DNA of 59,797 nt. It comes from Candidatus Magasanikiibacteriota bacterium (lineage in GTDB: Bacteria > Patescibacteriota > Minisyncoccia > UBA6257 > GWB1-50-10). Position numbers and translations under genes: made by a program. Shown here one piece after another: positions 1 through 59,797 of the stretch; position 1 is the stretch's first letter, and the number at the start of each line of letters is the position of its first letter. The DNA is taken from NCBI GenBank assembly GCA_042218035.1, contig JBDGRM010000032.1:1-59797 (forward strand), given 5' to 3'. The notes under the pieces are model-generated. The model had not been told where the DNA came from. It was given only the letters and a program-made list of their open reading frames with translations, and did no database searches.

Positions 1-2
1 TG

Positions 3-110
3 CAGGATGTTTTTGGTGAATCAGGAAAACCCGAAGAACTTATTGAGGAATACGGAATGAGTTCAGAGGATATAATAAAGGCAGTAAGGAGGGTAGAGGG
101 TAGAAAATAA
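3..110 (+). CDS. 3' end of an upstream gene (partial). The C-terminus resembles the transketolase family.
   Basis: Frame 3 reads QDVFGESGKPEELIEEYGMSSEDIIKAVRRVEGRK, then TAA at 108-110. The FGESG...L..YG pattern is typical of transketolase-family C-termini. Only 35 codons are visible. Confidence 0.4.
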   Translation, partial: QDVFGESGKPEELIEEYGMSSEDIIKAVRRVEGRK

Positions 111-131
111 ACAATTAAAAATTGTTTTTTT
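111..131 (+). terminator. Weak intrinsic terminator candidate
   Basis: acaatt-aaa-aattgt hairpin (6 bp, A/T only) followed by a T run, directly after the TAA. Confidence 0.3.
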
Positions 132-179
132 GCAGAGACCAATTTTTAATTGTTTAATTAAATAAATTTAAAAATAATA

Positions 180-1199
180 ATGCATGATGTAATCACTGTT
201 GGTTCGGCTACCCAAGACGTTTTTTTGCGGTCTTCAAAGTTTCAACATATAGAGGATAAAGACAAACTGGAGGATATTGGTTTTGGTGAAAGTAAAGCTG
301 AATGTTTTGCTTTGGGAACGAAAATGGAGATGGAGGAAATGAATTTAGAATATGGGGGCGGAGCCGTTAACGCTGCTATTAGTTTTTCTAAAAGAGACCT
401 TAAAACTAAGACATTGACAAAGGTGGGAGAAGACTGCTTTGGGGATAACATCGTTGATTATTTGGATGAGCAAGGCATTAATGTGGAAGTTATAAGGGAT
501 GATAAAAATATTACCGGTTATTCCAACATTCTTTTAATGCCAAATGGAGCAAGAACTGTTTTGGTTCACAGGGGGGCAGCTGAAAAAATAAGTAAAGGTA
601 GTATAGATATAGATAAACTGAAGGCCCATTGGTTTTATATAAGCCCTTCTGAGATGCCTTACTCAACAGCAGAATGGTTGCTGAAAAAACTTTCTAAAAG
701 AGAAAAAACAGTTAAAACTGCTATGAATCCGTCACAATATTATCTGGATAGAGGCTTGAAGAAGTTAAAGCCTATTTTTTCCAAGCTGGATGTACTTATC
801 ATGAACAAAGAGGAGGCCTCTTATTTGACTAATGTCGATTATACAGCCGAGACTCGAAAGATGTTAAGAAAGTTGAATAAGTACACTGATGCCGTAGTAG
901 TTGTAACGGAAGGAGCTAAGGGCTCCTCGGCTTCAGATGGTCGATATATTTATGAGGCTGGTACTTATGATGAAGAAGAAGTTGTTGACCGAACCGGGGC
1001 AGGTGATGCTTTTGGGGCCGGTTTTGTTGCAGGTTTGATAAAAGAAGGTGATATTCCTTATGCAATAAAGTTAGCTACTGCAAACGCTACTTCAGTGATA
1101 GAGAGCGTAGGAGCTCACACTGGAGCTTTGGGTGTGAAGAATTTTGAAAGGAGAGATCAATTTGAGTATCTTGACTTGGATATAGAACCGTTAGTGTAA
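180..1199 (+). CDS. PfkB-family carbohydrate kinase (ribokinase-like)
   Basis: N-terminal VITVGSATQDVFL and C-terminal DRTGAGDAFGAGFVAG (PfkB signature 2). 339 aa. Confidence 0.85.
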   Translation: MHDVITVGSATQDVFLRSSKFQHIEDKDKLEDIGFGESKAECFALGTKMEMEEMNLEYGGGAVNAAISFSKRDLKTKTLTKVGEDCFGDNIVDYLDEQGINVEVIRDDKNITGYSNILLMPNGARTVLVHRGAAEKISKGSIDIDKLKAHWFYISPSEMPYSTAEWLLKKLSKREKTVKTAMNPSQYYLDRGLKKLKPIFSKLDVLIMNKEEASYLTNVDYTAETRKMLRKLNKYTDAVVVVTEGAKGSSASDGRYIYEAGTYDEEEVVDRTGAGDAFGAGFVAGLIKEGDIPYAIKLATANATSVIESVGAHTGALGVKNFERRDQFEYLDLDIEPLV

Positions 1200-1311
1200 G
1201 CAGAGTCTATTTGTTGAGTTTTAGAGATTTAGGAAAAAGGTGGCTAATTTTAGTTCTGGTCGCGTTTAATTATATTGTAATAATGCTCCACTTTAGATTA
1301 TAAAATCAAAA

Positions 1312-2571
1312 ATGACTCCAGTAGAAAAAATTTCTAAAGTTTTAGGCGCCAAACAGGACAAAGCAAAAAAGGTGAATGAAAGGTTGTCTGAAGTGACCCA
1401 AAAGAGAAACGTTTTGAAGAAGGTGATTGAGAACATTGAACGGAAAATTGAGAAGAGGTTAGGGCTTTTGGGTTTAGATAGAAGTTCTAGCGTTGAAAAG
1501 GTGATAAATGCCCTGCTTGAAAAGGCTGAAGAGGACAGCAGGCAATTCGCAGATTATTTTAATAATCCTGAATTCGGTCGAAAGGGAGGGGGTTACGAAA
1601 AGGTTTTGGAGGTTACAAAAAATAGAACGGCCGCTCAGGATGAAGGCTTTTTTCTAAAAAAAGAGATTGCGGCAGATTTTTTAAGAAACGAGCCTCCCAA
1701 GAATGTTTTGGAATATTTAGGATACTCGAGTGCAGAAGAAATGTTATCACAAGAAGATTTGTTGGAGGTATATAGCTCTCTTCGTTTTCTCGAATCTAGA
1801 GATTGGATGAATAAAAAGTTTTTTGAACAATATAAGAGGTTGACCCCTGATGATTTCGAACGTAGAGAAATTGAGTTGAAGATTTTAGGAAAAAAGTGGG
1901 CCGAGGCAGGGGAAGACTTTGTTGCAAGCAAATGGCATAATGTTTCACATCTCAAAGAACTCGGTTTCATATTTGTTCTTCCTGTTGAAGCTAATTTTGT
2001 TGGGCAGTTGATGAGGACAGTGGGCTTAGTTTCGCACTACCTTCATGAGGTTCCTTTTTATTCAAATATGTTTGAAAAAATTTCTGAAGAGCCTTCAACT
2101 TTTGATAATAATTTGAGATCACTTTTAAGAGGTGATGTAGTGGATAAAGAAATTGAGGAAAGTGGAGAAGAGGTATCGTGGTTGGTAGTTCAACGTTATC
2201 TGGTTAAAGATGATGAAAGCGATTGGCGCCTTAAAGTTCCCAGAATTAATCCTGAAGCTCATCACTATCTTCGGGCTGAGGAGGCGCTTATAAGAATGGC
2301 TGAAGATATAGAGAAAGGCGGAGGGTTGTCTTTCTGGAAAGGTCTTGATTGGGTGGGAGGATTTTTTGAAAATTCTTCCGGTAAAAGAGAGTTAGTTAGT
2401 TTTAATATGATGGACAACGCCTTCTCATTGGTTCGAAGAAGTGAGAAAATTAGATATACGTATCATCAAAGAGAGGCGCTTTGGAACAGGCTTTTTATGG
2501 ATTATTTTAGTCGTTCTGAGTTGGAAGATTATTTACAAAAGTATTTATTAAGGGGGTATTTTAAAATTTAG
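1312..2571 (+). CDS. Hypothetical protein, 419 aa
   Basis: Long uninterrupted ORF in the same direction as its neighbours. I recognise no motif. Confidence 0.55.
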   Translation: MTPVEKISKVLGAKQDKAKKVNERLSEVTQKRNVLKKVIENIERKIEKRLGLLGLDRSSSVEKVINALLEKAEEDSRQFADYFNNPEFGRKGGGYEKVLEVTKNRTAAQDEGFFLKKEIAADFLRNEPPKNVLEYLGYSSAEEMLSQEDLLEVYSSLRFLESRDWMNKKFFEQYKRLTPDDFERREIELKILGKKWAEAGEDFVASKWHNVSHLKELGFIFVLPVEANFVGQLMRTVGLVSHYLHEVPFYSNMFEKISEEPSTFDNNLRSLLRGDVVDKEIEESGEEVSWLVVQRYLVKDDESDWRLKVPRINPEAHHYLRAEEALIRMAEDIEKGGGLSFWKGLDWVGGFFENSSGKRELVSFNMMDNAFSLVRRSEKIRYTYHQREALWNRLFMDYFSRSELEDYLQKYLLRGYFKI

Positions 2572-2582
2572 AAGAATTTTAT

Positions 2583-3446
2583 ATGGCTAATCTCAAACAA
2601 AAAATAAAAGAAGTTGATTCGAATAAAGCTATTCCTCATTTTAATATTTCAAATTTTGAAATGATGAAGGCTATTGATAGGGTGGCTAACAAATTTGAAG
2701 CACCAATTTTTGTAGGCACTTCAGAAGGAGAGCGTGGATTTTTAGGTGAGAATATAGCTGTGAGTTTAGTTAATGAGTTTAGTAAGAAATTACAAGATAA
2801 AACCCAGCTTTTTTTAAATGCAGATCACACTTATTCATTAGATTTAGTTAAAAAGGCTGCTAGGGCTGGTTATGACTCGGTTATATATGATGGAGCAGAT
2901 CTCCCTTTTGAGGAGAATGTGGAAAAGACGAGGGAGGCAGTCAATTTGGCAAAAGATATTAATTCGGAAATAGTAGTAGAGGGAGAGCTGGGGTATATCG
3001 GAAAATCTTCCACTTTGCGGGAAGAGGTCCCCGAAAAAGCTGAGATAAAGAAAGATAATCTTCCGGAGCCAAAGGAAGCACATGATTTTGTGAAAAAGAC
3101 AGGTGTAGACATGTTTGCTCCGGCTGTAGGCAATCTCCACGGCATGTTTTCTAACCGATCTAATCCTAGTCTTAAAATTGAAAGAATTCAAGAAATTCGA
3201 GAAGCTGTTGACACCCCTTTAGTTTTACACGGCGGATCCGGGGTTAAGCCTGAAGATTTTAGAAGGGCTATAAAAGCAGGGATTGATATAGTACATGTTA
3301 GCACTGAAATAAGAATATCCTGGAAAAAGACCTTAAAAACAAAAATTAATGAGAGCGAAAAAATTGCTCCTTATAAAATCTTTCCAGAAGTTATTGAGGC
3401 AATGGAAGAAGTAATGTCAAAAAAAATGGAATTATTCGGTTGGTAA
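2583..3446 (+). CDS. fba: Class II fructose-bisphosphate aldolase family
   Basis: Motifs NADHTYS, EGELGYIGK, VGNLHGMF and LVLHGGSG. 287 aa. Confidence 0.85.
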   Translation: MANLKQKIKEVDSNKAIPHFNISNFEMMKAIDRVANKFEAPIFVGTSEGERGFLGENIAVSLVNEFSKKLQDKTQLFLNADHTYSLDLVKKAARAGYDSVIYDGADLPFEENVEKTREAVNLAKDINSEIVVEGELGYIGKSSTLREEVPEKAEIKKDNLPEPKEAHDFVKKTGVDMFAPAVGNLHGMFSNRSNPSLKIERIQEIREAVDTPLVLHGGSGVKPEDFRRAIKAGIDIVHVSTEIRISWKKTLKTKINESEKIAPYKIFPEVIEAMEEVMSKKMELFGW

Positions 3447-3566
3447 AAATTTTTAATTCTTTTTGTATTTTTATAATTTCCTTTGATTTTTAATAATTTT
3501 TGGTTTAGTTTTTACAAGCCAATTGTTAAATGTTTAGAATGAAAAAATTAATTTATTTAGCTAAAA

Positions 3567-4301
3567 ATGTCTAAACAAAAGATAAAACAAATAGTAATAG
3601 AGATAAGAGCGGGTGCAGGAGGTGATGAGGCTGCTCTTTTTGGGGCTGATCTAGCCCGTATGTATAAAAGGTATGCCGAGAAGAAAGGGTGGAAGTTTAA
3701 GCCCATAGGGGTTAACTCCACAAGTAAGGGAGGTTATAAAAGTTTTTCTGCTAAAGTCTCTGGTGAGGGCGCTTATGAAGCTTTTCGTTTCGAGTCGGGA
3801 GTCCATAGGGTTCAAAGAGTTCCCAAAACGGAGAGTTCAGGGAGAATTCATACCTCTACTGCAACAGTTGCTGTTCTTCCTGTAGTAAAACCTAAGGATG
3901 TGAATTTGAAGAAGAGTGACTTGGATATTTCTTTTGCTCGATCTTCCGGGCCTGGGGGACAACATGGAGATAAAGCTGAAACTGCCGTAAGGATTGAGCA
4001 TAAGCCTTCAGGTTTGGTAGCTACTTCTGAAGGTCAGCGCTCACAAGCGTCGAACAAGAAGAAGGCTATGAACACTCTCCGGTCAAAAGTTTATGACTAC
4101 AGAAAGAAGAAGAAGCAAGAAAAGTTAGGAGCTTTGCGATCTGAACAAATTGGTGGTGCAAAGAGGTCAGAAAAAATTAGAACTTATAACTTTCCACAGA
4201 ATAGGGTGACTGATCATAGGATTGAAGAAAAGTGGAAAAGGTTAGAGCATATAATGGAGGGTAACTTAGATATGATTTTAGAAGAATTTAAAGAAGATTA
4301 A
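3567..4301 (+). CDS. prfA: Peptide chain release factor, RF1-type, lacking N-terminal domain 1
   Basis: IEIRAGAGGDEAALF (start of domain 2), RVQRVPKTESSGRIHTSTATVAVLP (RF1 PxT region, here PKT), and the GGQ motif SSGPGGQHGD. Only 244 aa. Confidence 0.75.
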   Translation: MSKQKIKQIVIEIRAGAGGDEAALFGADLARMYKRYAEKKGWKFKPIGVNSTSKGGYKSFSAKVSGEGAYEAFRFESGVHRVQRVPKTESSGRIHTSTATVAVLPVVKPKDVNLKKSDLDISFARSSGPGGQHGDKAETAVRIEHKPSGLVATSEGQRSQASNKKKAMNTLRSKVYDYRKKKKQEKLGALRSEQIGGAKRSEKIRTYNFPQNRVTDHRIEEKWKRLEHIMEGNLDMILEEFKED

Positions 4302-4311
4302 TTTGGAATAA

Positions 4312-5316
4312 ATGCCTGAATTAAGAAAACACCCGATTTTGAAAGATTGGGTGATGATAGATCCGAAGAGGGTTGAAAGACACCTCCATATTGATAGTGG
4401 AGGTAATTTTGAAACCGATAAAAGTAAATGCCCCTTTCAAGATCTCAGTTCTAATGAGGAGGATCCCATTTTAAGTTATTCTCAGGATTCTGATTTGGAA
4501 GGCTGGACTTTGCAGGTAATAAAAAATAAATTTCCGGCAGTTGAGCCGGAGAATAATTCTTCTGTATGGGGGGTGGGCCCTTATAAAAAAAGAACAGCCC
4601 ACGGTTATCATGAATTGTTAGTTACAAAAAGTCATCATGAGGATTTCGACTCTCTTAAAGATGAAGAGGCCTTTGATGTTTTTCGGGCTCTCCAAGAACG
4701 TTATAGAGCTTTGAGTCAACGGAATCGGGTGCAGTTTGTGTCCATGTTTCATAATTGGGGAAAGAGAGCAGGAGCGAGTGTTTATCACCCTCACTACCAA
4801 ATTATATCTTTGCCCGTTGTGCCATCGGGAACCAAGGAATATTTAGAGGGTTCTCGAAGATATAAAGAGAAAAATGGAACTTGTGGTTATTGTGATATGA
4901 TTCAAAAAGAGCAAGAGGATGGAACTAGAGTAGTATTTGAGAATGAGAAAGTAATTTGTTTTGTTCCATTTGCAAGTAAGGCTCCTTTTGAGATGAGGAT
5001 ATTTCCCAAAGAGCATTCTCCTTATTTTAGAAGGGAAGATGAGAGAGTCTTGAAAGAAATTTCTTTTGGACTGAAGAATGTCATAAAGTCTTTAAAAAGG
5101 AATCTTTCTTCCCCGGATTATAACTTTTTTATCCATTCTGCCCCTGCTGAGAATGATGAATTTAATTATTTTCATTGGCATATTGAAGTAAGACCGAGGG
5201 TAATAATTCCTGGCGGCTTAGAAAAGGGAACTGGGATGTACGTAAATGTGGTCTCTCCTGAGTCTGCAGCAAAAGTTTTGAATGGTATTTCGGCCGGCTT
5301 CCCTGAAGAGGTTTAA
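4312..5316 (+). CDS. galT: Galactose-1-phosphate uridylyltransferase (GalT) / HIT-superfamily nucleotidyltransferase
   Basis: HPHYQI active-site motif (HxHxQ), a KCPF near the N-terminus, and two half-barrel repeats. 334 aa. Confidence 0.7.
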   Translation: MPELRKHPILKDWVMIDPKRVERHLHIDSGGNFETDKSKCPFQDLSSNEEDPILSYSQDSDLEGWTLQVIKNKFPAVEPENNSSVWGVGPYKKRTAHGYHELLVTKSHHEDFDSLKDEEAFDVFRALQERYRALSQRNRVQFVSMFHNWGKRAGASVYHPHYQIISLPVVPSGTKEYLEGSRRYKEKNGTCGYCDMIQKEQEDGTRVVFENEKVICFVPFASKAPFEMRIFPKEHSPYFRREDERVLKEISFGLKNVIKSLKRNLSSPDYNFFIHSAPAENDEFNYFHWHIEVRPRVIIPGGLEKGTGMYVNVVSPESAAKVLNGISAGFPEEV

Positions 5317-5318
5317 GG

Positions 5319-6824
5319 TTAGGAGGAGGAAATCACTTCTATATCTTCTTTTATCTCCTTTGCTTTCGTAAGCACGGCATCACCATACCAGAATCTGTAT
5401 GTCCACCATCTGTTCCCTGCGTAGTATTTTGTGGCAGCACATCTTTCTCTTAGTTTTCTTTTAGACAGGACATGAGAATATTCCTGTGCATAGTTTTGAC
5501 AGTCAGGACTTTTTAGTAACTTTTTTATATAAAGGGCTGTAGCTATAAATGCATCGGTATTATTCCAAGGATTAGAAGGGTCATCTCCACCTGTTAGTTG
5601 TCTAATTTCATCTTCTCTTTTTATGTATTTCCATTCCCCGTTTACTTTTTCAAAGCCTCCGTATATTGCCCAGGTGGAGGGTATAAATTGAGCCGGCCCC
5701 ATAGCACCTCCATATGATCCGTGTTTTGTAATAGGGCAAGATACTTGAGCTACTGTAGAGTTGGGTTGAATATTGAGGTTATCTAATATTGCCCTGAAAA
5801 CGGGAATATCCCTTTCGGGGTGCATAGCGTTCTTATAATTGCATTGACCTACATTTTCCCCCAACCTTGATTCTCTTGCAAGGATAGCCATTATGAGTGG
5901 AGCTCTTACACCTGTGGCACTTTCCGCTAGTTTGGCATATTTATAGGCCTTTTCAAAAGTTAGTTCGCCTCCTCCAACCAGTTTAAAGATTTGTTTTCTT
6001 ATTTCTGCTGCTGTTTGCTTTGTTTTTTGAAGTCTTTTTCTGTATTGATATTTTTTGCTTTCAGTAGCTTGTAAAAGTTGTCTTTTTTGTTTCTTAGCGA
6101 CTGCTAGCTCTTGTTTTTGGTTTTTTCTTATCCTTTTGAGGTTTTTAACATCTTGTTTTTCCAACCTCAACTCTCTTTTTTGTTTTAGAAGCTTGTCTTT
6201 TAATTTTACTACTTTGTTAAGGGAGCTTTGGAGGTTGTTTTGTAACATGAGCATCTCATTTATCTTTCGGAAAAAGTCAGAGATTTCCTTATTTTTTAAA
6301 AGTATTGCTAAAAAACTTTGGTTTTCTATTTGGTATAAGGTTTCAATTGATCTTCCCAGAGCATTTTTGTGCTCTTCTATTTTGTTTTGGGTTCTATTTA
6401 TTTTTTGCTGGGTTTTGTAGATATCTTGGTTTAGTTTTTGGAGGGTTACATTAACGGCTTCAATTTTTAAATTCATTTTGTTTATTCTGGCTCTCAACCT
6501 GGATATTTCATTTTGTAGGCTTCTTTCTTTTTGGGCTATATTCTGAATGCGTTTTTGTTGTGTATTTATCTTTTGTTCCAGTTGGGTTAACTTTTGTTCC
6601 AATTTGGCTCTTTGCCCTTTTGTAAGTTGATCAGCGGTACTTGTTGCTTGTTGTGCCTTTTTTTGTGTGGTGGTGCTTTTTTTGTTTTGGGCTGCCTTAC
6701 TGAGCTTTAAAAGGAAAGGAAGGGTAAGGATTGCTATAAAAAACAAAAAAACTACCCCTAACTTAATATTGAGGTAGCCTTTTTTATTTTGGGTAGCCTT
6801 TTTTGTTTTTGAGTAATTATTCAT
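5319..6824 (-). CDS. Membrane-anchored coiled-coil protein with a C-terminal lytic transglycosylase (SLT)-like domain
   Basis: N-terminal TM segment (LGVVFLFFIAILTLPFLL). About 250 aa of K/Q/E-rich heptad-like sequence. C-terminal AILARESRLGEN (catalytic Glu-Ser context) and GPAQFIPSTW. Confidence 0.65.
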   Translation of the reverse strand: MNNYSKTKKATQNKKGYLNIKLGVVFLFFIAILTLPFLLKLSKAAQNKKSTTTQKKAQQATSTADQLTKGQRAKLEQKLTQLEQKINTQQKRIQNIAQKERSLQNEISRLRARINKMNLKIEAVNVTLQKLNQDIYKTQQKINRTQNKIEEHKNALGRSIETLYQIENQSFLAILLKNKEISDFFRKINEMLMLQNNLQSSLNKVVKLKDKLLKQKRELRLEKQDVKNLKRIRKNQKQELAVAKKQKRQLLQATESKKYQYRKRLQKTKQTAAEIRKQIFKLVGGGELTFEKAYKYAKLAESATGVRAPLIMAILARESRLGENVGQCNYKNAMHPERDIPVFRAILDNLNIQPNSTVAQVSCPITKHGSYGGAMGPAQFIPSTWAIYGGFEKVNGEWKYIKREDEIRQLTGGDDPSNPWNNTDAFIATALYIKKLLKSPDCQNYAQEYSHVLSKRKLRERCAATKYYAGNRWWTYRFWYGDAVLTKAKEIKEDIEVISSS

Positions 6825-6869
6825 GAGACTCTACCCAAACATTATATTATATTTTTTAGGAGTTAAAAG

Positions 6870-7547
6870 TTATTCTGTCATTTCTTCATCTTCCATCTCT
6901 GCCACTTCCTCTTCTTCGCTTCCCTCTTCTAGGGGGCTTTCTTCTTCAGTTTCTAGTTCTCCAAGTTCTCCAGGCATAATGGTTTCGAGCTCTTCTTCTT
7001 CCTCTTCTTCCCGTTTTTCTGAAACACTTACTATTACTGTGTCTGGATCTCCCATTATTTCAATTTCTTCTTTTGTTTCTAAATCTTGAATATGAATCAT
7101 GTCACTTTCTTCTTCTAACTCTGTAAGATCAACTTCTATTTCTTGAGGAATTTCATCGGGAAATGCTTTGATTTCTACTTCGTTTAATATCTTGACTGCG
7201 GTAAATCCTTCTTTTTCTATTGGAGCCTCTCCGATGAATTTTAAAGGAACAGTGGTGGTAAGTTTCTCGTCCTTGCTTATTTTATAAAAATCAATGGCAA
7301 GTGGTTTTCGAGAGATAGGATGATATTGAACGTCATATATAAGGACAGGAACCTCTTTGCCTTCTATTTGTAGATCAACTATTTGACTCATCCCTGCCTG
7401 TTCAAACACTGTATTGAAATCTTTTTCTTTTACTGCTACGTGCTCGTTTTCAAAATCTTTTCCATACACTTCAGCAGGAATAATACCCTCTTTCCTTAAG
7501 TTTTTTGGTTTGGTGTCCGTATTTCTTTTTTGAACTTGTAATTCCAT
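6870..7547 (-). CDS. rplY: Ribosomal protein L25/Ctc with a long acidic C-terminal tail
   Basis: LRKEGIIPAEVYGK near the N-terminus and two beta-rich domains. The last ~45 aa are mostly E/D. Confidence 0.85.
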   Translation of the reverse strand: MELQVQKRNTDTKPKNLRKEGIIPAEVYGKDFENEHVAVKEKDFNTVFEQAGMSQIVDLQIEGKEVPVLIYDVQYHPISRKPLAIDFYKISKDEKLTTTVPLKFIGEAPIEKEGFTAVKILNEVEIKAFPDEIPQEIEVDLTELEEESDMIHIQDLETKEEIEIMGDPDTVIVSVSEKREEEEEEELETIMPGELGELETEEESPLEEGSEEEEVAEMEDEEMTE

Positions 7548-7557
7548 TTTTAGAAAT

Positions 7558-7887
7558 TTAGTTTAGTTTTTCTTTTGCTTTTTGGGCTAACTCTTCAGTT
7601 TCATCGGTTTTTTCCGGTTCATCATTATTATTTTCTGAACCTTCTCCTTGCTTATTTTTTTGTTTTTCCATTTCGGCTCTTTTTTCTTTTGCTTTTTGTC
7701 TTCTTTTCTCAAATTTTTCTGCTCTACCTGCTGTGTCTACCAGCTGATCTTCTCCAGTATAGAACGGGTGGCAGTTACTGCATATTTCAATTTCAATGTC
7801 TTCTTTTGTAGAACCGACCTCGTAGGTTTGGCCGCAAGCACATTTTATTTTGGTTTTTTGGTATTTTGGGTGAATGTCCTCTTTCAT
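7558..7887 (-). CDS. rpmE: Ribosomal protein L31 with a K/E-rich C-terminal extension
   Basis: MKEDIHPKY...CACG...[11 protein letters not shown] place the start at the internal Met (7887), not the ORF-track start at 7917. Confidence 0.85.
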
Positions 7888-8079
7888 AATGTATTTGATG
7901 TCTTTTACAGTTATCAAGACTATCGTAATTTCCTTAATTTGTCCAGCCCTGTTTTTTGATCGGTTGTTTTTTAGGTAAGTAGAACTTTGTAAATAGGTAG
8001 GTCCTTTGGTACAATTAAATTAGTTGAAAAGCCCTCTTGAGAGAGGGTAATTTAAATTGTATTAAATTGATAAAAAAAT

Positions 8080-9999
8080 ATGGCAGAACCTCAAGATCCA
8101 AGAGATTATACGGCAAAAGACATAAAAGTTCTATCTGGCCTTGATCCGGTAAGAAAAAGGCCGGGTATGTATATAGGCTCTACTGGCTCTGATGGACTAC
8201 ATCACCTTATTTGGGAGGTGGTAGATAATGGTATTGATGAAGCTATGGGTGGTCATGCTGACGAGATTGAGGTGAAGTTGTTGGAAGACGGCCGGGTTCA
8301 GGTTAAAGATAATGGTAGAGGAATTCCTGTTTCTGAACATGAAGAAAGTGGCAAATCAGCTTTGGAAACTGTTATGACCACCTTGCACGCTGGAGGTAAA
8401 TTCGGTGGAGAGGGTTACAAGGTGTCTGGAGGTTTGCATGGAGTAGGGGTTTCAGTTGTTAATGCTTTGTCTTCGCACATGAAAGTTGAGGTTTGCAGAG
8501 AAGGAGAAAAGTATGTTCAGGAGTATGAGCAAGGCTCTCCGGAGAGTGACTTAAAAAATGAAGGTAAATGCAGTAATTCGGGCACAAAGATAACTTTCAA
8601 GCCGGATTCTGAAATATTTTCTACTTTAGATTTTAATATAGACAGAATTAAAAATAGACTTCGTCAGCAGGCTTATTTAACAAAAGGTACCAATTTAAAA
8701 GTTGTAGATGAAAGAGAAGGTTCAGATATCCCTAAGTCCTATAGTTTTTATTTTGATGGGGGACTCGCCTCTTATTTGGATTATTTGGTAGGAGCCGCTG
8801 ACAGAATTGTTAAGAATGATTTGTATGTTCATAGAGAGCTTGATGACGTGGAGGTAGAAATAGCTCTGACCTACACTGATGACACTGAATATGAAGAAAT
8901 TTCCTTCGCTAATCATATAAGAACTGTTAACGGAGGTACTCACGTAACGGGCTTCCGTTCGGCTTTAACAAGAACTCTGAATAAATATGGCCGGAACAAT
9001 AAGCTTTTGAAGAAGTCAGAAGACAACCTTACAGGCTCGGATGTTAGAGAAGGTTTGGTGGTGGTTATATCGGCTAAGCTGAAAGAACCTCAGTTTGAAG
9101 GCCAGACTAAAGGGAAGTTGGGTAATCCAGAAGCTAGAAGTGCAGTTGAAAAGGTTACCGGAGAAGCGCTTGAGGAATTTTTGGGTCAATACTCTAAAGA
9201 CGCAAAAAGGATATTAGAAAAGAACAAAGTAGCTAAGAAGGCTCGGAAAGCTGCTAAAGCTGCAAAGGATACAGTGGTAAGAAAGGGGGCAATGGAAGGC
9301 CTTGCTTTGCCTGGTAAGCTTTCGGATTGCACTTCTAGAGACCCGTCGGAGTCAGAACTTTTCATCGTGGAAGGTGACAGTGCAGGAGGGAGTGCTAAGA
9401 GTGGGCGAGATAGAAGGACTCAAGCAATTCTTCCTTTAAGGGGTAAGATTTTAAATGTTGAAAAGGCAAGGCTTGATAAGATGCTTAAGAACAAGGAAAT
9501 TAAATCTCTTGTTATAGCACTGGGTACTGCTATAGGAGATAGTTTTGATATAGATGAGTTGAGGTACGATAAAATAATCATAATGACTGATGCGGATGTG
9601 GATGGGGCTCATATTAGAACTTTGTTGCTGACTTTGTTTTATCGTTATTTTTACGAAATTATTCAAGAAGGCCACCTTTATATCGCTCAGCCACCTTTGT
9701 ATCAAGTTAAAAAAGGCAGGAAATCAGAGTATGCTTATTCAGAAAAAGAAAAAGAAAAACTGGTTGAAGAAATGGGAAAGCGAGCAGGGGTTCAGAGATA
9801 CAAAGGACTTGGTGAAATGAATCCTGAGCAACTTTGGAAAACTACCATGAATCCTGAAAATAGAATTTTGAAAGAAGTAAAGGTGGAAGATGCAGAAGAG
9901 GCGGATAGACTTTTTGATGTTCTCATGGGAAAGGATGTCGCTCCCCGCAAGAAATTTATCCAGTCAAAAGCAACTGCAGTTGAAAACTTGGACGTTTAA
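8080..9999 (+). CDS. gyrB: DNA gyrase subunit B
   Basis: GLDPVRKRPGMYIGS, LHHLIWEVVDNGIDE, GGLHGVG, EGDSAGGSAK, and Toprim PLRGKILNVE / DADVDGAHI. 639 aa. Confidence 0.97.
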   Translation: MAEPQDPRDYTAKDIKVLSGLDPVRKRPGMYIGSTGSDGLHHLIWEVVDNGIDEAMGGHADEIEVKLLEDGRVQVKDNGRGIPVSEHEESGKSALETVMTTLHAGGKFGGEGYKVSGGLHGVGVSVVNALSSHMKVEVCREGEKYVQEYEQGSPESDLKNEGKCSNSGTKITFKPDSEIFSTLDFNIDRIKNRLRQQAYLTKGTNLKVVDEREGSDIPKSYSFYFDGGLASYLDYLVGAADRIVKNDLYVHRELDDVEVEIALTYTDDTEYEEISFANHIRTVNGGTHVTGFRSALTRTLNKYGRNNKLLKKSEDNLTGSDVREGLVVVISAKLKEPQFEGQTKGKLGNPEARSAVEKVTGEALEEFLGQYSKDAKRILEKNKVAKKARKAAKAAKDTVVRKGAMEGLALPGKLSDCTSRDPSESELFIVEGDSAGGSAKSGRDRRTQAILPLRGKILNVEKARLDKMLKNKEIKSLVIALGTAIGDSFDIDELRYDKIIIMTDADVDGAHIRTLLLTLFYRYFYEIIQEGHLYIAQPPLYQVKKGRKSEYAYSEKEKEKLVEEMGKRAGVQRYKGLGEMNPEQLWKTTMNPENRILKEVKVEDAEEADRLFDVLMGKDVAPRKKFIQSKATAVENLDV

Positions 10000-10158
10000 T
10001 AAAGGTATTTTAAACCTTGAAACTTCGCTAACAGGATTTTTATGATTGTGCTTAAAGAGGGAGGAGGTAGATTTGAAAAAAATTACCAAGTCCGATAGAT
10101 TGAATACAGTCCCTCGGTTTTCCGGGGTGGTTAATATCATTTTAGAAGAATTATTTTT

Positions 10159-10341
10159 ATGTGGCAGAAAACAAAAACATTTCTTAAAGAATCCCGTAAA
10201 GAATTTGAAAAGATTAGCTGGCCCACTCGAGGAGAGACTATACAGTATACTGCTTTTGTGATTGTCTTCTCATTGGTTCTTTCAGCTATTTTAGGGTTTT
10301 TGGATTTCATATTTACTCGCCTTATAAGTTATATAATCTAA
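10159..10341 (+). CDS. secE: Preprotein translocase subunit SecE
   Basis: KEFEKISWPTRGETIQYTAFVIVFSLVL, a single C-terminal TM, and position directly upstream of nusG. Confidence 0.8.
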   Translation: MWQKTKTFLKESRKEFEKISWPTRGETIQYTAFVIVFSLVLSAILGFLDFIFTRLISYII

Positions 10342-10347
10342 ATTATT

Positions 10348-10917
10348 ATGAGCGAATCTTTACTAGGAGGACTTGATTCCTCTGAAGAAAAAGAAAGACA
10401 CTGGTACGCTGTTCATACTTATTCAGGTTATGAAGATGCCGTAGCCCGTTATTTGAAGCAACGGGTTGAGTCACTTGCTATGGAAGACAAAATTTTCGAT
10501 GTGGTAGTTCCGAAGGAAACTAAAATAAAAGTGGAAGACGGACAAAGGGAAAAGGTAGAAGAGAAAGTTTATCCAGGTTATGTTTTGGTTGATATGGTTC
10601 AAGATAGTGATTCTTGGTATGTAGTGAGGAACACCCCAAGGGTCACCGGCTTTGTTGGGGCCGACTCAAAGGAACCAACCCCCCTTTCAAAGGAAGAGGT
10701 TGAGGAAATAATGGAAAAAATGTCAGAAGAAGAACCTGAGGTGAGCATTGATTTTGAGGTTAATGAGTCAGTAAAGATAGTTGATGGTCCTTTTAGCGGG
10801 TATGATGGCAAGGTCACTGATGTTAATGAAGATAAAGGAAAAATAAAAGTTACCGTTCCGATGTTTGGGCGTGATACGACTGTAGAGTTGGATACTCTTC
10901 AGGTGGAAAAAATCTAG
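10348..10917 (+). CDS. nusG: Transcription termination/antitermination factor NusG
   Basis: WYAVHTYSGYE (NGN domain), YPGYVLV, and KOW VKIVDGPFSGYDGKV. Conserved secE-nusG-rplK order. Confidence 0.9.
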   Translation: MSESLLGGLDSSEEKERHWYAVHTYSGYEDAVARYLKQRVESLAMEDKIFDVVVPKETKIKVEDGQREKVEEKVYPGYVLVDMVQDSDSWYVVRNTPRVTGFVGADSKEPTPLSKEEVEEIMEKMSEEEPEVSIDFEVNESVKIVDGPFSGYDGKVTDVNEDKGKIKVTVPMFGRDTTVELDTLQVEKI

Positions 10918-11035
10918 GAAAGTTTTTATTTTTTGGTTTCTATATTTTACTTCTTGAAGGTTTCTAGTTAGTATTGTTAGTCGCGTAGTTCATTTTTTGC
11001 AATTTCCAATTTTTGAATATAAGTAAATAAAAATT

Positions 11036-11461
11036 ATGGCAAACAAAGACGTAAAAACTGTATTAAAAATGCAAATTAAAGCAGGAGAGGCAGATGCTGC
11101 TCCACCAATTGGGCCTGCGTTGGGTCAGCACGGAGTGAACATTGGAGATTTTGTAAGTCAGTTTAATGAGCAAACAGCTGACAGAGAAGGGGATCTTATT
11201 CCTGTTGAGATTACCGTTTACAAAGATAGAAGCTTTGACTTTGAAACTAAAAGCCCTCCTGCTTCTTTTCTTCTCAAGCAAGCCGCAGGTATTGAAAAGG
11301 CAGCTGCAGAACCCCACAAGGAAACGGTTGGCACTGTAACGGAAGAAGATCTAAAAAAGATAGCTAAGAAAAAGATGGATGGACTGAACGCTCGAGACAT
11401 GGATGCAGCTGTGAAGATTATAAAAGGAACAGCCAAAAATATGGGAATTGAGGTTGAATAA
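11036..11461 (+). CDS. rplK: Ribosomal protein L11
   Basis: KMQIKAGEADAAPPIGPALGQHGVNI and SFDFETKSPPASFLLK. 141 aa. Confidence 0.95.
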   Translation: MANKDVKTVLKMQIKAGEADAAPPIGPALGQHGVNIGDFVSQFNEQTADREGDLIPVEITVYKDRSFDFETKSPPASFLLKQAAGIEKAAAEPHKETVGTVTEEDLKKIAKKKMDGLNARDMDAAVKIIKGTAKNMGIEVE

Positions 11462-11626
11462 CCTCAATTCTTATATTCTTCAAAAAGGGGCCGGGGAAAA
11501 GAATTTTCCCCGTGTTGGAAAGCAACGAGTGGAACGAGTGCCGGAAACCGTGGGTTTCCGGGAACGAGCGAAGCGAGGACGGAATATCGGGAATTGAGGT
11601 TGAATAACCTCAATTCTTATATTCTT
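11443..11626 (+). repeat. Perfect 38-bp direct repeat (11443-11480 and 11589-11626) flanking a 108-bp G+C-rich structured insert
   Basis: gggaattgaggttgaataacctcaattcttatattctt occurs twice. Each copy holds the last rplK codons, the TAA, and an 11-bp-stem hairpin gaattgaggtt/aacctcaattc. The insert has hairpins ggggaaaa/ttttcccc (11493-11511) and ccggaaac/gtttccgg (11541-11561). Confidence 0.9.
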
Positions 11627-11746
11627 TTTATAAGATAAGGCTTAAGTAAATTTAGTTTTTTACTAAGTTTTAAAGTTATGGATATGCCGGTTTTTTCCGG
11701 CATTTTTTATTTTTGCAAGTTAATGTTACTGTTTTATTTGAATGCT

Positions 11747-12442
11747 ATGAATAAAAACAAAGAGAGTACTTTAATAGCTATTGAAGGAACCGATGGTTCT
11801 GGAAAGACCTCTCAGTTTGAGATTTTGAAAAACAAATTAAAGAAGCAAGGTTTTAACTTTAGGACACTTGATTTTCCTCAATATGATAGAAATTCTTCTT
11901 ATTTTATTAAGCGTTACTTAAACGGAGATTATGGTAATTTAGATGAGGTTACTCCTCGTCAGGCCTCTCTTTTGTATGCTTTAGACAGGTTTGATGTTAA
12001 AAATCGAATGAAAGATTGGCTATCACAAGAATTGATAGTCCTGTGTAATCGTTATGTTTACTCGAATATGGCTCATCAAGCAGCTAAAATTGACTCACCT
12101 TCAAAGAGAGATGAATTTTTAGATTGGATTTATCGATTGGAATACGAAGTTTTAGGTCATCCAGAGCCCGATTTGAGTTTATTTCTTAAAGTACCGGCTG
12201 AAAAAGCTCAAGATTTAGGGAACAAGAAACCTGAAAGCAGAAGAAGTTACGTGAACGGAAAAGAGCAAGATATTCATGAAGAGAGCCTTGAGCACCTCAA
12301 AAAGGCAAAAAATGTTTATGGTACACTAGTAAAAAACAATTCTGAATTTAAAATGATTAATTGCTTGAAGGGTGGAGAGCTGATTTCAAAAGAGGAGATT
12401 CATAAGAAGGTTTGGGGAGCAGTAGATAAATTTTTAACATAA
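11747..12442 (+). CDS. tmk: Thymidylate kinase-like (dTMP kinase family)
   Basis: P-loop IAIEGTDGSGKTSQ and LDRF (DR motif). I place the start at ATG 11747, not the upstream start at 11678. Confidence 0.8.
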   Translation: MNKNKESTLIAIEGTDGSGKTSQFEILKNKLKKQGFNFRTLDFPQYDRNSSYFIKRYLNGDYGNLDEVTPRQASLLYALDRFDVKNRMKDWLSQELIVLCNRYVYSNMAHQAAKIDSPSKRDEFLDWIYRLEYEVLGHPEPDLSLFLKVPAEKAQDLGNKKPESRRSYVNGKEQDIHEESLEHLKKAKNVYGTLVKNNSEFKMINCLKGGELISKEEIHKKVWGAVDKFLT

Positions 12443-12455
12443 TTAATTTCTAAAA

Positions 12456-13889
12456 ATGTCTTACAAAACAACAATAGGGCTAGAAATACACATAGAGCTG
12501 GATACTGCAACGAAGATGTTTTGTTCTTGCCCCAATGATCCTTATGAATCACACCCTAACGTGAATATATGTCCCATTTGTCTAGGTCATCCCGGAACTT
12601 TACCAACTATAAACAAAAAAGCGGTAGAAAAAGTTTTGTTGGTAGGGTATGCCCTGGATGCTGATCTAGTGAATGAAACTCATTTTGATAGAAAGAGCTA
12701 TTTTTATCCTGATTTGCCAAAAGGTTTTCAGATTTCTCAATATGATAAACCTTTAGTTAAAAACGGACAGTTGAAAGGTGTATCGATTAAACGGATTCAT
12801 TTAGAGGAAGATACAGGGTCCCTATCTCACTCTTCTGGTAATTACAGTTTGGTCGATTATAACAGAGCAGGAATGCCTCTTGCAGAGCTTGTTACTGAGC
12901 CGGATATAAATTCTAGCGAGGAAGCTTTGGAATTTGCTAAAGAACTTCAATTAATCTTCCGCTATTTAAATGTTTCCAGTGCTGATATGGAAAGGGGTCA
13001 GATGAGAGTTGAAGCAAATGTTTCGGTAAGTGAGGATGAAGGTAACTTGGGTACAAAAGTAGAATTAAAAAACTTGAACTCATTTAAGGCTGTAAGGGAG
13101 GCTATAAAGTATGAAGTAGAGAGACAAAAAGAAAAATTGGAAAAAGGGGAATCAATTACCCAACAAACGAGAGGGTGGGATGAGCAAAAAGGGGTTACGG
13201 TTGCTCAACGAGAAAAGGAGGAAGCTCATGGATATAGATACTTTCCTGAACCCGATTTACCAACTTTCAAGGTGGAAGATGAGTGGAATACTCAAGATTT
13301 AGAAGAGAAGACCCCCGAACTACCTCAAGAAAAGCGACACCGATTTAGAGATCAATTCAATTTGGATAAAGAGGATATAAATTTTTTGGTTCAAGATAAG
13401 ACGCAGGCTGATTTTTTTGAAAATGCAGTTTCGGAATTAAAGAATTTTGATTCTTCGTATGATGAAAAGGTTTTATTTAATTACTTAAAAAGCGATTTAC
13501 GGGGAATATTAAAAGAGAGAGCGGCTAATTTTGAGGATTTACTCGTAAGCCCAGAGGATTTTGGCCATCTTATTGCTTTAGTTGAATCAGGAGAAATTTC
13601 CTCTAAAATAGCCAAGGACATGTTGGAGGAGATGTTTGAGACAGGAAAGGACCCTGAAACTTTGCAAGAAGAAGGTCAGTATGAGCTTATAGGATCAGAA
13701 AGTGATTTGGAGCCCTTAGCTAAAAAAGTCATAGAAGAGAACCCTGATCCGGTATCAGATTATCTAGATGGAAAAAGGGCAGCTGTGCAGGCTCTAGTTG
13801 GAAAAATTATGTCTGAAACGAATGGACAAGCGGATCCTGAATTGGCAAAGAGCGTGCTGGAGGAGGAGTTGTCAAAAATTGAGGACTAA
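12456..13889 (+). CDS. gatB: Asp/Glu-tRNA amidotransferase subunit B
   Basis: TTIGLEIHIELDTATKMFCSC, PICLGHPGTLP, and a C-terminal GatB/YqeY helical domain. 477 aa. Confidence 0.95.
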   Translation: MSYKTTIGLEIHIELDTATKMFCSCPNDPYESHPNVNICPICLGHPGTLPTINKKAVEKVLLVGYALDADLVNETHFDRKSYFYPDLPKGFQISQYDKPLVKNGQLKGVSIKRIHLEEDTGSLSHSSGNYSLVDYNRAGMPLAELVTEPDINSSEEALEFAKELQLIFRYLNVSSADMERGQMRVEANVSVSEDEGNLGTKVELKNLNSFKAVREAIKYEVERQKEKLEKGESITQQTRGWDEQKGVTVAQREKEEAHGYRYFPEPDLPTFKVEDEWNTQDLEEKTPELPQEKRHRFRDQFNLDKEDINFLVQDKTQADFFENAVSELKNFDSSYDEKVLFNYLKSDLRGILKERAANFEDLLVSPEDFGHLIALVESGEISSKIAKDMLEEMFETGKDPETLQEEGQYELIGSESDLEPLAKKVIEENPDPVSDYLDGKRAAVQALVGKIMSETNGQADPELAKSVLEEELSKIED

Positions 13890-13898
13890 ATTTCTTAT

Positions 13899-15644
13899 TT
13901 ATTTTTCTATCTCTTTTAATAGTTTGGTTTTAAACTCTTCCAACTCCTTTTCTCCGATATCACCTTTTTCTCTATGCCTAATTGAAACTGTTTTGGCTGA
14001 TTTTTCATCTGGGCCTACTATTAAAGCATATGGGATTTTGTCGGTTTCAAAGTTTCGTATTCTTTTCGATAAGCTTTTGTCTACGTTTGGTATTTCTACC
14101 CGAATTTCCTCATTCTCAAGCTCCTCTTTTATTTGTTCGCCGTAAGAAGTTTCTTCTTCACTTATAGGCAATATTTGAACTTGGGTTGGGTGTAGCCAGG
14201 TTGGCAACTTACCTTTGTAGTGTTCTATGAGTATTCCTAATATTCTTTCTATTGACCCTGTAGTTGCTACGTGTAGTATTGTAGGTCGAACCTCTTTCCC
14301 TTTTTCATTTTTATAAGTCATGTCAAAATTCTTCGGTTGATTGTAATCAAGCTGAATTGTGGACAGTTGCCAGTCTCTTTTGAGAGCGTCTTGGAGCATA
14401 ATATCTATTTTTGGGCCGTAAAAGGCGGCCTCTCCCTGACCTATTTCATATTCTATATCTGCCTTTTCAAGGGCTGACTTTAATGCGTTCTCAGCCTGTT
14501 GCCATGTTTTTTCACTTCCCAGATAATCTTCGGGAGATTCGGGATCTCTTGCTGAAATTCTTGCTCTGTATTTTTCAAAGCCGAGTGCTTCAAGAATGTT
14601 TTTTATTAATGCCAAAACGCTCCGAAGCTCTTCTTTTATTTGTTCTTCTCTTAAGAAGATATGGGTATCATCTATGGTGAGTGACCTTACTCTAAATAAC
14701 CCACTTAATTCTCCCGATTGCTCGTATCTGTAAACTGTTCCGTTTTCGGCTAATCTGATAGGAAGTTCTTTATAGCTTCTTTGCTTGTTATTGTAGATTT
14801 GGAAATGGTGAGGGCAATTCATTGGCTTTACCACATACTCCTCATCATCGGCCTCGAAGGGTTTGAACATAGCGTCATATTTTCCCCAGTGTCCGGATTT
14901 GTGATATAAGTCGGACTTTGCAATATGAGGAGTTTTTACAAATTCATAACCTCGTTTTTGTTTTTCTTTGTTTATAAAGCTTTTGATTTCATCTCTTACT
15001 ATTTCACCTTCCCGTGTAAAGATAGGCAAACCTTTCCCAACCTCATCAGAAATAAGGAATAGATTCAGTTTCTTGTTTAATTTTCGATGATCTCTTTGCT
15101 TGGCCTCTTCCCTTTTTTGTATGTATTTTTCCAGTTCTTCTTCCGTTTCAAATGCAAGCCCGTAAATTCGAGTTAGCATTTTATTTTCTTCATCACCCTT
15201 CCAATAAGCCCCGGCTATTTTGTCCAAGGTGAAACCGGAAGGGTTTATTTCTGAAGTTCTTTCAACATGACCTCCCTTGCAAAGGTCTTTAAATTTTTCA
15301 CCAGTTTTATAAATAGTTAAGTCCTTGTTTTTCTCAGAAAAATCTTCGATTAATTCTAATTTAAATGGTTGATCAGAGAATATCTCCTTTGCTTTTTCAG
15401 TGTTTACTTTTGAGCCGGAAAAAGGAAGATCTTCGTTTATTATTTCTTCCATTCTGTCTTCAAGACCTTTTAAGTCTTCTTCAGTTGGTCCGTCATTTGG
15501 GAATAAAATATCATAATAGAACCCATTCTCGATAGTGGGTCCTATCCCTAGTTTTGCTTCGGGCCATTTTTCTAGAACTGCAGCGGCTAAAATGTGAGAT
15601 AGCGAATGTCGAATTTTGTCTATTTTTTCTTTTGATTCATTCAT
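13899..15644 (-). CDS. thrS: Threonyl-tRNA synthetase (no N-terminal TGS domain)
   Basis: RHSLSHILAAAV (second additional domain) and class II core RDHRKL...MNCPHHFQIY...FRVRSLTIDDTHIF. 581 aa. Confidence 0.95.
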   Translation of the reverse strand: MNESKEKIDKIRHSLSHILAAAVLEKWPEAKLGIGPTIENGFYYDILFPNDGPTEEDLKGLEDRMEEIINEDLPFSGSKVNTEKAKEIFSDQPFKLELIEDFSEKNKDLTIYKTGEKFKDLCKGGHVERTSEINPSGFTLDKIAGAYWKGDEENKMLTRIYGLAFETEEELEKYIQKREEAKQRDHRKLNKKLNLFLISDEVGKGLPIFTREGEIVRDEIKSFINKEKQKRGYEFVKTPHIAKSDLYHKSGHWGKYDAMFKPFEADDEEYVVKPMNCPHHFQIYNNKQRSYKELPIRLAENGTVYRYEQSGELSGLFRVRSLTIDDTHIFLREEQIKEELRSVLALIKNILEALGFEKYRARISARDPESPEDYLGSEKTWQQAENALKSALEKADIEYEIGQGEAAFYGPKIDIMLQDALKRDWQLSTIQLDYNQPKNFDMTYKNEKGKEVRPTILHVATTGSIERILGILIEHYKGKLPTWLHPTQVQILPISEEETSYGEQIKEELENEEIRVEIPNVDKSLSKRIRNFETDKIPYALIVGPDEKSAKTVSIRHREKGDIGEKELEEFKTKLLKEIEK

Positions 15645-15706
15645 GATTTTATAATTGGTTTATATTAGAAAGGGTAATTTTTGTAGAGGTTTCAGTCAAA
15701 AATTTT

Positions 15707-18700
15707 TTACAGCCCCTCCACTTTGTTGCAAATTAGTTTTGGTTGCTCATCTCGAAAAGAGACTCGCCCCTTTACTGCAATAGCTTTTCCTTCTTTCCAA
15801 ATTTGTCGGGTTTTCTTCAGTAAATCTGAAAATACGAGAAGTTCCATTTCATCGGTATCGTCTTCCAGGGAAACAAAAAGCATAGGGTTGCCTCGCTTGG
15901 TAGTAATTTGTTTTACAGAATTGATTATGCCCGCCGCTATTATACCTTTGGTATGATCATCCTCCTCTTTAATTAAAATCTGTTCTATCGGTTCGGTTTC
16001 AGGGTGAATTTTGTCTTTATATTCTGAAAAAGGGTGGTCTGTTAAGTACAGGCCCAGTAGTTCTTTTTCCCAATCAAGCATTTGTTTTTTGTCAATATCT
16101 TTTGCTTCTTCCAAATTGAGAGAGCCTGTTTTGCTTTTCCCAAAAAGGTCGCCCTGATCGCTGTTTGCCTTTTTCCGAGCTGCTTGGTTGAAATTGACCA
16201 GCTTTGAAAGGTTTGTAAGGGCTTTTTCTCTTGAGATGCCCAAAGAAGTGAGAGCCCCTGATTTTATGAGACTCTCAAGGGAAGTTTTGTTAAAGTCACG
16301 CCTATGGATTCGTGAAAGAAAGTCGGTCAAATTTTTAAATGGTCCTCCTTGTGTTCTTTCTTTTATTATACCTTTTACTACATTTCTTCCCAGGTTTTTT
16401 ATTCCAAGAAGGCCGAATCGAATTGCATTTTCTTCCTCGTCTATAGAGAAATTTTTCATGCTTTTATTTACGTCGGGAGGCATAACTTCAATTCCCATGT
16501 TATTAGCTTCCTTAACTAGTTCAGTGATTCTATCAATATCAGTAGCGGATGTATTCATTAACCCGGTCATGAACTCAATTGGATAGTGTGCCTTAAGATA
16601 AGCTGTCTGATAACTAATCATTGCGTAGCTTGCTGCATGAGATCGGTTGAAACCGTATCTTGCAAAAGGAGGGAATAATTCCCAAATTTCCTCCGCCTTT
16701 TTTTGGCTTATTCCATTATCAATCATGCCTTCAATTAGCTTTTGTTTTTGTTCTTGGAGTAGCGATTCTATTTTCTTTCCTATAGCCTTTCTTAGAACAT
16801 CGGCCTCCCCAAGGGAAAATCCTGCCAAATCCCGAGCTATCTGCATCATTTGTTCCTGGTAAATCCCTACTCCGTAAGTTTGTCCTAAGATTGGCTCAAG
16901 GTCGGGGTGAATGAAAGTTACCTCTTCCTCTCCGTGTTTTCTTCTTATATATTGGGGGATCAAGTCCATAGGGCCCGGTCTGTATAGTGAGATCATAGCT
17001 ATTACATCTTCCAATTCAGTGGGTCTTAGTTTTTTGAGATAACGTTTCATTCCGTCGCTTTCAAGTTGAAAAACGCCAGTTGTTTTTCCTTCTTGAAGAA
17101 GTTCGTAAGTTTTTTTGTCATCTAAAGGAAGATTCTCTATGTCTATTTTATCCCCTTCGTGCTCTTCTACGAGATTTATTGTTTCTTCTATAGTGGTAAG
17201 GTTTTTAAGGCCCAAAAAATCCATTTTAAGCAACCCCAACTCCTCCACGCTATCCATTTCAAATTGCGTAATGACTGCATTTTCATCTTGCGGAGCTCTT
17301 TGTAAGGGTACATGTTTAGTAAGGGGCTCGGGAGAAATGACAACTCCACAAGCATGGACTGAAGGGTGCCGGGCAACCCCTTCTAATTTTTTAGCTGAAT
17401 CTATCAGGTTTTCGATTTCTTCATCCTCTTCATATTCTTCTTGCAACTCGTCTACTTGTTCCATAGCTTCATCTATAGTGGCATCGAATGGGATAAGTTT
17501 GGCTATGCGATCACAAAGTCCATAAGGCAGTCCGAGCGCCCGACCTGCATCTCTTATTGCAGCTCTTGCTTTCATCTTTCCAAAGGTTATTATCTGTGCT
17601 ACATGGTCTTCGCCGTATTTTTCCCTTACATATGCCATGACCTCATCACGTCGAGTGTCGGTAAAGTCTATGTCTATATCAGGCACCTCTATTCTTTCGG
17701 GGTTTAAAAATCTTTCAAACAAAAGATCATATTTTATAGGGTCAACGTTTGTAATTCCGAGGACATAAGAAACAAGGCTTCCTGCTGCTGATCCTCGCCC
17801 CGGACCTACTACTATGCCTCTTTTTTTGGCCCAATTTACTATATCTTGGACTATCAAGAAGTAAGTGGCGAAATCCATTTTGTTGATAACTTTCAACTCT
17901 CTTTCTAGCCTTTCTTTAATCTCGTCTGTTATTTCTTCATACCTTTCACGTAACCTTTCTTCTAGAAGGGTTCGCAAATATTCCTTTGAGCTTTCACCGT
18001 TTGGGGTTTCAAATTCGGGTATCCTGTAAGTGTCTGTTTCAAGTTCTATTTCGCATTTTTGAGCTATTTCCATGGTGTTTTTTATGGCAGAGGGATACTC
18101 TTCAAATTCTTGCTTCATTTCTTCGAGGGATCGGAATGAAAGATTAAATTCTTCTAAACTTAATCTGTCTTCATCGTATATCGTGTTTCCGGTTTGAACT
18201 GCTAAGAGTATTTCATGAGCATCTTTGTCTTCCAGATTCGTGTAGTGAGTATCTCCTGTTGCTACCAACGGAATATTCAGTTCTTTTGATATTTCTGACA
18301 GATCTTCATGAATTTCAGGCACGTGTGGTTGCATTTCCAGGTAGTAATCATCACCAAACAATTTAGAGTACCTTTCGGCAGTATTTTTGGCTTTTTTCTT
18401 TTCTCCTTCCAGAAGGTGAGTTGATATTTTAGAAGACCGGCAACCGGAAAGGCATATTATTCCTTCATTATATTTTTTAATTAATTCCTCATCTACTCTT
18501 GGCTTGTAGTAAAATCCTTCCAGGTGCCCTTTTGTAGAAAGTTTAATGAGATTTCTCCAACCTTTTTTGTTTTTTGCTAAAAAGGTTATATGTCTTCGCT
18601 CTTTGTCCCGGCCCCCTTCTTTGTTTTTTCTTCCGTGTGGAGCTGTGTAAGCTTCCATTCCAAGGATTGGTTTAATATTTTCTTCTTTTGCTTGCTGGTA

Positions 18701-18871
18701 AAATTCTACTGCTCCGTAGAGGTTTCCATGATCGGTTAGTGCAAGAGCCTCCATCCCGTACTCCTTGGCTTGTTTTACTAGGCCTTTAGGCTTGGAAAGC
18801 CCATCCAGCATGGAGTAGTGAGAGTGAACGTGAAGGTGAGTAAAATTGGAATTTATTGATTGATTTCCCAT
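15707..18871 (-). CDS. dnaE: DNA polymerase III alpha subunit
   Basis: PHP domain FTHLHVHSHYSMLDG, GRGSAAGSLVSYVLGIT, FDIDFTD-like PDIDIDF, and a C-terminal OB fold. 1054 aa. Confidence 0.97.
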   Translation of the reverse strand: MGNQSINSNFTHLHVHSHYSMLDGLSKPKGLVKQAKEYGMEALALTDHGNLYGAVEFYQQAKEENIKPILGMEAYTAPHGRKNKEGGRDKERRHITFLAKNKKGWRNLIKLSTKGHLEGFYYKPRVDEELIKKYNEGIICLSGCRSSKISTHLLEGEKKKAKNTAERYSKLFGDDYYLEMQPHVPEIHEDLSEISKELNIPLVATGDTHYTNLEDKDAHEILLAVQTGNTIYDEDRLSLEEFNLSFRSLEEMKQEFEEYPSAIKNTMEIAQKCEIELETDTYRIPEFETPNGESSKEYLRTLLEERLRERYEEITDEIKERLERELKVINKMDFATYFLIVQDIVNWAKKRGIVVGPGRGSAAGSLVSYVLGITNVDPIKYDLLFERFLNPERIEVPDIDIDFTDTRRDEVMAYVREKYGEDHVAQIITFGKMKARAAIRDAGRALGLPYGLCDRIAKLIPFDATIDEAMEQVDELQEEYEEDEEIENLIDSAKKLEGVARHPSVHACGVVISPEPLTKHVPLQRAPQDENAVITQFEMDSVEELGLLKMDFLGLKNLTTIEETINLVEEHEGDKIDIENLPLDDKKTYELLQEGKTTGVFQLESDGMKRYLKKLRPTELEDVIAMISLYRPGPMDLIPQYIRRKHGEEEVTFIHPDLEPILGQTYGVGIYQEQMMQIARDLAGFSLGEADVLRKAIGKKIESLLQEQKQKLIEGMIDNGISQKKAEEIWELFPPFARYGFNRSHAASYAMISYQTAYLKAHYPIEFMTGLMNTSATDIDRITELVKEANNMGIEVMPPDVNKSMKNFSIDEEENAIRFGLLGIKNLGRNVVKGIIKERTQGGPFKNLTDFLSRIHRRDFNKTSLESLIKSGALTSLGISREKALTNLSKLVNFNQAARKKANSDQGDLFGKSKTGSLNLEEAKDIDKKQMLDWEKELLGLYLTDHPFSEYKDKIHPETEPIEQILIKEEDDHTKGIIAAGIINSVKQITTKRGNPMLFVSLEDDTDEMELLVFSDLLKKTRQIWKEGKAIAVKGRVSFRDEQPKLICNKVEGL

Positions 18872-18971
18872 TGCCGTTAATATTTTTTGAATTACTTGCT
18901 AACGTGTTTACTTTATCACTGCAGAACCCCTTTGTTAATTTTTTGGTTATTATTTCGATTTTTTTCTATAA

Positions 18972-19469
18972 TTGAAAGTAATGTTTCATTATCGAAGAGT
19001 TTTGTTTGCAGTTTTGGGTATGGTCATTGTTGGTTTAATGGCTAGTTACCCTTTTTTGCGAAAAATTCAAACAGCTAAAAGAAAAGCAAAAGTTAAAATC
19101 AACGATCAGGTTATAGTTGCTGATGTTGTTAATTCTGAGAAGAAACTGAAGAAAGGGCTCTCCGGTAAGGAGTCTCTGGGTTTGAATGAGGGTATGCTGT
19201 TCGTTTTTGACGAAAAGAAAAAAAGAAGTGTATGGATGAAAAATATGAGTTTTGCTATTGATGTGATATGGATTTCTGATAGAAAAATAGTTGGGGTCAC
19301 TGAAAAAATTCCTCCCCAGCCTAATGTTTCTGAAGAAAACTTAGATACATACAAATCTCCAAAACCGGTGGATAAGGTCTTGGAAGTCAAGACAGGGAGA
19401 GCTCAGTTGTTTAAAGCTTCGAAAGGAGATGAGGTGCTTGTAAAGCCCGTGATACCGGGTGCTTTTTAG
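18972..19469 (+). CDS. DUF192-family protein with an N-terminal membrane anchor
   Basis: GLSGKESLGLNEGMLFVF...VWMKNMSFAIDVIWIS matches the DUF192 pattern as I recall it. Confidence 0.65.
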   Translation: MKVMFHYRRVLFAVLGMVIVGLMASYPFLRKIQTAKRKAKVKINDQVIVADVVNSEKKLKKGLSGKESLGLNEGMLFVFDEKKKRSVWMKNMSFAIDVIWISDRKIVGVTEKIPPQPNVSEENLDTYKSPKPVDKVLEVKTGRAQLFKASKGDEVLVKPVIPGAF

Positions 19470-19518
19470 AGTGTTAGTCGATTTTGTTGTTTTTAATTAA
19501 AATTTAAAATGAATCTTT

Positions 19519-19947
19519 ATGGAGGTAGCTTATCAATCAAAAAATAAATACGTGTTAATTTTTGAAAAAGGGGAAGACTTTAAAGAAACCTTTCTTGAAT
19601 TTTTAAAAGAAGAGAATATTGAAAGCGCTTTCTTCTATGGGCTGGGGGGGTTTTTGAGTGTAGAGATAGCTTTTTATGACTTGGAGGGAGAAAAGGAGTA
19701 TCTCACAAAAGAAATTGAAGGTCCTTTCGAGGTGGCTAACGTGGTTGGTAATGTCTCTCTTCAGGAGGGAGAATTATCTATTCATAACCACGTAACTTTA
19801 GGAAGAGGGGATTACAAATCAAGAGCGGGACATCTGGTTAATGGAATAGTGGGAGGGACTTTAGAAGTAAAGTTGGATGTTCTAGAAGAAGGAGAGCCTT
19901 TAACTCGTGAGTTTGATGAAGAAACCGGACTTGATCTTTTGGGATAA
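19519..19947 (+). CDS. PPC/DUF296 domain protein (PD1-like DNA-binding fold)
   Basis: Size and pattern HNHVTLG...GHLVNGIVGGTLEV are typical of DUF296. Confidence 0.6.
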   Translation: MEVAYQSKNKYVLIFEKGEDFKETFLEFLKEENIESAFFYGLGGFLSVEIAFYDLEGEKEYLTKEIEGPFEVANVVGNVSLQEGELSIHNHVTLGRGDYKSRAGHLVNGIVGGTLEVKLDVLEEGEPLTREFDEETGLDLLG

Positions 19948-19994
19948 TTTTTAAATTTTTAAGGTCGCTTTAAGTTAAAAATAGATTTTTAAAA

Positions 19995-21011
19995 ATGGTT
20001 AATATTTCAATAAATGGTTTTGGCCGCATTGGGCGCCTTTTCTTTAGAAAAGCCTTTAAAAGTGATGCAATTAATTTAGTTGCTATCAATGATTTAGGTT
20101 CTACTGAGGAATTGGGCTATCTTTTGCAATACGATACTGTATACGGTGAATTCGAACATGATGTGCAGGCGAGTGGTGACTCTATAACTGTAGGTGAAAA
20201 GAAAATACCCTTTTTTGAAATTGAAAATCCTTCTGAACTTCCCTGGGAAGAGCTAGGGGTTGATATTGCTGTAGAAGCTACCGGTGTTTTTACTGAATAT
20301 GAAAAAGCGCGAGCTCATCTTGAGGCGGGGGCTGATAGAGTTGTTATTACCGCTCCTGGTGAAGGGGAGGAGGGTGTCCAAGGGAAAACCGTTTTGATGG
20401 GGGTAAATGAAGGTGAGATTGAAAAAACATTACTTACTTCTAATGCTTCCTGTACTACGAATGCTGCTTCCCCTGTTATAAGCATCATGAAAAACAATCT
20501 TGGAATAGAGAAGGCTATGCTTTCGACTATTCATGGATATACCGCTAGTCAAAATTTGGTGGATGGACTTCCGCAGGGTTCTAAAATTCGAAGGTCACGA
20601 GCTGCTGCTGAGAACATAATTCCCTCTTCTACCGGATCTGCAAAGGCTGTCGGTAAGGCCATAGAAGAAATGAAGTCAAAATTTGATGGGATTGCCTTTC
20701 GGGTTCCTGTGCCTGCCGGCTCGGTAGCTGATATAACTTTTCTTGCCAGCCAAGATACTTCAGTGGAGGAAGTTAATAAAATATTGAGGCAGGCGGATGA
20801 AAAACCTGAATGGGAAGGGGTGTATACTTATAGTGAAGATCCAATAGTTTCTTCAGATATAGTTGGAGAACCCTATGGGGCCATAGCTGACCTTTCTTAC
20901 ACTCGAGTTGTAGATTCTAACCTGGTAAAAGTTCTTTCTTGGTACGACAACGAGTATGGCTATGTGTCTACTCTAGTTAAGCATGTTAAAAAGGCAGCGG
21001 AATTACTGTAG
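19995..21011 (+). CDS. gap: Glyceraldehyde-3-phosphate dehydrogenase
   Basis: INGFGRIGR, SNASCTTN active site, and WYDNEYGY. 338 aa. Confidence 0.95.
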   Translation: MVNISINGFGRIGRLFFRKAFKSDAINLVAINDLGSTEELGYLLQYDTVYGEFEHDVQASGDSITVGEKKIPFFEIENPSELPWEELGVDIAVEATGVFTEYEKARAHLEAGADRVVITAPGEGEEGVQGKTVLMGVNEGEIEKTLLTSNASCTTNAASPVISIMKNNLGIEKAMLSTIHGYTASQNLVDGLPQGSKIRRSRAAAENIIPSSTGSAKAVGKAIEEMKSKFDGIAFRVPVPAGSVADITFLASQDTSVEEVNKILRQADEKPEWEGVYTYSEDPIVSSDIVGEPYGAIADLSYTRVVDSNLVKVLSWYDNEYGYVSTLVKHVKKAAELL

Positions 21012-21055
21012 ATTTCGTGGTTGGCGGTTAGAATTTTTAATTAAATATTTTACTT

Positions 21056-22351
21056 ATGCAAAATCTTTTAGATGATTTGGAAAATGAAAAAGAAGAAGGT
21101 GAGGCTGAGAAAGATGTATTTTCCGTGAGCGATTTTTTAGATTTGATAAACACTGAACTGGAGGAGTTTGAGGCGCGGATTGTAGGGGAAGTTACGAGTA
21201 TTTCAAAAAGAAGCAACTACCTTCGCTTCAAAATAAAGGACAGTGAGGATGAGAGCATTTTGAAATGCTTTATGTGGAGGAGTGACTATAAAATTTCTGA
21301 TGTTGAAATAGAAGAGGGCATGGAAATAATAGTGCAGGGCTATCCTGAAGTTTATAAACCTTATGGTGATTTGAGCTTGCAAACGCAGACCGTTGAGCTG
21401 GTGGGAGAAGGGGCTTTAATGAAGGCTTATAAAAAACTGAAGAAAAAACTTAAAAAAGAGGGGGTTTTTTCAGAAGAAAGAAAAAGAGATTTGCCGCAAT
21501 TTCCTAAAAAAATTGGAGTTATAACCTCTCTTCGAGGAGGGACTGTTATTCATGACTTTGAAAATAACTTGGGAAAATTTGGATTTTCTATAAAAGCTAT
21601 TGATGCCAGGGTGGAGGGTAAAAAAGCTACTAAAAGTTTGCTCTCTGCTTTGGATAGGGCGGAGGATTTGGATATAGATGTTTTGGTAATTATAAGAGGA
21701 GGAGGTTCAATTGAGGCTCTGCAGGCGTTCGATAATGAAGTTCTGGTGAGAAAGGTAGTTGATTTTGATGTCCCGGTTATTGCCGGTATAGGCCATCACG
21801 AAGACAAAACCCTTGTAGCTTTGGCTGCTGACCGAGCCGAGTCTACACCTCAAGGAGTTGCTGAAATGTTGAACGAGCCCTGGAAAGAGGCTCGAAATGC
21901 ACTTGCTTTGCACAAAAAAAGTCTTTTTTCCAAAATGGAAAATGTTCTCGGCGAAACCCGGAGAGAGTTTGATAACCTCTCTTCTTTGCTCAGTAATAAT
22001 TTCAAACAAATAGTTGACACCTTTAAGAATGTTCAGAGCAAGTGGGAGTCTGTAATGGGTGAATTTAGCCATAGAATCCAGAAAGTAAAAAAGGAAATTG
22101 AAACCTCATTTCAATTTATTAGCCGCGATATGGATTCCGCTATTGAAAATGTTCACTCTGAACTTCAAGAAGCAAAGAAAGTTTTTGACATGAATGACCC
22201 AAGAAGAAATCTAGACTTGGGATATAGTATTGTTTCAAAGGATGGAGACGTAATTAAAAGTGTGGATGACGTTTCTGTTGGAGATGGTCTTGAGATAAAA
22301 GTTTCAGATGGTAACATAGATTCTGAAGTGAAAGAAAAGAATTCTAATTAG
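21056..22351 (+). CDS. xseA: Exodeoxyribonuclease VII large subunit
   Basis: N-terminal OB fold (VSDFLDLIN...GEVTS), IGVITS, and VLVIIRGGGSIEALQAFDNE. Followed by xseB. Confidence 0.9.
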   Translation: MQNLLDDLENEKEEGEAEKDVFSVSDFLDLINTELEEFEARIVGEVTSISKRSNYLRFKIKDSEDESILKCFMWRSDYKISDVEIEEGMEIIVQGYPEVYKPYGDLSLQTQTVELVGEGALMKAYKKLKKKLKKEGVFSEERKRDLPQFPKKIGVITSLRGGTVIHDFENNLGKFGFSIKAIDARVEGKKATKSLLSALDRAEDLDIDVLVIIRGGGSIEALQAFDNEVLVRKVVDFDVPVIAGIGHHEDKTLVALAADRAESTPQGVAEMLNEPWKEARNALALHKKSLFSKMENVLGETRREFDNLSSLLSNNFKQIVDTFKNVQSKWESVMGEFSHRIQKVKKEIETSFQFISRDMDSAIENVHSELQEAKKVFDMNDPRRNLDLGYSIVSKDGDVIKSVDDVSVGDGLEIKVSDGNIDSEVKEKNSN

Positions 22352-22374
22352 TTTAAATTCTAAATTAAATCATT

Positions 22375-22596
22375 ATGTCGACAAAAAACCAAAAGGAAGG
22401 AGAAGATTTTGACCTTTCTCAAGCATTATCTAATTTGAGGGATTTAGTTGACTGGTTTGAAAACCAGGAAGAGGTGGATGTAGAAAAGGGGCTTGAAAAG
22501 GTAAAAGAGGGAGCTGATCTTATAGACAAAAGTAAATCGAGGCTCAAAGAAATAGAGAATGAATTTGAAGAAGTTAAAAATGATTTAGAAGATTAA
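22375..22596 (+). CDS. xseB: Exodeoxyribonuclease VII small subunit
   Basis: 73-aa helical protein (LSNLRDLVDWFE...GLEKVKEG) directly downstream of xseA. Confidence 0.8.
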   Translation: MSTKNQKEGEDFDLSQALSNLRDLVDWFENQEEVDVEKGLEKVKEGADLIDKSKSRLKEIENEFEEVKNDLED

Positions 22597-22625
22597 ATGT
22601 AGATAAAATTAATTTATAGAAAATC

Positions 22626-23024
22626 ATGAAAAAATTTATAACTTTTCTTGTAATAATTTTTGCGGTTACGGGATTAGTTTACTTTTTTGCCAATAATTCC
22701 GTTCCAGAAAATGGAAACACTGAAGGAGATAAAGAGGTGCAAGTTTCCCGTAATTACGGTTCTAAAATAGTTTATACTCAAAATGTAGGTTCTGACGCTT
22801 CTTCTTATAGAAGTGATTGCAAGAGAAGGGGGGGTACTTTCAGAGAGTGTGGAAATATATGTAAGCCGAATGCTTCAGCTTGTGCCGAGGTGTGTGCCTA
22901 CACCTGCACAGACATCCCAACGGGTGACCAGAACAGTTCAACAAGTTCGGATGAGAAAAAATCAAAAATGGTTCCTACTTCCAGTCCAGAGTCTCCAGAC
23001 ACCCCGACTTCTACAAAGCTATAA
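22626..23024 (+). CDS. Small secreted Cys-rich protein (hypothetical)
   Basis: Signal/anchor MKKFITFLVIIFAVTGLVYFFA. Seven Cys within CKRRGGTFRECGNICKPNASACAEVCAYTCTD. Confidence 0.55.
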   Translation: MKKFITFLVIIFAVTGLVYFFANNSVPENGNTEGDKEVQVSRNYGSKIVYTQNVGSDASSYRSDCKRRGGTFRECGNICKPNASACAEVCAYTCTDIPTGDQNSSTSSDEKKSKMVPTSSPESPDTPTSTKL

Positions 23025-23035
23025 ATTTTTTTGCT

Positions 23036-24235
23036 TTGATGGAGGAGAAAGAAAAAAATAAGATTTTCCAAATTTTTCTCCCAGCCCTATTAATCGTAGG
23101 AATTGCAGTTCCTACGATTGCCCGGGCTGGTTTTTTTAATTTTTCTGGCTTTTTTGAGGATATAGAAAGTATTTTTTCTGCAAAGCAAGCAAAAAAAGAC
23201 CAGAGCAAAAAGGATTCTAACCAGCCCGTTCTAGTCCGTAGCTTAAAAAAGGGTGAAAGCGGAAAAGAGGTAATTAAATTACAGAAATTGTTGGATAAGA
23301 TATTCAAATCTTATGATAAAGAAATAATCACTGGTTATTTTGGTGAAATAACCAATGAGGCAATTAAGAATTTTCAAAGGATTTATGATTTGAGAGTTTC
23401 TGGTAAGGTAAACAAAGAAACACGCTCTGAATTAAATAAAATTGCTAACAAGAAGGGTTTTAATTTAAGCTCGCCAAAAGGTTTAAGTTTAGCTCCCGGT
23501 GTGCGTACCGCCAGTTCCGTAGAACACTTTCAGGCCAGTAATATTACTTTAAGCAAACCCAAAAAAGACCAAAGAAATTATTCTTTAGAAGATAAACCTT
23601 CTTACGATATTTCAAAGATTGAAACTGCCATTTTTCGGGAGGTAAATGACTTCCGTCGTATTTCTGGAAAAGATCCTCTTAAGCATAAGGGTGCTTTGTC
23701 GCGGATAGCTGAAAAGCATTCAAATTATTTAGCTAAAATAAATAAAGATTTGGTTTCTAGAGCAAAACATTGCGATTACCCTTTATTAATACACGAAGGT
23801 TTTAACTTTGGCTCCGATGTAGTGGAAAGATTGAAAAATTCTGGATTAGAATTTCAGTCGGCAGGTGAGAATCTAGCATTATTTCCCCTGGACAAAAATT
23901 TGATTTATCGCTATCGAAGTGAATCTGATATAAAAAAATGTAAAAAAGTTAAAGACTTTAATTTTGACAACGGTTGGAACCAAGAAACAAAGAAAAAGGC
24001 TTTAAAGAGGGAAATAAAGCAAAGAAAGCGTTTATTAAAAAAAGCAAGGAGTGTAAACTGGAAACAGCGGGAATGGAAAAATATTAATGAAATATCGAGA
24101 AGGGCAATCCGTTTGTGGAAAAATTCTTTTCAACATCGAAAAAACATGCTGAAAGCTTCTTTTGATGCCTCAGGTGTGGGAGTTGCTATAGCAGGTGATT
24201 ATTTGATAGTAACTCAAGTTTTCATTGACAGCTGA
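23036..24235 (+). CDS. Secreted protein with a peptidoglycan-binding domain plus a CAP/SCP (PR-1-like) domain
   Basis: N-terminal TM. PG_binding_1-like SGKEVIKLQKLL...GYFGEITNEAIKNFQ. CAP-like FREVNDFR...HSNYLAK...GENLA...HRKNML...GVGVA. Confidence 0.7.
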   Translation: MMEEKEKNKIFQIFLPALLIVGIAVPTIARAGFFNFSGFFEDIESIFSAKQAKKDQSKKDSNQPVLVRSLKKGESGKEVIKLQKLLDKIFKSYDKEIITGYFGEITNEAIKNFQRIYDLRVSGKVNKETRSELNKIANKKGFNLSSPKGLSLAPGVRTASSVEHFQASNITLSKPKKDQRNYSLEDKPSYDISKIETAIFREVNDFRRISGKDPLKHKGALSRIAEKHSNYLAKINKDLVSRAKHCDYPLLIHEGFNFGSDVVERLKNSGLEFQSAGENLALFPLDKNLIYRYRSESDIKKCKKVKDFNFDNGWNQETKKKALKREIKQRKRLLKKARSVNWKQREWKNINEISRRAIRLWKNSFQHRKNMLKASFDASGVGVAIAGDYLIVTQVFIDS

Positions 24236-24297
24236 ATTTAGTTATACTTAAGCTTAGTTGTAAAGAGGTTAATTTAAGTAAAAATTAAAAAAATAGT

Positions 24298-24534
24298 ATG
24301 TTTGATAAACTAAAACAGATGAAAAAATTAAAAGACCTTCAAAGTCAAATGAAATCGAAGGAAGCTAGTTTTGAAAGAGATGGAGTGGAGGTTACCGTGA
24401 ATGGAAGTATGAAAATTGAAGATGTCAGCTTGAATAATGAGCTGAGTTCTGAAAAGCAAGAGAGGTTGGTTAAGAAATGTGCTAATAAGGCTTTTGACCA
24501 ACTTAAAAAGGAAATGGCAAAAGATTTTAGTTAA
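24298..24534 (+). CDS. YbaB/EbfC-family nucleoid-associated protein
   Basis: 78 aa. LKQMKKLKDLQSQM...VEVTVNGSMKIEDVSLN matches the YbaB pattern. Confidence 0.6.
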   Translation: MFDKLKQMKKLKDLQSQMKSKEASFERDGVEVTVNGSMKIEDVSLNNELSSEKQERLVKKCANKAFDQLKKEMAKDFS

Positions 24535-24547
24535 GAAATAGTAATTT

Positions 24548-24745
24548 ATGACTCAAGAATATGTTTTAACTGAAGAAGAAAGAGAGTTAGCCATTAAAGA
24601 GTTAGCTGGTCTTTTAGAGGAAGCAAAAGAGGCCCATCACCAGTATGAACAGGAAGAATTAGGTGGTGAGACTGATGAAAACTGGGCTGAATTTTATGCG
24701 GAATATATTTTGGAGCGTTTTCAAGAGATGGAAGAAGAAAATTAA
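24548..24745 (+). CDS. Small acidic hypothetical protein
   Basis: 65-aa ORF in the same direction as its neighbours, 13 nt after the previous stop. No motif. Confidence 0.4.
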   Translation: MTQEYVLTEEERELAIKELAGLLEEAKEAHHQYEQEELGGETDENWAEFYAEYILERFQEMEEEN

Positions 24746-24795
24746 TTTAGTAAGACCCAAAAGGTCGTTAACAAAAATTTATTGAAATTAAAAAA

Positions 24796-25929
24796 ATGAA
24801 AAAACAAGTTTTTACTTTAATTTTTGCTTTTGTTTTTTTGTTTGTAGGAGTTGCTGCTGTTCAAGCTAATGGACACCAGGATAATAGTTTTAATTTGGTA
24901 GACCCCGGTGTGTTACCCGGAAGCCCTCTTTATTTTGTGAAAAGTTTCTCTGAGAGAATAAACACTCTTTTTACCTTTGGCTCTCTTAATAAAGCAGAAA
25001 GATATAGCCGTTTGGCTGAAAAGAGATTAGCTGAAGCTAGAGCTTTAGCTGAAAAAGGTAAAGAAAAAATGGTGTCCCGGGCTATAGATAAATATCAAAA
25101 TTTTTTGAAAAAAGCTGAAAAAAGAGTTTCAAAGGTAGAGAGAAAACCAGAACGTAAGCAGTCAGTTATTTCAAAGATTGCCAGTTCTACTATGAAGCAT
25201 CAAGCAGTTCTTGCAGAAGTTTATGAAAAGGTGCCTGAATCTGCTAAGAACGGAATTAAAAATGCTATAAATGCAAGTAAAACAGTTGCGAACGGAATGG
25301 TGAGGTCCTTACCTCAACAAGCACAACAAAAAGTGCGGAAGGAAATGGAAAAAGTTCAGATGAAGGTTTCTCAGAAGCTTAATGAATTGCGAGGACGAGG
25401 CGTTCCCATTCCGGAAGTGGCTGGTCCTAATTTTGGTACTAGCACGCAACCTGGTGTGCCCAAGAAGCCCACTTCTTCTTTGGAGGGTCCACCAAATAAT
25501 GTTCCTGGGCCTGGAGAAGATAAAAAACCACCTAAATCTCCTCGAGGCGAACCTAAGGAAAAAGAAAATAATAGTGAGAAGGTAGAAAAGCCATCCCTTG
25601 ATCGAGTTCAAAAAGCTTCTAGCAAGGATCAATGTATTTTAGTTGATGATGGTATTTGCGGTTGTAGTCAGGGTGGTGGTTCTGTTGCTATTAACAAGAA
25701 ATATAAAGAGGAATGGAATAATTGGTTGTCTAATTTGAAGGACAAGAAAGGTAATTTGGCCTGTCCGCAGGTTTACAAGTGTGGAGATTACAGTATTAAG
25801 TACAGCAATGGTAGGTGTAAGACCTCTTTTCAGATGAATGAAACAGATGAGTTAGAGAGCTCAAACAACAAGGCAAAGGGTGAGAAAAACCAAAATGAAA
25901 AAAGCCAAGGCGTTACCCCAACTTATTAG
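24796..25929 (+). CDS. Secreted protein with a DUF5667-like N-terminal region and a Cys-rich C-terminal module
   Basis: Signal peptide ending VQANG. PGSPLYFVKSFSERI...AERYSRLAEKRLAEA, then a Pro/Lys-rich linker. C-terminal CILVDDGICGCS...CPQVYKCG...GRCK. Confidence 0.55.
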   Translation: MKKQVFTLIFAFVFLFVGVAAVQANGHQDNSFNLVDPGVLPGSPLYFVKSFSERINTLFTFGSLNKAERYSRLAEKRLAEARALAEKGKEKMVSRAIDKYQNFLKKAEKRVSKVERKPERKQSVISKIASSTMKHQAVLAEVYEKVPESAKNGIKNAINASKTVANGMVRSLPQQAQQKVRKEMEKVQMKVSQKLNELRGRGVPIPEVAGPNFGTSTQPGVPKKPTSSLEGPPNNVPGPGEDKKPPKSPRGEPKEKENNSEKVEKPSLDRVQKASSKDQCILVDDGICGCSQGGGSVAINKKYKEEWNNWLSNLKDKKGNLACPQVYKCGDYSIKYSNGRCKTSFQMNETDELESSNNKAKGEKNQNEKSQGVTPTY

Positions 25930-26009
25930 AATACCCTCTTATTTTGAAATGGCCCCATCTTTATGGTGGGGCTTCTCTCTTTCATAACATAACTTTAGAT
26001 ATAAATTTT

Positions 26010-26996
26010 ATGTGGTTTTACATCTTAGTCTTGATATTAAGTTTTTCTGGGTTTTTACTTTCTATTTATATCAACCAAAAGAAAAGAGGGGAAGATAAGC
26101 TAGTGTGTCCGGTTGGAGCGAGTTGTAAGCCGGTGATAAAAAGTAAGTACTCAAAATTTTTTGGTGTTAATTTAGAGATTTGGGGGATTTTGTACTATTT
26201 TTCAATATTTGTTTACTACAGTATAAGTTTTGCGTTTCTTGATTTTCCCTTACAACTTGATTTGTTTGTCTTTGGGCTCACATTTGCTTCATTCTTATTT
26301 TCTTTGTATTTAACGTTTATTCAAGCCTTTGTTTTAAAAGAGTGGTGTAGTTGGTGCTTGTGTTCTGCTTTTTGTTCTACAATGATATTTTTCTTTTCCT
26401 CCCTTATTTTGCCTGAAGGAGTTTTGAATGTTGTTCTTCAAGAGACTCGAGCCATTTGGGGGGTTCATCTCATTTCTGTTGCTTTGGGTGTAGGGGTATC
26501 TACTGTATTGGTAATTCTTTTTATGCGTTTCTTGCGAGACTTGAGGGTTTCGGATTGGGAATCTCATATTTTAAGAATCGTTTTTGATTTAGGCTGGTTG
26601 TCTCTGTTGGTATACATAGCCAGTGGAGGTTTAATTTATTTGCCCGGCTTGGCAAGTGGAGTAATTTCTCCTTTAGTTTTTTTAAAGTTTGTGGTTTTAA
26701 CTTTTGTGGTGGCCAATTCTGCAGTGCTTCATTTCATTTTAGAGCCGAAATTGGAAAAAATCTCTTCGGGCAAACCTCATAATCATCAAGAAGGTGAGCT
26801 TTTAGAAATTCATAAGGCTAGTTTTGGTTTGGGCGGCACTCTGCTAACTTCTTGGTATTTTCTTTTCTTTATTTCTATCTTGAGAACTGTCCCGCTCGGA
26901 ATTTTTAGTATGATTTTGGTTTATATATCTGTTTTGCTGTTTGGTTTGTTTATTTCTCAAATAGCTGAAAAGCACTTTCGGAAAGCTAAAGAATAA
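26010..26996 (+). CDS. VKOR-family thiol oxidoreductase fused to an extra polytopic membrane domain
   Basis: Loop Cys pair CPVGASC and the TM active site WCSWCLCSA. About 200 further aa with several hydrophobic segments. I place the start at ATG 26010, not the upstream TTG at 25944. Confidence 0.75.
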   Translation: MWFYILVLILSFSGFLLSIYINQKKRGEDKLVCPVGASCKPVIKSKYSKFFGVNLEIWGILYYFSIFVYYSISFAFLDFPLQLDLFVFGLTFASFLFSLYLTFIQAFVLKEWCSWCLCSAFCSTMIFFFSSLILPEGVLNVVLQETRAIWGVHLISVALGVGVSTVLVILFMRFLRDLRVSDWESHILRIVFDLGWLSLLVYIASGGLIYLPGLASGVISPLVFLKFVVLTFVVANSAVLHFILEPKLEKISSGKPHNHQEGELLEIHKASFGLGGTLLTSWYFLFFISILRTVPLGIFSMILVYISVLLFGLFISQIAEKHFRKAKE

Positions 26997-27040
26997 TTTC
27001 TAGTTTTTTGTTTAATAAATTTGTTATAATTAATTTTGTA

Positions 27041-27391
27041 ATGTTGAATATTTTTCAAGAAAATCAGAAAGGTTTTTCTAATCTAATATTGCTATCAGCT
27101 TTTTTTGTGGTGGCAGTAGGGTTGGGTGTATATGGGTATATAGCTTTTTCTGGCCAATCTCAGGATGTTTCTAAAACGAAGGATGGCAATAATGTGACAT
27201 CTAAAAAAACAACCTCTACTTTTAGTTCTTCTGAAAGTGTAGGTTCAGAAGTTGAAAATCAAAAAGCGGCAACTTCTGATGCAGTTAAGGAGGTAGATGT
27301 TGCTACCTCAGCTAAAGAGGTTTTACCCGACTCTCCCCAAGAGAGTGTCCCTAATCCAATTGATAGTTCTTATAAAAATCCTTTTAAATAA
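27041..27391 (+). CDS. Membrane-anchored Ser/Thr-rich hypothetical protein
   Basis: MLNIFQENQKGFSNLILLSAFFVVAVGL (pilin-like leader but no Glu at +5), then low-complexity sequence. Confidence 0.45.
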   Translation: MLNIFQENQKGFSNLILLSAFFVVAVGLGVYGYIAFSGQSQDVSKTKDGNNVTSKKTTSTFSSSESVGSEVENQKAATSDAVKEVDVATSAKEVLPDSPQESVPNPIDSSYKNPFK

Positions 27392-27401
27392 AAAATAATT
27401 T

Positions 27402-29546
27402 ATGATTGGAAAAAGCTACTATAAAATTTTTTCATTTTTCGTTATAGTCTTTGGTTTTTTGGTCAGTTTTGGAATTATGTTTCAAGCTCAAGCTATTTCG
27501 AAAAGCCAGTTAGAAAGGAAGGGCATTGAGTTTCCCATTAAAGAGCTGGGCTCTTGCTCCTCTATAGAGGACTGTAGAAAGTTTTGTAACAAACCTAAAA
27601 ACATGAAAGCTTGTATGAAATTTGCTCGTGAAAACGGCTTAGTAAAGCAGAAAAAGACCTCTCAAGAAAGTTTAAAAGAAGTTGAAAAGTTCTCTACAGC
27701 CCTAGAAGACGGAGGTCCTGGTGGATGCTCTACAGTTAGTGAATGTAAAAATTATTGTTCTAAAATAAGCCATCTTGAAGAATGCGTGAAGTTTGCTAAG
27801 AAGCATAACTTAGACCAAGAGGAAATGAGAGGTGCAAAAAAGCTTTTGAATTATATTCGAAAGGGAGGTGAAACTCCTGGAAACTGCAAAACGAAATCAG
27901 AATGTAGAAGATATTGTTCCAAACCATCTCATGCGAAAGAGTGTATTAAATTTGCTAAAAAAGTAGGCTTTAAGGGGGTAGACAAAGAAGAAATGAAAAG
28001 GATGAGAAAATTCTCTCGACTTGTAAAAAAAGGTAAGACTCCTGGAAATTGTTCAACTCAGGCTGAATGTCAAAGATATTGCTCTAAACCTTCTCACTCA
28101 AGGGAGTGTTTTCAGTTTGCCAAGAAAAACAACCTAATACCTGAAGAGGAGAAACGGGAAATGAAGAGAGAAATGCAAGAGATGAGAGAACAATTTGGAA
28201 ATATGCCTTCTCAAATAAAGGAGTGTCTCAGAAAATCTATAGGTAAGAGTAGGCTTAAGGAGATTAGGAAAGGTAAGGCATTGCCAGGTCCTTCTTTTGG
28301 TAGATCAATGCAAAAATGTGCTAATAACTTTTCTCCAAAAAGGCTAGAAGCAGAAGAAATGAAAAAAGGATTGCAAAGTGAGTTGGATAATTTTCCTCCT
28401 AAGGTAAAGAGTTGTATTAAAAACTCTTTGAAGTCTAACACTTTTGAAAAGTTGAAATCTGGGTCTATGCCCCCCGGCCCTAAACCTAAGATAGAAGAGG
28501 TTATTGAAAAATGTATGAATAAGTTAAAGGGGCCGCCAAAAAGAGGTAGAGATGCTGAAATGAGTCCTAGAGAAATAAAAAGACAGATGAAGGAAGAGTT
28601 AAGTAGAATGCCGGATAAAGTTAAGAGTTGCTTGAAAAACACAATAGGAAAGGAAAAATTCAGCGAACTTCAGTCTGGATCTGAAGCCCCTGGCCCTCAA
28701 TTTGGGGAAGCGATTGATAAGTGTATGAATAAATTTCACGAAGAAAAGAGGCCCGAAAGCGAAAAGAATCTTAATGAGAGCAATTTAGAAGCTATGAAAG
28801 AACGAGCTCAAGAAGAGTTGAGTAACTTACCTAGAAAAGCTGAGGACTGTTTGGTTAAATCTCTTGGTAAGAAAAAGTTTAAAAGCCTACGTTCTGGTTC
28901 TGTAACTCCTGGACCGGAGGTGGGTGAAGCTATGGAGAAATGCATGAGAAAAGTAGATGAAAGAGAAAATAGCATGAAAAAGGAACCGGATTCTGAACAT
29001 AGCAAAAGGAGGCTGGCTCCAGCGGAAAGCTTTCCCGATTATGCTAAAAAATGTTTCAAAAAGAAATATGGTAAATCAATAGAGGATGTTAGAAAGAATG
29101 ATCAGCTCAATTCAAAAGTTATGGATGTAGTTGAAAGTTGTCTAAAGAAAGACAAACTTGAAAGAGAGATTAATAGAAAACCTAGCAATAATGATGGTTA
29201 CGGAATTCCGGAACCTCCTGAAGGTGAACCTTCTCCTCCTCATTTTGATAAGTCAGAAAGCAGGAAAAACGAACCGCAAAAAAGAGAAGAACATAAGAGT
29301 GACCCCGACTTCCAGATACCTGAACCGGTTCGAAAATGTTTTCAGCAGAAGTCAGGAGTCTCCTTCAAAGAGTTTAAAAACAACTCTACCCAAAAGCTGG
29401 AAAACATTATAGAAAATTGTATGAATAGCTTTAGGCAGTCGAGTTCTAATTATAGAAACCCAGAAGATGATAAGTCTTCCTATAAAAATTCTCTTAAGAG
29501 TGGTTTTGTAAAGATGCTATCTGTGGTGACTGGCCCGGCTCTCTAA
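27402..29546 (+). CDS. Large secreted repeat protein with four 4-Cys repeats followed by six 2-Cys repeats
   Basis: Signal peptide ...MFQAQA. Repeat A x4: PG(G/N)C(S/K)T..EC..YCSKPSH..EC..FAKK. Repeat B x6: (M/F/L/I)P...K.C.K...GK..F..L.SGS..PGP..GE.(I/M).KCMNKF. Confidence 0.75.
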   Translation: MIGKSYYKIFSFFVIVFGFLVSFGIMFQAQAISKSQLERKGIEFPIKELGSCSSIEDCRKFCNKPKNMKACMKFARENGLVKQKKTSQESLKEVEKFSTALEDGGPGGCSTVSECKNYCSKISHLEECVKFAKKHNLDQEEMRGAKKLLNYIRKGGETPGNCKTKSECRRYCSKPSHAKECIKFAKKVGFKGVDKEEMKRMRKFSRLVKKGKTPGNCSTQAECQRYCSKPSHSRECFQFAKKNNLIPEEEKREMKREMQEMREQFGNMPSQIKECLRKSIGKSRLKEIRKGKALPGPSFGRSMQKCANNFSPKRLEAEEMKKGLQSELDNFPPKVKSCIKNSLKSNTFEKLKSGSMPPGPKPKIEEVIEKCMNKLKGPPKRGRDAEMSPREIKRQMKEELSRMPDKVKSCLKNTIGKEKFSELQSGSEAPGPQFGEAIDKCMNKFHEEKRPESEKNLNESNLEAMKERAQEELSNLPRKAEDCLVKSLGKKKFKSLRSGSVTPGPEVGEAMEKCMRKVDERENSMKKEPDSEHSKRRLAPAESFPDYAKKCFKKKYGKSIEDVRKNDQLNSKVMDVVESCLKKDKLEREINRKPSNNDGYGIPEPPEGEPSPPHFDKSESRKNEPQKREEHKSDPDFQIPEPVRKCFQQKSGVSFKEFKNNSTQKLENIIENCMNSFRQSSSNYRNPEDDKSSYKNSLKSGFVKMLSVVTGPAL

Positions 29547-29574
29547 AGCTTTCTGTCAAACAAAAGGTCTAAAC

Positions 29575-29607
29575 AAAAAGCCTCCAACTAGGAGGCTTTT
29601 TGTTTTT
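29575..29607. terminator. Bidirectional intrinsic terminator between convergent genes
   Basis: aaaaagcctcc-aacta-ggaggcttttt, an 11-bp stem flanked by an A run and a T run. Confidence 0.7.
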
Positions 29608-30200
29608 AAGCAAAATTTCTAATGATGTTGATTACCTTTCCTCGAACTTCTATATTTTTTTCGTAAAATGGATCCATATTTGGATTGGCAGGTTGGAGTT
29701 TCCACTTGTCTTTTTCTTTGTATACTTTTTTGAGAGTTGCTTCGTTTTTTCGGGGTATGTAGACAGCAGCTGTTTGTCCATTTTCAATATCAGGCTGGTC
29801 TCTTAATATGACTATATCTCCATCTTGAATTCCTTCTTCTACCATGCTTTGGCCTTCTACCTTTAAAGCAAAGTGATCTCCACTTTCTGAAAGCATTTCT
29901 TTAGGGACTTGATATGGCTCACTTTCTTCTACAGGTTCTATTGGTTCACCAGCTCTAATTAATCCGAGAATTGGAACTTTTACGTTGGAGTTACTTTTTT
30001 TGGGTTTGATAGCTCTTGTCTTGTATTTCTATGTAGTTCTTGTCTTTCAATTTTTGGAGGTGTTCATGAACTGTACTCACAGTTGAAACTCCTATATGTT
30101 CAGCTATTTCTTCTAAAGTAGGGGAGTAGTCATGTTCATTAATATAATCTTGAATAAATTCAAGAACCTCTTTTTGTTTTTTGGTGAGCATGTTTTTCAT
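29606..30200 (-). pseudogene. lexA: LexA repressor split by a 1-nt frameshift in an A7 run (either a pseudogene or a homopolymer sequencing error)
   Basis: N-terminal wHTH ORF (29991-30200) and S24 peptidase ORF (29606-29896: GQSM Ser, ATLKK Lys). The C-terminal frame is open upstream and reads KVPILGLIRAGEPIEP (Ala-Gly cleavage site). Removing one A from the run at 29995-30001 joins the frames. Confidence 0.85.
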
Positions 30201-30228
30201 TTCTATATTAATTATACCTATGTAAAAA

Positions 30229-30274
30229 CCGAAAATAAACCGAAGTTATCCACAGATTTTCGGTTTACTTTCGG
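30229..30274. promoter_or_regulatory. Candidate operator: CCGAA-N6-CCGAA, N14, TTCGG-N6-TTCGG, lying between divergent -10 boxes
   Basis: Arms ccgaaaataaaccgaa (30229-30244) and ttcggtttactttcgg (30259-30274) are inverted copies with one mismatch. TATAAT on the minus strand is at 30211-30216 (lexA), and TATAAT on the plus strand is at 30286-30291. Confidence 0.4.
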
Positions 30275-30362
30275 GTGTAGGGGTATATAATAGAATTAGA
30301 AAGCAATTTTAGGATAAAAAATTAAAGGTCGCGTTAATAAATAATTCTTTCATTTAATAAAT

Positions 30363-30551
30363 ATGCTCAAAAAGAAACAAAGAAAAAACAAAAAACTTTC
30401 TGTTCGTTTGGTGTGTGACAATTGTAATTACTGTAAGGATAATATTCGTAGTTTTCACCCTGAGAGGTTAGCTGATATTTTGAGGGGCGCTCATTGCCCA
30501 AATTGTGGTCAAGTTTCTTTGATGCAAAATAAGGCCGTGAGGTTTAGTTAA
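30363..30551 (+). CDS. Small zinc-ribbon protein (hypothetical)
   Basis: 62 aa with a basic N-terminus. CDNCNYC ... CPNCG (two CxxC pairs). Confidence 0.5.
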   Translation: MLKKKQRKNKKLSVRLVCDNCNYCKDNIRSFHPERLADILRGAHCPNCGQVSLMQNKAVRFS

Positions 30552-30652
30552 AACATAGATTTGCGTAATTCTTGATCTATTAGAGTTGACTTTATGAGTA
30601 ATTTTTTTATAAGTGTATTTAGTTCATTGAAATTTGAACAACCTCTGCTGGT

Positions 30653-31420
30653 ATGAATTACTCAAGAAAAGAGAAAGAGTTGGTTGAACTTTGGAAGAAG
30701 CACCGAAATAGAATAAAAGAATATAAAGGAGGCAAGAATCTAATGGAAAGGCCTGCTAAAGGTCGCAACTTTAACGTTTCTCCTATTCTTTTGGAAAGAA
30801 AAGGAAATAATTTTAAGGATATAATTTTACGGAAAGATGACAGTAAAATCTTGCGGCTTTCAAATTACTTGCCTGAAGGTGTTTGTTTTGTAGAAGATAA
30901 AACTTTTATGTATGACACTCGTTCCGGTAGTATATTTTTTGATGGTGGCAAAACGAAACTTGCCTCTTTTTTGCCGTTGATTTTTTACAATATCGGCCAT
31001 TCAAAACAGAAAGGTGAAGACCATGATCACTTTAATGAGATAAGTTTGAAGGCCCGATTTAGTATTCCAAGAAATCTTGAGGAATGTATAGAAAGCATTA
31101 ATAACAAAAGGATGAATGCGGACTCAAAGGCTTACTTCTTAGATAAATTTGCTTTTAACAGCTCGACAATTTCTAGAGAGGACTGGTTGTCTTTTGCAAA
31201 GCTTCATAGAAATGCTTGGAGTTACTCTTTGCGTAAAGTAAGGGCGTTAAGAAGGCAAGGCTGGAACGTTTTTGCTGGTTTTAGCATTGAAAAGGATTTT
31301 ATGAAAATGATTTATAATTGCCTTGAAAGCAAAGAGTTGTGGGTTAACTCCGTTGTTGAGCTATCGTGTAAGGCTCAAAACAAAGAAGTGCAGCTGCCCG
31401 GTGAAATTTTTACCCGGTAG
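30653..31420 (+). CDS. Hypothetical protein, 255 aa
   Basis: Uninterrupted ORF followed by a strong terminator. No motif recognised. Confidence 0.55.
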   Translation: MNYSRKEKELVELWKKHRNRIKEYKGGKNLMERPAKGRNFNVSPILLERKGNNFKDIILRKDDSKILRLSNYLPEGVCFVEDKTFMYDTRSGSIFFDGGKTKLASFLPLIFYNIGHSKQKGEDHDHFNEISLKARFSIPRNLEECIESINNKRMNADSKAYFLDKFAFNSSTISREDWLSFAKLHRNAWSYSLRKVRALRRQGWNVFAGFSIEKDFMKMIYNCLESKELWVNSVVELSCKAQNKEVQLPGEIFTR

Positions 31421-31435
31421 AGAGCTTTATTTTTA

Positions 31436-31467
31436 AAACCACCCTGGTTAGGGTGGTTTATTTTTTT
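31436..31467 (+). terminator. Intrinsic terminator
   Basis: aaaccaccc-tggtta-gggtggttt followed by a T run. Confidence 0.7.
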
Positions 31468-31527
31468 GTGCATTTTTACTTTGTTATAGTTTAAGCAGCT
31501 CTCTTTAGAAAGTTACCTGTCTTAATT

Positions 31528-31767
31528 ATGGAAAAGAACCCAAAAAATATTTTAAGTAATTTAAGTCCTGGAGACGAAATTTTGAAAACAAATATAGCTG
31601 ATGACATGAGGAGGCTTGAAGTTAAAGAGGTTAGTAAAAATTCTGAAGGACATACGGTAGAAATTAAAGTTGAGTTACAAGAAGGCCCTTCAAAGGGGGT
31701 TATTCGCTTTATCTATCCCGGTATAGTTTCTAAGACTGCCACTTCTTTTAGGGTAATAGATTCTTAA
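31528..31767 (+). CDS. Hypothetical protein, 79 aa
   Basis: ORF bounded by terminators on both sides. No motif. Confidence 0.45.
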   Translation: MEKNPKNILSNLSPGDEILKTNIADDMRRLEVKEVSKNSEGHTVEIKVELQEGPSKGVIRFIYPGIVSKTATSFRVIDS

Positions 31768-31811
31768 ATTTTCTTTGATGATAATTAATCGTTAGGATTC
31801 TTATTTTTTGG

Positions 31812-31842
31812 CCTCATCCGTCTTTGGCGGGTGAGGTTTTTT
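31812..31842 (+). terminator. Intrinsic terminator
   Basis: cctcatccg-tctttgg-cgggtgagg (one G-U pair) followed by tttttt. Confidence 0.6.
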
Positions 31843-31955
31843 ATTTTGGGTTTTAGTTATTGTAAGGGTCATGTATCTTTTTGTTTCGAGTTTCTTTTTG
31901 ATTGTTTGTGATAAATTTAATAAAATTAATATTAGATTGAGATAATATATAAAAC

Positions 31956-32246
31956 ATGAAACCTTTCAAATTGTTTTTTGAAACCTTGAGTAATGAGGTT
32001 CGGTGGAAAATAATTCATATTCTCCAAAACGGAAAGATGCGCGCCACTGATATATCTGATGAATTAGGTTATGAACAAAGTAGGGTGTCTCAAAATCTTA
32101 AGAGGCTCAGGACTTGCGGCTTCGTATTTGTTGAAAAAAGTGGAAGAGAAAGAATTTATAAATTGAACAGTGATACCATAAAACCACTTTTACAACTTAT
32201 GGATAAGCATATCAAGAATTACTGTAAGGATTGTGTAGAAAATTAA
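31956..32246 (+). CDS. ArsR/SmtB-family metalloregulator
   Basis: LSNEVRWKIIHILQNGKMRATDISDELGYEQSRVSQNLKRLRTCGFV (wHTH). C-terminal CKDC pair. Confidence 0.85.
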   Translation: MKPFKLFFETLSNEVRWKIIHILQNGKMRATDISDELGYEQSRVSQNLKRLRTCGFVFVEKSGRERIYKLNSDTIKPLLQLMDKHIKNYCKDCVEN

Positions 32247-32248
32247 TT

Positions 32249-32779
32249 ATGAATTTCAATTTTAAGCAAAACCAAAATTGTAAAGAGTGCAGTGATAGTT
32301 CAAGTTGGAAAATGATTGGAAAAGCTGTTTTGAATTTGTTCCGTAGTTCTTTATTTGTAACTTGGATTTTGCCGCTGATGTTAATTTTTATTTTATTGTT
32401 TATTTCAATACCGGTTTTGGTTATACCAGGAAATAGCTTTCAGGTCCAACTTCAATTGTATGGCATTGTTGATTATTTAATTATTATAGTGCTGTCTTTC
32501 CTCTCTTCTTTTCTGGTTATTTCAGGTATATATAGATATAAAAGAAGACAAAAAGGGGTTAGTTCGGATGGTTTTGGGGTGGTGTTTAGTGTTATTGCTT
32601 CTGTCTTTGGAGCACCCTCTTGTCCTATGTGTTTAGCTGCTTTGTTTAGCTTTTTAGGTTTTGGGGCTGTTAGTTTTGTAGTAAAAAATCAATGGATAAT
32701 ATTTTCTGCGGCTCTCTTGGTTGTATTGTTGTCTCTTTATAACTCCTTGTTAAAGATGCCTAATACCGATCATGAGTAA
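32249..32779 (+). CDS. Polytopic membrane protein with CxxC motifs (hypothetical)
   Basis: N-terminal CKEC and an intramembrane GAPSCPMCLAALF. Several TM segments. I place the start at ATG 32249, just after the arsR-like stop. Confidence 0.55.
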   Translation: MNFNFKQNQNCKECSDSSSWKMIGKAVLNLFRSSLFVTWILPLMLIFILLFISIPVLVIPGNSFQVQLQLYGIVDYLIIIVLSFLSSFLVISGIYRYKRRQKGVSSDGFGVVFSVIASVFGAPSCPMCLAALFSFLGFGAVSFVVKNQWIIFSAALLVVLLSLYNSLLKMPNTDHE

Positions 32780-33857
32780 AAAGGCTTTAGGTGCTACAGC
32801 TCTCATATTGTTTATTGTAATAGCAGGCGGTCTGCTGTGGCTGGCTATTCAGTCCGGCAATGCAGTTTCTGCTCTTCTTTCTTTTGCTGCAGGTCTTTCT
32901 ATGATTTTTCTTCCTTGCACATTACCCTTGGCTCTTGTAATTGTCCCCATTGCTGCTCGGGAAGACAGGGCAGGCAGAGGTTTGGGTTTGGCTGTCGCTT
33001 TTGGTTTGGGTTTAGCTGTTACATTAACGATATATGGCGTTGCAACGGCCCTTTTGGGTGGTTATTTTGGTCTTGACCAATTCAGCAGAGCCATGTTTGT
33101 TTTTGCCGGGTTGGCTGCTTTGCTTTTTGGCCTTACTGAGCTTGAACTTTTTCATGTGCCTCTTCCCGAGCTCACCTCTTATGTGCCGAATTGGGTAAAG
33201 GAGGGCTATTTCAAAACTTTTCTTTTAGGGTTGTTTTTAGGAAATGCTGGTGTCGGATGTCCCAACCCGGCCTTTTATGTTCTTTTGACCTACATTGCTT
33301 CTACGGGTTCTGCAGCTGTCGGAGGGTGGCTCGGTTTAGTGCATGGACTGGGCAGAGCCACGCCCTTAATCTTTTTGGTGGTACTGGCTATTTTGGGTAT
33401 CAAGAGCTCAGACTGGATTAGCAAGGTCTCAAAGAGAATAAGTATATGGACTGGTGTAGGGTTGGTTCTGGTGGGAGCATTTATTCTTACGTATGGATTG
33501 TTTGGAATGCATTGGTGGGAAGATTCGGTATTCCACGCTGGGTGGAATCAGTTGATGATGAGTATTGACCCGGCCTTGGCTGAAAAACCGGACCACCCTG
33601 TGGCAAAGGGGGTGTGGGAGTCTCCTCAATGGGCGGGTTGGTGGTCACTTGTTTTGTTTACGCTTATTCCACTGATTTGGTTTAAGATTAAGAAAGGCAT
33701 TAAATCTACTGTTTTTTGGATTTTGGCTCTTTTGTTAATTTCTTTGGGGGTTTTGACCTCAACCGGCATTATTACGGTTAAACATGGCCACGGTTTGAGT
33801 TCGGAAGACTCTCAAAATCATGCCCATCCTCAAAAAGTACCGAAACACAATCATTAA
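32772..33857 (+). CDS. CcdA/DsbD-like transmembrane thiol-disulfide or metal transporter protein with a His-rich tail
   Basis: FLPCTLPLALVIVP (DsbD_2-type Cys-x-x-Pro), GVGCPNPAFY, and at least 8 hydrophobic segments. The C-terminus is HGHGLSSEDSQNHAHPQKVPKHNH. It overlaps the previous gene by 8 nt. G+C is visibly higher than in the flanks. Confidence 0.65.
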   Translation: MSKKALGATALILFIVIAGGLLWLAIQSGNAVSALLSFAAGLSMIFLPCTLPLALVIVPIAAREDRAGRGLGLAVAFGLGLAVTLTIYGVATALLGGYFGLDQFSRAMFVFAGLAALLFGLTELELFHVPLPELTSYVPNWVKEGYFKTFLLGLFLGNAGVGCPNPAFYVLLTYIASTGSAAVGGWLGLVHGLGRATPLIFLVVLAILGIKSSDWISKVSKRISIWTGVGLVLVGAFILTYGLFGMHWWEDSVFHAGWNQLMMSIDPALAEKPDHPVAKGVWESPQWAGWWSLVLFTLIPLIWFKIKKGIKSTVFWILALLLISLGVLTSTGIITVKHGHGLSSEDSQNHAHPQKVPKHNH

Positions 33858-33952
33858 CCTTTTGTAGTTGTAAAAAATTTGATGGAAGTTTAATATGAAA
33901 AGAGTAAGAAATTAGAAAGACGATAATTAAATTTTTGTCTATATATAAAAAC

Positions 33953-34474
33953 ATGACCGAATCAGAAAAATGGGTAATAGGCTCCGTTGGGGTAGTGGGT
34001 ATTTTAATTGTTTTGGTGATGTTGTTCTCTCCTTCCGGTGGAGGTAGTGGTTTGAGCCTTCAAGGTAAAAAGGTTTCCATAATGAACAGAAAGCATATAG
34101 ACAAGGGGGTTAATTTCAAAAATTATAATTCGAATCCACCCACTTCCGGCCCTCACTGGACTAACCAGGCTGGATGGGGGGTTTATAGCAAGCCCTTGCC
34201 GGATGAACAGTTAGTACACAACTTAGAACACGGAGGTATTTGGATAAGTTACAAACCTAAAAAGGTAAGCAGTTCTACTTTAGATCAGATGAAAAATTTG
34301 GCCCAAAAATATACTAATGCTGTAATTTTGACACCCAGATCTAAAAACGACAGCCCGATTGCTGTTGCCTCTTGGGGTCGGCTTATGAAACTGAAAAAGT
34401 TTCAAAGAAAGAAGGTTGAAAAGTTTATAAAGGCAAATATTAACAATTCTCCTGAAAAGATGGCCCAGCTTTAG
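33953..34474 (+). CDS. DUF3105-family protein with an N-terminal membrane anchor
   Basis: NPPTSGPHW and HNLEHGGIWISY are the two conserved DUF3105 blocks as I recall them. Confidence 0.65.
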   Translation: MTESEKWVIGSVGVVGILIVLVMLFSPSGGGSGLSLQGKKVSIMNRKHIDKGVNFKNYNSNPPTSGPHWTNQAGWGVYSKPLPDEQLVHNLEHGGIWISYKPKKVSSSTLDQMKNLAQKYTNAVILTPRSKNDSPIAVASWGRLMKLKKFQRKKVEKFIKANINNSPEKMAQL

Positions 34475-34475
34475 T

Positions 34476-34685
34476 TTGGGTTCTAGATTTCTATTTATTG
34501 TTAAAGTAATCTCAAAAAATAAAGCACCCAAAAGCCTCAATTTAGACAAAAAGATTTTTCGGTGTGAAGAGTGCGGTCTTCATTATGAAACAATTCAGAA
34601 AGCTGAAGAGTGTGAAAATTGGGGTAAAGATAACAAATCTTGCAATTTAGAAATTATTCAAGATGCTCTTGAAAATAAAAAATGA
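34476..34685 (+). CDS. Small Cys-rich, Zn-binding-like protein (hypothetical; TTG start)
   Basis: FRCEECGLHYETIQKAEECENWGKDNKSC. The only in-frame start is TTG, directly after the previous stop. Confidence 0.4.
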   Translation: MGSRFLFIVKVISKNKAPKSLNLDKKIFRCEECGLHYETIQKAEECENWGKDNKSCNLEIIQDALENKK

Positions 34686-34740
34686 TGTAAGGAGAATTAT
34701 TATTTTGGGATTTATATAAGTTGTGATATTCTCTTATGTA

Positions 34741-35493
34741 ATGAGTGAATTATTGAGCAAAAAACAGAAAAAATTGTGTGATGAATATGAAAAAGACTTA
34801 TCAGATCTGAGAGCTACTTTTTTAAATTGCACGCTTAAACCAAACCCCAGAGAGTCTCATACTAGAGGGGTTATAGATATCAGCAAGGCGATCATGGATG
34901 AGAATGATGTGCAGACAGAAGTTGTAAGACCGGTTGATTATGATATTGCTCCGGGAGTCAGGCACGATATGACTGATCATGGTTTTGAGGTAGATGAGTG
35001 GCCGGAAGTTCACCAAAAAGTGATGAACAGCGATATCCTGGTTTTGTGTACACCTATTTGGCTTGGCGATAAATCTTCTGTGTGTACTAGGGTTATTGAA
35101 AGACTTTATGCTACTTCTACAAAGACTAATGAGAAAGGACAGTATTCTTATTATGGTAAAGTGGGAGGCACCCTTATTACAGGTAACGAGGATGGTCTAA
35201 AACATTGTGCCATGAATATTCTTTATTCTTTGTCTCATTTGGGTTTTACCGTTCCTCCTCAAGTTGATGCGGGATGGATAGGAGAAGTAGGGCCCGGCCC
35301 TTCTTATAAAGACGAAGACAGTGGGGCACAAGAAAATGATTTTACTAACAGAAACACTACTTTCATGACTTGGAATATGTTACATTTTGCAAAGATGTTA
35401 AAGGATCAAGGCGGAATTCCGAATCATGGTAATGTGAAAGAAGACTGGGATGCAGGGTGCGATTTTGACTTTCCCAACCCGGAACACCGTTAG
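34741..35493 (+). CDS. Flavodoxin-like fold NAD(P)H-dependent FMN reductase family protein
   Basis: FLNCTLKPNPRESHTRG and DILVLCTPIWLGDKSSVCTRVIERL are typical of this family. Confidence 0.65.
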   Translation: MSELLSKKQKKLCDEYEKDLSDLRATFLNCTLKPNPRESHTRGVIDISKAIMDENDVQTEVVRPVDYDIAPGVRHDMTDHGFEVDEWPEVHQKVMNSDILVLCTPIWLGDKSSVCTRVIERLYATSTKTNEKGQYSYYGKVGGTLITGNEDGLKHCAMNILYSLSHLGFTVPPQVDAGWIGEVGPGPSYKDEDSGAQENDFTNRNTTFMTWNMLHFAKMLKDQGGIPNHGNVKEDWDAGCDFDFPNPEHR

Positions 35494-35880
35494 ATGTTAT
35501 ATTTTTTTGTCAGCATTCTTTTGGCTGGAATTGTAGGAGGTTTGTTCATAAGACTTGCTCCTCTACATTCTGCACAGCTCAATGGAATAATTTCAAGGAG
35601 CGCAACTTTCGGTTTCTTACTTGTGGCTGTTTGTGCTGGACTAACGGAAGCTTTCCTAGGAGAAGTAGATCGGTACTCTTGGGATGTAGTGGTTCACCTT
35701 GCTCTGTTGTATTTTATTTTCAGCATGGGAATGGGAGTGATGGGTGCTCCTTCTTCAGTAGTCATAGGAGGAGTAGTGCTTCCCATTTTCGGCATTATAG
35801 TTTACTCTCTAGTGAGAGGTGTAGCAGGAATGTTCCGCTGGCTAGGATTGAATATTTACCGCCAATTTCAAAAGAGATAA
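35494..35880 (+). CDS. Small membrane protein (hypothetical)
   Basis: The ATG overlaps the previous stop (TAGATG). Four hydrophobic segments. Confidence 0.5.
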   Translation: MLYFFVSILLAGIVGGLFIRLAPLHSAQLNGIISRSATFGFLLVAVCAGLTEAFLGEVDRYSWDVVVHLALLYFIFSMGMGVMGAPSSVVIGGVVLPIFGIIVYSLVRGVAGMFRWLGLNIYRQFQKR

Positions 35881-35905
35881 GCAGCAAGACTTTAAGACTT
35901 AAAAA

Positions 35906-35939
35906 CCTGTCCGGATTTTCCGGACGGGCTTTTATTTTT
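35906..35939 (+). terminator. Intrinsic terminator
   Basis: cctgtccgg-atttt-ccggacggg followed by cttttattttt. Confidence 0.65.
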
Positions 35940-35956
35940 GTTCCTTCAATTGAATT

Positions 35957-35988
35957 TAAAAAAGAAAAAGCCCCCATAATGAGGGCTT
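35957..35988 (-). terminator. Intrinsic terminator candidate for the minus-strand exonuclease gene
   Basis: On the minus strand, aagccc...gggctt hairpin followed by tttctttttt. Confidence 0.45.
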
Positions 35989-36031
35989 GAATTGATTTTT
36001 TATTTTTGAGAAATTAGATCCGGGTTTTTGA

Positions 36032-36739
36032 TTACCATTCTAATAAATCAAAAAGCAATTTCCTTCCTACTTGAGCAAGAAACACTGCGTCCTGATCAGC
36101 CCGGTGTGTTTTGTCTCGATTGTCTGGAACCTCAAGCTCTTGTAAGCTTGCTCCTTCTTTTTCTGTGTATCCACGATAAAGTGAGTCAAGATCGAGACCT
36201 TCCCAACCAAAAGGAGAAGGTTCTTTGAGGTGTTTTCCAAAACATAAATCTATATACCCGCCATCAAAAAAGACTGTATCAGTGACACCTTCTACTTCTT
36301 GATTTTGACTCATTTCTTCAATCCAATCTTTAAAGTCTTTTGTGGCTTTTTCAGGACTCTTGCAAACCTTACCCATATGCTTTAAAACTAATAAAGGTGA
36401 AAAGTCCTTATGTGTAGGGTCATAATGAGAATCTTTTTCTCGAAGTTCTTCGAGACACATCAAGTGTTTACATCCGACACGCATAGCCTCAATTTCAAAT
36501 TTATATGAAGTTGGCTGGATTTCTCTGTAAAAAACAAGACCTTTTTCAAAATATTCTTCTAAGGTTAGTTTTTCTCTCGTTATGACGCAAGCCCCAATTG
36601 ATAGGACAGAGTGATGGCCTAGCTTACTACCGGAAGTCTCAACATCATTAACGATATACATCATAAAAAGCTGGGTTTTTTGAGAAGAGGCGAAGAATTC
36701 GAAGGCTTCATACCCGACTCTGGAAGATATATTTATCAA
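36032..36739 (-). CDS. DEDDh-type 3'-5' exonuclease (DnaQ/RNase T-like)
   Basis: Exo I IVNDVETSG, Exo II FFDGGYID, and Exo III HRADQDAV. The start may be the internal MM at 36664. Confidence 0.7.
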   Translation of the reverse strand: MINISSRVGYEAFEFFASSQKTQLFMMYIVNDVETSGSKLGHHSVLSIGACVITREKLTLEEYFEKGLVFYREIQPTSYKFEIEAMRVGCKHLMCLEELREKDSHYDPTHKDFSPLLVLKHMGKVCKSPEKATKDFKDWIEEMSQNQEVEGVTDTVFFDGGYIDLCFGKHLKEPSPFGWEGLDLDSLYRGYTEKEGASLQELEVPDNRDKTHRADQDAVFLAQVGRKLLFDLLEW

Positions 36740-36906
36740 GGTTCTTAATCGAAGATAATAAGTTATTTTGTTGTTGTCAATTTTAATTTATTGGATTTGT
36801 TTTAAAACTAACTTAAATTACCTGAATTCTTGCCCAACTCAAAATTGAGAGGGGCTGCACTCTTTGAAGGTTATTTTGGGCAACGTATGTTATAATTTTG
36901 AACGTT

Positions 36907-37293
36907 ATGAAAACAACAATATTTTTATCAAAACTTATTGGTATCTGCGCTCTTATCACAGGTATAGCTTTTAGTTTTAGGTGGAAGAAATTCAAAGATA
37001 TGATTGAGGATTTGGCTGATAATTTAGGAGTGTTCTATATAATTGTGTTTTTGGAGCTTGTAGGAGGTGTTGCCCTTATTCTTTCTCATAATTTATGGGG
37101 AAATCTGTTGCAGTCATTAGTTTCTATCTTTGGGTGGATTATGGCTGCAGAAGCTACACTTTATCTTCTTATGGATCACAAAAATGTAAAAAAGATTATA
37201 AGCTACTTTAACAAGAAGCCTTTTTATGTGTTTGGGAGTATATTTTATATAGCTCTGGGAATTTACTTCATTTATAGCGGATTTGGATTTTAA
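36907..37293 (+). CDS. Small membrane protein (hypothetical)
   Basis: Four hydrophobic segments. ATG at 36907. Confidence 0.45.
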   Translation: MKTTIFLSKLIGICALITGIAFSFRWKKFKDMIEDLADNLGVFYIIVFLELVGGVALILSHNLWGNLLQSLVSIFGWIMAAEATLYLLMDHKNVKKIISYFNKKPFYVFGSIFYIALGIYFIYSGFGF

Positions 37294-37378
37294 GAGATTT
37301 ACCAAAAGTGGAAGGAGCCTTTTCTATAAATGAATAACTTTTCTGTAAGTAAGTCTTTATTTGATACAATTATTACTG

Positions 37379-37803
37379 ATGATGAATGCTGAAAAGAAAA
37401 TAAAAGAGCTGGGTGAAAAAGCGGATATTCAAATAAATGGAGACAGGCCCTGGGACATTAAGGTTCATAATGATGATTTTTATAAAAGAATCTTATCTCA
37501 AGGAACTTTAGGGTTGGGAGAGTCTTACATGGATGGGTGGTGGGACTGTGAACGTGTTGACGAGATGATCTCAAAAGCGATAAAAGCAGACCTCGCCGAT
37601 GAAATAAAATTTAATCCGGTTATGATTTTTTCCGCCATTAAGGCGGCTATTTTTAATTTAGCTGACAAAACAAAGGCCTGGGTTTTAGGGGAGCATCATT
37701 ATGATGTAGGGAATGAATTATACGAAAAAATGCTGGACAAACGCATGATTTATACCTGCGGATGGTGGAGAGATGCGGATAACTTAGAGGAGGCTCAAGA
37801 TAA
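37379..37803 (+). pseudogene. cfa: 5' fragment (about 142 codons) of a cyclopropane-fatty-acyl-phospholipid synthase gene; a paralogous copy of the start of 40094-41200
   Basis: Its translation is collinear with the first ~145 aa of the full cfa. The two share a 51-nt identical run, tcaaaagcgataaaagcagacctcgccgatgaaataaaatttaatccggtt. Similarity stops abruptly at ~37803, before the SAM-binding motif. Confidence 0.85.
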
Positions 37804-37806
37804 TAC

Positions 37807-37832
37807 AAAAAGCCGCTCTCCAGCGGCTTTTT
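37807..37832. terminator. Symmetric hairpin (bidirectional terminator-like) at the cfa-fragment breakpoint
   Basis: aaaaagccgct-ctcc-agcggcttttt, 11-bp stem. Confidence 0.5.
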
Positions 37833-37834
37833 GT

Positions 37835-37972
37835 AATTGTGTCCCCTGATCTGCCCAGAGCCCGAGCTATGTCTGCTTGGGAGTAGTCTTTCTCAAGCAT
37901 GGCTTTGATTTCGTTTCTTTCGTCTTTGTCTATGTGTTTGTATGTGTTTTTGTCTTGTTTTTTGTCTTTCAT
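37835..37972 (-). mobile_element. Remnant of an IS30-family-like transposase N-terminal HTH
   Basis: DERNEIKAMLEKDYSQADIARALGRSGDTITKS resembles the ER..I..L...G.S...IA..LGRS.STI..E helix-turn-helix of IS30 transposases. No catalytic DDE region follows. Confidence 0.45.
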
Positions 37973-38535
37973 GATGGCTGCATTCTATTGCAGCCGAACG
38001 TTTCGCTTCAAATGAGAATTTGGGTCCGATGTTTAATAAGGCTTTATACGTTTTATGAGTGCAAACTCTGAAGAGTCTTTTAGAAGTTCGTTGCCTTATC
38101 CCTTAAGAGTGCATCTTATATCATTTCTGTCTGTTTTTGTTGGTGGTGACCATAGGAATTTTTATTTGCGCAATTTGGAACTATGTGGCAGATAGATAGT
38201 GTAATAGGAGGTATTTCTTTGGGTTTCGTCATTGCCTATTATGCTGACAATTTCAGTCAAGGAAAGTTAATAATGCTTTGTTTTTTAGCTTCTTTTTTTG
38301 TCTGCGTTGATTTTTTATCCTCAATATAATTTTAACTTGGGATTAGTGTTGGGGGAGTTTTCCGGAACCATGATCGGAGTTGGATTGGAATACGGATTTC
38401 GAAAGGTTTACTTTTATTTTAGAGAATGATTTTCAATTAAAATCCTTCCGCTGTTTTTAACGGTGGAAGGTTTTTCTTTTTGCTTGCTAAGAATTAGTGT
38501 CTGTTCTAATGTTAGAGAGGAATAATCAAATTTTT

Positions 38536-39045
38536 ATGAGCAAGAAAGTTAATCCTGAAAAATTAAATAATTGGCTTGAAAACAGGGAAGCGGTTGTAAT
38601 AGATGTTCGAGAGCCAGATGAGTATTCTCGAGGGCATATTCCTTCGGCTTTGAACTTACCTTTGAGTACTCTCAAGCCGGATGTTTTAGATAATATTGAA
38701 GCTGAGAAAGTTGTTATGCAGTGTAATACCGGTGGTCGTTCTTCTCGGGCTTGTGCTGTTGTCAAAGAAAATACAGACAAACAGCTTTATGATCTGGATG
38801 GAGGGATCGAAGCGTGGAAACAGGCAGGGTTCGAGATTGAAAAAAACAAAGACTTGGGGTTACCCTTGCAAAGACAGGTTCAGATTGCTGTTGGTTTGTT
38901 GGTAATAACTGGTTTGGTTTTAGGGTACTTTTTGCATGAAGCTTTTTATCTTTTGAGCTTATTTGTGTCTTTGGGTTTGTTGAATGCTGGTCTGACAGGT
39001 TGGTGTGGCATGGCTAAGTTGTTATCAAAAGCTTTTTGGAATTAA
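38536..39045 (+). CDS. Rhodanese-domain sulfurtransferase fused to a DUF2892 (YgaP-like) membrane domain
   Basis: VIDVREPDEYSRGHIPSALNLPL, active-site loop CNTGGRSSRA, and C-terminal LPLQRQVQIAVG...NAGLTGWCGMAKLL. Confidence 0.8.
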   Translation: MSKKVNPEKLNNWLENREAVVIDVREPDEYSRGHIPSALNLPLSTLKPDVLDNIEAEKVVMQCNTGGRSSRACAVVKENTDKQLYDLDGGIEAWKQAGFEIEKNKDLGLPLQRQVQIAVGLLVITGLVLGYFLHEAFYLLSLFVSLGLLNAGLTGWCGMAKLLSKAFWN

Positions 39046-39193
39046 AGCAAAACCGAAAAAAGAAAGTTTACCTTTCCGGGTTAGTTTGAAAGTTTGAGTT
39101 GAGGTTTTTAGTATGTTTGCAATTTCTTTTTTGTTGTTTCATTATTTTAGCAGGTTTACGATATAGCTCCTTGAAAAAGACCATCTACTGATT

Positions 39194-40021
39194 ATGGAAC
39201 TTTTAGCGGTGGATGTGCTTTCGTTATGCCTGCTTTCGATAGCTTTTCTGTTCCTTTTAGTTAGTGATGATCGAAACGGGAATTCTGGCCTTTATTTTTG
39301 GTTGAATTTGATTTTGTTCGGATCAATTCTTTTGATCCGGTTGTTTGAAATACATTTTCTTGTGCCTTTATATCCTTTGGTTTTAATCTTCCTGTTGTAT
39401 CTCCAGGTGGATGTGATCGCGGAAAATGTTCACGGCAGTTCTTCTGATTTTGAGAAAAAAGTACAAATTTGGAATGTAAGGGTTTTTGGAAAGCTTTATT
39501 ATTTGAAATTACCTACCTATTTGTCCGGTCGTTTTTGGCGTGAAACTTTCGGTTTTTTCTATTTTTCTTATTATCTTCTTCTGGTAATTCCATTTTTGTG
39601 GTATGGATTCCTCAGCCCGGATCCGTTCGCTCGATTTTCTTTTATTGCAGTGGGAATTTTCGGAAGCTTTATGGCTATTTTTATTTGGTTTCCGGTGGCG
39701 GGCCCGCTTTCGAAAGAAAAAGTCGAGTTGGAAAGGAGAGGGTTTTTCCCAAAATTGATCTATTGGGCTTACAAGCCAGTAGTCTCAAACGGTATTAATT
39801 CCGGAGCTTTCCCGAGTTCGCATGTGGGAATGAGCGTTGGTTTGATGCTTTTGATTTCCCCGAACGCTTTATGGGGTTGGCTTGCCTTAGGACTTTTAAC
39901 TGCGGGGATAGCAGTTTCGACGGTTTACGGCCGATTTCATTATGCAATAGATGCGTTGATGGGAGCCTTGAGTGGATTTGTGCTTTACTTTTTATGGAGC
40001 GCTTTTTATTCGTTTTTGTGA
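39194..40021 (+). CDS. PAP2-superfamily membrane phosphatase/transferase
   Basis: Polytopic protein. FPSSHVGMSVG and YGRFHYAIDALMG (PAP2 C2/C3 motifs). Confidence 0.65.
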   Translation: MELLAVDVLSLCLLSIAFLFLLVSDDRNGNSGLYFWLNLILFGSILLIRLFEIHFLVPLYPLVLIFLLYLQVDVIAENVHGSSSDFEKKVQIWNVRVFGKLYYLKLPTYLSGRFWRETFGFFYFSYYLLLVIPFLWYGFLSPDPFARFSFIAVGIFGSFMAIFIWFPVAGPLSKEKVELERRGFFPKLIYWAYKPVVSNGINSGAFPSSHVGMSVGLMLLISPNALWGWLALGLLTAGIAVSTVYGRFHYAIDALMGALSGFVLYFLWSAFYSFL

Positions 40022-40027
40022 AAGTTC

Positions 40028-40066
40028 AAACCCCAGCTCTTTGCCGGAGTTGGGTTTTCTTTTTTT
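40028..40066 (+). terminator. Intrinsic terminator candidate
   Basis: aaaccccagctc...ggagttgggttt, an imperfect stem (one bulge, one mismatch), followed by tctttttttt. Confidence 0.4.
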
Positions 40067-40093
40067 GGTTTTAATTTGATATAATCATTATTA

Positions 40094-41200
40094 ATGATGG
40101 GAGCTGAGGAAAAAGTAAGGAAGCTGTCCGAAAAAGCAGACATTCGGATAAACGGAAACCGGCCTTGGGATATTCAAGTTCATAACAATGATTTCTACAG
40201 CAGAATATTATCTCAGGGAACTTTGGGTTTGGGAGAATCTTATATGGATGGGTGGTGGGACTGTGAACGTGTTGATGAGATGATTTCAAAAGCGATAAAA
40301 GCAGACCTCGCCGATGAAATAAAATTTAATCCGGTTGTGATTTTCGCCGCTGTCAAAGCGGCGATTTTTAATTTAGCTGACAAAACAAAAGCTTGGGTTT
40401 TAGGAGAACATCATTATGACGTAGGCAATGATCTGTATAAAAAGATGCTAGACGAACGCATGATTTACACCTGCGGATGGTGGAAAGATGCAGATAATTT
40501 GGAAGAAGCCCAAGAGAATAAACTCGATCTTATCTGCCGAAAATTGAATCTTAAAGAAGGCATGAGTGTTTTGGATATCGGGTGCGGTTGGGGTGGGTTC
40601 CTGAAATACGCTGTCAAAAATTACGGTGTCTCCGGTGTCGGTCTCACAATCTCTAAAGAACAAGCAAAACTTGCCAGAAAAATGTGTGAGGGGTTGCCTA
40701 TTGAGATAAAACTTAAAGATTACAGAGAAGAGGACAACGAATATGACCGTGTAGTTTCAATTGGCATGTTTGAGCACGTCGGATGGAAAAATCACAAAAA
40801 ATACATGAAAGCAGTAGAACGTTGCCTTAAGCCCGAAAGCCTTTCAATGCTTCATACCATAGGCCGGAACGAAAGCACTATAATGCTTGAACCTTGGACG
40901 AAGAAATATATTTTCCCCACCGGAACTATTCCATCTATAAAACAAATAGGAAAGTCAATGGAAGGACTGCTGATGATGGAAGACTGGCACAACTTCGGCC
41001 CTGATTATGACAAAACCCTCATGAGTTGGTATCGAAATTTCAATGACAGCTGGGATAGTCTGGAAGGATATGATGAAAGATTCAGAAGAATGTGGAACTA
41101 TTATCTTCAGTCGTGCGCGGGAGCATTCAGGGCGAGGCGTCTACAGTTATGGCAGATAGTCCTCTCAAACGGAGTGGACGGTTACAGATCTATTCGATAG
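40094..41200 (+). CDS. cfa: Cyclopropane-fatty-acyl-phospholipid synthase
   Basis: YMDGWWDC, HYDVGNDLY, SAM motif VLDIGCGWGGF, and FEHVG. 368 aa. Confidence 0.9.
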   Translation: MMGAEEKVRKLSEKADIRINGNRPWDIQVHNNDFYSRILSQGTLGLGESYMDGWWDCERVDEMISKAIKADLADEIKFNPVVIFAAVKAAIFNLADKTKAWVLGEHHYDVGNDLYKKMLDERMIYTCGWWKDADNLEEAQENKLDLICRKLNLKEGMSVLDIGCGWGGFLKYAVKNYGVSGVGLTISKEQAKLARKMCEGLPIEIKLKDYREEDNEYDRVVSIGMFEHVGWKNHKKYMKAVERCLKPESLSMLHTIGRNESTIMLEPWTKKYIFPTGTIPSIKQIGKSMEGLLMMEDWHNFGPDYDKTLMSWYRNFNDSWDSLEGYDERFRRMWNYYLQSCAGAFRARRLQLWQIVLSNGVDGYRSIR

Positions 41201-41368
41201 TAATTATTTTTTTATATAATATTTTTTTGAATGAAGATGATATCTTAAGTTATAAATTTTATTCTTTTTACTTTTTTGCGTTCATTTGTCCTTGTAGATT
41301 ATTGATTTATGACCTTTTACAAGGACAAGAGATGACAGAAACCCACCGGGGTATCCAGGGAGGGTGAA

Positions 41369-41400
41369 GTTGATAATTTGCTTTATTATCAACGGTTTTT
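41369..41400 (+). terminator. Intrinsic terminator-like hairpin 21 nt upstream of mod
   Basis: gttgataat-ttgcttt-attatcaac followed by ggttttt. Confidence 0.5.
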
Positions 41401-41421
41401 GAGTTAAATTGAATATAAGTC

Positions 41422-43494
41422 ATGAGCAATAACAACAAAATGAATCTTACTGATAGTGAACGGGAAGAGGTTCGTCGATTATTAGATAAGGGAAAGCCAT
41501 TGCCGGATAAATATCGCTTTAAACTTTTTGGCGATAAGCGAGAAGTGGAGCTTGTTTGGCACGGTAAGACTCATGAGGTGACAAACGCCGTTTTGCCATT
41601 TCAAACGATTGAGGAGGTGTGGGAGCCTAGAGAAGAAAAACCGGAAGAGGCTCAAGATCAGCTTATAGACACATCTGGCTCTCGTACAACTGGCTGGTCT
41701 AACAAGCTTATTTGGGGAGAGAATTCTTTGATACTTTCAAGTTTAAAAAACGGTCCGCTCAGAGATGAAATTGAACGTCAAGGCGGTATTAAACTTATTT
41801 ATATTGACCCCCCTTTTGATGTAGGTTCTGACTTTTCTATAGATATTAAAGTTGGGGATGAGACTTTAGAAAAAGAACCATCAATAATTGAGGAAATTGC
41901 ATATAGAGATACCTGGGGTGAGGGTACTGATTCTTGGATAGCGATGATATACGAACGTTTAAAGTTAATGAAGGATCTCTTAGCAGACGATGGCTCAATT
42001 TATGTACATTGCGACTGGCGAGTCACAGGGTATTTACGTCTGGTTCTGGACGAGATTTTTGGCAGAGAAAACTTCAGAAATGAGATTGCCTGGTGTTATA
42101 GCGGTCCAGGGAAAAATAATAATGCTTATACACGAAAACATGACACAATTTTCTTTTACGCCAAAGATAAAGACTCTCAAATATTTAATGTTCCTAGAAT
42201 AGAACATAAATCTGGAATTCATAATAAGGGTGCATTTATGGGGAAAGAGTCTGATGATTCCGAAGCTACAGTAAAAGAGTTAGAAGAAAAGGGCAAAAGG
42301 CTAGAGGATTGGTGGACAGATATATATACCGCAGATAGGAAGAGAGATGAGCTTGTTGGGTATCCAACCCAAAAACCGGTAGATCTTTTAAAAAGAATTA
42401 TCAAAGCTTCTTCTAATAAGGGCGATATCGTGGCAGATTTTTTTGTGGGGTCTGGTACTACTTCTGCAGCTGCTGAAAAATTGGGGCGAAAGTGGATATG
42501 TTCTGATCTTGGAAAGTTTGCTATTCATACTACCCGCAAGAGAATGATCAATATCCAAAGGGGGTTGAAAGAGAAGGGGGAAAGTTATCGTGCATTTGAA
42601 ATTTTAAACCTTGGACGTTATGAGAGGGAATATTATATAGGTGAATCTCAAGAGGGTTCCATAGATCAAAGAGAAGACGAATATGAATCATTAATACTTT
42701 CAGCTTATAAAGCCGAACCCGTTAGTGGGTTTTCAATGTTTGCCGGCAAGAAAAACGATCATATGGTAGCTGTGGGTCCGATTAATCTGCCAGTAACTCG
42801 GGGATGGGTGGAAAATGCAGTTGAAGAGGCGCTTGATAATAATATTACTAATGTAGATATACTTGCCTTTGAGTATGAGATGGGTCTTTTCCCCAGAATT
42901 CAGGAAGAAGCAAAGGAAAAAGGTGTATCACTCCATCTAAAAATTATTCCGCCTGAGGTTTTTGATAAGCGTGCAGTAGAAAAGGGTGAGGTTAAATTTT
43001 ACGATGTAGCGTGGATTGATGCAGAAGTATCTCAAAAGAAAGGCAAGGTGCGTGTTGAGCTTACTAACTTTTCAGTTAATTACAATCAGGATGCTGATTT
43101 GGACCCCGCAGATGATCTTAGAAAGCGAGGCAAAAAGGTTATCATTCGGAACGGCCAGGTTGTAAAACTTTCAAAAGACAAAGACGGCGTTGTTGAAGAA
43201 GAGATTGTTACTAAGGAGTGGACCGACTGGATTGATTATTGGGCTGTGGATTTTGATTTTGAAAGCAAAAAAGAAATTGTTCAAGTAGAGAATGAGGATG
43301 GGGAATTTGAAGAGAAATGGACCGGAAATTATATATTTGAGAATGAATGGCAAAGTTTCCGAACCAAAGATGATAGGGAGTTAGAGTTGGAAACCCCATG
43401 GCACGAAATTCAAGAAAGTAAGGCAGATCGTAAAATTGCTGTAAAAGTAGTTGATATATTTGGCAACGACACTATGAAAATAATTGAAACTTAA
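41422..43494 (+). CDS. mod: Type III restriction-modification methyltransferase (Mod), beta-class N6A/N4C MTase
   Basis: N-terminal ELVWHGK. Motif IV IYIDPPFDVGSDF lies upstream of motif I DFFVGSGTTSAAAEKLGRKW. 690 aa. Its stop is 2 nt before res. Confidence 0.9.
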   Translation: MSNNNKMNLTDSEREEVRRLLDKGKPLPDKYRFKLFGDKREVELVWHGKTHEVTNAVLPFQTIEEVWEPREEKPEEAQDQLIDTSGSRTTGWSNKLIWGENSLILSSLKNGPLRDEIERQGGIKLIYIDPPFDVGSDFSIDIKVGDETLEKEPSIIEEIAYRDTWGEGTDSWIAMIYERLKLMKDLLADDGSIYVHCDWRVTGYLRLVLDEIFGRENFRNEIAWCYSGPGKNNNAYTRKHDTIFFYAKDKDSQIFNVPRIEHKSGIHNKGAFMGKESDDSEATVKELEEKGKRLEDWWTDIYTADRKRDELVGYPTQKPVDLLKRIIKASSNKGDIVADFFVGSGTTSAAAEKLGRKWICSDLGKFAIHTTRKRMINIQRGLKEKGESYRAFEILNLGRYEREYYIGESQEGSIDQREDEYESLILSAYKAEPVSGFSMFAGKKNDHMVAVGPINLPVTRGWVENAVEEALDNNITNVDILAFEYEMGLFPRIQEEAKEKGVSLHLKIIPPEVFDKRAVEKGEVKFYDVAWIDAEVSQKKGKVRVELTNFSVNYNQDADLDPADDLRKRGKKVIIRNGQVVKLSKDKDGVVEEEIVTKEWTDWIDYWAVDFDFESKKEIVQVENEDGEFEEKWTGNYIFENEWQSFRTKDDRELELETPWHEIQESKADRKIAVKVVDIFGNDTMKIIET

Positions 43495-43496
43495 TT

Positions 43497-46172
43497 ATGG
43501 CTCTACATGAAGAATTTCCAAAATCTCCTCACGAGATTATAAAACCGGAGCATAGATGGTTTCCTGCTGAGGAGACGCTTGAAGAGGAGGGTAGAGCAAA
43601 ACTGCTTCCGCCGCTCGTTGCGGAATTGCGAAAGGAGGTTAAGGAATGGCGTGATTCTGGGTATGATGGTGCAAGCGATACCAGTAAGGCCCTACTTAAT
43701 TTTTGGTTTAATACCGAACATCCCCAAGAGCAGGCGGACGGTACCGTAAATTACTTTGAATACTATTTTGCTCAGCAAGAAGCTGTCGAGACTATAATTT
43801 GGCTACATGAAATAGCAGAAGTTAGAGATCCTTACGATCTTATGCAATTTGATGCGTCGGGCCTTGTTTCTAAGGATCACTTTGATGAGGTATGGACTAG
43901 ATTTGTGGTAAAAATGGCTACAGGGTCTGGCAAGACAAAAGTTCTATCTCTGGTTTTGGCATGGTGCTTTTTCCATAAGACATATGAGGAAGATTCTGAT
44001 TTAGCAAGAAACTTTTTGCTTATCGCTCCTAATGTAATTGTGTTTGAGCGCCTTAGAGATGACTTTGATGGGCTGGATGTATTTTACGAAGACCCTGTAA
44101 TACCGGAAAATGGCTATATGGGACAAAATTGGGAAAATGATTTTCAACTCGATGTGCATTTACAGGATGATGTAACCGCACATGAGCCTACAGGGAATAT
44201 TTTCTTGACTAACATACATCGTATTTATTCAAGTAGAGGAGAAGATGAGCCTAGTGGGCCTGAGGACGGCAAGGATTACTTTCTAGGAAAGAAGCCGCCA
44301 GCCGACTTACAAAGTGATGAGGTGACTGTAGGAGAGATTGTAAGAGATTTGGACGAGTTAGTTGTATTAAATGATGAGGCTCACCACATTCATGAGGCAG
44401 ACTTAGCATGGTTTCAAGCTATTGAGGATATTCATAATAATTTAGTACAAAAAGGATCTGAGCTGAGTTTACAGATTGATGTAACTGCAACCCCTAAAGA
44501 TTCTAACGGAAATATATTTGTACAAACTATTTGCGACTACCCGCTTGTAGAAGCTATTCATCAAGATGTGGTAAAGCGACCCGTAGTCCCTACACCCTCA
44601 GATCGGGGCATGTTAGAGGAACATGAATCGAGTAAATTTACTGAGCGATACAGAGACTTTATTAATTTAGGGTATAGGGAATGGGAAAAGGCTTATCCGA
44701 TTCACAAAAAACTTGGCCAAAAAGCAATACTGTTTGTAATGACAAGTGATACAAAAAACTGTGATGAAGTTGCAGAGTACCTAGCCCAACTTCCCAACTT
44801 ATCGGAAGAAGAAATCCTTGTGATACACACGAACAAAGATGGGAGTTATTCTCAGGCAAAAAGTAAGCGCGATTACCTTAATCAACTCAGAGAAGAGTCC
44901 AGTAGAATCGATTCATGGGATAGTCCCTATAAAGCAATAGTTTCAGTTTTAATGCTTCGCGAAGGCTGGGATGTTCAAAATGTTACAACCATCATCGGTT
45001 TGCGACCGTTTTCAGCTGAATCACAAATTTTACCGGAACAAGCGCTTGGGCGTGGCCTTCGTCGTATGTATCGAGGAGAAGAGGAGTCCGGAGATGAGAA
45101 ATTAAGCGTTGTTGGAACCCCTGCATTTATGGAGTTTGTAGAAGGAATTAAACGAGAGGGTGTTGACCTTGAAGAGGCTGCGATGAACTCAACCTCCGAT
45201 CCTGTAGCCCCTACTCTTATTGAGGTGGACAGAGATAATGAAAAGAAAGATATAGATAAATTGGACATTGAAATTCCTATTTTATCGCAGAGATTGTATA
45301 GAGAATACAAAAACCTTGAAGAGTTAGATCCTAGTTCTTTTGATAATGAAAAGTTTTCAGTTAAAGAGTTCAGTGAAGAAGAGAAGAAAGAAATTACATT
45401 TTGGGATATTGAAAGAGAGGAAGAATCTCACAAGACTAAGCTGGAGAACGTTAGGCCTGATTGGCGAAGTGTTATAGGTTATCTTACAAACAAGATACAG
45501 AAAGACATGCGTTTAGTATCAGGTCATAACGTTTTATATCCTAAGGTTCAGGAATTTATAGAAAAATATTTATTTGAAGAGGAAGTAAATCTATCGGATC
45601 CTAATGTGGTTAGGAATCTTTCAGAAATTGAAATACAGCGCACTATATATACTGAATTCCGGAAAGCGATTAATGAGTTAACGATCCAAGATTCTGGAAG
45701 CGCTGAGGTGCAAAGCCATATAAGCATAAAAGAGACCAGTCCGTTTACGACCAAAGACAAAGAAGCAGTATACTCTGATAAGACTGTTTTTAATAAAATT
45801 GTGGGCGACAGCCATTTTGAGCTTGAGTTTGCGGCATGGCTTGATGAACAGGATGACGTGATTTCATTTGCAAAGAATTACTTTGCTGTAAACTTTAAAA
45901 TTGAATACCAAAAAGAAGACGGTAATCTCTCTTACTTCTATCCAGACTTTTTTGTAAAAGTTGATGAAGACGAGGTGTGGGTTGTAGAGACTAAGGGTAG
46001 AGAAGATTTGGATGATGTAAGGAAGATAGAGAGATTAGAGAAATGGTGTAAAGATGTAAATGAAGTCCAGGACGAAACCGAATTTAAATACTTATACTTG
46101 AAAGAGGATGAATGGAACGAATGGCAAAGCAAGGCAGAGAGCTTCTTGAGCTTGGCCAATGGACTAAAATAA
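43497..46172 (+). CDS. res: Type III restriction enzyme Res subunit (SF2 helicase plus C-terminal PD-(D/E)xK nuclease)
   Basis: Walker A KMATGSGKT, DEAH box LNDEAHHI, motif VI QALGRGLRR, and C-terminal YPDFFVKVDEDEVWVVETKG. 891 aa. Confidence 0.9.
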   Translation: MALHEEFPKSPHEIIKPEHRWFPAEETLEEEGRAKLLPPLVAELRKEVKEWRDSGYDGASDTSKALLNFWFNTEHPQEQADGTVNYFEYYFAQQEAVETIIWLHEIAEVRDPYDLMQFDASGLVSKDHFDEVWTRFVVKMATGSGKTKVLSLVLAWCFFHKTYEEDSDLARNFLLIAPNVIVFERLRDDFDGLDVFYEDPVIPENGYMGQNWENDFQLDVHLQDDVTAHEPTGNIFLTNIHRIYSSRGEDEPSGPEDGKDYFLGKKPPADLQSDEVTVGEIVRDLDELVVLNDEAHHIHEADLAWFQAIEDIHNNLVQKGSELSLQIDVTATPKDSNGNIFVQTICDYPLVEAIHQDVVKRPVVPTPSDRGMLEEHESSKFTERYRDFINLGYREWEKAYPIHKKLGQKAILFVMTSDTKNCDEVAEYLAQLPNLSEEEILVIHTNKDGSYSQAKSKRDYLNQLREESSRIDSWDSPYKAIVSVLMLREGWDVQNVTTIIGLRPFSAESQILPEQALGRGLRRMYRGEEESGDEKLSVVGTPAFMEFVEGIKREGVDLEEAAMNSTSDPVAPTLIEVDRDNEKKDIDKLDIEIPILSQRLYREYKNLEELDPSSFDNEKFSVKEFSEEEKKEITFWDIEREEESHKTKLENVRPDWRSVIGYLTNKIQKDMRLVSGHNVLYPKVQEFIEKYLFEEEVNLSDPNVVRNLSEIEIQRTIYTEFRKAINELTIQDSGSAEVQSHISIKETSPFTTKDKEAVYSDKTVFNKIVGDSHFELEFAAWLDEQDDVISFAKNYFAVNFKIEYQKEDGNLSYFYPDFFVKVDEDEVWVVETKGREDLDDVRKIERLEKWCKDVNEVQDETEFKYLYLKEDEWNEWQSKAESFLSLANGLK

Positions 46173-46232
46173 CGGTACACAACATAAAGGACTGCGAGTT
46201 TTGAGAGCAAAAAATGAAAAGTTGATAGAGTT

Positions 46233-47116
46233 ATGAAAAAAAATTTAGTAAAAAACCTTGAAGAAACCCTAAAAGAGGTTTCGGACTTGAAAGTTGTTGA
46301 CGAAGGGTGGCAGAAGATTGTTTTAAAAGCTAATTACAAAGATACGTTAATAGCTTTAAAGCTTATTGAGGTTGAATTCCAAGATGAATCTAACCGTAAA
46401 ATTTTTAACGACATTGCTCTTAAGAGGGTAGAAAGGGAAATAGAAATAATGGAAAATATTAATCATAAAAACCTTTCTCAAAAGGCAGATTTAGAACCGG
46501 GCTTTGTAGGCATTAAGAGCAAGAAGTTTTTTATTATGGAGAAAAGTTTATTGACGGAGTAAGTTTGCACAAACTTATATCGGAATCGGATGAGGGGCTA
46601 TCTTTTAGTAAAAATTTAAAACTTTCTTGCGACTTGCTTAGAGCTATAAATAAGCTTTGGAAAATTAATAAAGTTCATAGAGATATCAAACCTAAGAATA
46701 TAATTTGGGATACAAAACATGAAGATTTTGTTTTAATAGATGCGGGGATATCTTTTGCTTTAGACGAAACTCCCCTTACTCAATCGGGTAAGACAGTAGG
46801 AACCCTGCCTTATATGTCTCCTGAGCAGATCAAGGGGCAGAAAAAATCTTTAGATTTTAGATCGGATATGTATTCTTTGGGTATCACAGTTTTCGAGTCC
46901 TCAACCGGCTTCCACCCGTATTTGGACAGAGAGACAACTTTTCGGGGGATTGAGGATCGTATTATAAGTGATCAAGTAAGATTAAGTGATTACAAAAGTG
47001 ATTGGCCAGTTGCATTTACTGAAACGGTTGATCAGTTCCTTAAAAAGAAGGCTTATTTAAGGCCCAGAAGTTGTGAGGCGGTTTTGGAGACTCTTAGTCA
47101 AATTGATTATAATTAA
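46233..47116 (+). pseudogene. Minimal eukaryote-like Ser/Thr protein kinase, interrupted by a 1-nt frameshift at the hinge (two ORFs, 46233-46562 and 46565-47116)
   Basis: N-lobe: IALKLI (catalytic Lys), RVEREIEIM (alpha-C Glu), FFIMEK (hinge). C-lobe frame: FIDGVSLHKLI, VHRDIKPKNIIW, LIDAGIS (DFG-like), GTLPYMSPEQ, DMYSLGIT. Adding one A or one T within aaaagttta (46542-46550) joins the frames. Confidence 0.8.
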
Positions 47117-47122
47117 TTTGAT

Positions 47123-48289
47123 ATGATTCTTGCTCAAGATGGGTGGGGACCCACTAATAAGATTAAACGGGGACTTAGAGAGGGGGTGGTTGAAGGCGTG
47201 ATATTTTGCCCAAAAACAAACAGCAAATCCAAGTCCAAGGATAGGATTAATAATTTTCTGGAGTCATTCGAGGATGAATTTTTTCTATTTGACCCCCATT
47301 TCTATGCTACTGTGATTTCTACTGATAGATCTGGGAAGCTAGAATCCCATTCTTATTACCAGAACTTAAATCCTGCCGATTTTACGGCTAGCGAGATCCA
47401 AGCTAGGGTGGGGGAAACTTTAGAATTTCAAAGAAGGTGCGGGTTAAATCGTGTAGTATCCCCTGGCTTGATAATAAATAATTTTAACGACAGATATTCC
47501 CAAATAAATTCACAGTTGTTTGCTGAATCAGTAGATAAGACTGAAGGCGGGGAAAATCTATTTGTTTGTTTGCCAATATCAGAAGAGGCGCTTAAGGATG
47601 AAGAAAAGATGGATTCATTTCTTAGCGAAGTTACTAGATTAAATACTGATGGATTTTATTTATTTGTAGAAAGGAGCTCCTATTCTTCTTTGCAGTGGTC
47701 TAATCCTCGCACTTTAAGTAATCTTATGTATCTTGTATATGTTTTATCTAGCCAAGGATATAGTGTGGTTGTAGGATACATTGATGTAGTGGGTTTGTTA
47801 TTATTAAGTACAGGAGCTAACTTTATTGCTAATGGGTGGTATCGTACACAACGGCAATATACAAGGAGACGATATGAGGAAAGAGGAGTAGGGAGGCCTC
47901 CCCGCTTAGAATATACCTCCCCTCATTTACTAAATTCTATTTATGTGGAAGATGAACTAAAGCCAATTTCTGAGCTTGGATTTCTAGATGAGGTTGTGGC
48001 AAATAATAAGATATCCCAAAAATTGAAAGAGGGTAGTCTACCAGAGGAGTGGACTAGAGAAGATTTTATGCTAAATCATTGGAGTGTTCTGCATAACATG
48101 TCTCAAAAGGTTGCCGACAAAAAGAATGTTGACAACAAACTAGACTGGATGAAGGGCAGGATTAGTTCTGCCCAATCTTTGTATTCTAAGTTGAAGAAGG
48201 AAGGTATAAATTTTGATACCAAAACAAATGAAAGACATTTACAAGTTTGGAAGGAAGCTATAGCCTTATTTCAAAGTAAGGAAAGGTAA
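47123..48289 (+). CDS. Hypothetical protein, 388 aa (orphan). The sequence shows an alternating beta/alpha pattern.
   Basis: Starts 6 nt after the kinase stop. Eight short hydrophobic strand-like segments (MILAQD, GVIFCP, FFLFDP, RVVSPGL, LFVCLPIS, GFYLFVE, SVVVGY, NFIANG) alternate with helix-like stretches. No named motif. Confidence 0.6.
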   Translation: MILAQDGWGPTNKIKRGLREGVVEGVIFCPKTNSKSKSKDRINNFLESFEDEFFLFDPHFYATVISTDRSGKLESHSYYQNLNPADFTASEIQARVGETLEFQRRCGLNRVVSPGLIINNFNDRYSQINSQLFAESVDKTEGGENLFVCLPISEEALKDEEKMDSFLSEVTRLNTDGFYLFVERSSYSSLQWSNPRTLSNLMYLVYVLSSQGYSVVVGYIDVVGLLLLSTGANFIANGWYRTQRQYTRRRYEERGVGRPPRLEYTSPHLLNSIYVEDELKPISELGFLDEVVANNKISQKLKEGSLPEEWTREDFMLNHWSVLHNMSQKVADKKNVDNKLDWMKGRISSAQSLYSKLKKEGINFDTKTNERHLQVWKEAIALFQSKER

Positions 48290-48301
48290 TTAATTTTATT
48301 A

Positions 48302-48982
48302 ATGCAAGAAAGTACATTCGCGAAAAGGTTTACGGAAATAAAACCAGACTTTGGATTAGGTCAAGATTTTGAATTAGTTAGAGAGTTGGAAACGCAAGCG
48401 GGCATCCCTGATTCGTTAGGTATTAGTTGTAAGGATGTAAAAACTCTTCTAGATTTTATGAGTAAGTATCCTGATATTAATTTAACTAACGGTTATTCGC
48501 AGATAATATCTCAACTTTATCCCAGAAACTTTGTCGAAATTGATCAAATATTTTCTAAAACTGATTTAAGTAAATCTTATTTTGATAGACATATCCAATT
48601 ACTAGAAAATAAAGACTTGATTGAGAGAGACATTAGGAACGACTCAAGGATAAGATTAGGGGAGAATTTTTCTATTCCTGAGTTGGATATATGGACTATT
48701 GAATTTAAAATGAGTGCGTGGAAATCAGCGTTGAAGCAAGCTATTAGGTACAGGCTATTTTCTTCTAAGGTGTTTGTGGTGATGCCATCGACTAAATTAG
48801 AATTTGTAAAAAAGAAGGAGGGTATTTTTAAAAAGTTTGGAATTGGTTTGGCTTTTTTTGATAGCGCTAAAGGCGACTTAGATATTGAAGTGCCCCCCAG
48901 GAAGAATGTAGCAAATGCTAAAAGTTACTACATTGACGTTATTGGTAGATTATCTCAGAGCGATAAAATAAATTTTCGTTAA
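48302..48982 (+). CDS. Hypothetical protein, 226 aa, with a wHTH-like segment and a possible PD-(D/E)xK-like core
   Basis: SKSYFDRHIQLLENKDLIERD (wHTH-like recognition region). ELDIWTIEFKMSAWKSALKQAIRY (D...ExK pattern), followed by the beta-strand-like VFVVMP and GIGLAFFD. Confidence 0.55.
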   Translation: MQESTFAKRFTEIKPDFGLGQDFELVRELETQAGIPDSLGISCKDVKTLLDFMSKYPDINLTNGYSQIISQLYPRNFVEIDQIFSKTDLSKSYFDRHIQLLENKDLIERDIRNDSRIRLGENFSIPELDIWTIEFKMSAWKSALKQAIRYRLFSSKVFVVMPSTKLEFVKKKEGIFKKFGIGLAFFDSAKGDLDIEVPPRKNVANAKSYYIDVIGRLSQSDKINFR

Positions 48983-49001
48983 TTGATAACAGCAAAAGAC
49001 T

Positions 49002-49030
49002 TAACCCAAATACAATACTTGTTTGGGTTA
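49002..49030 (+). terminator. Hairpin at the end of the five-gene island (weak terminator candidate)
   Basis: taacccaaa-N11-tttgggtta. The downstream T tract is weak. Confidence 0.35.
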
Positions 49031-49096
49031 GTATATTTGCTTGATAAATTTTTATCTCAAGTGTTTTAACTATTATTGTTTGCCCCAATTCATACA

Positions 49097-49185
49097 AAAT
49101 GGGACACCCTTTTTATATGTGTCCCATTTGTCCCATTTTCCTTGTTTTTATAAAAATGTGACACTCTTTTTATAGTGTCACATTT
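49097..49185. repeat. Two tandem ~57-bp units, each holding an 11-bp-arm palindrome, with a compensatory change between the units
   Basis: Unit 1: aaatgGgacac-N11-gtgtcCcattt (49097-49129). Unit 2: aaatgTgacac-N10-gtgtcAcattt (49154-49185). Each is followed by a third half-site copy (gtcccattt / gtaacattt). Confidence 0.85.
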
Positions 49186-49217
49186 GTAACATTTGCTTGA
49201 AATTTGAGGTCAATAGT

Positions 49218-49244
49218 GAGGGTAGCTACCACTAGGCTACCCTC
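49218..49244. other. 9-bp-stem hairpin, gagggtagc-N9-gctaccctc
   Basis: Read directly. The gctacc word recurs at 49287. Confidence 0.6.
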
Positions 49245-49377
49245 TATTAAACTTGAAATGGCAACTGAGAGGCCAGCGCCAGTAAGGCTACCACCTAATA
49301 AACTTTGAACTAACCTCTTTTAGGTGATGATATAATGTGGTGTGAGTTATCTGTTCATATTCTAACTTTTAGTACTT

Positions 49378-50085
49378 ATGTCCATTAAATCAGGATCAAG
49401 AAAGTTACCTGCTTATTTCAAAAAAAGTAAGATTGATCATTATATTCTGTTTTTGTATGGAGGCGGTAAAGACAAAGGAAAAGAGAAGTTTAAATTATGG
49501 CAGGATAAGTTAGCAAAGGAAGGTATTGGATCGTTGAGTTTTGATTTTTCTGGTATGGGAGATGCTCCTGGACAAATGAAAGAGGAGTCTTTGGAGAGCA
49601 GAATTTCAGAAGCGAGATCAGCTGCTTTGTGGCTTCGTGATGAAGAGCCTTCTGCAGAATTTAGTTTGTATGGAGTCAGTATGGGAGGGTATGTTGCTTT
49701 GGGTTTGGTAGATAAAATGCCGGAGATGTTTTCATCTTTAATTTTGCAAGCCCCTGCTGCTTATTCTCAAAATGCTCATAATTTACCTTTTGATGATTCG
49801 TTTACCGAAGAATTACACGAAGAGAACAGTTGGAAAGATTCTTATTCTTTTAAATGGTTAAAGGAATATGAGGGGCGGGTTTTGTTTGTTAGTATGGAAA
49901 AAGACAATGTTATTCCTGAGCCGATTTTAGAAAGATACAAGGATATTTTAGATGAGAAGGATTGTGAATTTGTAACGATTCCTGATGCCCCTCACGGCAT
50001 ATGGGGTGATACTGAAGAAGATGCTAAATTTCGAGAGATTGTTTACGAAAATTTTTGTGAGTTTTTATTGGGCAAAGACAATTAA
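49378..50085 (+). CDS. Alpha/beta hydrolase-fold protein
   Basis: Nucleophile elbow LYGVSMGGYVA, late acidic residue/His (EKDNVIP, PDAPHG). 235 aa. Confidence 0.75.
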   Translation: MSIKSGSRKLPAYFKKSKIDHYILFLYGGGKDKGKEKFKLWQDKLAKEGIGSLSFDFSGMGDAPGQMKEESLESRISEARSAALWLRDEEPSAEFSLYGVSMGGYVALGLVDKMPEMFSSLILQAPAAYSQNAHNLPFDDSFTEELHEENSWKDSYSFKWLKEYEGRVLFVSMEKDNVIPEPILERYKDILDEKDCEFVTIPDAPHGIWGDTEEDAKFREIVYENFCEFLLGKDN

Positions 50086-50144
50086 GGTGGCTCGGGAGGT
50101 AAGTTTAATAAGGTAGCGAGTAAATAATTTTAATTTGATAAAAG

Positions 50145-50369
50145 ATGATTAATTTTAAAGAGACACCGAAAGGATCAGGTTCTGAACAGATGAGTAAAGG
50201 AAACAGAGAAAGAAATGTAGAATCTGATCATATAGAACAGAAAGAATTACTAAAAGGAACTGATGTAGTCGTTGAAAAAATAGACAAGCATTCTGAATCA
50301 CCGATTCCCGTCGGTTATATAACAAAAGGAAGGCTTGCAAATGATATTGAAGAATTTTTTTCACCTTAG
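50145..50369 (+). CDS. Hypothetical protein, 74 aa
   Basis: ORF whose last codons and stop lie inside the first copy of the 43-bp repeat. Confidence 0.35.
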   Translation: MINFKETPKGSGSEQMSKGNRERNVESDHIEQKELLKGTDVVVEKIDKHSESPIPVGYITKGRLANDIEEFFSP

Positions 50370-50404
50370 AGGTGTAAGTTTTTCTAATTTTTATGGCATA
50401 ATAA
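50362..50404 (+). repeat. 43-bp perfect direct repeat, copy 1 (palindrome plus extended -10 promoter-like cassette)
   Basis: caccttagaggtgtaagtttttctaatttttatggcataataa. It contains cacct-tag-aggtg and TGgCATAAT. Confidence 0.9.
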
Positions 50405-50520
50405 GAAAGTAGAGATTTGAGCCATAGATTTTAATAATCAAAATTGTAAATTTGACTTTTATGCTGTTTACTTTTTTAATTTAGGTAGTAGCTTAACTCT
50501 CATAAAACAGCCCTTCAAGG

Positions 50521-51210
50521 ATGGATCTGCTGAAATTGAAAAATCGTTCTGAAACATTGAAGGACTTGGAAGATAAGTCAATTTTTTGGTCTAACCTTTT
50601 TCTTGTTTCCGTTGCCTTTTTGGTGTTGAGTATAGTTTATATTTTGGTTTTGGGGGAAGTTGCCTCGGGCGAAATTTTGGACAAAAAGCTTTTTTGGCTG
50701 AGATTATGGTTCGTTCTCGGTAGCTTTTCTATCTTATTCTTTTTCGCTACTTATGCAAGAAGCTTTTTTGTGCGTCGGAAGTTTATGTCTCAGCGGAGGA
50801 AAGAATTGTCCGATCAGCTTTCTGATGAGGTGATTGAGAAAGTTGATTCGGTCATCAAAGAGATGGCTACTCGCCTTTCTGATCTTCAAACCGTTATTGA
50901 CTCTTCCCTGGATGAGTCTCGAGCTACTTACAACGGGTTGGAGATAGCGGAAAAGGCTCTCGAAAAGAGAGCCGATCTCTGCGAGGAGTATGTAGATTTC
51001 TTCATTGAATTGAGCTTTGTATGGAAAAAGGGGTATATAAAGGATGAAGACACCCTTGACTATTTGGAGGCTCGCTTTGAGAGTCATGAGAAAATTCATG
51101 AAAAGATAGTCAAGCCTCTATTAAGAGACAAAGGTTATGCTGAAGATTATATTGATGATATCTCGAAGCTAAAGGAGGGAGTTAAACAGAACAGACTTTT
51201 GATGGACTAA
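50521..51210 (+). CDS. Membrane protein (hypothetical), 229 aa
   Basis: Two or three N-terminal TM segments, then a helical acidic region. A terminator follows. Confidence 0.55.
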   Translation: MDLLKLKNRSETLKDLEDKSIFWSNLFLVSVAFLVLSIVYILVLGEVASGEILDKKLFWLRLWFVLGSFSILFFFATYARSFFVRRKFMSQRRKELSDQLSDEVIEKVDSVIKEMATRLSDLQTVIDSSLDESRATYNGLEIAEKALEKRADLCEEYVDFFIELSFVWKKGYIKDEDTLDYLEARFESHEKIHEKIVKPLLRDKGYAEDYIDDISKLKEGVKQNRLLMD

Positions 51211-51215
51211 ATTTA

Positions 51216-51247
51216 AAGCCGGAGAGGATTTCCGGCTTTTTCTTTTT
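51216..51247 (+). terminator. Intrinsic terminator
   Basis: aagccgga-gaggatt-tccggctt followed by tttctttttg. Confidence 0.65.
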
Positions 51248-51272
51248 GCAAAACTTAGGTTAAAAAGTTTTC

Positions 51273-51315
51273 CACCTTAGAGGTGTAAGTTTTTCTAATT
51301 TTTATGGCATAATAA
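51273..51315 (+). repeat. 43-bp perfect direct repeat, copy 2
   Basis: Identical to 50362-50404. It lies 911 bp downstream of copy 1 and ~90 nt upstream of the nuclease gene. Confidence 0.9.
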
Positions 51316-51406
51316 AGGTGTAGAAGAGCAAAATTTTTTATAGGTGATTAATATAAATAAGCTTACTTTAAATTAACTTATTAGAGGTGGTTAAGTCTCA
51401 ATATTC

Positions 51407-52363
51407 ATGAAAAGCAACCCTTTTAAAAAATCGTGGATTTGGGTTGTTGTGTTATTTGTGCTTTTTGCTTTATTGGGTTTTTCTGCATTTCAAAGAGCAG
51501 AAAAGGATAGAGTTGGAAAGGGGCTTTCTGAAAAAAGTGAGCCAATTAATTCTACAAGCACTTCGGAGCAGGACAAGAAAGGCACTGCAAGCATTGTGGA
51601 GGTTAAAAACCGAAAAGATAGTCAGAAAACTGAAAAGGGAAATAATCTTAAAACTGCTACTGTGACATATGTGATAGACGGGGATACGGTGAAGTTGGAT
51701 AGTGGTGAAAAAGTTAGACTTCTGGGAATAAATACTCCGGAAAGTGGCCAACCCTACTTTTCAGAAGCAAGAGATAAAATGGTCGAATTGGTTGAAGACA
51801 AGCAGGTTAAATTGGAGAGAGATGTAACCAACAGAGGTAGGTATGGCAGATTGTTGCGGTATATTTGGGTTGGAGATACTTTGGTTAATGCTAAAATAGC
51901 GAGACTTGGATTCGCTAAGTCTTATTCAAAACCCCCTGATATTAAATACCAAAAGAAGATTTTAGAAGCTGTAAGATATGCAAGAGAGAATGATTTGGGG
52001 CTCTGGAATAAACCTTCTGATTCAGAGAAAAACAAAAAAATCACCATTCTAAATTTTGAACCGAATGCTCCGGGTAATGACAATAAAAATAAAACCCGGG
52101 AGTATTTTGCCCTAAAAAACGAAGGTACTGAGTCTATAAACTTAGACGGCTGGACGGCAAGGGATGAAGCGAACAAGACCTTCACTTTTCCGGATGTTGT
52201 TCTTGAACCTAACTCTAAGATAACGGTTCGGAGCGGTTGTGGTGAAAGCTCCACCACAACTTTATATTGGTGTGCGGATGAGTACGCCGTTTGGAACAAT
52301 AGCGGGGATACTTTATTTTTGCGAAACCCTCAAGGTGAGTTAGTATTAGAATACAGTTATTAA
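51407..52363 (+). CDS. Membrane-anchored or secreted thermonuclease (SNase) fused to a lamin-tail domain (LTD)
   Basis: N-terminal TM. SNase VIDGDTVKLDSGEKVRLLGINTPE...RGRYGRLLRYIW. LTD-like ILNFEPNAPGNDNKNKTREYFALKNEGTESINLDGW. Confidence 0.85.
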   Translation: MKSNPFKKSWIWVVVLFVLFALLGFSAFQRAEKDRVGKGLSEKSEPINSTSTSEQDKKGTASIVEVKNRKDSQKTEKGNNLKTATVTYVIDGDTVKLDSGEKVRLLGINTPESGQPYFSEARDKMVELVEDKQVKLERDVTNRGRYGRLLRYIWVGDTLVNAKIARLGFAKSYSKPPDIKYQKKILEAVRYARENDLGLWNKPSDSEKNKKITILNFEPNAPGNDNKNKTREYFALKNEGTESINLDGWTARDEANKTFTFPDVVLEPNSKITVRSGCGESSTTTLYWCADEYAVWNNSGDTLFLRNPQGELVLEYSY

Positions 52364-52396
52364 CTTTATTTTACGACCTCGGAGGTTGTAAATACT

Positions 52397-52874
52397 ATGA
52401 AGGATAAAAACGCTCAAAAAGAAAACTGTAAATTTTGCAAGATGGTGGAGGGTGATCTAGATTTTCATAAGATTTTTGAAAGTGAAAAGCATCTTGCTTT
52501 TTTTGTCTATTTATCCCAATACTAAAGGTTTTTCTGTGGTGATTCCCAAGGAGCATTATTCGAGCTATGCTTTTGATCTGCCGGATGAGGTTTTGAGTGA
52601 TTTGATGACTGTTTCTAAAAGAGTTGGTAAATTGCTTGATAGAAAATTAGAAGATGTAGGTCGGACTGGGGCTATATTAGAAGGTTTCGGGGTTGATCAT
52701 GTTCATGTAAAGCTTTTTCCGATGCATGGAACTGATGATTTAGAAAAATGGGAGAAAATAAGTTCAGATGTTGATAAATACTTTGAGGAGTATGAAGGTT
52801 ATATATCTTCTCATGATTATGAAAGAGCTGATGATGAAAAATTAGAGGAATTAGCGGAAAAAATTAGAGATTAA
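52397..52874 (+). pseudogene. HIT-family hydrolase interrupted by a 1-nt frameshift in a T7 run (either a pseudogene or a homopolymer error)
   Basis: From ATG 52397 the frame reads MKDKNAQKENCKFCKMVEGDLDFHKIFESEKHLAF, then shifts. The other frame continues LSIYPNTKGFSVVIPKEH...GVDHVHVKLFP (HxHxHxx). Removing one T at 52498-52504 joins the frames. Confidence 0.8.
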
Positions 52875-52889
52875 TTTAAACTTTTATTT

Positions 52890-53297
52890 GTGAATATATT
52901 CGAAAAAGTAAAAAACCTTAATTTGCCGGAAGGTGAGTATGTTGTAGTAGGGAGTGGAGTATTAGGTGCTTTGGGTTTGAGAGAAGTTAATGATATAGAC
53001 ATCCTTGTATCGGAGAGACTTTTAAAAAAGTTTAGAAATAAAGAAGGATGGGGGGAAGAAAGAAAGTTTGAAGAGGATAAACTTTTCTTGAATAAAGATG
53101 GAATTGATATTTTTTCGCAATTAAGTTGGGAAGATTATTCTACAACCAGAGAAGAGGCAATTGAAACAGCTCGAATAATTAACGGAGTTCCATTTTTGAA
53201 TATTGAAGAAACCATCAAATTTAAGGAAGCCTTAGGTAGAGAAAAAGACAAAAAAGACATTGAATTATTAAAAAGCTCAGAATTTACTAATTTCTAG
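52890..53297 (+). CDS. Small nucleotidyltransferase-fold-like protein (hypothetical; GTG start)
   Basis: VVGSGVLGALGLREVNDIDILV resembles the G[SG]-x(n)-DxD minimal NTase pattern. Confidence 0.45.
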   Translation: MNIFEKVKNLNLPEGEYVVVGSGVLGALGLREVNDIDILVSERLLKKFRNKEGWGEERKFEEDKLFLNKDGIDIFSQLSWEDYSTTREEAIETARIINGVPFLNIEETIKFKEALGREKDKKDIELLKSSEFTNF

Positions 53298-53347
53298 ATT
53301 TTCTTTTAGTTTAATTTTTAATTTTGAAAGCTTAACCCTATAAGTTC

Positions 53348-54601
53348 ATGTATAATTTTAAACACACTCAATTAGATAACGGGCTTGATGTAATTACAGC
53401 TCAAAAAGATTCTTCGGTTGTTGTTTCTCAGTTATGGTTACAGTGTGGCTCTAGATATGAAAAAGACGAAGAGCGAGGAGTTTCTCACATGTTAGAACAT
53501 TTACTGCTTGATGGAACAAAGAACAGACCTGGGCCGGTTGAGCTTCAAAGTGAGATTGAAGACTTGGGTGGAGATTTAAATGCTACTACCCGCAAAGAAG
53601 AAACCTTCTTCTATACAAAAGTACCTAAAAACAAAAAAGAAGAAGGTTTAGAAATAATAGCTGATATAATACAAAATCCATTATTTAAACAAGAACACTT
53701 CCGAAAAGAAAAAGAGGTAGTTTTAAAAGAAAAACAAGAGGAGCTGGATAACCCTGAAGATAAATTGAGTTTAAAATCTTTAGAAAAATTTTTCGGCTCT
53801 CACCCTTTAGCTAAAAATGTTTTAGGTTCTAAAGATGAAATAAGAGAGATAGAACTGGAAGATATAAAAAGGTTCTATGAAAAATTTTATCGGCCCTCAA
53901 GAGCAGTTCTTGTTATTTCCGGAGGAGTATCTCACAAGGAATCAATTGAATTAACGCAGAACCACCTTTCTTCTTGGCAAAATAGAAGCAACTTCAAAGA
54001 AACAGATTCTCAGAAAGAGCTTCCAAACTTGAATGGAGAAAGATTGTTTTTAGAAGAAGACTCTATAGAAAATACGATATTGCATATCAATTACCGGGGG
54101 TTTTCAATTTCAGAAAGAAAAAAAGATGCAGCTCTAGATCTTGTTTCTATATTTTTAACAGGCGGGATGAGCTCTTTTCTTTATGATAAGTTGAGAAACG
54201 AAAAAGGATTGGTTTATGGAGTCGGTTCTTATAATGCTTCTTATAGTGATGTCGGAAGATTTAATATAAACACCTCCTCTTCGGAACCAGAAAAAGTTTT
54301 AAAGATAATCAATGAATGTATGGATGGACTAAAAGATAAACTAACCTCACAAAAAATCAATAAATTAAAAGAAAAGAACGAAAATAGACTCTGGGTTAAA
54401 ATGGACAATCCTTACAAAATTGCGCATTTTTTAGGTTTCTATTTTACATTCCATGAAAAACCTTATTACCCCCAGGATTATATAGAAGACATAGAATCAG
54501 TAGATGAAAAGTTAATTGGCAACTTAGACAATTTTCTAAAACCCTCAAAAAGGTTAGTAAGTATGATTGGCCCTAAAGATTCAAAACTTACAAAGTCGTG
54601 A
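53348..54601 (+). CDS. M16-family (pitrilysin/insulinase-like) zinc peptidase
   Basis: Inverted zinc motif HMLEHLLLDG (HxxEH) and a two-domain size of 417 aa. Confidence 0.85.
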   Translation: MYNFKHTQLDNGLDVITAQKDSSVVVSQLWLQCGSRYEKDEERGVSHMLEHLLLDGTKNRPGPVELQSEIEDLGGDLNATTRKEETFFYTKVPKNKKEEGLEIIADIIQNPLFKQEHFRKEKEVVLKEKQEELDNPEDKLSLKSLEKFFGSHPLAKNVLGSKDEIREIELEDIKRFYEKFYRPSRAVLVISGGVSHKESIELTQNHLSSWQNRSNFKETDSQKELPNLNGERLFLEEDSIENTILHINYRGFSISERKKDAALDLVSIFLTGGMSSFLYDKLRNEKGLVYGVGSYNASYSDVGRFNINTSSSEPEKVLKIINECMDGLKDKLTSQKINKLKEKNENRLWVKMDNPYKIAHFLGFYFTFHEKPYYPQDYIEDIESVDEKLIGNLDNFLKPSKRLVSMIGPKDSKLTKS

Positions 54602-54789
54602 ATTTTGTAAATTCTTCATTTTTCAGTCTGGAGATATAGATAAGATCTAAGTTTGACAAAATTCATTATTTAAAAAATAATTTTAGCAGAAGTTAAAGTT
54701 TTCATACGAGTATATTTCCAACAACTGGTTGGAAGGGGTGAACCTCATGTCCCATTTAGATTGAGGAAATTGCCCAAGAGGTGATTGTT

Positions 54790-54975
54790 ATGGGTAAAAC
54801 AGGCAAAAGTGGATGGCGTACTAGCAAGCCTCACAAGTCTGATGATTCCCGAATCGGGAAGCATACCGATACTGAGTATTACGACAAAAAAGGGAACAAG
54901 GACAAAAGTAAGGGCAAGCTCAAAGTTTCCGGAAGGAAACATAAGCCATCCATGACCGATATCCACTCCTCTTAA
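54790..54975 (+). CDS. Small Lys-rich basic protein (hypothetical)
   Basis: agaggtga Shine-Dalgarno-like sequence 5 nt upstream of ATG 54790. A hairpin with a T run lies downstream at 55003-55038. Confidence 0.4.
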   Translation: MGKTGKSGWRTSKPHKSDDSRIGKHTDTEYYDKKGNKDKSKGKLKVSGRKHKPSMTDIHSS

Positions 54976-55057
54976 GTAAGTAAATCTGAAAAAGAGAAGT
55001 GGGAGAGCTGAGCATCTCTATAAACTGCTCTCTTTTTTAATTAAATTAATAACAAAA

Positions 55058-55360
55058 ATGAAGGACGAAAAACAAAAAGTAGATATTAAAAAAGGAGAGA
55101 AAGTTGAGTGGAATGAGCTTGAATGGGAAAATCCAGAAAAAGAAAAGATAGTAAAAGATATTCTAAATCTTCGAGATGATCAAGTAATAGCACTTTCTTT
55201 TTTGGTTGGTGTTAAATTTGATAAAAATGAAGTTCAAGAAGTTATAAAAGAAATAAAAAAGAATGGTAAACAATCGCAAAATTTAGAAGCCATACTAAGC
55301 GAAGGAGAGTCAAAAGAAAAAATTAAATGGTGGGTTTCTTATTTTAAAAATCAAAATTAA
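55058..55360 (+). CDS. Hypothetical protein, 100 aa
   Basis: ORF in the same direction as its neighbours. No motif. Confidence 0.4.
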   Translation: MKDEKQKVDIKKGEKVEWNELEWENPEKEKIVKDILNLRDDQVIALSFLVGVKFDKNEVQEVIKEIKKNGKQSQNLEAILSEGESKEKIKWWVSYFKNQN

Positions 55361-55388
55361 AAGAATTATTAAAAAGTTAATTTAATTT

Positions 55389-56012
55389 ATGAACCAAAGT
55401 ACACCAAAAATAATATTTAAATACGCTTATCCTTTAGACAGTAATAGACGCAGACTTTTTGAGAAGAAAAATTTAGGGGAATATCCCGAATTTGATGAAG
55501 TTAAAAAAGAAGTTTCAAAATGGAAAAATTTTTGGAAAGATTTTAACAAAGATAACCGAGTAATAGAAAAAATAATAGATCTTACCGGTCTGGTTTATCC
55601 TCACGATATTGAAGCTTTTGTTATCGGAGCGGGTTTAAATCCAATGTCGACCCCTTTAATACTTCCTATGCAAAGAATGGGTAATGATTATTGTCAAACC
55701 AAAGGAGAGAGAGCAGAGATCATTATGCATGAAATTTTGCATAAATTTGTAGGAGATCCAGAAATGTCTCCAAAAACAGAAGAATATTGGGACACCTTGA
55801 GAGAGAAATATTCAGAAGAACCCACAAAGACACAGAACCATATCATAATCTATGCCTTACTCATAAAACTTTTTGAAAAATTTTTGCCTGAAGAAAATAT
55901 AGAAGATTTTGTAAATGAAGATTTTTCTCGTTATGTAAAGGCTTTAGAAATTGCTCAAAACGAAGGAGCGGATAATTTAATTGAAGAGTTTCAAGAGTTA
56001 ACTAAAGAATAA
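55389..56012 (+). CDS. Hypothetical protein with an HExxH motif
   Basis: IIMHEILHKFVGD. No other recognisable features. Confidence 0.5.
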   Translation: MNQSTPKIIFKYAYPLDSNRRRLFEKKNLGEYPEFDEVKKEVSKWKNFWKDFNKDNRVIEKIIDLTGLVYPHDIEAFVIGAGLNPMSTPLILPMQRMGNDYCQTKGERAEIIMHEILHKFVGDPEMSPKTEEYWDTLREKYSEEPTKTQNHIIIYALLIKLFEKFLPEENIEDFVNEDFSRYVKALEIAQNEGADNLIEEFQELTKE

Positions 56013-56045
56013 AAGATAAAAGATGAATTTATAGAAACTAACCTT

Positions 56046-56906
56046 ATGAAATATCCGAAGATATCGAAAAAATTGGAAAAGATGAGAGATAGAGATCAAG
56101 ACCTAAGAAAGCAAGTTGATCCTTCACGGCCTAACAAAGATGAAGAACTTAAAAATAAAATAGAGAAAATTGATAGGGAGCACACTGAAAAACTGAAAGA
56201 TATAATCGAAGAGATAGGATGGCCGACAATTCCAAAAGTCGGTGGTAGAGCTTCAGAAGGAGCCTGGATTTTAGCCCAACACTCTAGGGATTTAGATTTT
56301 CAAAGGAAATGTTTAGAAATGCTTAAAGAAAACAAGGAAGATATTTATGAATCTAAAATACCTTATCTAAAAGATAGAATAATGGTTAACGAAGAAGATA
56401 GGCAGATTTATGGAACTCAATTTAGAAGAACAGAAGATGGGCTTGAACCTTATCCTATAAAAAATAAAGAAAATTTGAATGAAAGAAGGAAAAAATTCGG
56501 TTTGGAAAGCTTTGAAGAATACAAAAAGAAAGCTACTCCTCCTTTCAAGTGGTCCAAATGTATACTGATAAATGATAATGATGTTTTATTGGTGCGTCAG
56601 AAACCAGCGGAAGACAAATGGACTTTACCAGGCGGAAGAGTTAAGTTCCATGAATCATTTGAGGAAACTGTAAAAAGGGAGATAAAGGAAGAGTTGGGGT
56701 TGGAGTTGGAAGAGGCAGAAAAATTGGAAAAGTGGCATACTGATCATAGGGACTTTGAAGATGTTTTTTGTTTTTTCAAGGCAGAGATAAACAAGTCTGA
56801 AGTTTCAATAAATGATGATGAAATATTACGATTTGAATGGTTTCTTTTTAAGGAATTGCCGGGCAATATAGGGAGGGTAGCTCAAAAAGGGTTGAAATAT
56901 TTATAA
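56046..56906 (+). CDS. Two-domain protein: an unknown N-terminal helical domain plus a C-terminal Nudix hydrolase
   Basis: Nudix box GGRVKFHESFEETVKREIKEELGL. Confidence 0.75.
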   Translation: MKYPKISKKLEKMRDRDQDLRKQVDPSRPNKDEELKNKIEKIDREHTEKLKDIIEEIGWPTIPKVGGRASEGAWILAQHSRDLDFQRKCLEMLKENKEDIYESKIPYLKDRIMVNEEDRQIYGTQFRRTEDGLEPYPIKNKENLNERRKKFGLESFEEYKKKATPPFKWSKCILINDNDVLLVRQKPAEDKWTLPGGRVKFHESFEETVKREIKEELGLELEEAEKLEKWHTDHRDFEDVFCFFKAEINKSEVSINDDEILRFEWFLFKELPGNIGRVAQKGLKYL

Positions 56907-56975
56907 ATTACTGAACCATAAATTTAATTTTAAAATTAAAAAGCCCAGCGGTTTTTGCCGGGTTTTTTGTTTTTC

Positions 56976-57233
56976 TCATTCGAATTCTATGGTCGGGCAA
57001 ACTTTTTCTTTCTTGGCTTTAATAAACTCTTTCATGAGTTTATATTCTTCGGAGCTTTTAAATTCGGCAACTTTATTCCAAAAGAATTTCAATAAAAGGA
57101 TAACAAGAATTGACCCTAAAATTATTCCCGGCCACATTAAATCTTTAGTAGATGCTGAAATGATAAAAGAACCAGTGGTGGAAGCCACCAAGTAAATCAA
57201 GTATCCGGCTATTAAAGCTGTCCACAAAAACAC
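56976..57233 (-). CDS. Small membrane protein (hypothetical)
   Basis: Two TM segments. It is the only minus-strand ORF in this region. Confidence 0.4.
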   Translation of the reverse strand: MFLWTALIAGYLIYLVASTTGSFIISASTKDLMWPGIILGSILVILLLKFFWNKVAEFKSSEEYKLMKEFIKAKKEKVCPTIEFE

Positions 57234-57422
57234 ATTGATTGGCCAGTTTCTCCAATTTGGAATTGCTTCAATCGAATGATAAGAAAATTTTATTCAATAG
57301 GTACAAGATACCTCCCCAGATTTGCAAGAAAAGTTCCATATCGAGACATTTGATCTATGAAGAATACAGTTTGAAGGAACTAATTTTATTTTATAATATA
57401 ACCCTATTTTTGTCAATATAAG

Positions 57423-57451
57423 TTGACAAGAAAAAATATTTTTAATTTAAT
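57423..57451 (+). promoter_or_regulatory. Sigma-70-like promoter candidate
   Basis: TTGACA, 17 nt, TTTAAT, about 27 nt upstream of ATG 57478. Such hexamers are common in AT-rich DNA. Confidence 0.3.
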
Positions 57452-57477
57452 GAAATTGGTTCATTGTATTCTGAATA

Positions 57478-58185
57478 ATGAATAGTTTGCCAGCTATGAG
57501 TACTCGAAGTGGTAGTTTTTTGGCTTCTCCAAGCTTTCAAGATTCTGTCAAAGAAGCAAGAAGAAAATCCCAAAAAGTTTTTTATAACAATCAAGACCCG
57601 GTTCCAGTCAGGGAAAATGAGCTACTTTTTGAAAAGTTAATTGAGGATTTGGGGAAAGATTATGCTGACCAAGCTTTCTTTCTTCCTCGAGAGCAGACCT
57701 TTCGAGGTCTTTTCCGAAGTACTGAGGTTATAATTTTTCGAAAGGAAGATATTCAAGAAGTTGAATTAGGCTTCTTGAGGGGTGAATTTAGTCCCCGGAA
57801 GCATTTACAGGGCTTTTCTCATGAATTAAAGATTGGAGAATTTGGTAATTTACCTTTAGTAACTACTCCTGAAAAGGCAGAAAGCACAGAAAGCTTTCGA
57901 GTTTTGGTCAATGGATTTTGGGCATGGTACGGACAAAAGAGGCATGGAAAGGACGAAGGTGAAATTACAGCTGAAGGTTTTTGGCCATGTGGAATAAGAG
58001 TTTCTTCCCGGAAAGGTTTTCCTCCCTATCTATCTGGTTACATTCGAAGACCTATATCACCATTTAAAAAGATGTGGGACTTGTTGAGAGCTTTTAATAT
58101 ACCTGAAAGATTGGATCATTTTTACTTTCCTGTTTCGAAAAATAATTTTGAAGAAGTGAAAAGTTATATTTTATCTTTGAAGTAA
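57478..58185 (+). CDS. Hypothetical protein, 235 aa
   Basis: ORF followed by a strong terminator. No motif. Confidence 0.5.
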   Translation: MNSLPAMSTRSGSFLASPSFQDSVKEARRKSQKVFYNNQDPVPVRENELLFEKLIEDLGKDYADQAFFLPREQTFRGLFRSTEVIIFRKEDIQEVELGFLRGEFSPRKHLQGFSHELKIGEFGNLPLVTTPEKAESTESFRVLVNGFWAWYGQKRHGKDEGEITAEGFWPCGIRVSSRKGFPPYLSGYIRRPISPFKKMWDLLRAFNIPERLDHFYFPVSKNNFEEVKSYILSLK

Positions 58186-58194
58186 GTATTTTTT

Positions 58195-58231
58195 AGCCCG
58201 CCCCACTTTTTATGGGCGGGCTTTTCTTTTT
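58195..58231 (+). terminator. Intrinsic terminator
   Basis: agcccgccc-N10-gggcgggct followed by tttctttttg. Confidence 0.7.
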
Positions 58232-58291
58232 GTTAAAATGAAAATAAGTTTAAATTTTTTGAGTTTGACGTTTAAAATTTTAGTTTATTTT

Positions 58292-58975
58292 ATGAGTAGA
58301 GAAATAATGGTTATATCTTTGGGTGGTTCATTAGTGGTTCCAGATGATATTGATGTGAATTTTTTGAAACGTTTCAGAAGTTTGATTTTAGAGCAAATTG
58401 ATCAAGGTAAGAGATTTGTGATGGTTTGTGGAGGAGGGCAAACGGCTCGTAATTATCAGAATGCAGCCGAGCAAACAACAGAATTAAGCAGAGAGGATCT
58501 TGACTGGCTAGGAATTTATGGAACCAGAATTAATGCTTATCTCTTGAAGAAAATATTTAAAAAAGAATCTCATTCTGAAGTAATTACAAACCCAGAAGAG
58601 GAAATAAATTTCAAAGAAAATATACTGGTAGCTGCTGGCTGGAAGCCGGGTGCAAGCACTGATCTTATGGCTGTGCTTTTAGCAAAAAAATTTAAAACCA
58701 ATAAAGTAATCAACCTAACTGATATTGATTATGTTTATGATAAAGATCCTGAAAGATACGATAATCCTCAACCTGAAAAGAGAATTTCTTGGGATAAGTT
58801 CAGAGATATTATTCCAGAAGAATGGAGTCCCGGACTCAGTAGTCCTTTCGATCCGGCTGCATCCCGCAAAGCGGAAGAGAATGATATAGAGGTTGCTATT
58901 ATAAACGGGTCAGAGTTGAGCCGGGTTGAAGATTACTTGAAAGGTAAAAATTTCAAGGGAACTTTAATTAGGTAA
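58292..58975 (+). CDS. pyrH: UMP kinase (amino-acid-kinase fold, archaeal-type length)
   Basis: MVISLGGSLVVP, VMVCGGGQTARNY, and AAGWKPGASTDLMAVLLA. I place the start at ATG 58292. Confidence 0.85.
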   Translation: MSREIMVISLGGSLVVPDDIDVNFLKRFRSLILEQIDQGKRFVMVCGGGQTARNYQNAAEQTTELSREDLDWLGIYGTRINAYLLKKIFKKESHSEVITNPEEEINFKENILVAAGWKPGASTDLMAVLLAKKFKTNKVINLTDIDYVYDKDPERYDNPQPEKRISWDKFRDIIPEEWSPGLSSPFDPAASRKAEENDIEVAIINGSELSRVEDYLKGKNFKGTLIR

Positions 58976-59019
58976 GTTTTTAATATTTTTTTGAGATTTA
59001 ATTTATACTACTTCTTAAT

Positions 59020-59430
59020 ATGAGTAATGATAAAAAGAAGCCATCTTTAACGGTGGATGGGGTTTTACATGACGGTGGCAAAGTTTTGATGATTAAAAGA
59101 CAAATCCAACCCTTTTTGGGTCACTGGGTTTTGCCCGGTGGTCATGTTGAGTATGGAGAAAAGGTAAAGGAGGCCTTGAGGCGGGAAATTTTTGAAGAAA
59201 CGAACATTGAAATAGACTTTGCTAAGTTGGTAGGAGTTTATTCAGACCCAGACCGTGACCCGAGAGGTCATGTGGTAAGCTGTGCTTATATGGCCGAGAC
59301 TGGAAAACCGCAAGAGGTGGCCTTGAACAAAGAAGCAAGTGAGTATAAGTTTTTTGAGTTTGGAAGTCTTCCGGAAAAAATAGGTTATGATCACCGTAAA
59401 ATTATTTTGGATGCGAAAGACAAAATTTGA
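59020..59430 (+). CDS. Nudix hydrolase
   Basis: Nudix box GGHVEYGEKVKEALRREIFEETNI. Confidence 0.85.
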   Translation: MSNDKKKPSLTVDGVLHDGGKVLMIKRQIQPFLGHWVLPGGHVEYGEKVKEALRREIFEETNIEIDFAKLVGVYSDPDRDPRGHVVSCAYMAETGKPQEVALNKEASEYKFFEFGSLPEKIGYDHRKIILDAKDKI

Positions 59431-59583
59431 TGGTGTCATTATATTTGAAAACTCCTTTTTGATCCTCTTTAGTTGAGGAAATATTTATGATCTAAGTAAT
59501 TTTACTATTCTTGACTTATCAGAGACTGTTGCTATTCTTTGCAAACGGTTCTTTGAATTACTCATAAAGTCAGCTTGATTCTT

Positions 59584-59797
59584 ATGTCTGAGATTGCTTC
59601 TTTGCGAGAAACTTCAGAAGTTATTTTAGTGCGTCACGGTGAGGATACTGACAATAAAAATGGCATTCTTAATGGTCATCGGGATAATAATTTGACCAAT
59701 CGTGGAATAAAGCAAGCACTTGAGGTAGGAAAAGAATTAAGAAGTTACGACCCGGATATAGTTTTTTCTTCACCCTTAAAGAGAGCTAAACATACTG
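59584..59797 (+). CDS. Histidine phosphatase superfamily (phosphoglycerate mutase-like), 5' partial
   Basis: From ATG 59584: MSEIASLRETSEVILVRHGEDTDN...LTNRGIKQA. The RHGE catalytic motif is present. The gene runs off the window. Confidence 0.7.
   Translation, partial: MSEIASLRETSEVILVRHGEDTDNKNGILNGHRDNNLTNRGIKQALEVGKELRSYDPDIVFSSPLKRAKHT

Follow-up and report, generated by a model that had tools for sequence, protein, structure and literature searches.

A protein kinase, a predicted TIM-barrel protein and a putative winged-helix nuclease form an unnamed three-gene cassette beside a Type III restriction-modification pair in Candidatus Magasanikbacteria

The island described here is an array of five genes, co-directional as read, in a Candidatus Magasanikbacteria genome. 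It lies between a cyclopropane-fatty-acid synthase (cfa) gene and an alpha/beta-hydrolase gene within the window, which is the whole 59,797-nt stretch of DNA that was analysed. A Type III restriction-modification (R-M) pair, Mod and Res, is followed by three genes, here called K, T, and N:

41369-41400, + strand: terminator-like hairpin 3′ of the upstream cyclopropane-fatty-acid synthase gene, at the 5′ edge of the island
41422-43494, + strand: Mod, predicted Type III beta-class N6-adenine DNA methyltransferase, 690 aa, intact (PADLOC MTase_III, Pfam N6_N4_Mtase)
43497-46172, + strand: Res, predicted Type III SF2 helicase-like ATPase with a C-terminal PD-ExK endonuclease, 891 aa, intact
46233-47116, + strand: K, Hanks-type Ser/Thr protein kinase gene with a 1-nt frameshift (ORFs 46233-46562 and 46565-47116, the second in the -1 frame)
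46527-46545, + strand: frameshift site, one base shorter than in intact homologues, the base being lost from the T6 run 46527-46532 (favoured) or from the A4 run 46542-46545
47123-48289, + strand: T, predicted TIM-barrel protein of an unannotated family, 388 aa (AF2 model, Foldseek, conserved residues)
48302-48982, + strand: N, predicted ArsR/MarR-type winged helix in a PD-(D/E)xK-like core, 226 aa, intact
49001-49031, + strand: terminator-like hairpin at the end of the array, stem of 12 bp

The intergenic gaps are 2, 60, 6, and 12 nt. In the upstream hairpin (41369-41397), a stem of 9 bp precedes GGUUUUU and the fold energy is -8.3 kcal/mol (z -2.4 versus shuffles), and the hairpin at the array end folds at -12.6 kcal/mol (z -3.0). 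The 60-nt spacer between Res and K contains no terminator and no stable structure (z +0.5). Nothing in the window marks the boundaries of a mobile element: flanking repeats, whether direct or inverted, are absent, as are tRNA, integrase, and Rfam elements. The first-pass annotation had described the co-directional array, its gaps, and both bracketing hairpins, all of which are borne out by the coordinates and fold energies, and the Mod, Res, and kinase motifs that it quoted are all found in the translations.

Mod matches PADLOC MTase_III (E 5.8e-122) over profile positions 21-614 of 616 and Pfam N6_N4_Mtase (1.1e-47). Its DPPF motif at about residue 139 precedes FVGSG at about residue 355, which is the motif order of the beta class. 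Res is encoded directly downstream of mod and contains GSGKT, DEAH, and QALGRGLRR. It matches Pfam ResIII (9.1e-16) and RE_endonuc (3.9e-5), PADLOC REase_III (1.6e-16), and the NCBIfam BPTD_3080-family restriction endonuclease, the last at 4.6e-87 and under the family cutoff. To judge by sequence, Mod-Res is an intact, conventional Type III pair, and the PADLOC, Pfam, and NCBIfam matches uphold its initial identification as such. The two genes resemble Type III systems (EcoP15I-like Mod/Res; BPTD_3080-family Res) in domains, motif order, gene order, and tight linkage. Nothing about the pair is unusual; the other three genes of the array fall outside the Type III family.

The length of K, 884 nt, is not divisible by 3. 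Frame 0 runs into a stop codon at 46560-46562 after 109 aa, and the remainder of the kinase lies in the -1 frame. GenBank accordingly holds two coding sequences, ABEI53_02960 (hypothetical, 109 aa) and ABEI53_02965 (protein kinase, 183 aa). The first-pass annotation had counted K as a single kinase of about 294 aa and missed the frameshift, a 1-nt homopolymer deletion. Repair at the T6 run scores 270.9 bits against the family profile and repair at the A4 run scores 265.8 bits; the former yields FFYYGEKFIDG, which fits the family pattern [YIV][FY]xE[EK][WF][IL][ED]G. With one base restored, K is a full-length, end-to-end match to the trio-kinase profile (E 1.2e-84). Repaired K also matches Pfam Pkinase (1.2e-28), and its best PADLOC match is PD-T4-6 (8.8e-40). 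It carries the ALK, REIEI, HRDIKPKN, DAG, and SPEQ motifs expected of a Hanks-type kinase, which are conserved across the family. Family-specific features are GGQK in place of the Gly-rich loop (EGWQK in the window) and LDFRSD. A programmed -1 frameshift was considered and rejected, as no 0-frame X_XXY_YYZ heptamer occurs within the permissible window of 46516-46560. Either a genuine mutation or an error in the assembly could account for the frameshift. Because the loss of a single base in the T6/T7 run breaks K, the cassette in the source genome is probably switched off or decaying, or else the assembly contains an indel error.

T was first described as an orphan protein with no nameable motif. 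Its lack of a database assignment stands: the window protein has no Pfam, NCBIfam, PADLOC, PHROG, or PDB-sequence match. What was missed is that T belongs to a large family with a predicted TIM-barrel fold, with members of about 390 aa and 1186 library representatives at E <= 1e-3 (over 1000 at 50% clustering). The AF2 model is a confident TIM barrel (pLDDT 95.6). Its top Foldseek matches are tRNA-guanine transglycosylases (TGTs), a weak resemblance (E ~2e-4, TMq 0.49-0.51, rmsd 7-8 Å, 11-13% identity) that nevertheless aligns over the whole length, about 385-430 columns, versus about 250-290 columns and a TMq of about 0.35 for other TIM barrels. Near-invariant polar and aromatic residues sit at the C-terminal ends of the strands and form a conserved acidic/aromatic pocket (Q5, D57, P114, Y179, Y219, D221, W239, Y264, S266, W320). 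T is modelled as an enzyme-like TIM barrel, with the TGTs as its nearest counterparts in overall fold.

T shares with the TGT/DpdA TIM barrels its full-length alignment and its acidic residues at strand ends. It differs from them in its low identity and in having no N-terminal beta-sheet extension and no conserved zinc-binding Cys/His cluster (the CxCxxC…H site of TGT). None of 50 family members matches any Pfam model, TGT included, and hhalign against E. coli Tgt gives a probability of 0.1, leaving no sequence-profile link. A PDB sequence-profile search with the T family returned nothing beyond noise and winged helix-turn-helix (wHTH) regulators. Identity as a true TGT/DpdA enzyme is thus ruled out by sequence (Pfam, hhalign) and by the absent zinc motif, and only the fold resemblance is left.

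N is a putative DNA-binding, nuclease-like protein, the nuclease assignment being drawn from its motifs. Its family comprises at least 96 homologous clusters with members of about 225-280 aa. D37, E134-x-K136, Q146, and Y150 are invariant columns in 43 diverse members, giving the D…(D/E)xK pattern, and the D, ExK, and Q are retained in distant plasmid copies from Bacillus, Arthrobacter, and a haloarchaeon. The winged helix occupies about residues 50-120, between the invariant D and the invariant ExK…Q, and is matched by MarR_2 or HTH_20 in 33 of the 43 members. At motif level, then, the original guess of a wHTH segment with a D…ExK pattern holds. N shares motif order, spacing, and a wHTH with PD-(D/E)xK nucleases that carry a fused winged helix (Mrr-type; RecB/Cas4-like D…ExK…QxxxY), but in N the wHTH interrupts the core, separating the D strand from the ExK strand, instead of being a terminal fusion. 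The N core without its wHTH has no Pfam or PDB-sequence match and no profile match to any named nuclease family; PDB profile searches with the N family and with this core yield, noise aside, matches to wHTH regulators and nothing else.

The three genes K, T, and N lie next to one another in the window and in 33 of 33 other non-redundant loci with enough flank (at least 34 loci in total), and the only incomplete trio loci are contig-edge cases. The contig scan was seeded with a three-sequence alignment, as a broader alignment had no sufficiently conserved stretch, and the resulting census of seven bacterial phyla and one haloarchaeal plasmid is therefore a lower bound. Hosts include Patescibacteria, Latescibacterota, Dehalococcoidia/Chloroflexota, Planctomycetota, and Rhodospirillaceae. 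Plasmid copies occur in Bacillus mycoides, B. bombysepticus, Arthrobacter FB24, and the haloarchaeon Natribaculum breve; most copies are chromosomal, amid housekeeping genes. Among the plasmid copies, the trio is intact on B. mycoides plasmid NZ_CP128131 (65234-67922) and on plasmid 3 of Arthrobacter FB24. The order K>T>N<, with N convergent to K-T, is found in 28 of the 33 other loci, K>T>N> in three (four with the window), and N>K>T> in two. In 13 loci, T begins before K ends, with 4 nt shared between the K stop and the T start. Pairwise divergences of the three proteins are correlated (r 0.90-0.94), a level reached in 0 of 2000 permutations.

The trio is rare and patchy, being carried by two Bacillus plasmids among 72,556, and its flanks vary between loci. 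Mobile contexts include a circular element of ~19.7 kb that carries HicA and IS transposases, serine recombinase and integrase neighbours, and a conjugative-plasmid transfer region, and inverted repeats flank the cassette in three loci. No copy was found in INPHARED, nor in IMG/VR by a non-exhaustive scan with short peptide patterns. The neighbouring 149 ORFs from 13 other loci are mostly metabolic or housekeeping genes. PADLOC detects among them one AbiEi and a few weak candidate matches, so there is no general defence-island signal, and it detects no R-M component. Homologues of the window Mod or Res are absent within about 8 kb of all 33 other trio loci. No trio locus has co-transferred genes for the synthesis of 7-deazaguanine or another base, and no conserved synteny with any metabolic pathway was found.

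Some copies of the trio are degraded. K is broken beside an intact N in the window and in locus L006, and T is broken beside an intact N in locus L019 and in B. bombysepticus CP126687; in all of these, N retains its catalytic residues. For several of the copies scored as broken, which were assembled from long reads at low coverage, the break may be an error.

As judged from its genomic record, K-T-N is a widespread, previously unnamed, autonomous three-gene cassette. The first-pass annotation had proposed a separate downstream module outside the known defence systems, and this idea is strengthened on three counts: the genes are neighbours in every other locus with enough flank, neither of the supposed orphans T and N has a housekeeping-family match, and no PADLOC model covers either of them. 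Searches of T and N from the window and from distant plasmids against PADLOC, Pfam, NCBIfam, and PHROGs gave nothing that points to a named defence system, and text searches of the literature, in which subscription journals were incompletely covered, yielded no account of the trio.

Among kinase-based systems, Stk2 of Staphylococcus and PD-T4-6 are lone kinases that reportedly phosphorylate many host proteins. K is likewise a small Hanks-type kinase with little beyond its catalytic domain, but it differs in being obligately linked to T and N, at every locus, and does not stand alone. Its HMM similarity is generic: PD-T4-6 and MAD6 fit no better than PknB-type housekeeping kinases (PknB 2.4e-33). 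Pgl/BREX type 2 and MADS resemble the island in that a protein kinase shares a locus with a DNA methyltransferase; the island methyltransferase differs in belonging to an ordinary Type III pair, which none of the other trio loci contains. PADLOC finds no PglX, PglY, or PglZ match in the five island proteins, in keeping with the earlier remark that PglZ and PglY are missing, and K scores 40 bits against NCBIfam PglW (cutoff 990). K matches PADLOC mad6 (1.5e-28) and scores 74 bits against NCBIfam MAD6 (cutoff 460), and mad6 is the best-scoring model for distant trio kinases (8.7e-52); mad7 and mad8 have no match among the island proteins. The island is thus neither Pgl/BREX type 2 nor MADS. Nor is it a TerY-P triad, as the trio proteins contain no vWA (TerY) or PP2C domain.

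With slightly better than even confidence, the island is best explained as two independent modules placed head to tail, the second being a new kinase-controlled nuclease conflict system. Under this explanation, the adjacency of trio and R-M pair would reflect clustering of defence genes without a shared mechanism. The trio is probably a new system of conflict with mobile elements or phages, a role that we infer from its mobile contexts, its rarity and patchiness, its variable flanks, and the R-M adjacency in the window. K and T, which are usually translationally coupled, would form the sensing and activating part. A trigger from an invading element would lead K to phosphorylate T and/or N, and phosphorylation would switch N on, such that its winged helix binds DNA and N cuts it. 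T may act on a nucleoside or nucleic acid in a second catalytic step. N would be harmless without K or T, which would explain how copies with a broken K or T and an intact N survive; it is the co-occurrence of such breaks with the catalytic residues of N that suggests its dependence on both partners. A more detailed version, which is speculative and rather unlikely as a whole, describes a bacterial and archaeal immune or conflict system in which the kinase gates a transglycosylase/glycosylase-like TIM barrel and a winged-helix PD-ExK nuclease: T would remove or exchange a base on invader nucleic acid or tRNA, and N would then cut.

There is a small chance that the trio is instead a selfish addiction or plasmid-competition module, toxin-antitoxin-like and acting through post-segregational killing or by keeping out rival plasmids, and not against phages. 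Its presence on plasmids, on a small circular element, in a conjugative-plasmid transfer region, and beside recombinases and integrases is consistent with this, as are the flanking inverted repeats in three loci and the lack of copies in the phage collections. However, most copies are chromosomal, among housekeeping genes, and the tolerated loss of K or T alone argues against a simple toxin/antitoxin dependency.

A modification-restriction system, in which a TGT/DpdA-like T marks self nucleic acid by base exchange while unmarked DNA is restricted by N and K has a regulatory role, has only a slim chance of being correct. The TGT family provides the closest full-length fold match of T, the invariant D57 and D221 lie at strand ends as in TGT (onto which they presumably map), and the convergent placement of N in 28 of 33 loci is reminiscent of many R-M pairs. 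Yet T has neither the zinc motif nor a sequence-profile link to TGT, and no base-synthesis genes travel with it. If T shielded self DNA, a broken T beside a catalytically intact N should be lethal, which weighs against this scheme given L019 and B. bombysepticus CP126687.

It is improbable that the trio is a signalling or metabolic module unrelated to conflict, composed of a kinase-regulated TIM-barrel enzyme and a winged-helix regulator whose D…ExK is no nuclease site. Such a module would suit the mainly metabolic and housekeeping neighbourhoods, the bona fide ArsR/MarR-type wHTH of N with its motif-based nuclease assignment, and the mostly metabolic nature of TIM-barrel enzymes. Against it stand the lack of conserved synteny with any pathway, repeated pseudogenisation, and the retention of D, ExK, and Q in the 43-member alignment and distant plasmid copies, which would be unexpected for a pure regulator. 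Three gene orders across very distant phyla and archaea also indicate horizontal spread.

Least of all can the five genes be expected to form one composite system in which the trio partners or backstops the Type III pair, as in Pgl/BREX type 2 or MADS: the genes are co-directional with hairpins only at the array ends, and kinases are known within methylation-based systems such as MADS, an 8-gene operon with the kinase MAD6 in which MAD6, MAD7, and MAD8 are mandatory in the authors' model (bioRxiv 10.1101/2023.03.30.534895), but 0 of 33 other loci carry a Mod or Res homologue nearby, no R-M model matches the 149 neighbouring ORFs, PglX/Y/Z and MAD7/8 equivalents are lacking, and the frameshift in K beside intact Mod and Res indicates that the R-M pair is independent of K. 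The functional coupling to Type III R-M suggested at first pass is therefore unsupported.

For the window itself, the analysis describes an ordinary Mod-Res pair and a broken kinase gene. Beyond it, two unannotated families are defined: a large TIM-barrel family with an enzyme-like pocket and a nuclease-like family with an inserted winged helix. As both are strictly linked to a protein kinase, they offer a direct way to look for the substrate of a bacterial kinase and for a new enzyme activity, and the cultured carriers (Bacillus mycoides SIN2.2, Arthrobacter sp. FB24, and Natribaculum breve, each with the trio on a plasmid) make the trio testable. If the conflict reading is true, the cassette spans Bacteria and Archaea and has so far been absent from defence catalogues, probably because it resides mostly in uncultured lineages and usually outside defence islands. 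Should the base-removal version also be true, it would be a kinase-controlled "base-excision then cleavage" defence without a described counterpart. If the cassette works as a conflict system, the kinase-based defences of prokaryotes, of which there are few, would gain a new multi-gene architecture.

The K-T-N trio is a robust three-gene cassette that is widespread and unannotated. Its genes encode a Hanks-type Ser/Thr kinase (K), a 388-aa TIM-barrel protein (T), and a 226-aa nuclease-like protein with a winged helix (N). In the window, a contig of a Candidatus Magasanikbacteria MAG, the trio follows a Type III restriction-modification (R-M) pair, Mod and Res, and the ORFs of the island are all co-directional. 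The island and its two neighbours are laid out as follows:

40094-41200, upstream neighbour, full-length cyclopropane-fatty-acid synthase gene (cfa)
41422-43494, co-directional with the other island ORFs, Mod, 690 aa
43497-46172, co-directional with the other island ORFs, Res, 891 aa
46233-46562 plus 46565-47116, co-directional with the other island ORFs, the kinase as two ORFs
47123-48289, co-directional with the other island ORFs, T, 388 aa, GenBank ABEI53_02970
48302-48982, co-directional with the other island ORFs, N, 226 aa, GenBank ABEI53_02975
49378-50085, downstream neighbour, alpha/beta-hydrolase gene

The first-pass annotation was mostly right about this layout, including its ORFs and its gaps of 2, 60, 6, and 12 nt, which agree with the ORF coordinates, and missed a frameshift in the kinase. 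The two hairpins that bracket it are also confirmed, each with a stability above that of shuffled controls (41369-41397, 9-bp stem and then a U-run, z -2.4; 49001-49031, 12-bp stem, z -3.0). The genes that flank the island are housekeeping genes, and a search of the island edges for an integrase, a tRNA, an Rfam element, and a flanking repeat found none.

The surroundings of the island contain several further elements. Between its 3′ hairpin and the next gene lie two repeat copies (49096-49190; 91% identical, 57 nt apart) of the form AAAATG[G/T]GACAC[C/T]CTTTTTATA, each inside a palindrome (GGGACAC…GTGTCCC; GTGACAC…GTGTCAC) followed by ATTTGTxxCATTT. The pair may be an operator or promoter repeat. 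At 49200-49300, the otherwise AT-rich 350-nt spacer holds GC-rich hairpins, e.g., GAGGGTAGC…GCTACCCTC, which matched neither a tRNA nor an Rfam family. The C-terminus of a 162-aa ORF at 37361-37849, 2.2 kb upstream of cfa, aligns with no more than the first ~47 positions of the cyclopropane-synthase (CMAS) profile, and the ORF has the appearance of a gene fragment or a partial duplicate. A 318-aa protein (51407-52363) combines a hydrophobic segment at its N-terminus with staphylococcal-nuclease and lamin-tail domains; it is likely a nuclease that is exported.

The trio is conserved as a unit in other genomes, which bears out the earlier proposal of a second, unnamed module behind an ordinary Type III R-M system. 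A word-indexed search with T as the query returned only two relatives. In both cases the gene comes immediately after a Ser/Thr kinase gene, with a homologue of N following it or convergent with it. The N family profile recovers at least 96 clusters, and exhaustive HMM searching recovers 1186 representatives of the T family at E <= 1e-3 and 301 at E <= 1e-30. Loci were drawn from protein look-ups, GTDB genomes, JGI metagenomes, and PLSDB plasmids, and trios were called with family HMMs on six-frame ORFs. K, T, and N lie side by side in the window and in all 33 other non-redundant loci with enough flank; every incomplete locus ends at a contig edge.

Three gene orders are found. N is convergent with K-T at 28 of the 33 other loci, while the co-directional order K, T, N occurs at three, with the window as a fourth. 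At the remaining two, on Bacillus and haloarchaeal plasmids, N precedes K and T in the same direction. The stop of K and the start of T overlap by 4 nt in 13 loci, and convergent T and N share an identical 42-nt overlap of their 3′ ends in nine loci from different lineages (named loci: L004, L009, L010, L012, L013, L015, L019, and L020). At the loci with this overlap, N carries a conserved C-terminal tail (…RRLHRRIRPESI…) whose coding sequence lies opposite the end of T; the window N, which is co-directional with T, lacks this tail. Pairwise divergences of K, T, and N are tightly correlated (r 0.90, 0.91, and 0.94; 0 of 2000 permutations as high), a pattern that fits inheritance and transfer as a unit and to which shared phylogeny also contributes.

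Bacterial hosts of the trio include Patescibacteria, Latescibacterota, Dehalococcoidia/Chloroflexota, Planctomycetota, one alphaproteobacterium, Bacillus, and Arthrobacter. The archaeal host is Natribaculum. The Natribaculum breve trio (locus L042) lies at 79.9-81.0 kb of plasmid CP095393, a record nearly without annotation, in the order N, K, T, and a 229-aa ORF (L042 7165-7854) directly follows T.

K is a Hanks-type kinase (Pfam Pkinase, 1.2e-28) whose family conserves the motifs ALK, R..RE, HRDIKP.N, D.G, GT..Y.SPEQ, and LDFRSD. The usual glycine-rich loop is replaced by a GGQK motif, which reads EGWQK in the window. K matches PD-T4-6 (8.8e-40), PknB (2.4e-33), and also mad6. The PD-T4-6 and mad6 matches do not exceed the PknB match in kind and therefore do not assign K to either of those two systems.

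The window kinase had been described as a single ORF of ~294 aa; its span of 884 nt (46233-47116) is split across two frames. Frame 0 stops at TAA 46560-46562 and the C-lobe continues in the -1 frame, and GenBank annotates two CDSs, one for a hypothetical protein (109 aa) and one for a protein kinase (183 aa). One missing base explains the split. Scored with a kinase-family profile from which the window sequence had been left out, a base restored in the T6 run 46527-46532 (giving …KKFFYYGEKFIDG…) yields 270.9 bits, versus 265.8 bits in the A4 run 46542-46545, and only the T6 repair recovers the conserved Glu of the family. Outside the lesion, the gene is undamaged and has all catalytic motifs; the lesion thus arose recently, varies within the population, or stems from an error in the assembly. 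A search for a canonical slippery heptamer, as in programmed frameshifting, found none. The trio is probably inactive in the window genome.

T matches nothing in Pfam (50 members searched), NCBIfam, PADLOC, PHROGs, or PDB sequences. Its AlphaFold2 model, from a 50-sequence alignment (pLDDT 95.6, pTM 0.94), consists of an eight-stranded beta/alpha barrel, a beta-hairpin, and a C-terminal helical bundle. The top Foldseek matches are tRNA-guanine transglycosylases (TGT), namely bacterial, human, and archaeosine TGT (E 2-7e-4, TMq 0.49-0.51, ~385-430 aligned columns), whereas other TIM barrels align over the barrel only, at TMq about 0.35; a low-confidence model from three sequences gives the identical ranking. 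On these models, T is predicted to be related to TGT at the fold level only. Membership in the TGT/DpdA family is ruled out by sequence and zinc site: hhalign gives the T family a probability of 0.1 against E. coli Tgt (sequence verified against PDB), and the family has no conserved zinc-binding cluster.

The near-invariant residues of T (Q5, D57, P114, Y179, Y219, D221, W239, Y264, S266, and W320) lie at or just past the C-terminal ends of the barrel strands in the model. TIM-barrel enzymes have their active sites at these strand ends, and T is for this reason considered a putative enzyme. Its resemblance to TGT and two invariant aspartates allow a guess at glycosyl-transfer or glycosidase-type chemistry on a nucleoside or nucleic acid.

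N contains an ArsR/MarR-type winged helix in the middle of the protein, matched by MarR_2 or HTH_20 in 33 of 43 members, and its best PDB match is YgaV (E 0.005). The winged helix sits between G-x-P-D (D37) and E134-x-K136 … Q146-x-x-x-Y150, and the motifs of D37, E134, K136, Q146, and Y150 are invariant across the 43 diverse members. The D, ExK, and Q are kept in the Bacillus, Arthrobacter, and haloarchaeal copies. These residues form the PD-(D/E)xK motif set of RecB/Cas4-like type. With the winged helix removed, the core matches no Pfam family or PDB sequence, and the putative nuclease assignment is made at motif level.

Mod and Res are a standard Type III pair, as first described, with both genes intact and no unusual features. 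Mod aligns along its entire length with the PADLOC Type III methyltransferase model (5.8e-122) and also matches Pfam N6_N4_Mtase (1.1e-47), with DPPF before FVGSG. Res matches Pfam ResIII (9.1e-16), a C-terminal RE_endonuc domain (3.9e-5), PADLOC REase_III (1.6e-16), and, partially and below cutoff, the NCBIfam BPTD_3080 family (4.6e-87). Functional coupling of this pair with the trio, which had been suggested, is unsupported: no other trio lies within about 8 kb of a homologue of the window Mod or Res. When 149 neighbouring ORFs of 13 loci were scanned with PADLOC, R-M components were absent and the matches were limited to one AbiEi and a few weak candidates; by Pfam these neighbours are mostly housekeeping. 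These results argue that the trio is autonomous and that adjacency to a Type III R-M system is particular to the window genome. Co-transcription of the two modules in the window is possible, since the 60-nt spacer between Res and the kinase has no structure (z +0.5) and no terminator. It would not imply a shared mechanism; the R-M genes are intact and the kinase is broken.

The trio is rare, with two Bacillus plasmids among 72,556 plasmids and nine matches in a pattern-limited scan of 185,579 species genomes, and its genomic contexts are unrelated. Carriers include plasmids and the transfer region of a conjugative plasmid, and neighbours include serine recombinases or integrases. At L004/L005 (ENA ERZ25068966, ERZ25071132), the trio lies on an apparently circular element of ~19.7 kb. 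The L005 contig has a length of 19,724 nt, and genes recur at intervals of 19,769 nt along the 29-kb L004 contig. Other genes of the element code for HicA-like toxins, DDE (IS) transposases, and an AAA_25 protein. Inverted repeats flank the trio at three loci:

L004, 8842-9041 and 11897-12096, inverted repeat of 200 nt, 81% identity
L009, 5926-5973 and 9009-9056, inverted repeat of 48 nt
L017, 6702-6734 and 10207-10239, inverted repeat of 33 nt

These repeats could mark the ends of the cassette or serve as promoter/operator regions shared by its two convergent units; no counterpart is present in the window. The L004 repeat takes in the 5′ ends of the kinase and nuclease-like ORFs.

Several copies of the trio are broken. 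K is broken in the window and split in L006 (9.0-10.0 kb), whose sibling contigs are intact. In L019 (7995-9352), T is split and the Gly of the kinase DFG is replaced by Arg, and on the B. bombysepticus plasmid CP126687 (L047, 5001-6188), T is annotated as two CDSs beside intact K and N. N is intact and keeps its catalytic residues at all four loci; some of the broken-copy contigs are low-coverage long-read assemblies in which errors are possible. Retention of these residues where K or T is broken indicates that N is not lethal without K or T. This argues against an R-M-like model with T as a protective modification enzyme, and likewise against a simple toxin-antitoxin dependency.

The trio differs from Pgl/BREX-2, MADS, TerY-P, and stand-alone Stk2/PD-T4-6 kinase defence, in that a defining component or property of each was looked for and is absent. 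Non-exhaustive literature text searches found no description of the K-T-N combination. With its function inferred from context, the trio makes a good candidate for a new conflict system built on a kinase because it is rare and patchy, occurs in unrelated contexts, three orders, and mobile carriers, is flanked by inverted repeats at three loci, and adjoins an R-M system in the window. The state of the broken copies fits a trio that is off by default and needs K and T for activation of N. The translationally coupled K-T pair would sense the invader, phosphorylation would then license N as a winged-helix nuclease, and T may add a second enzymatic step.
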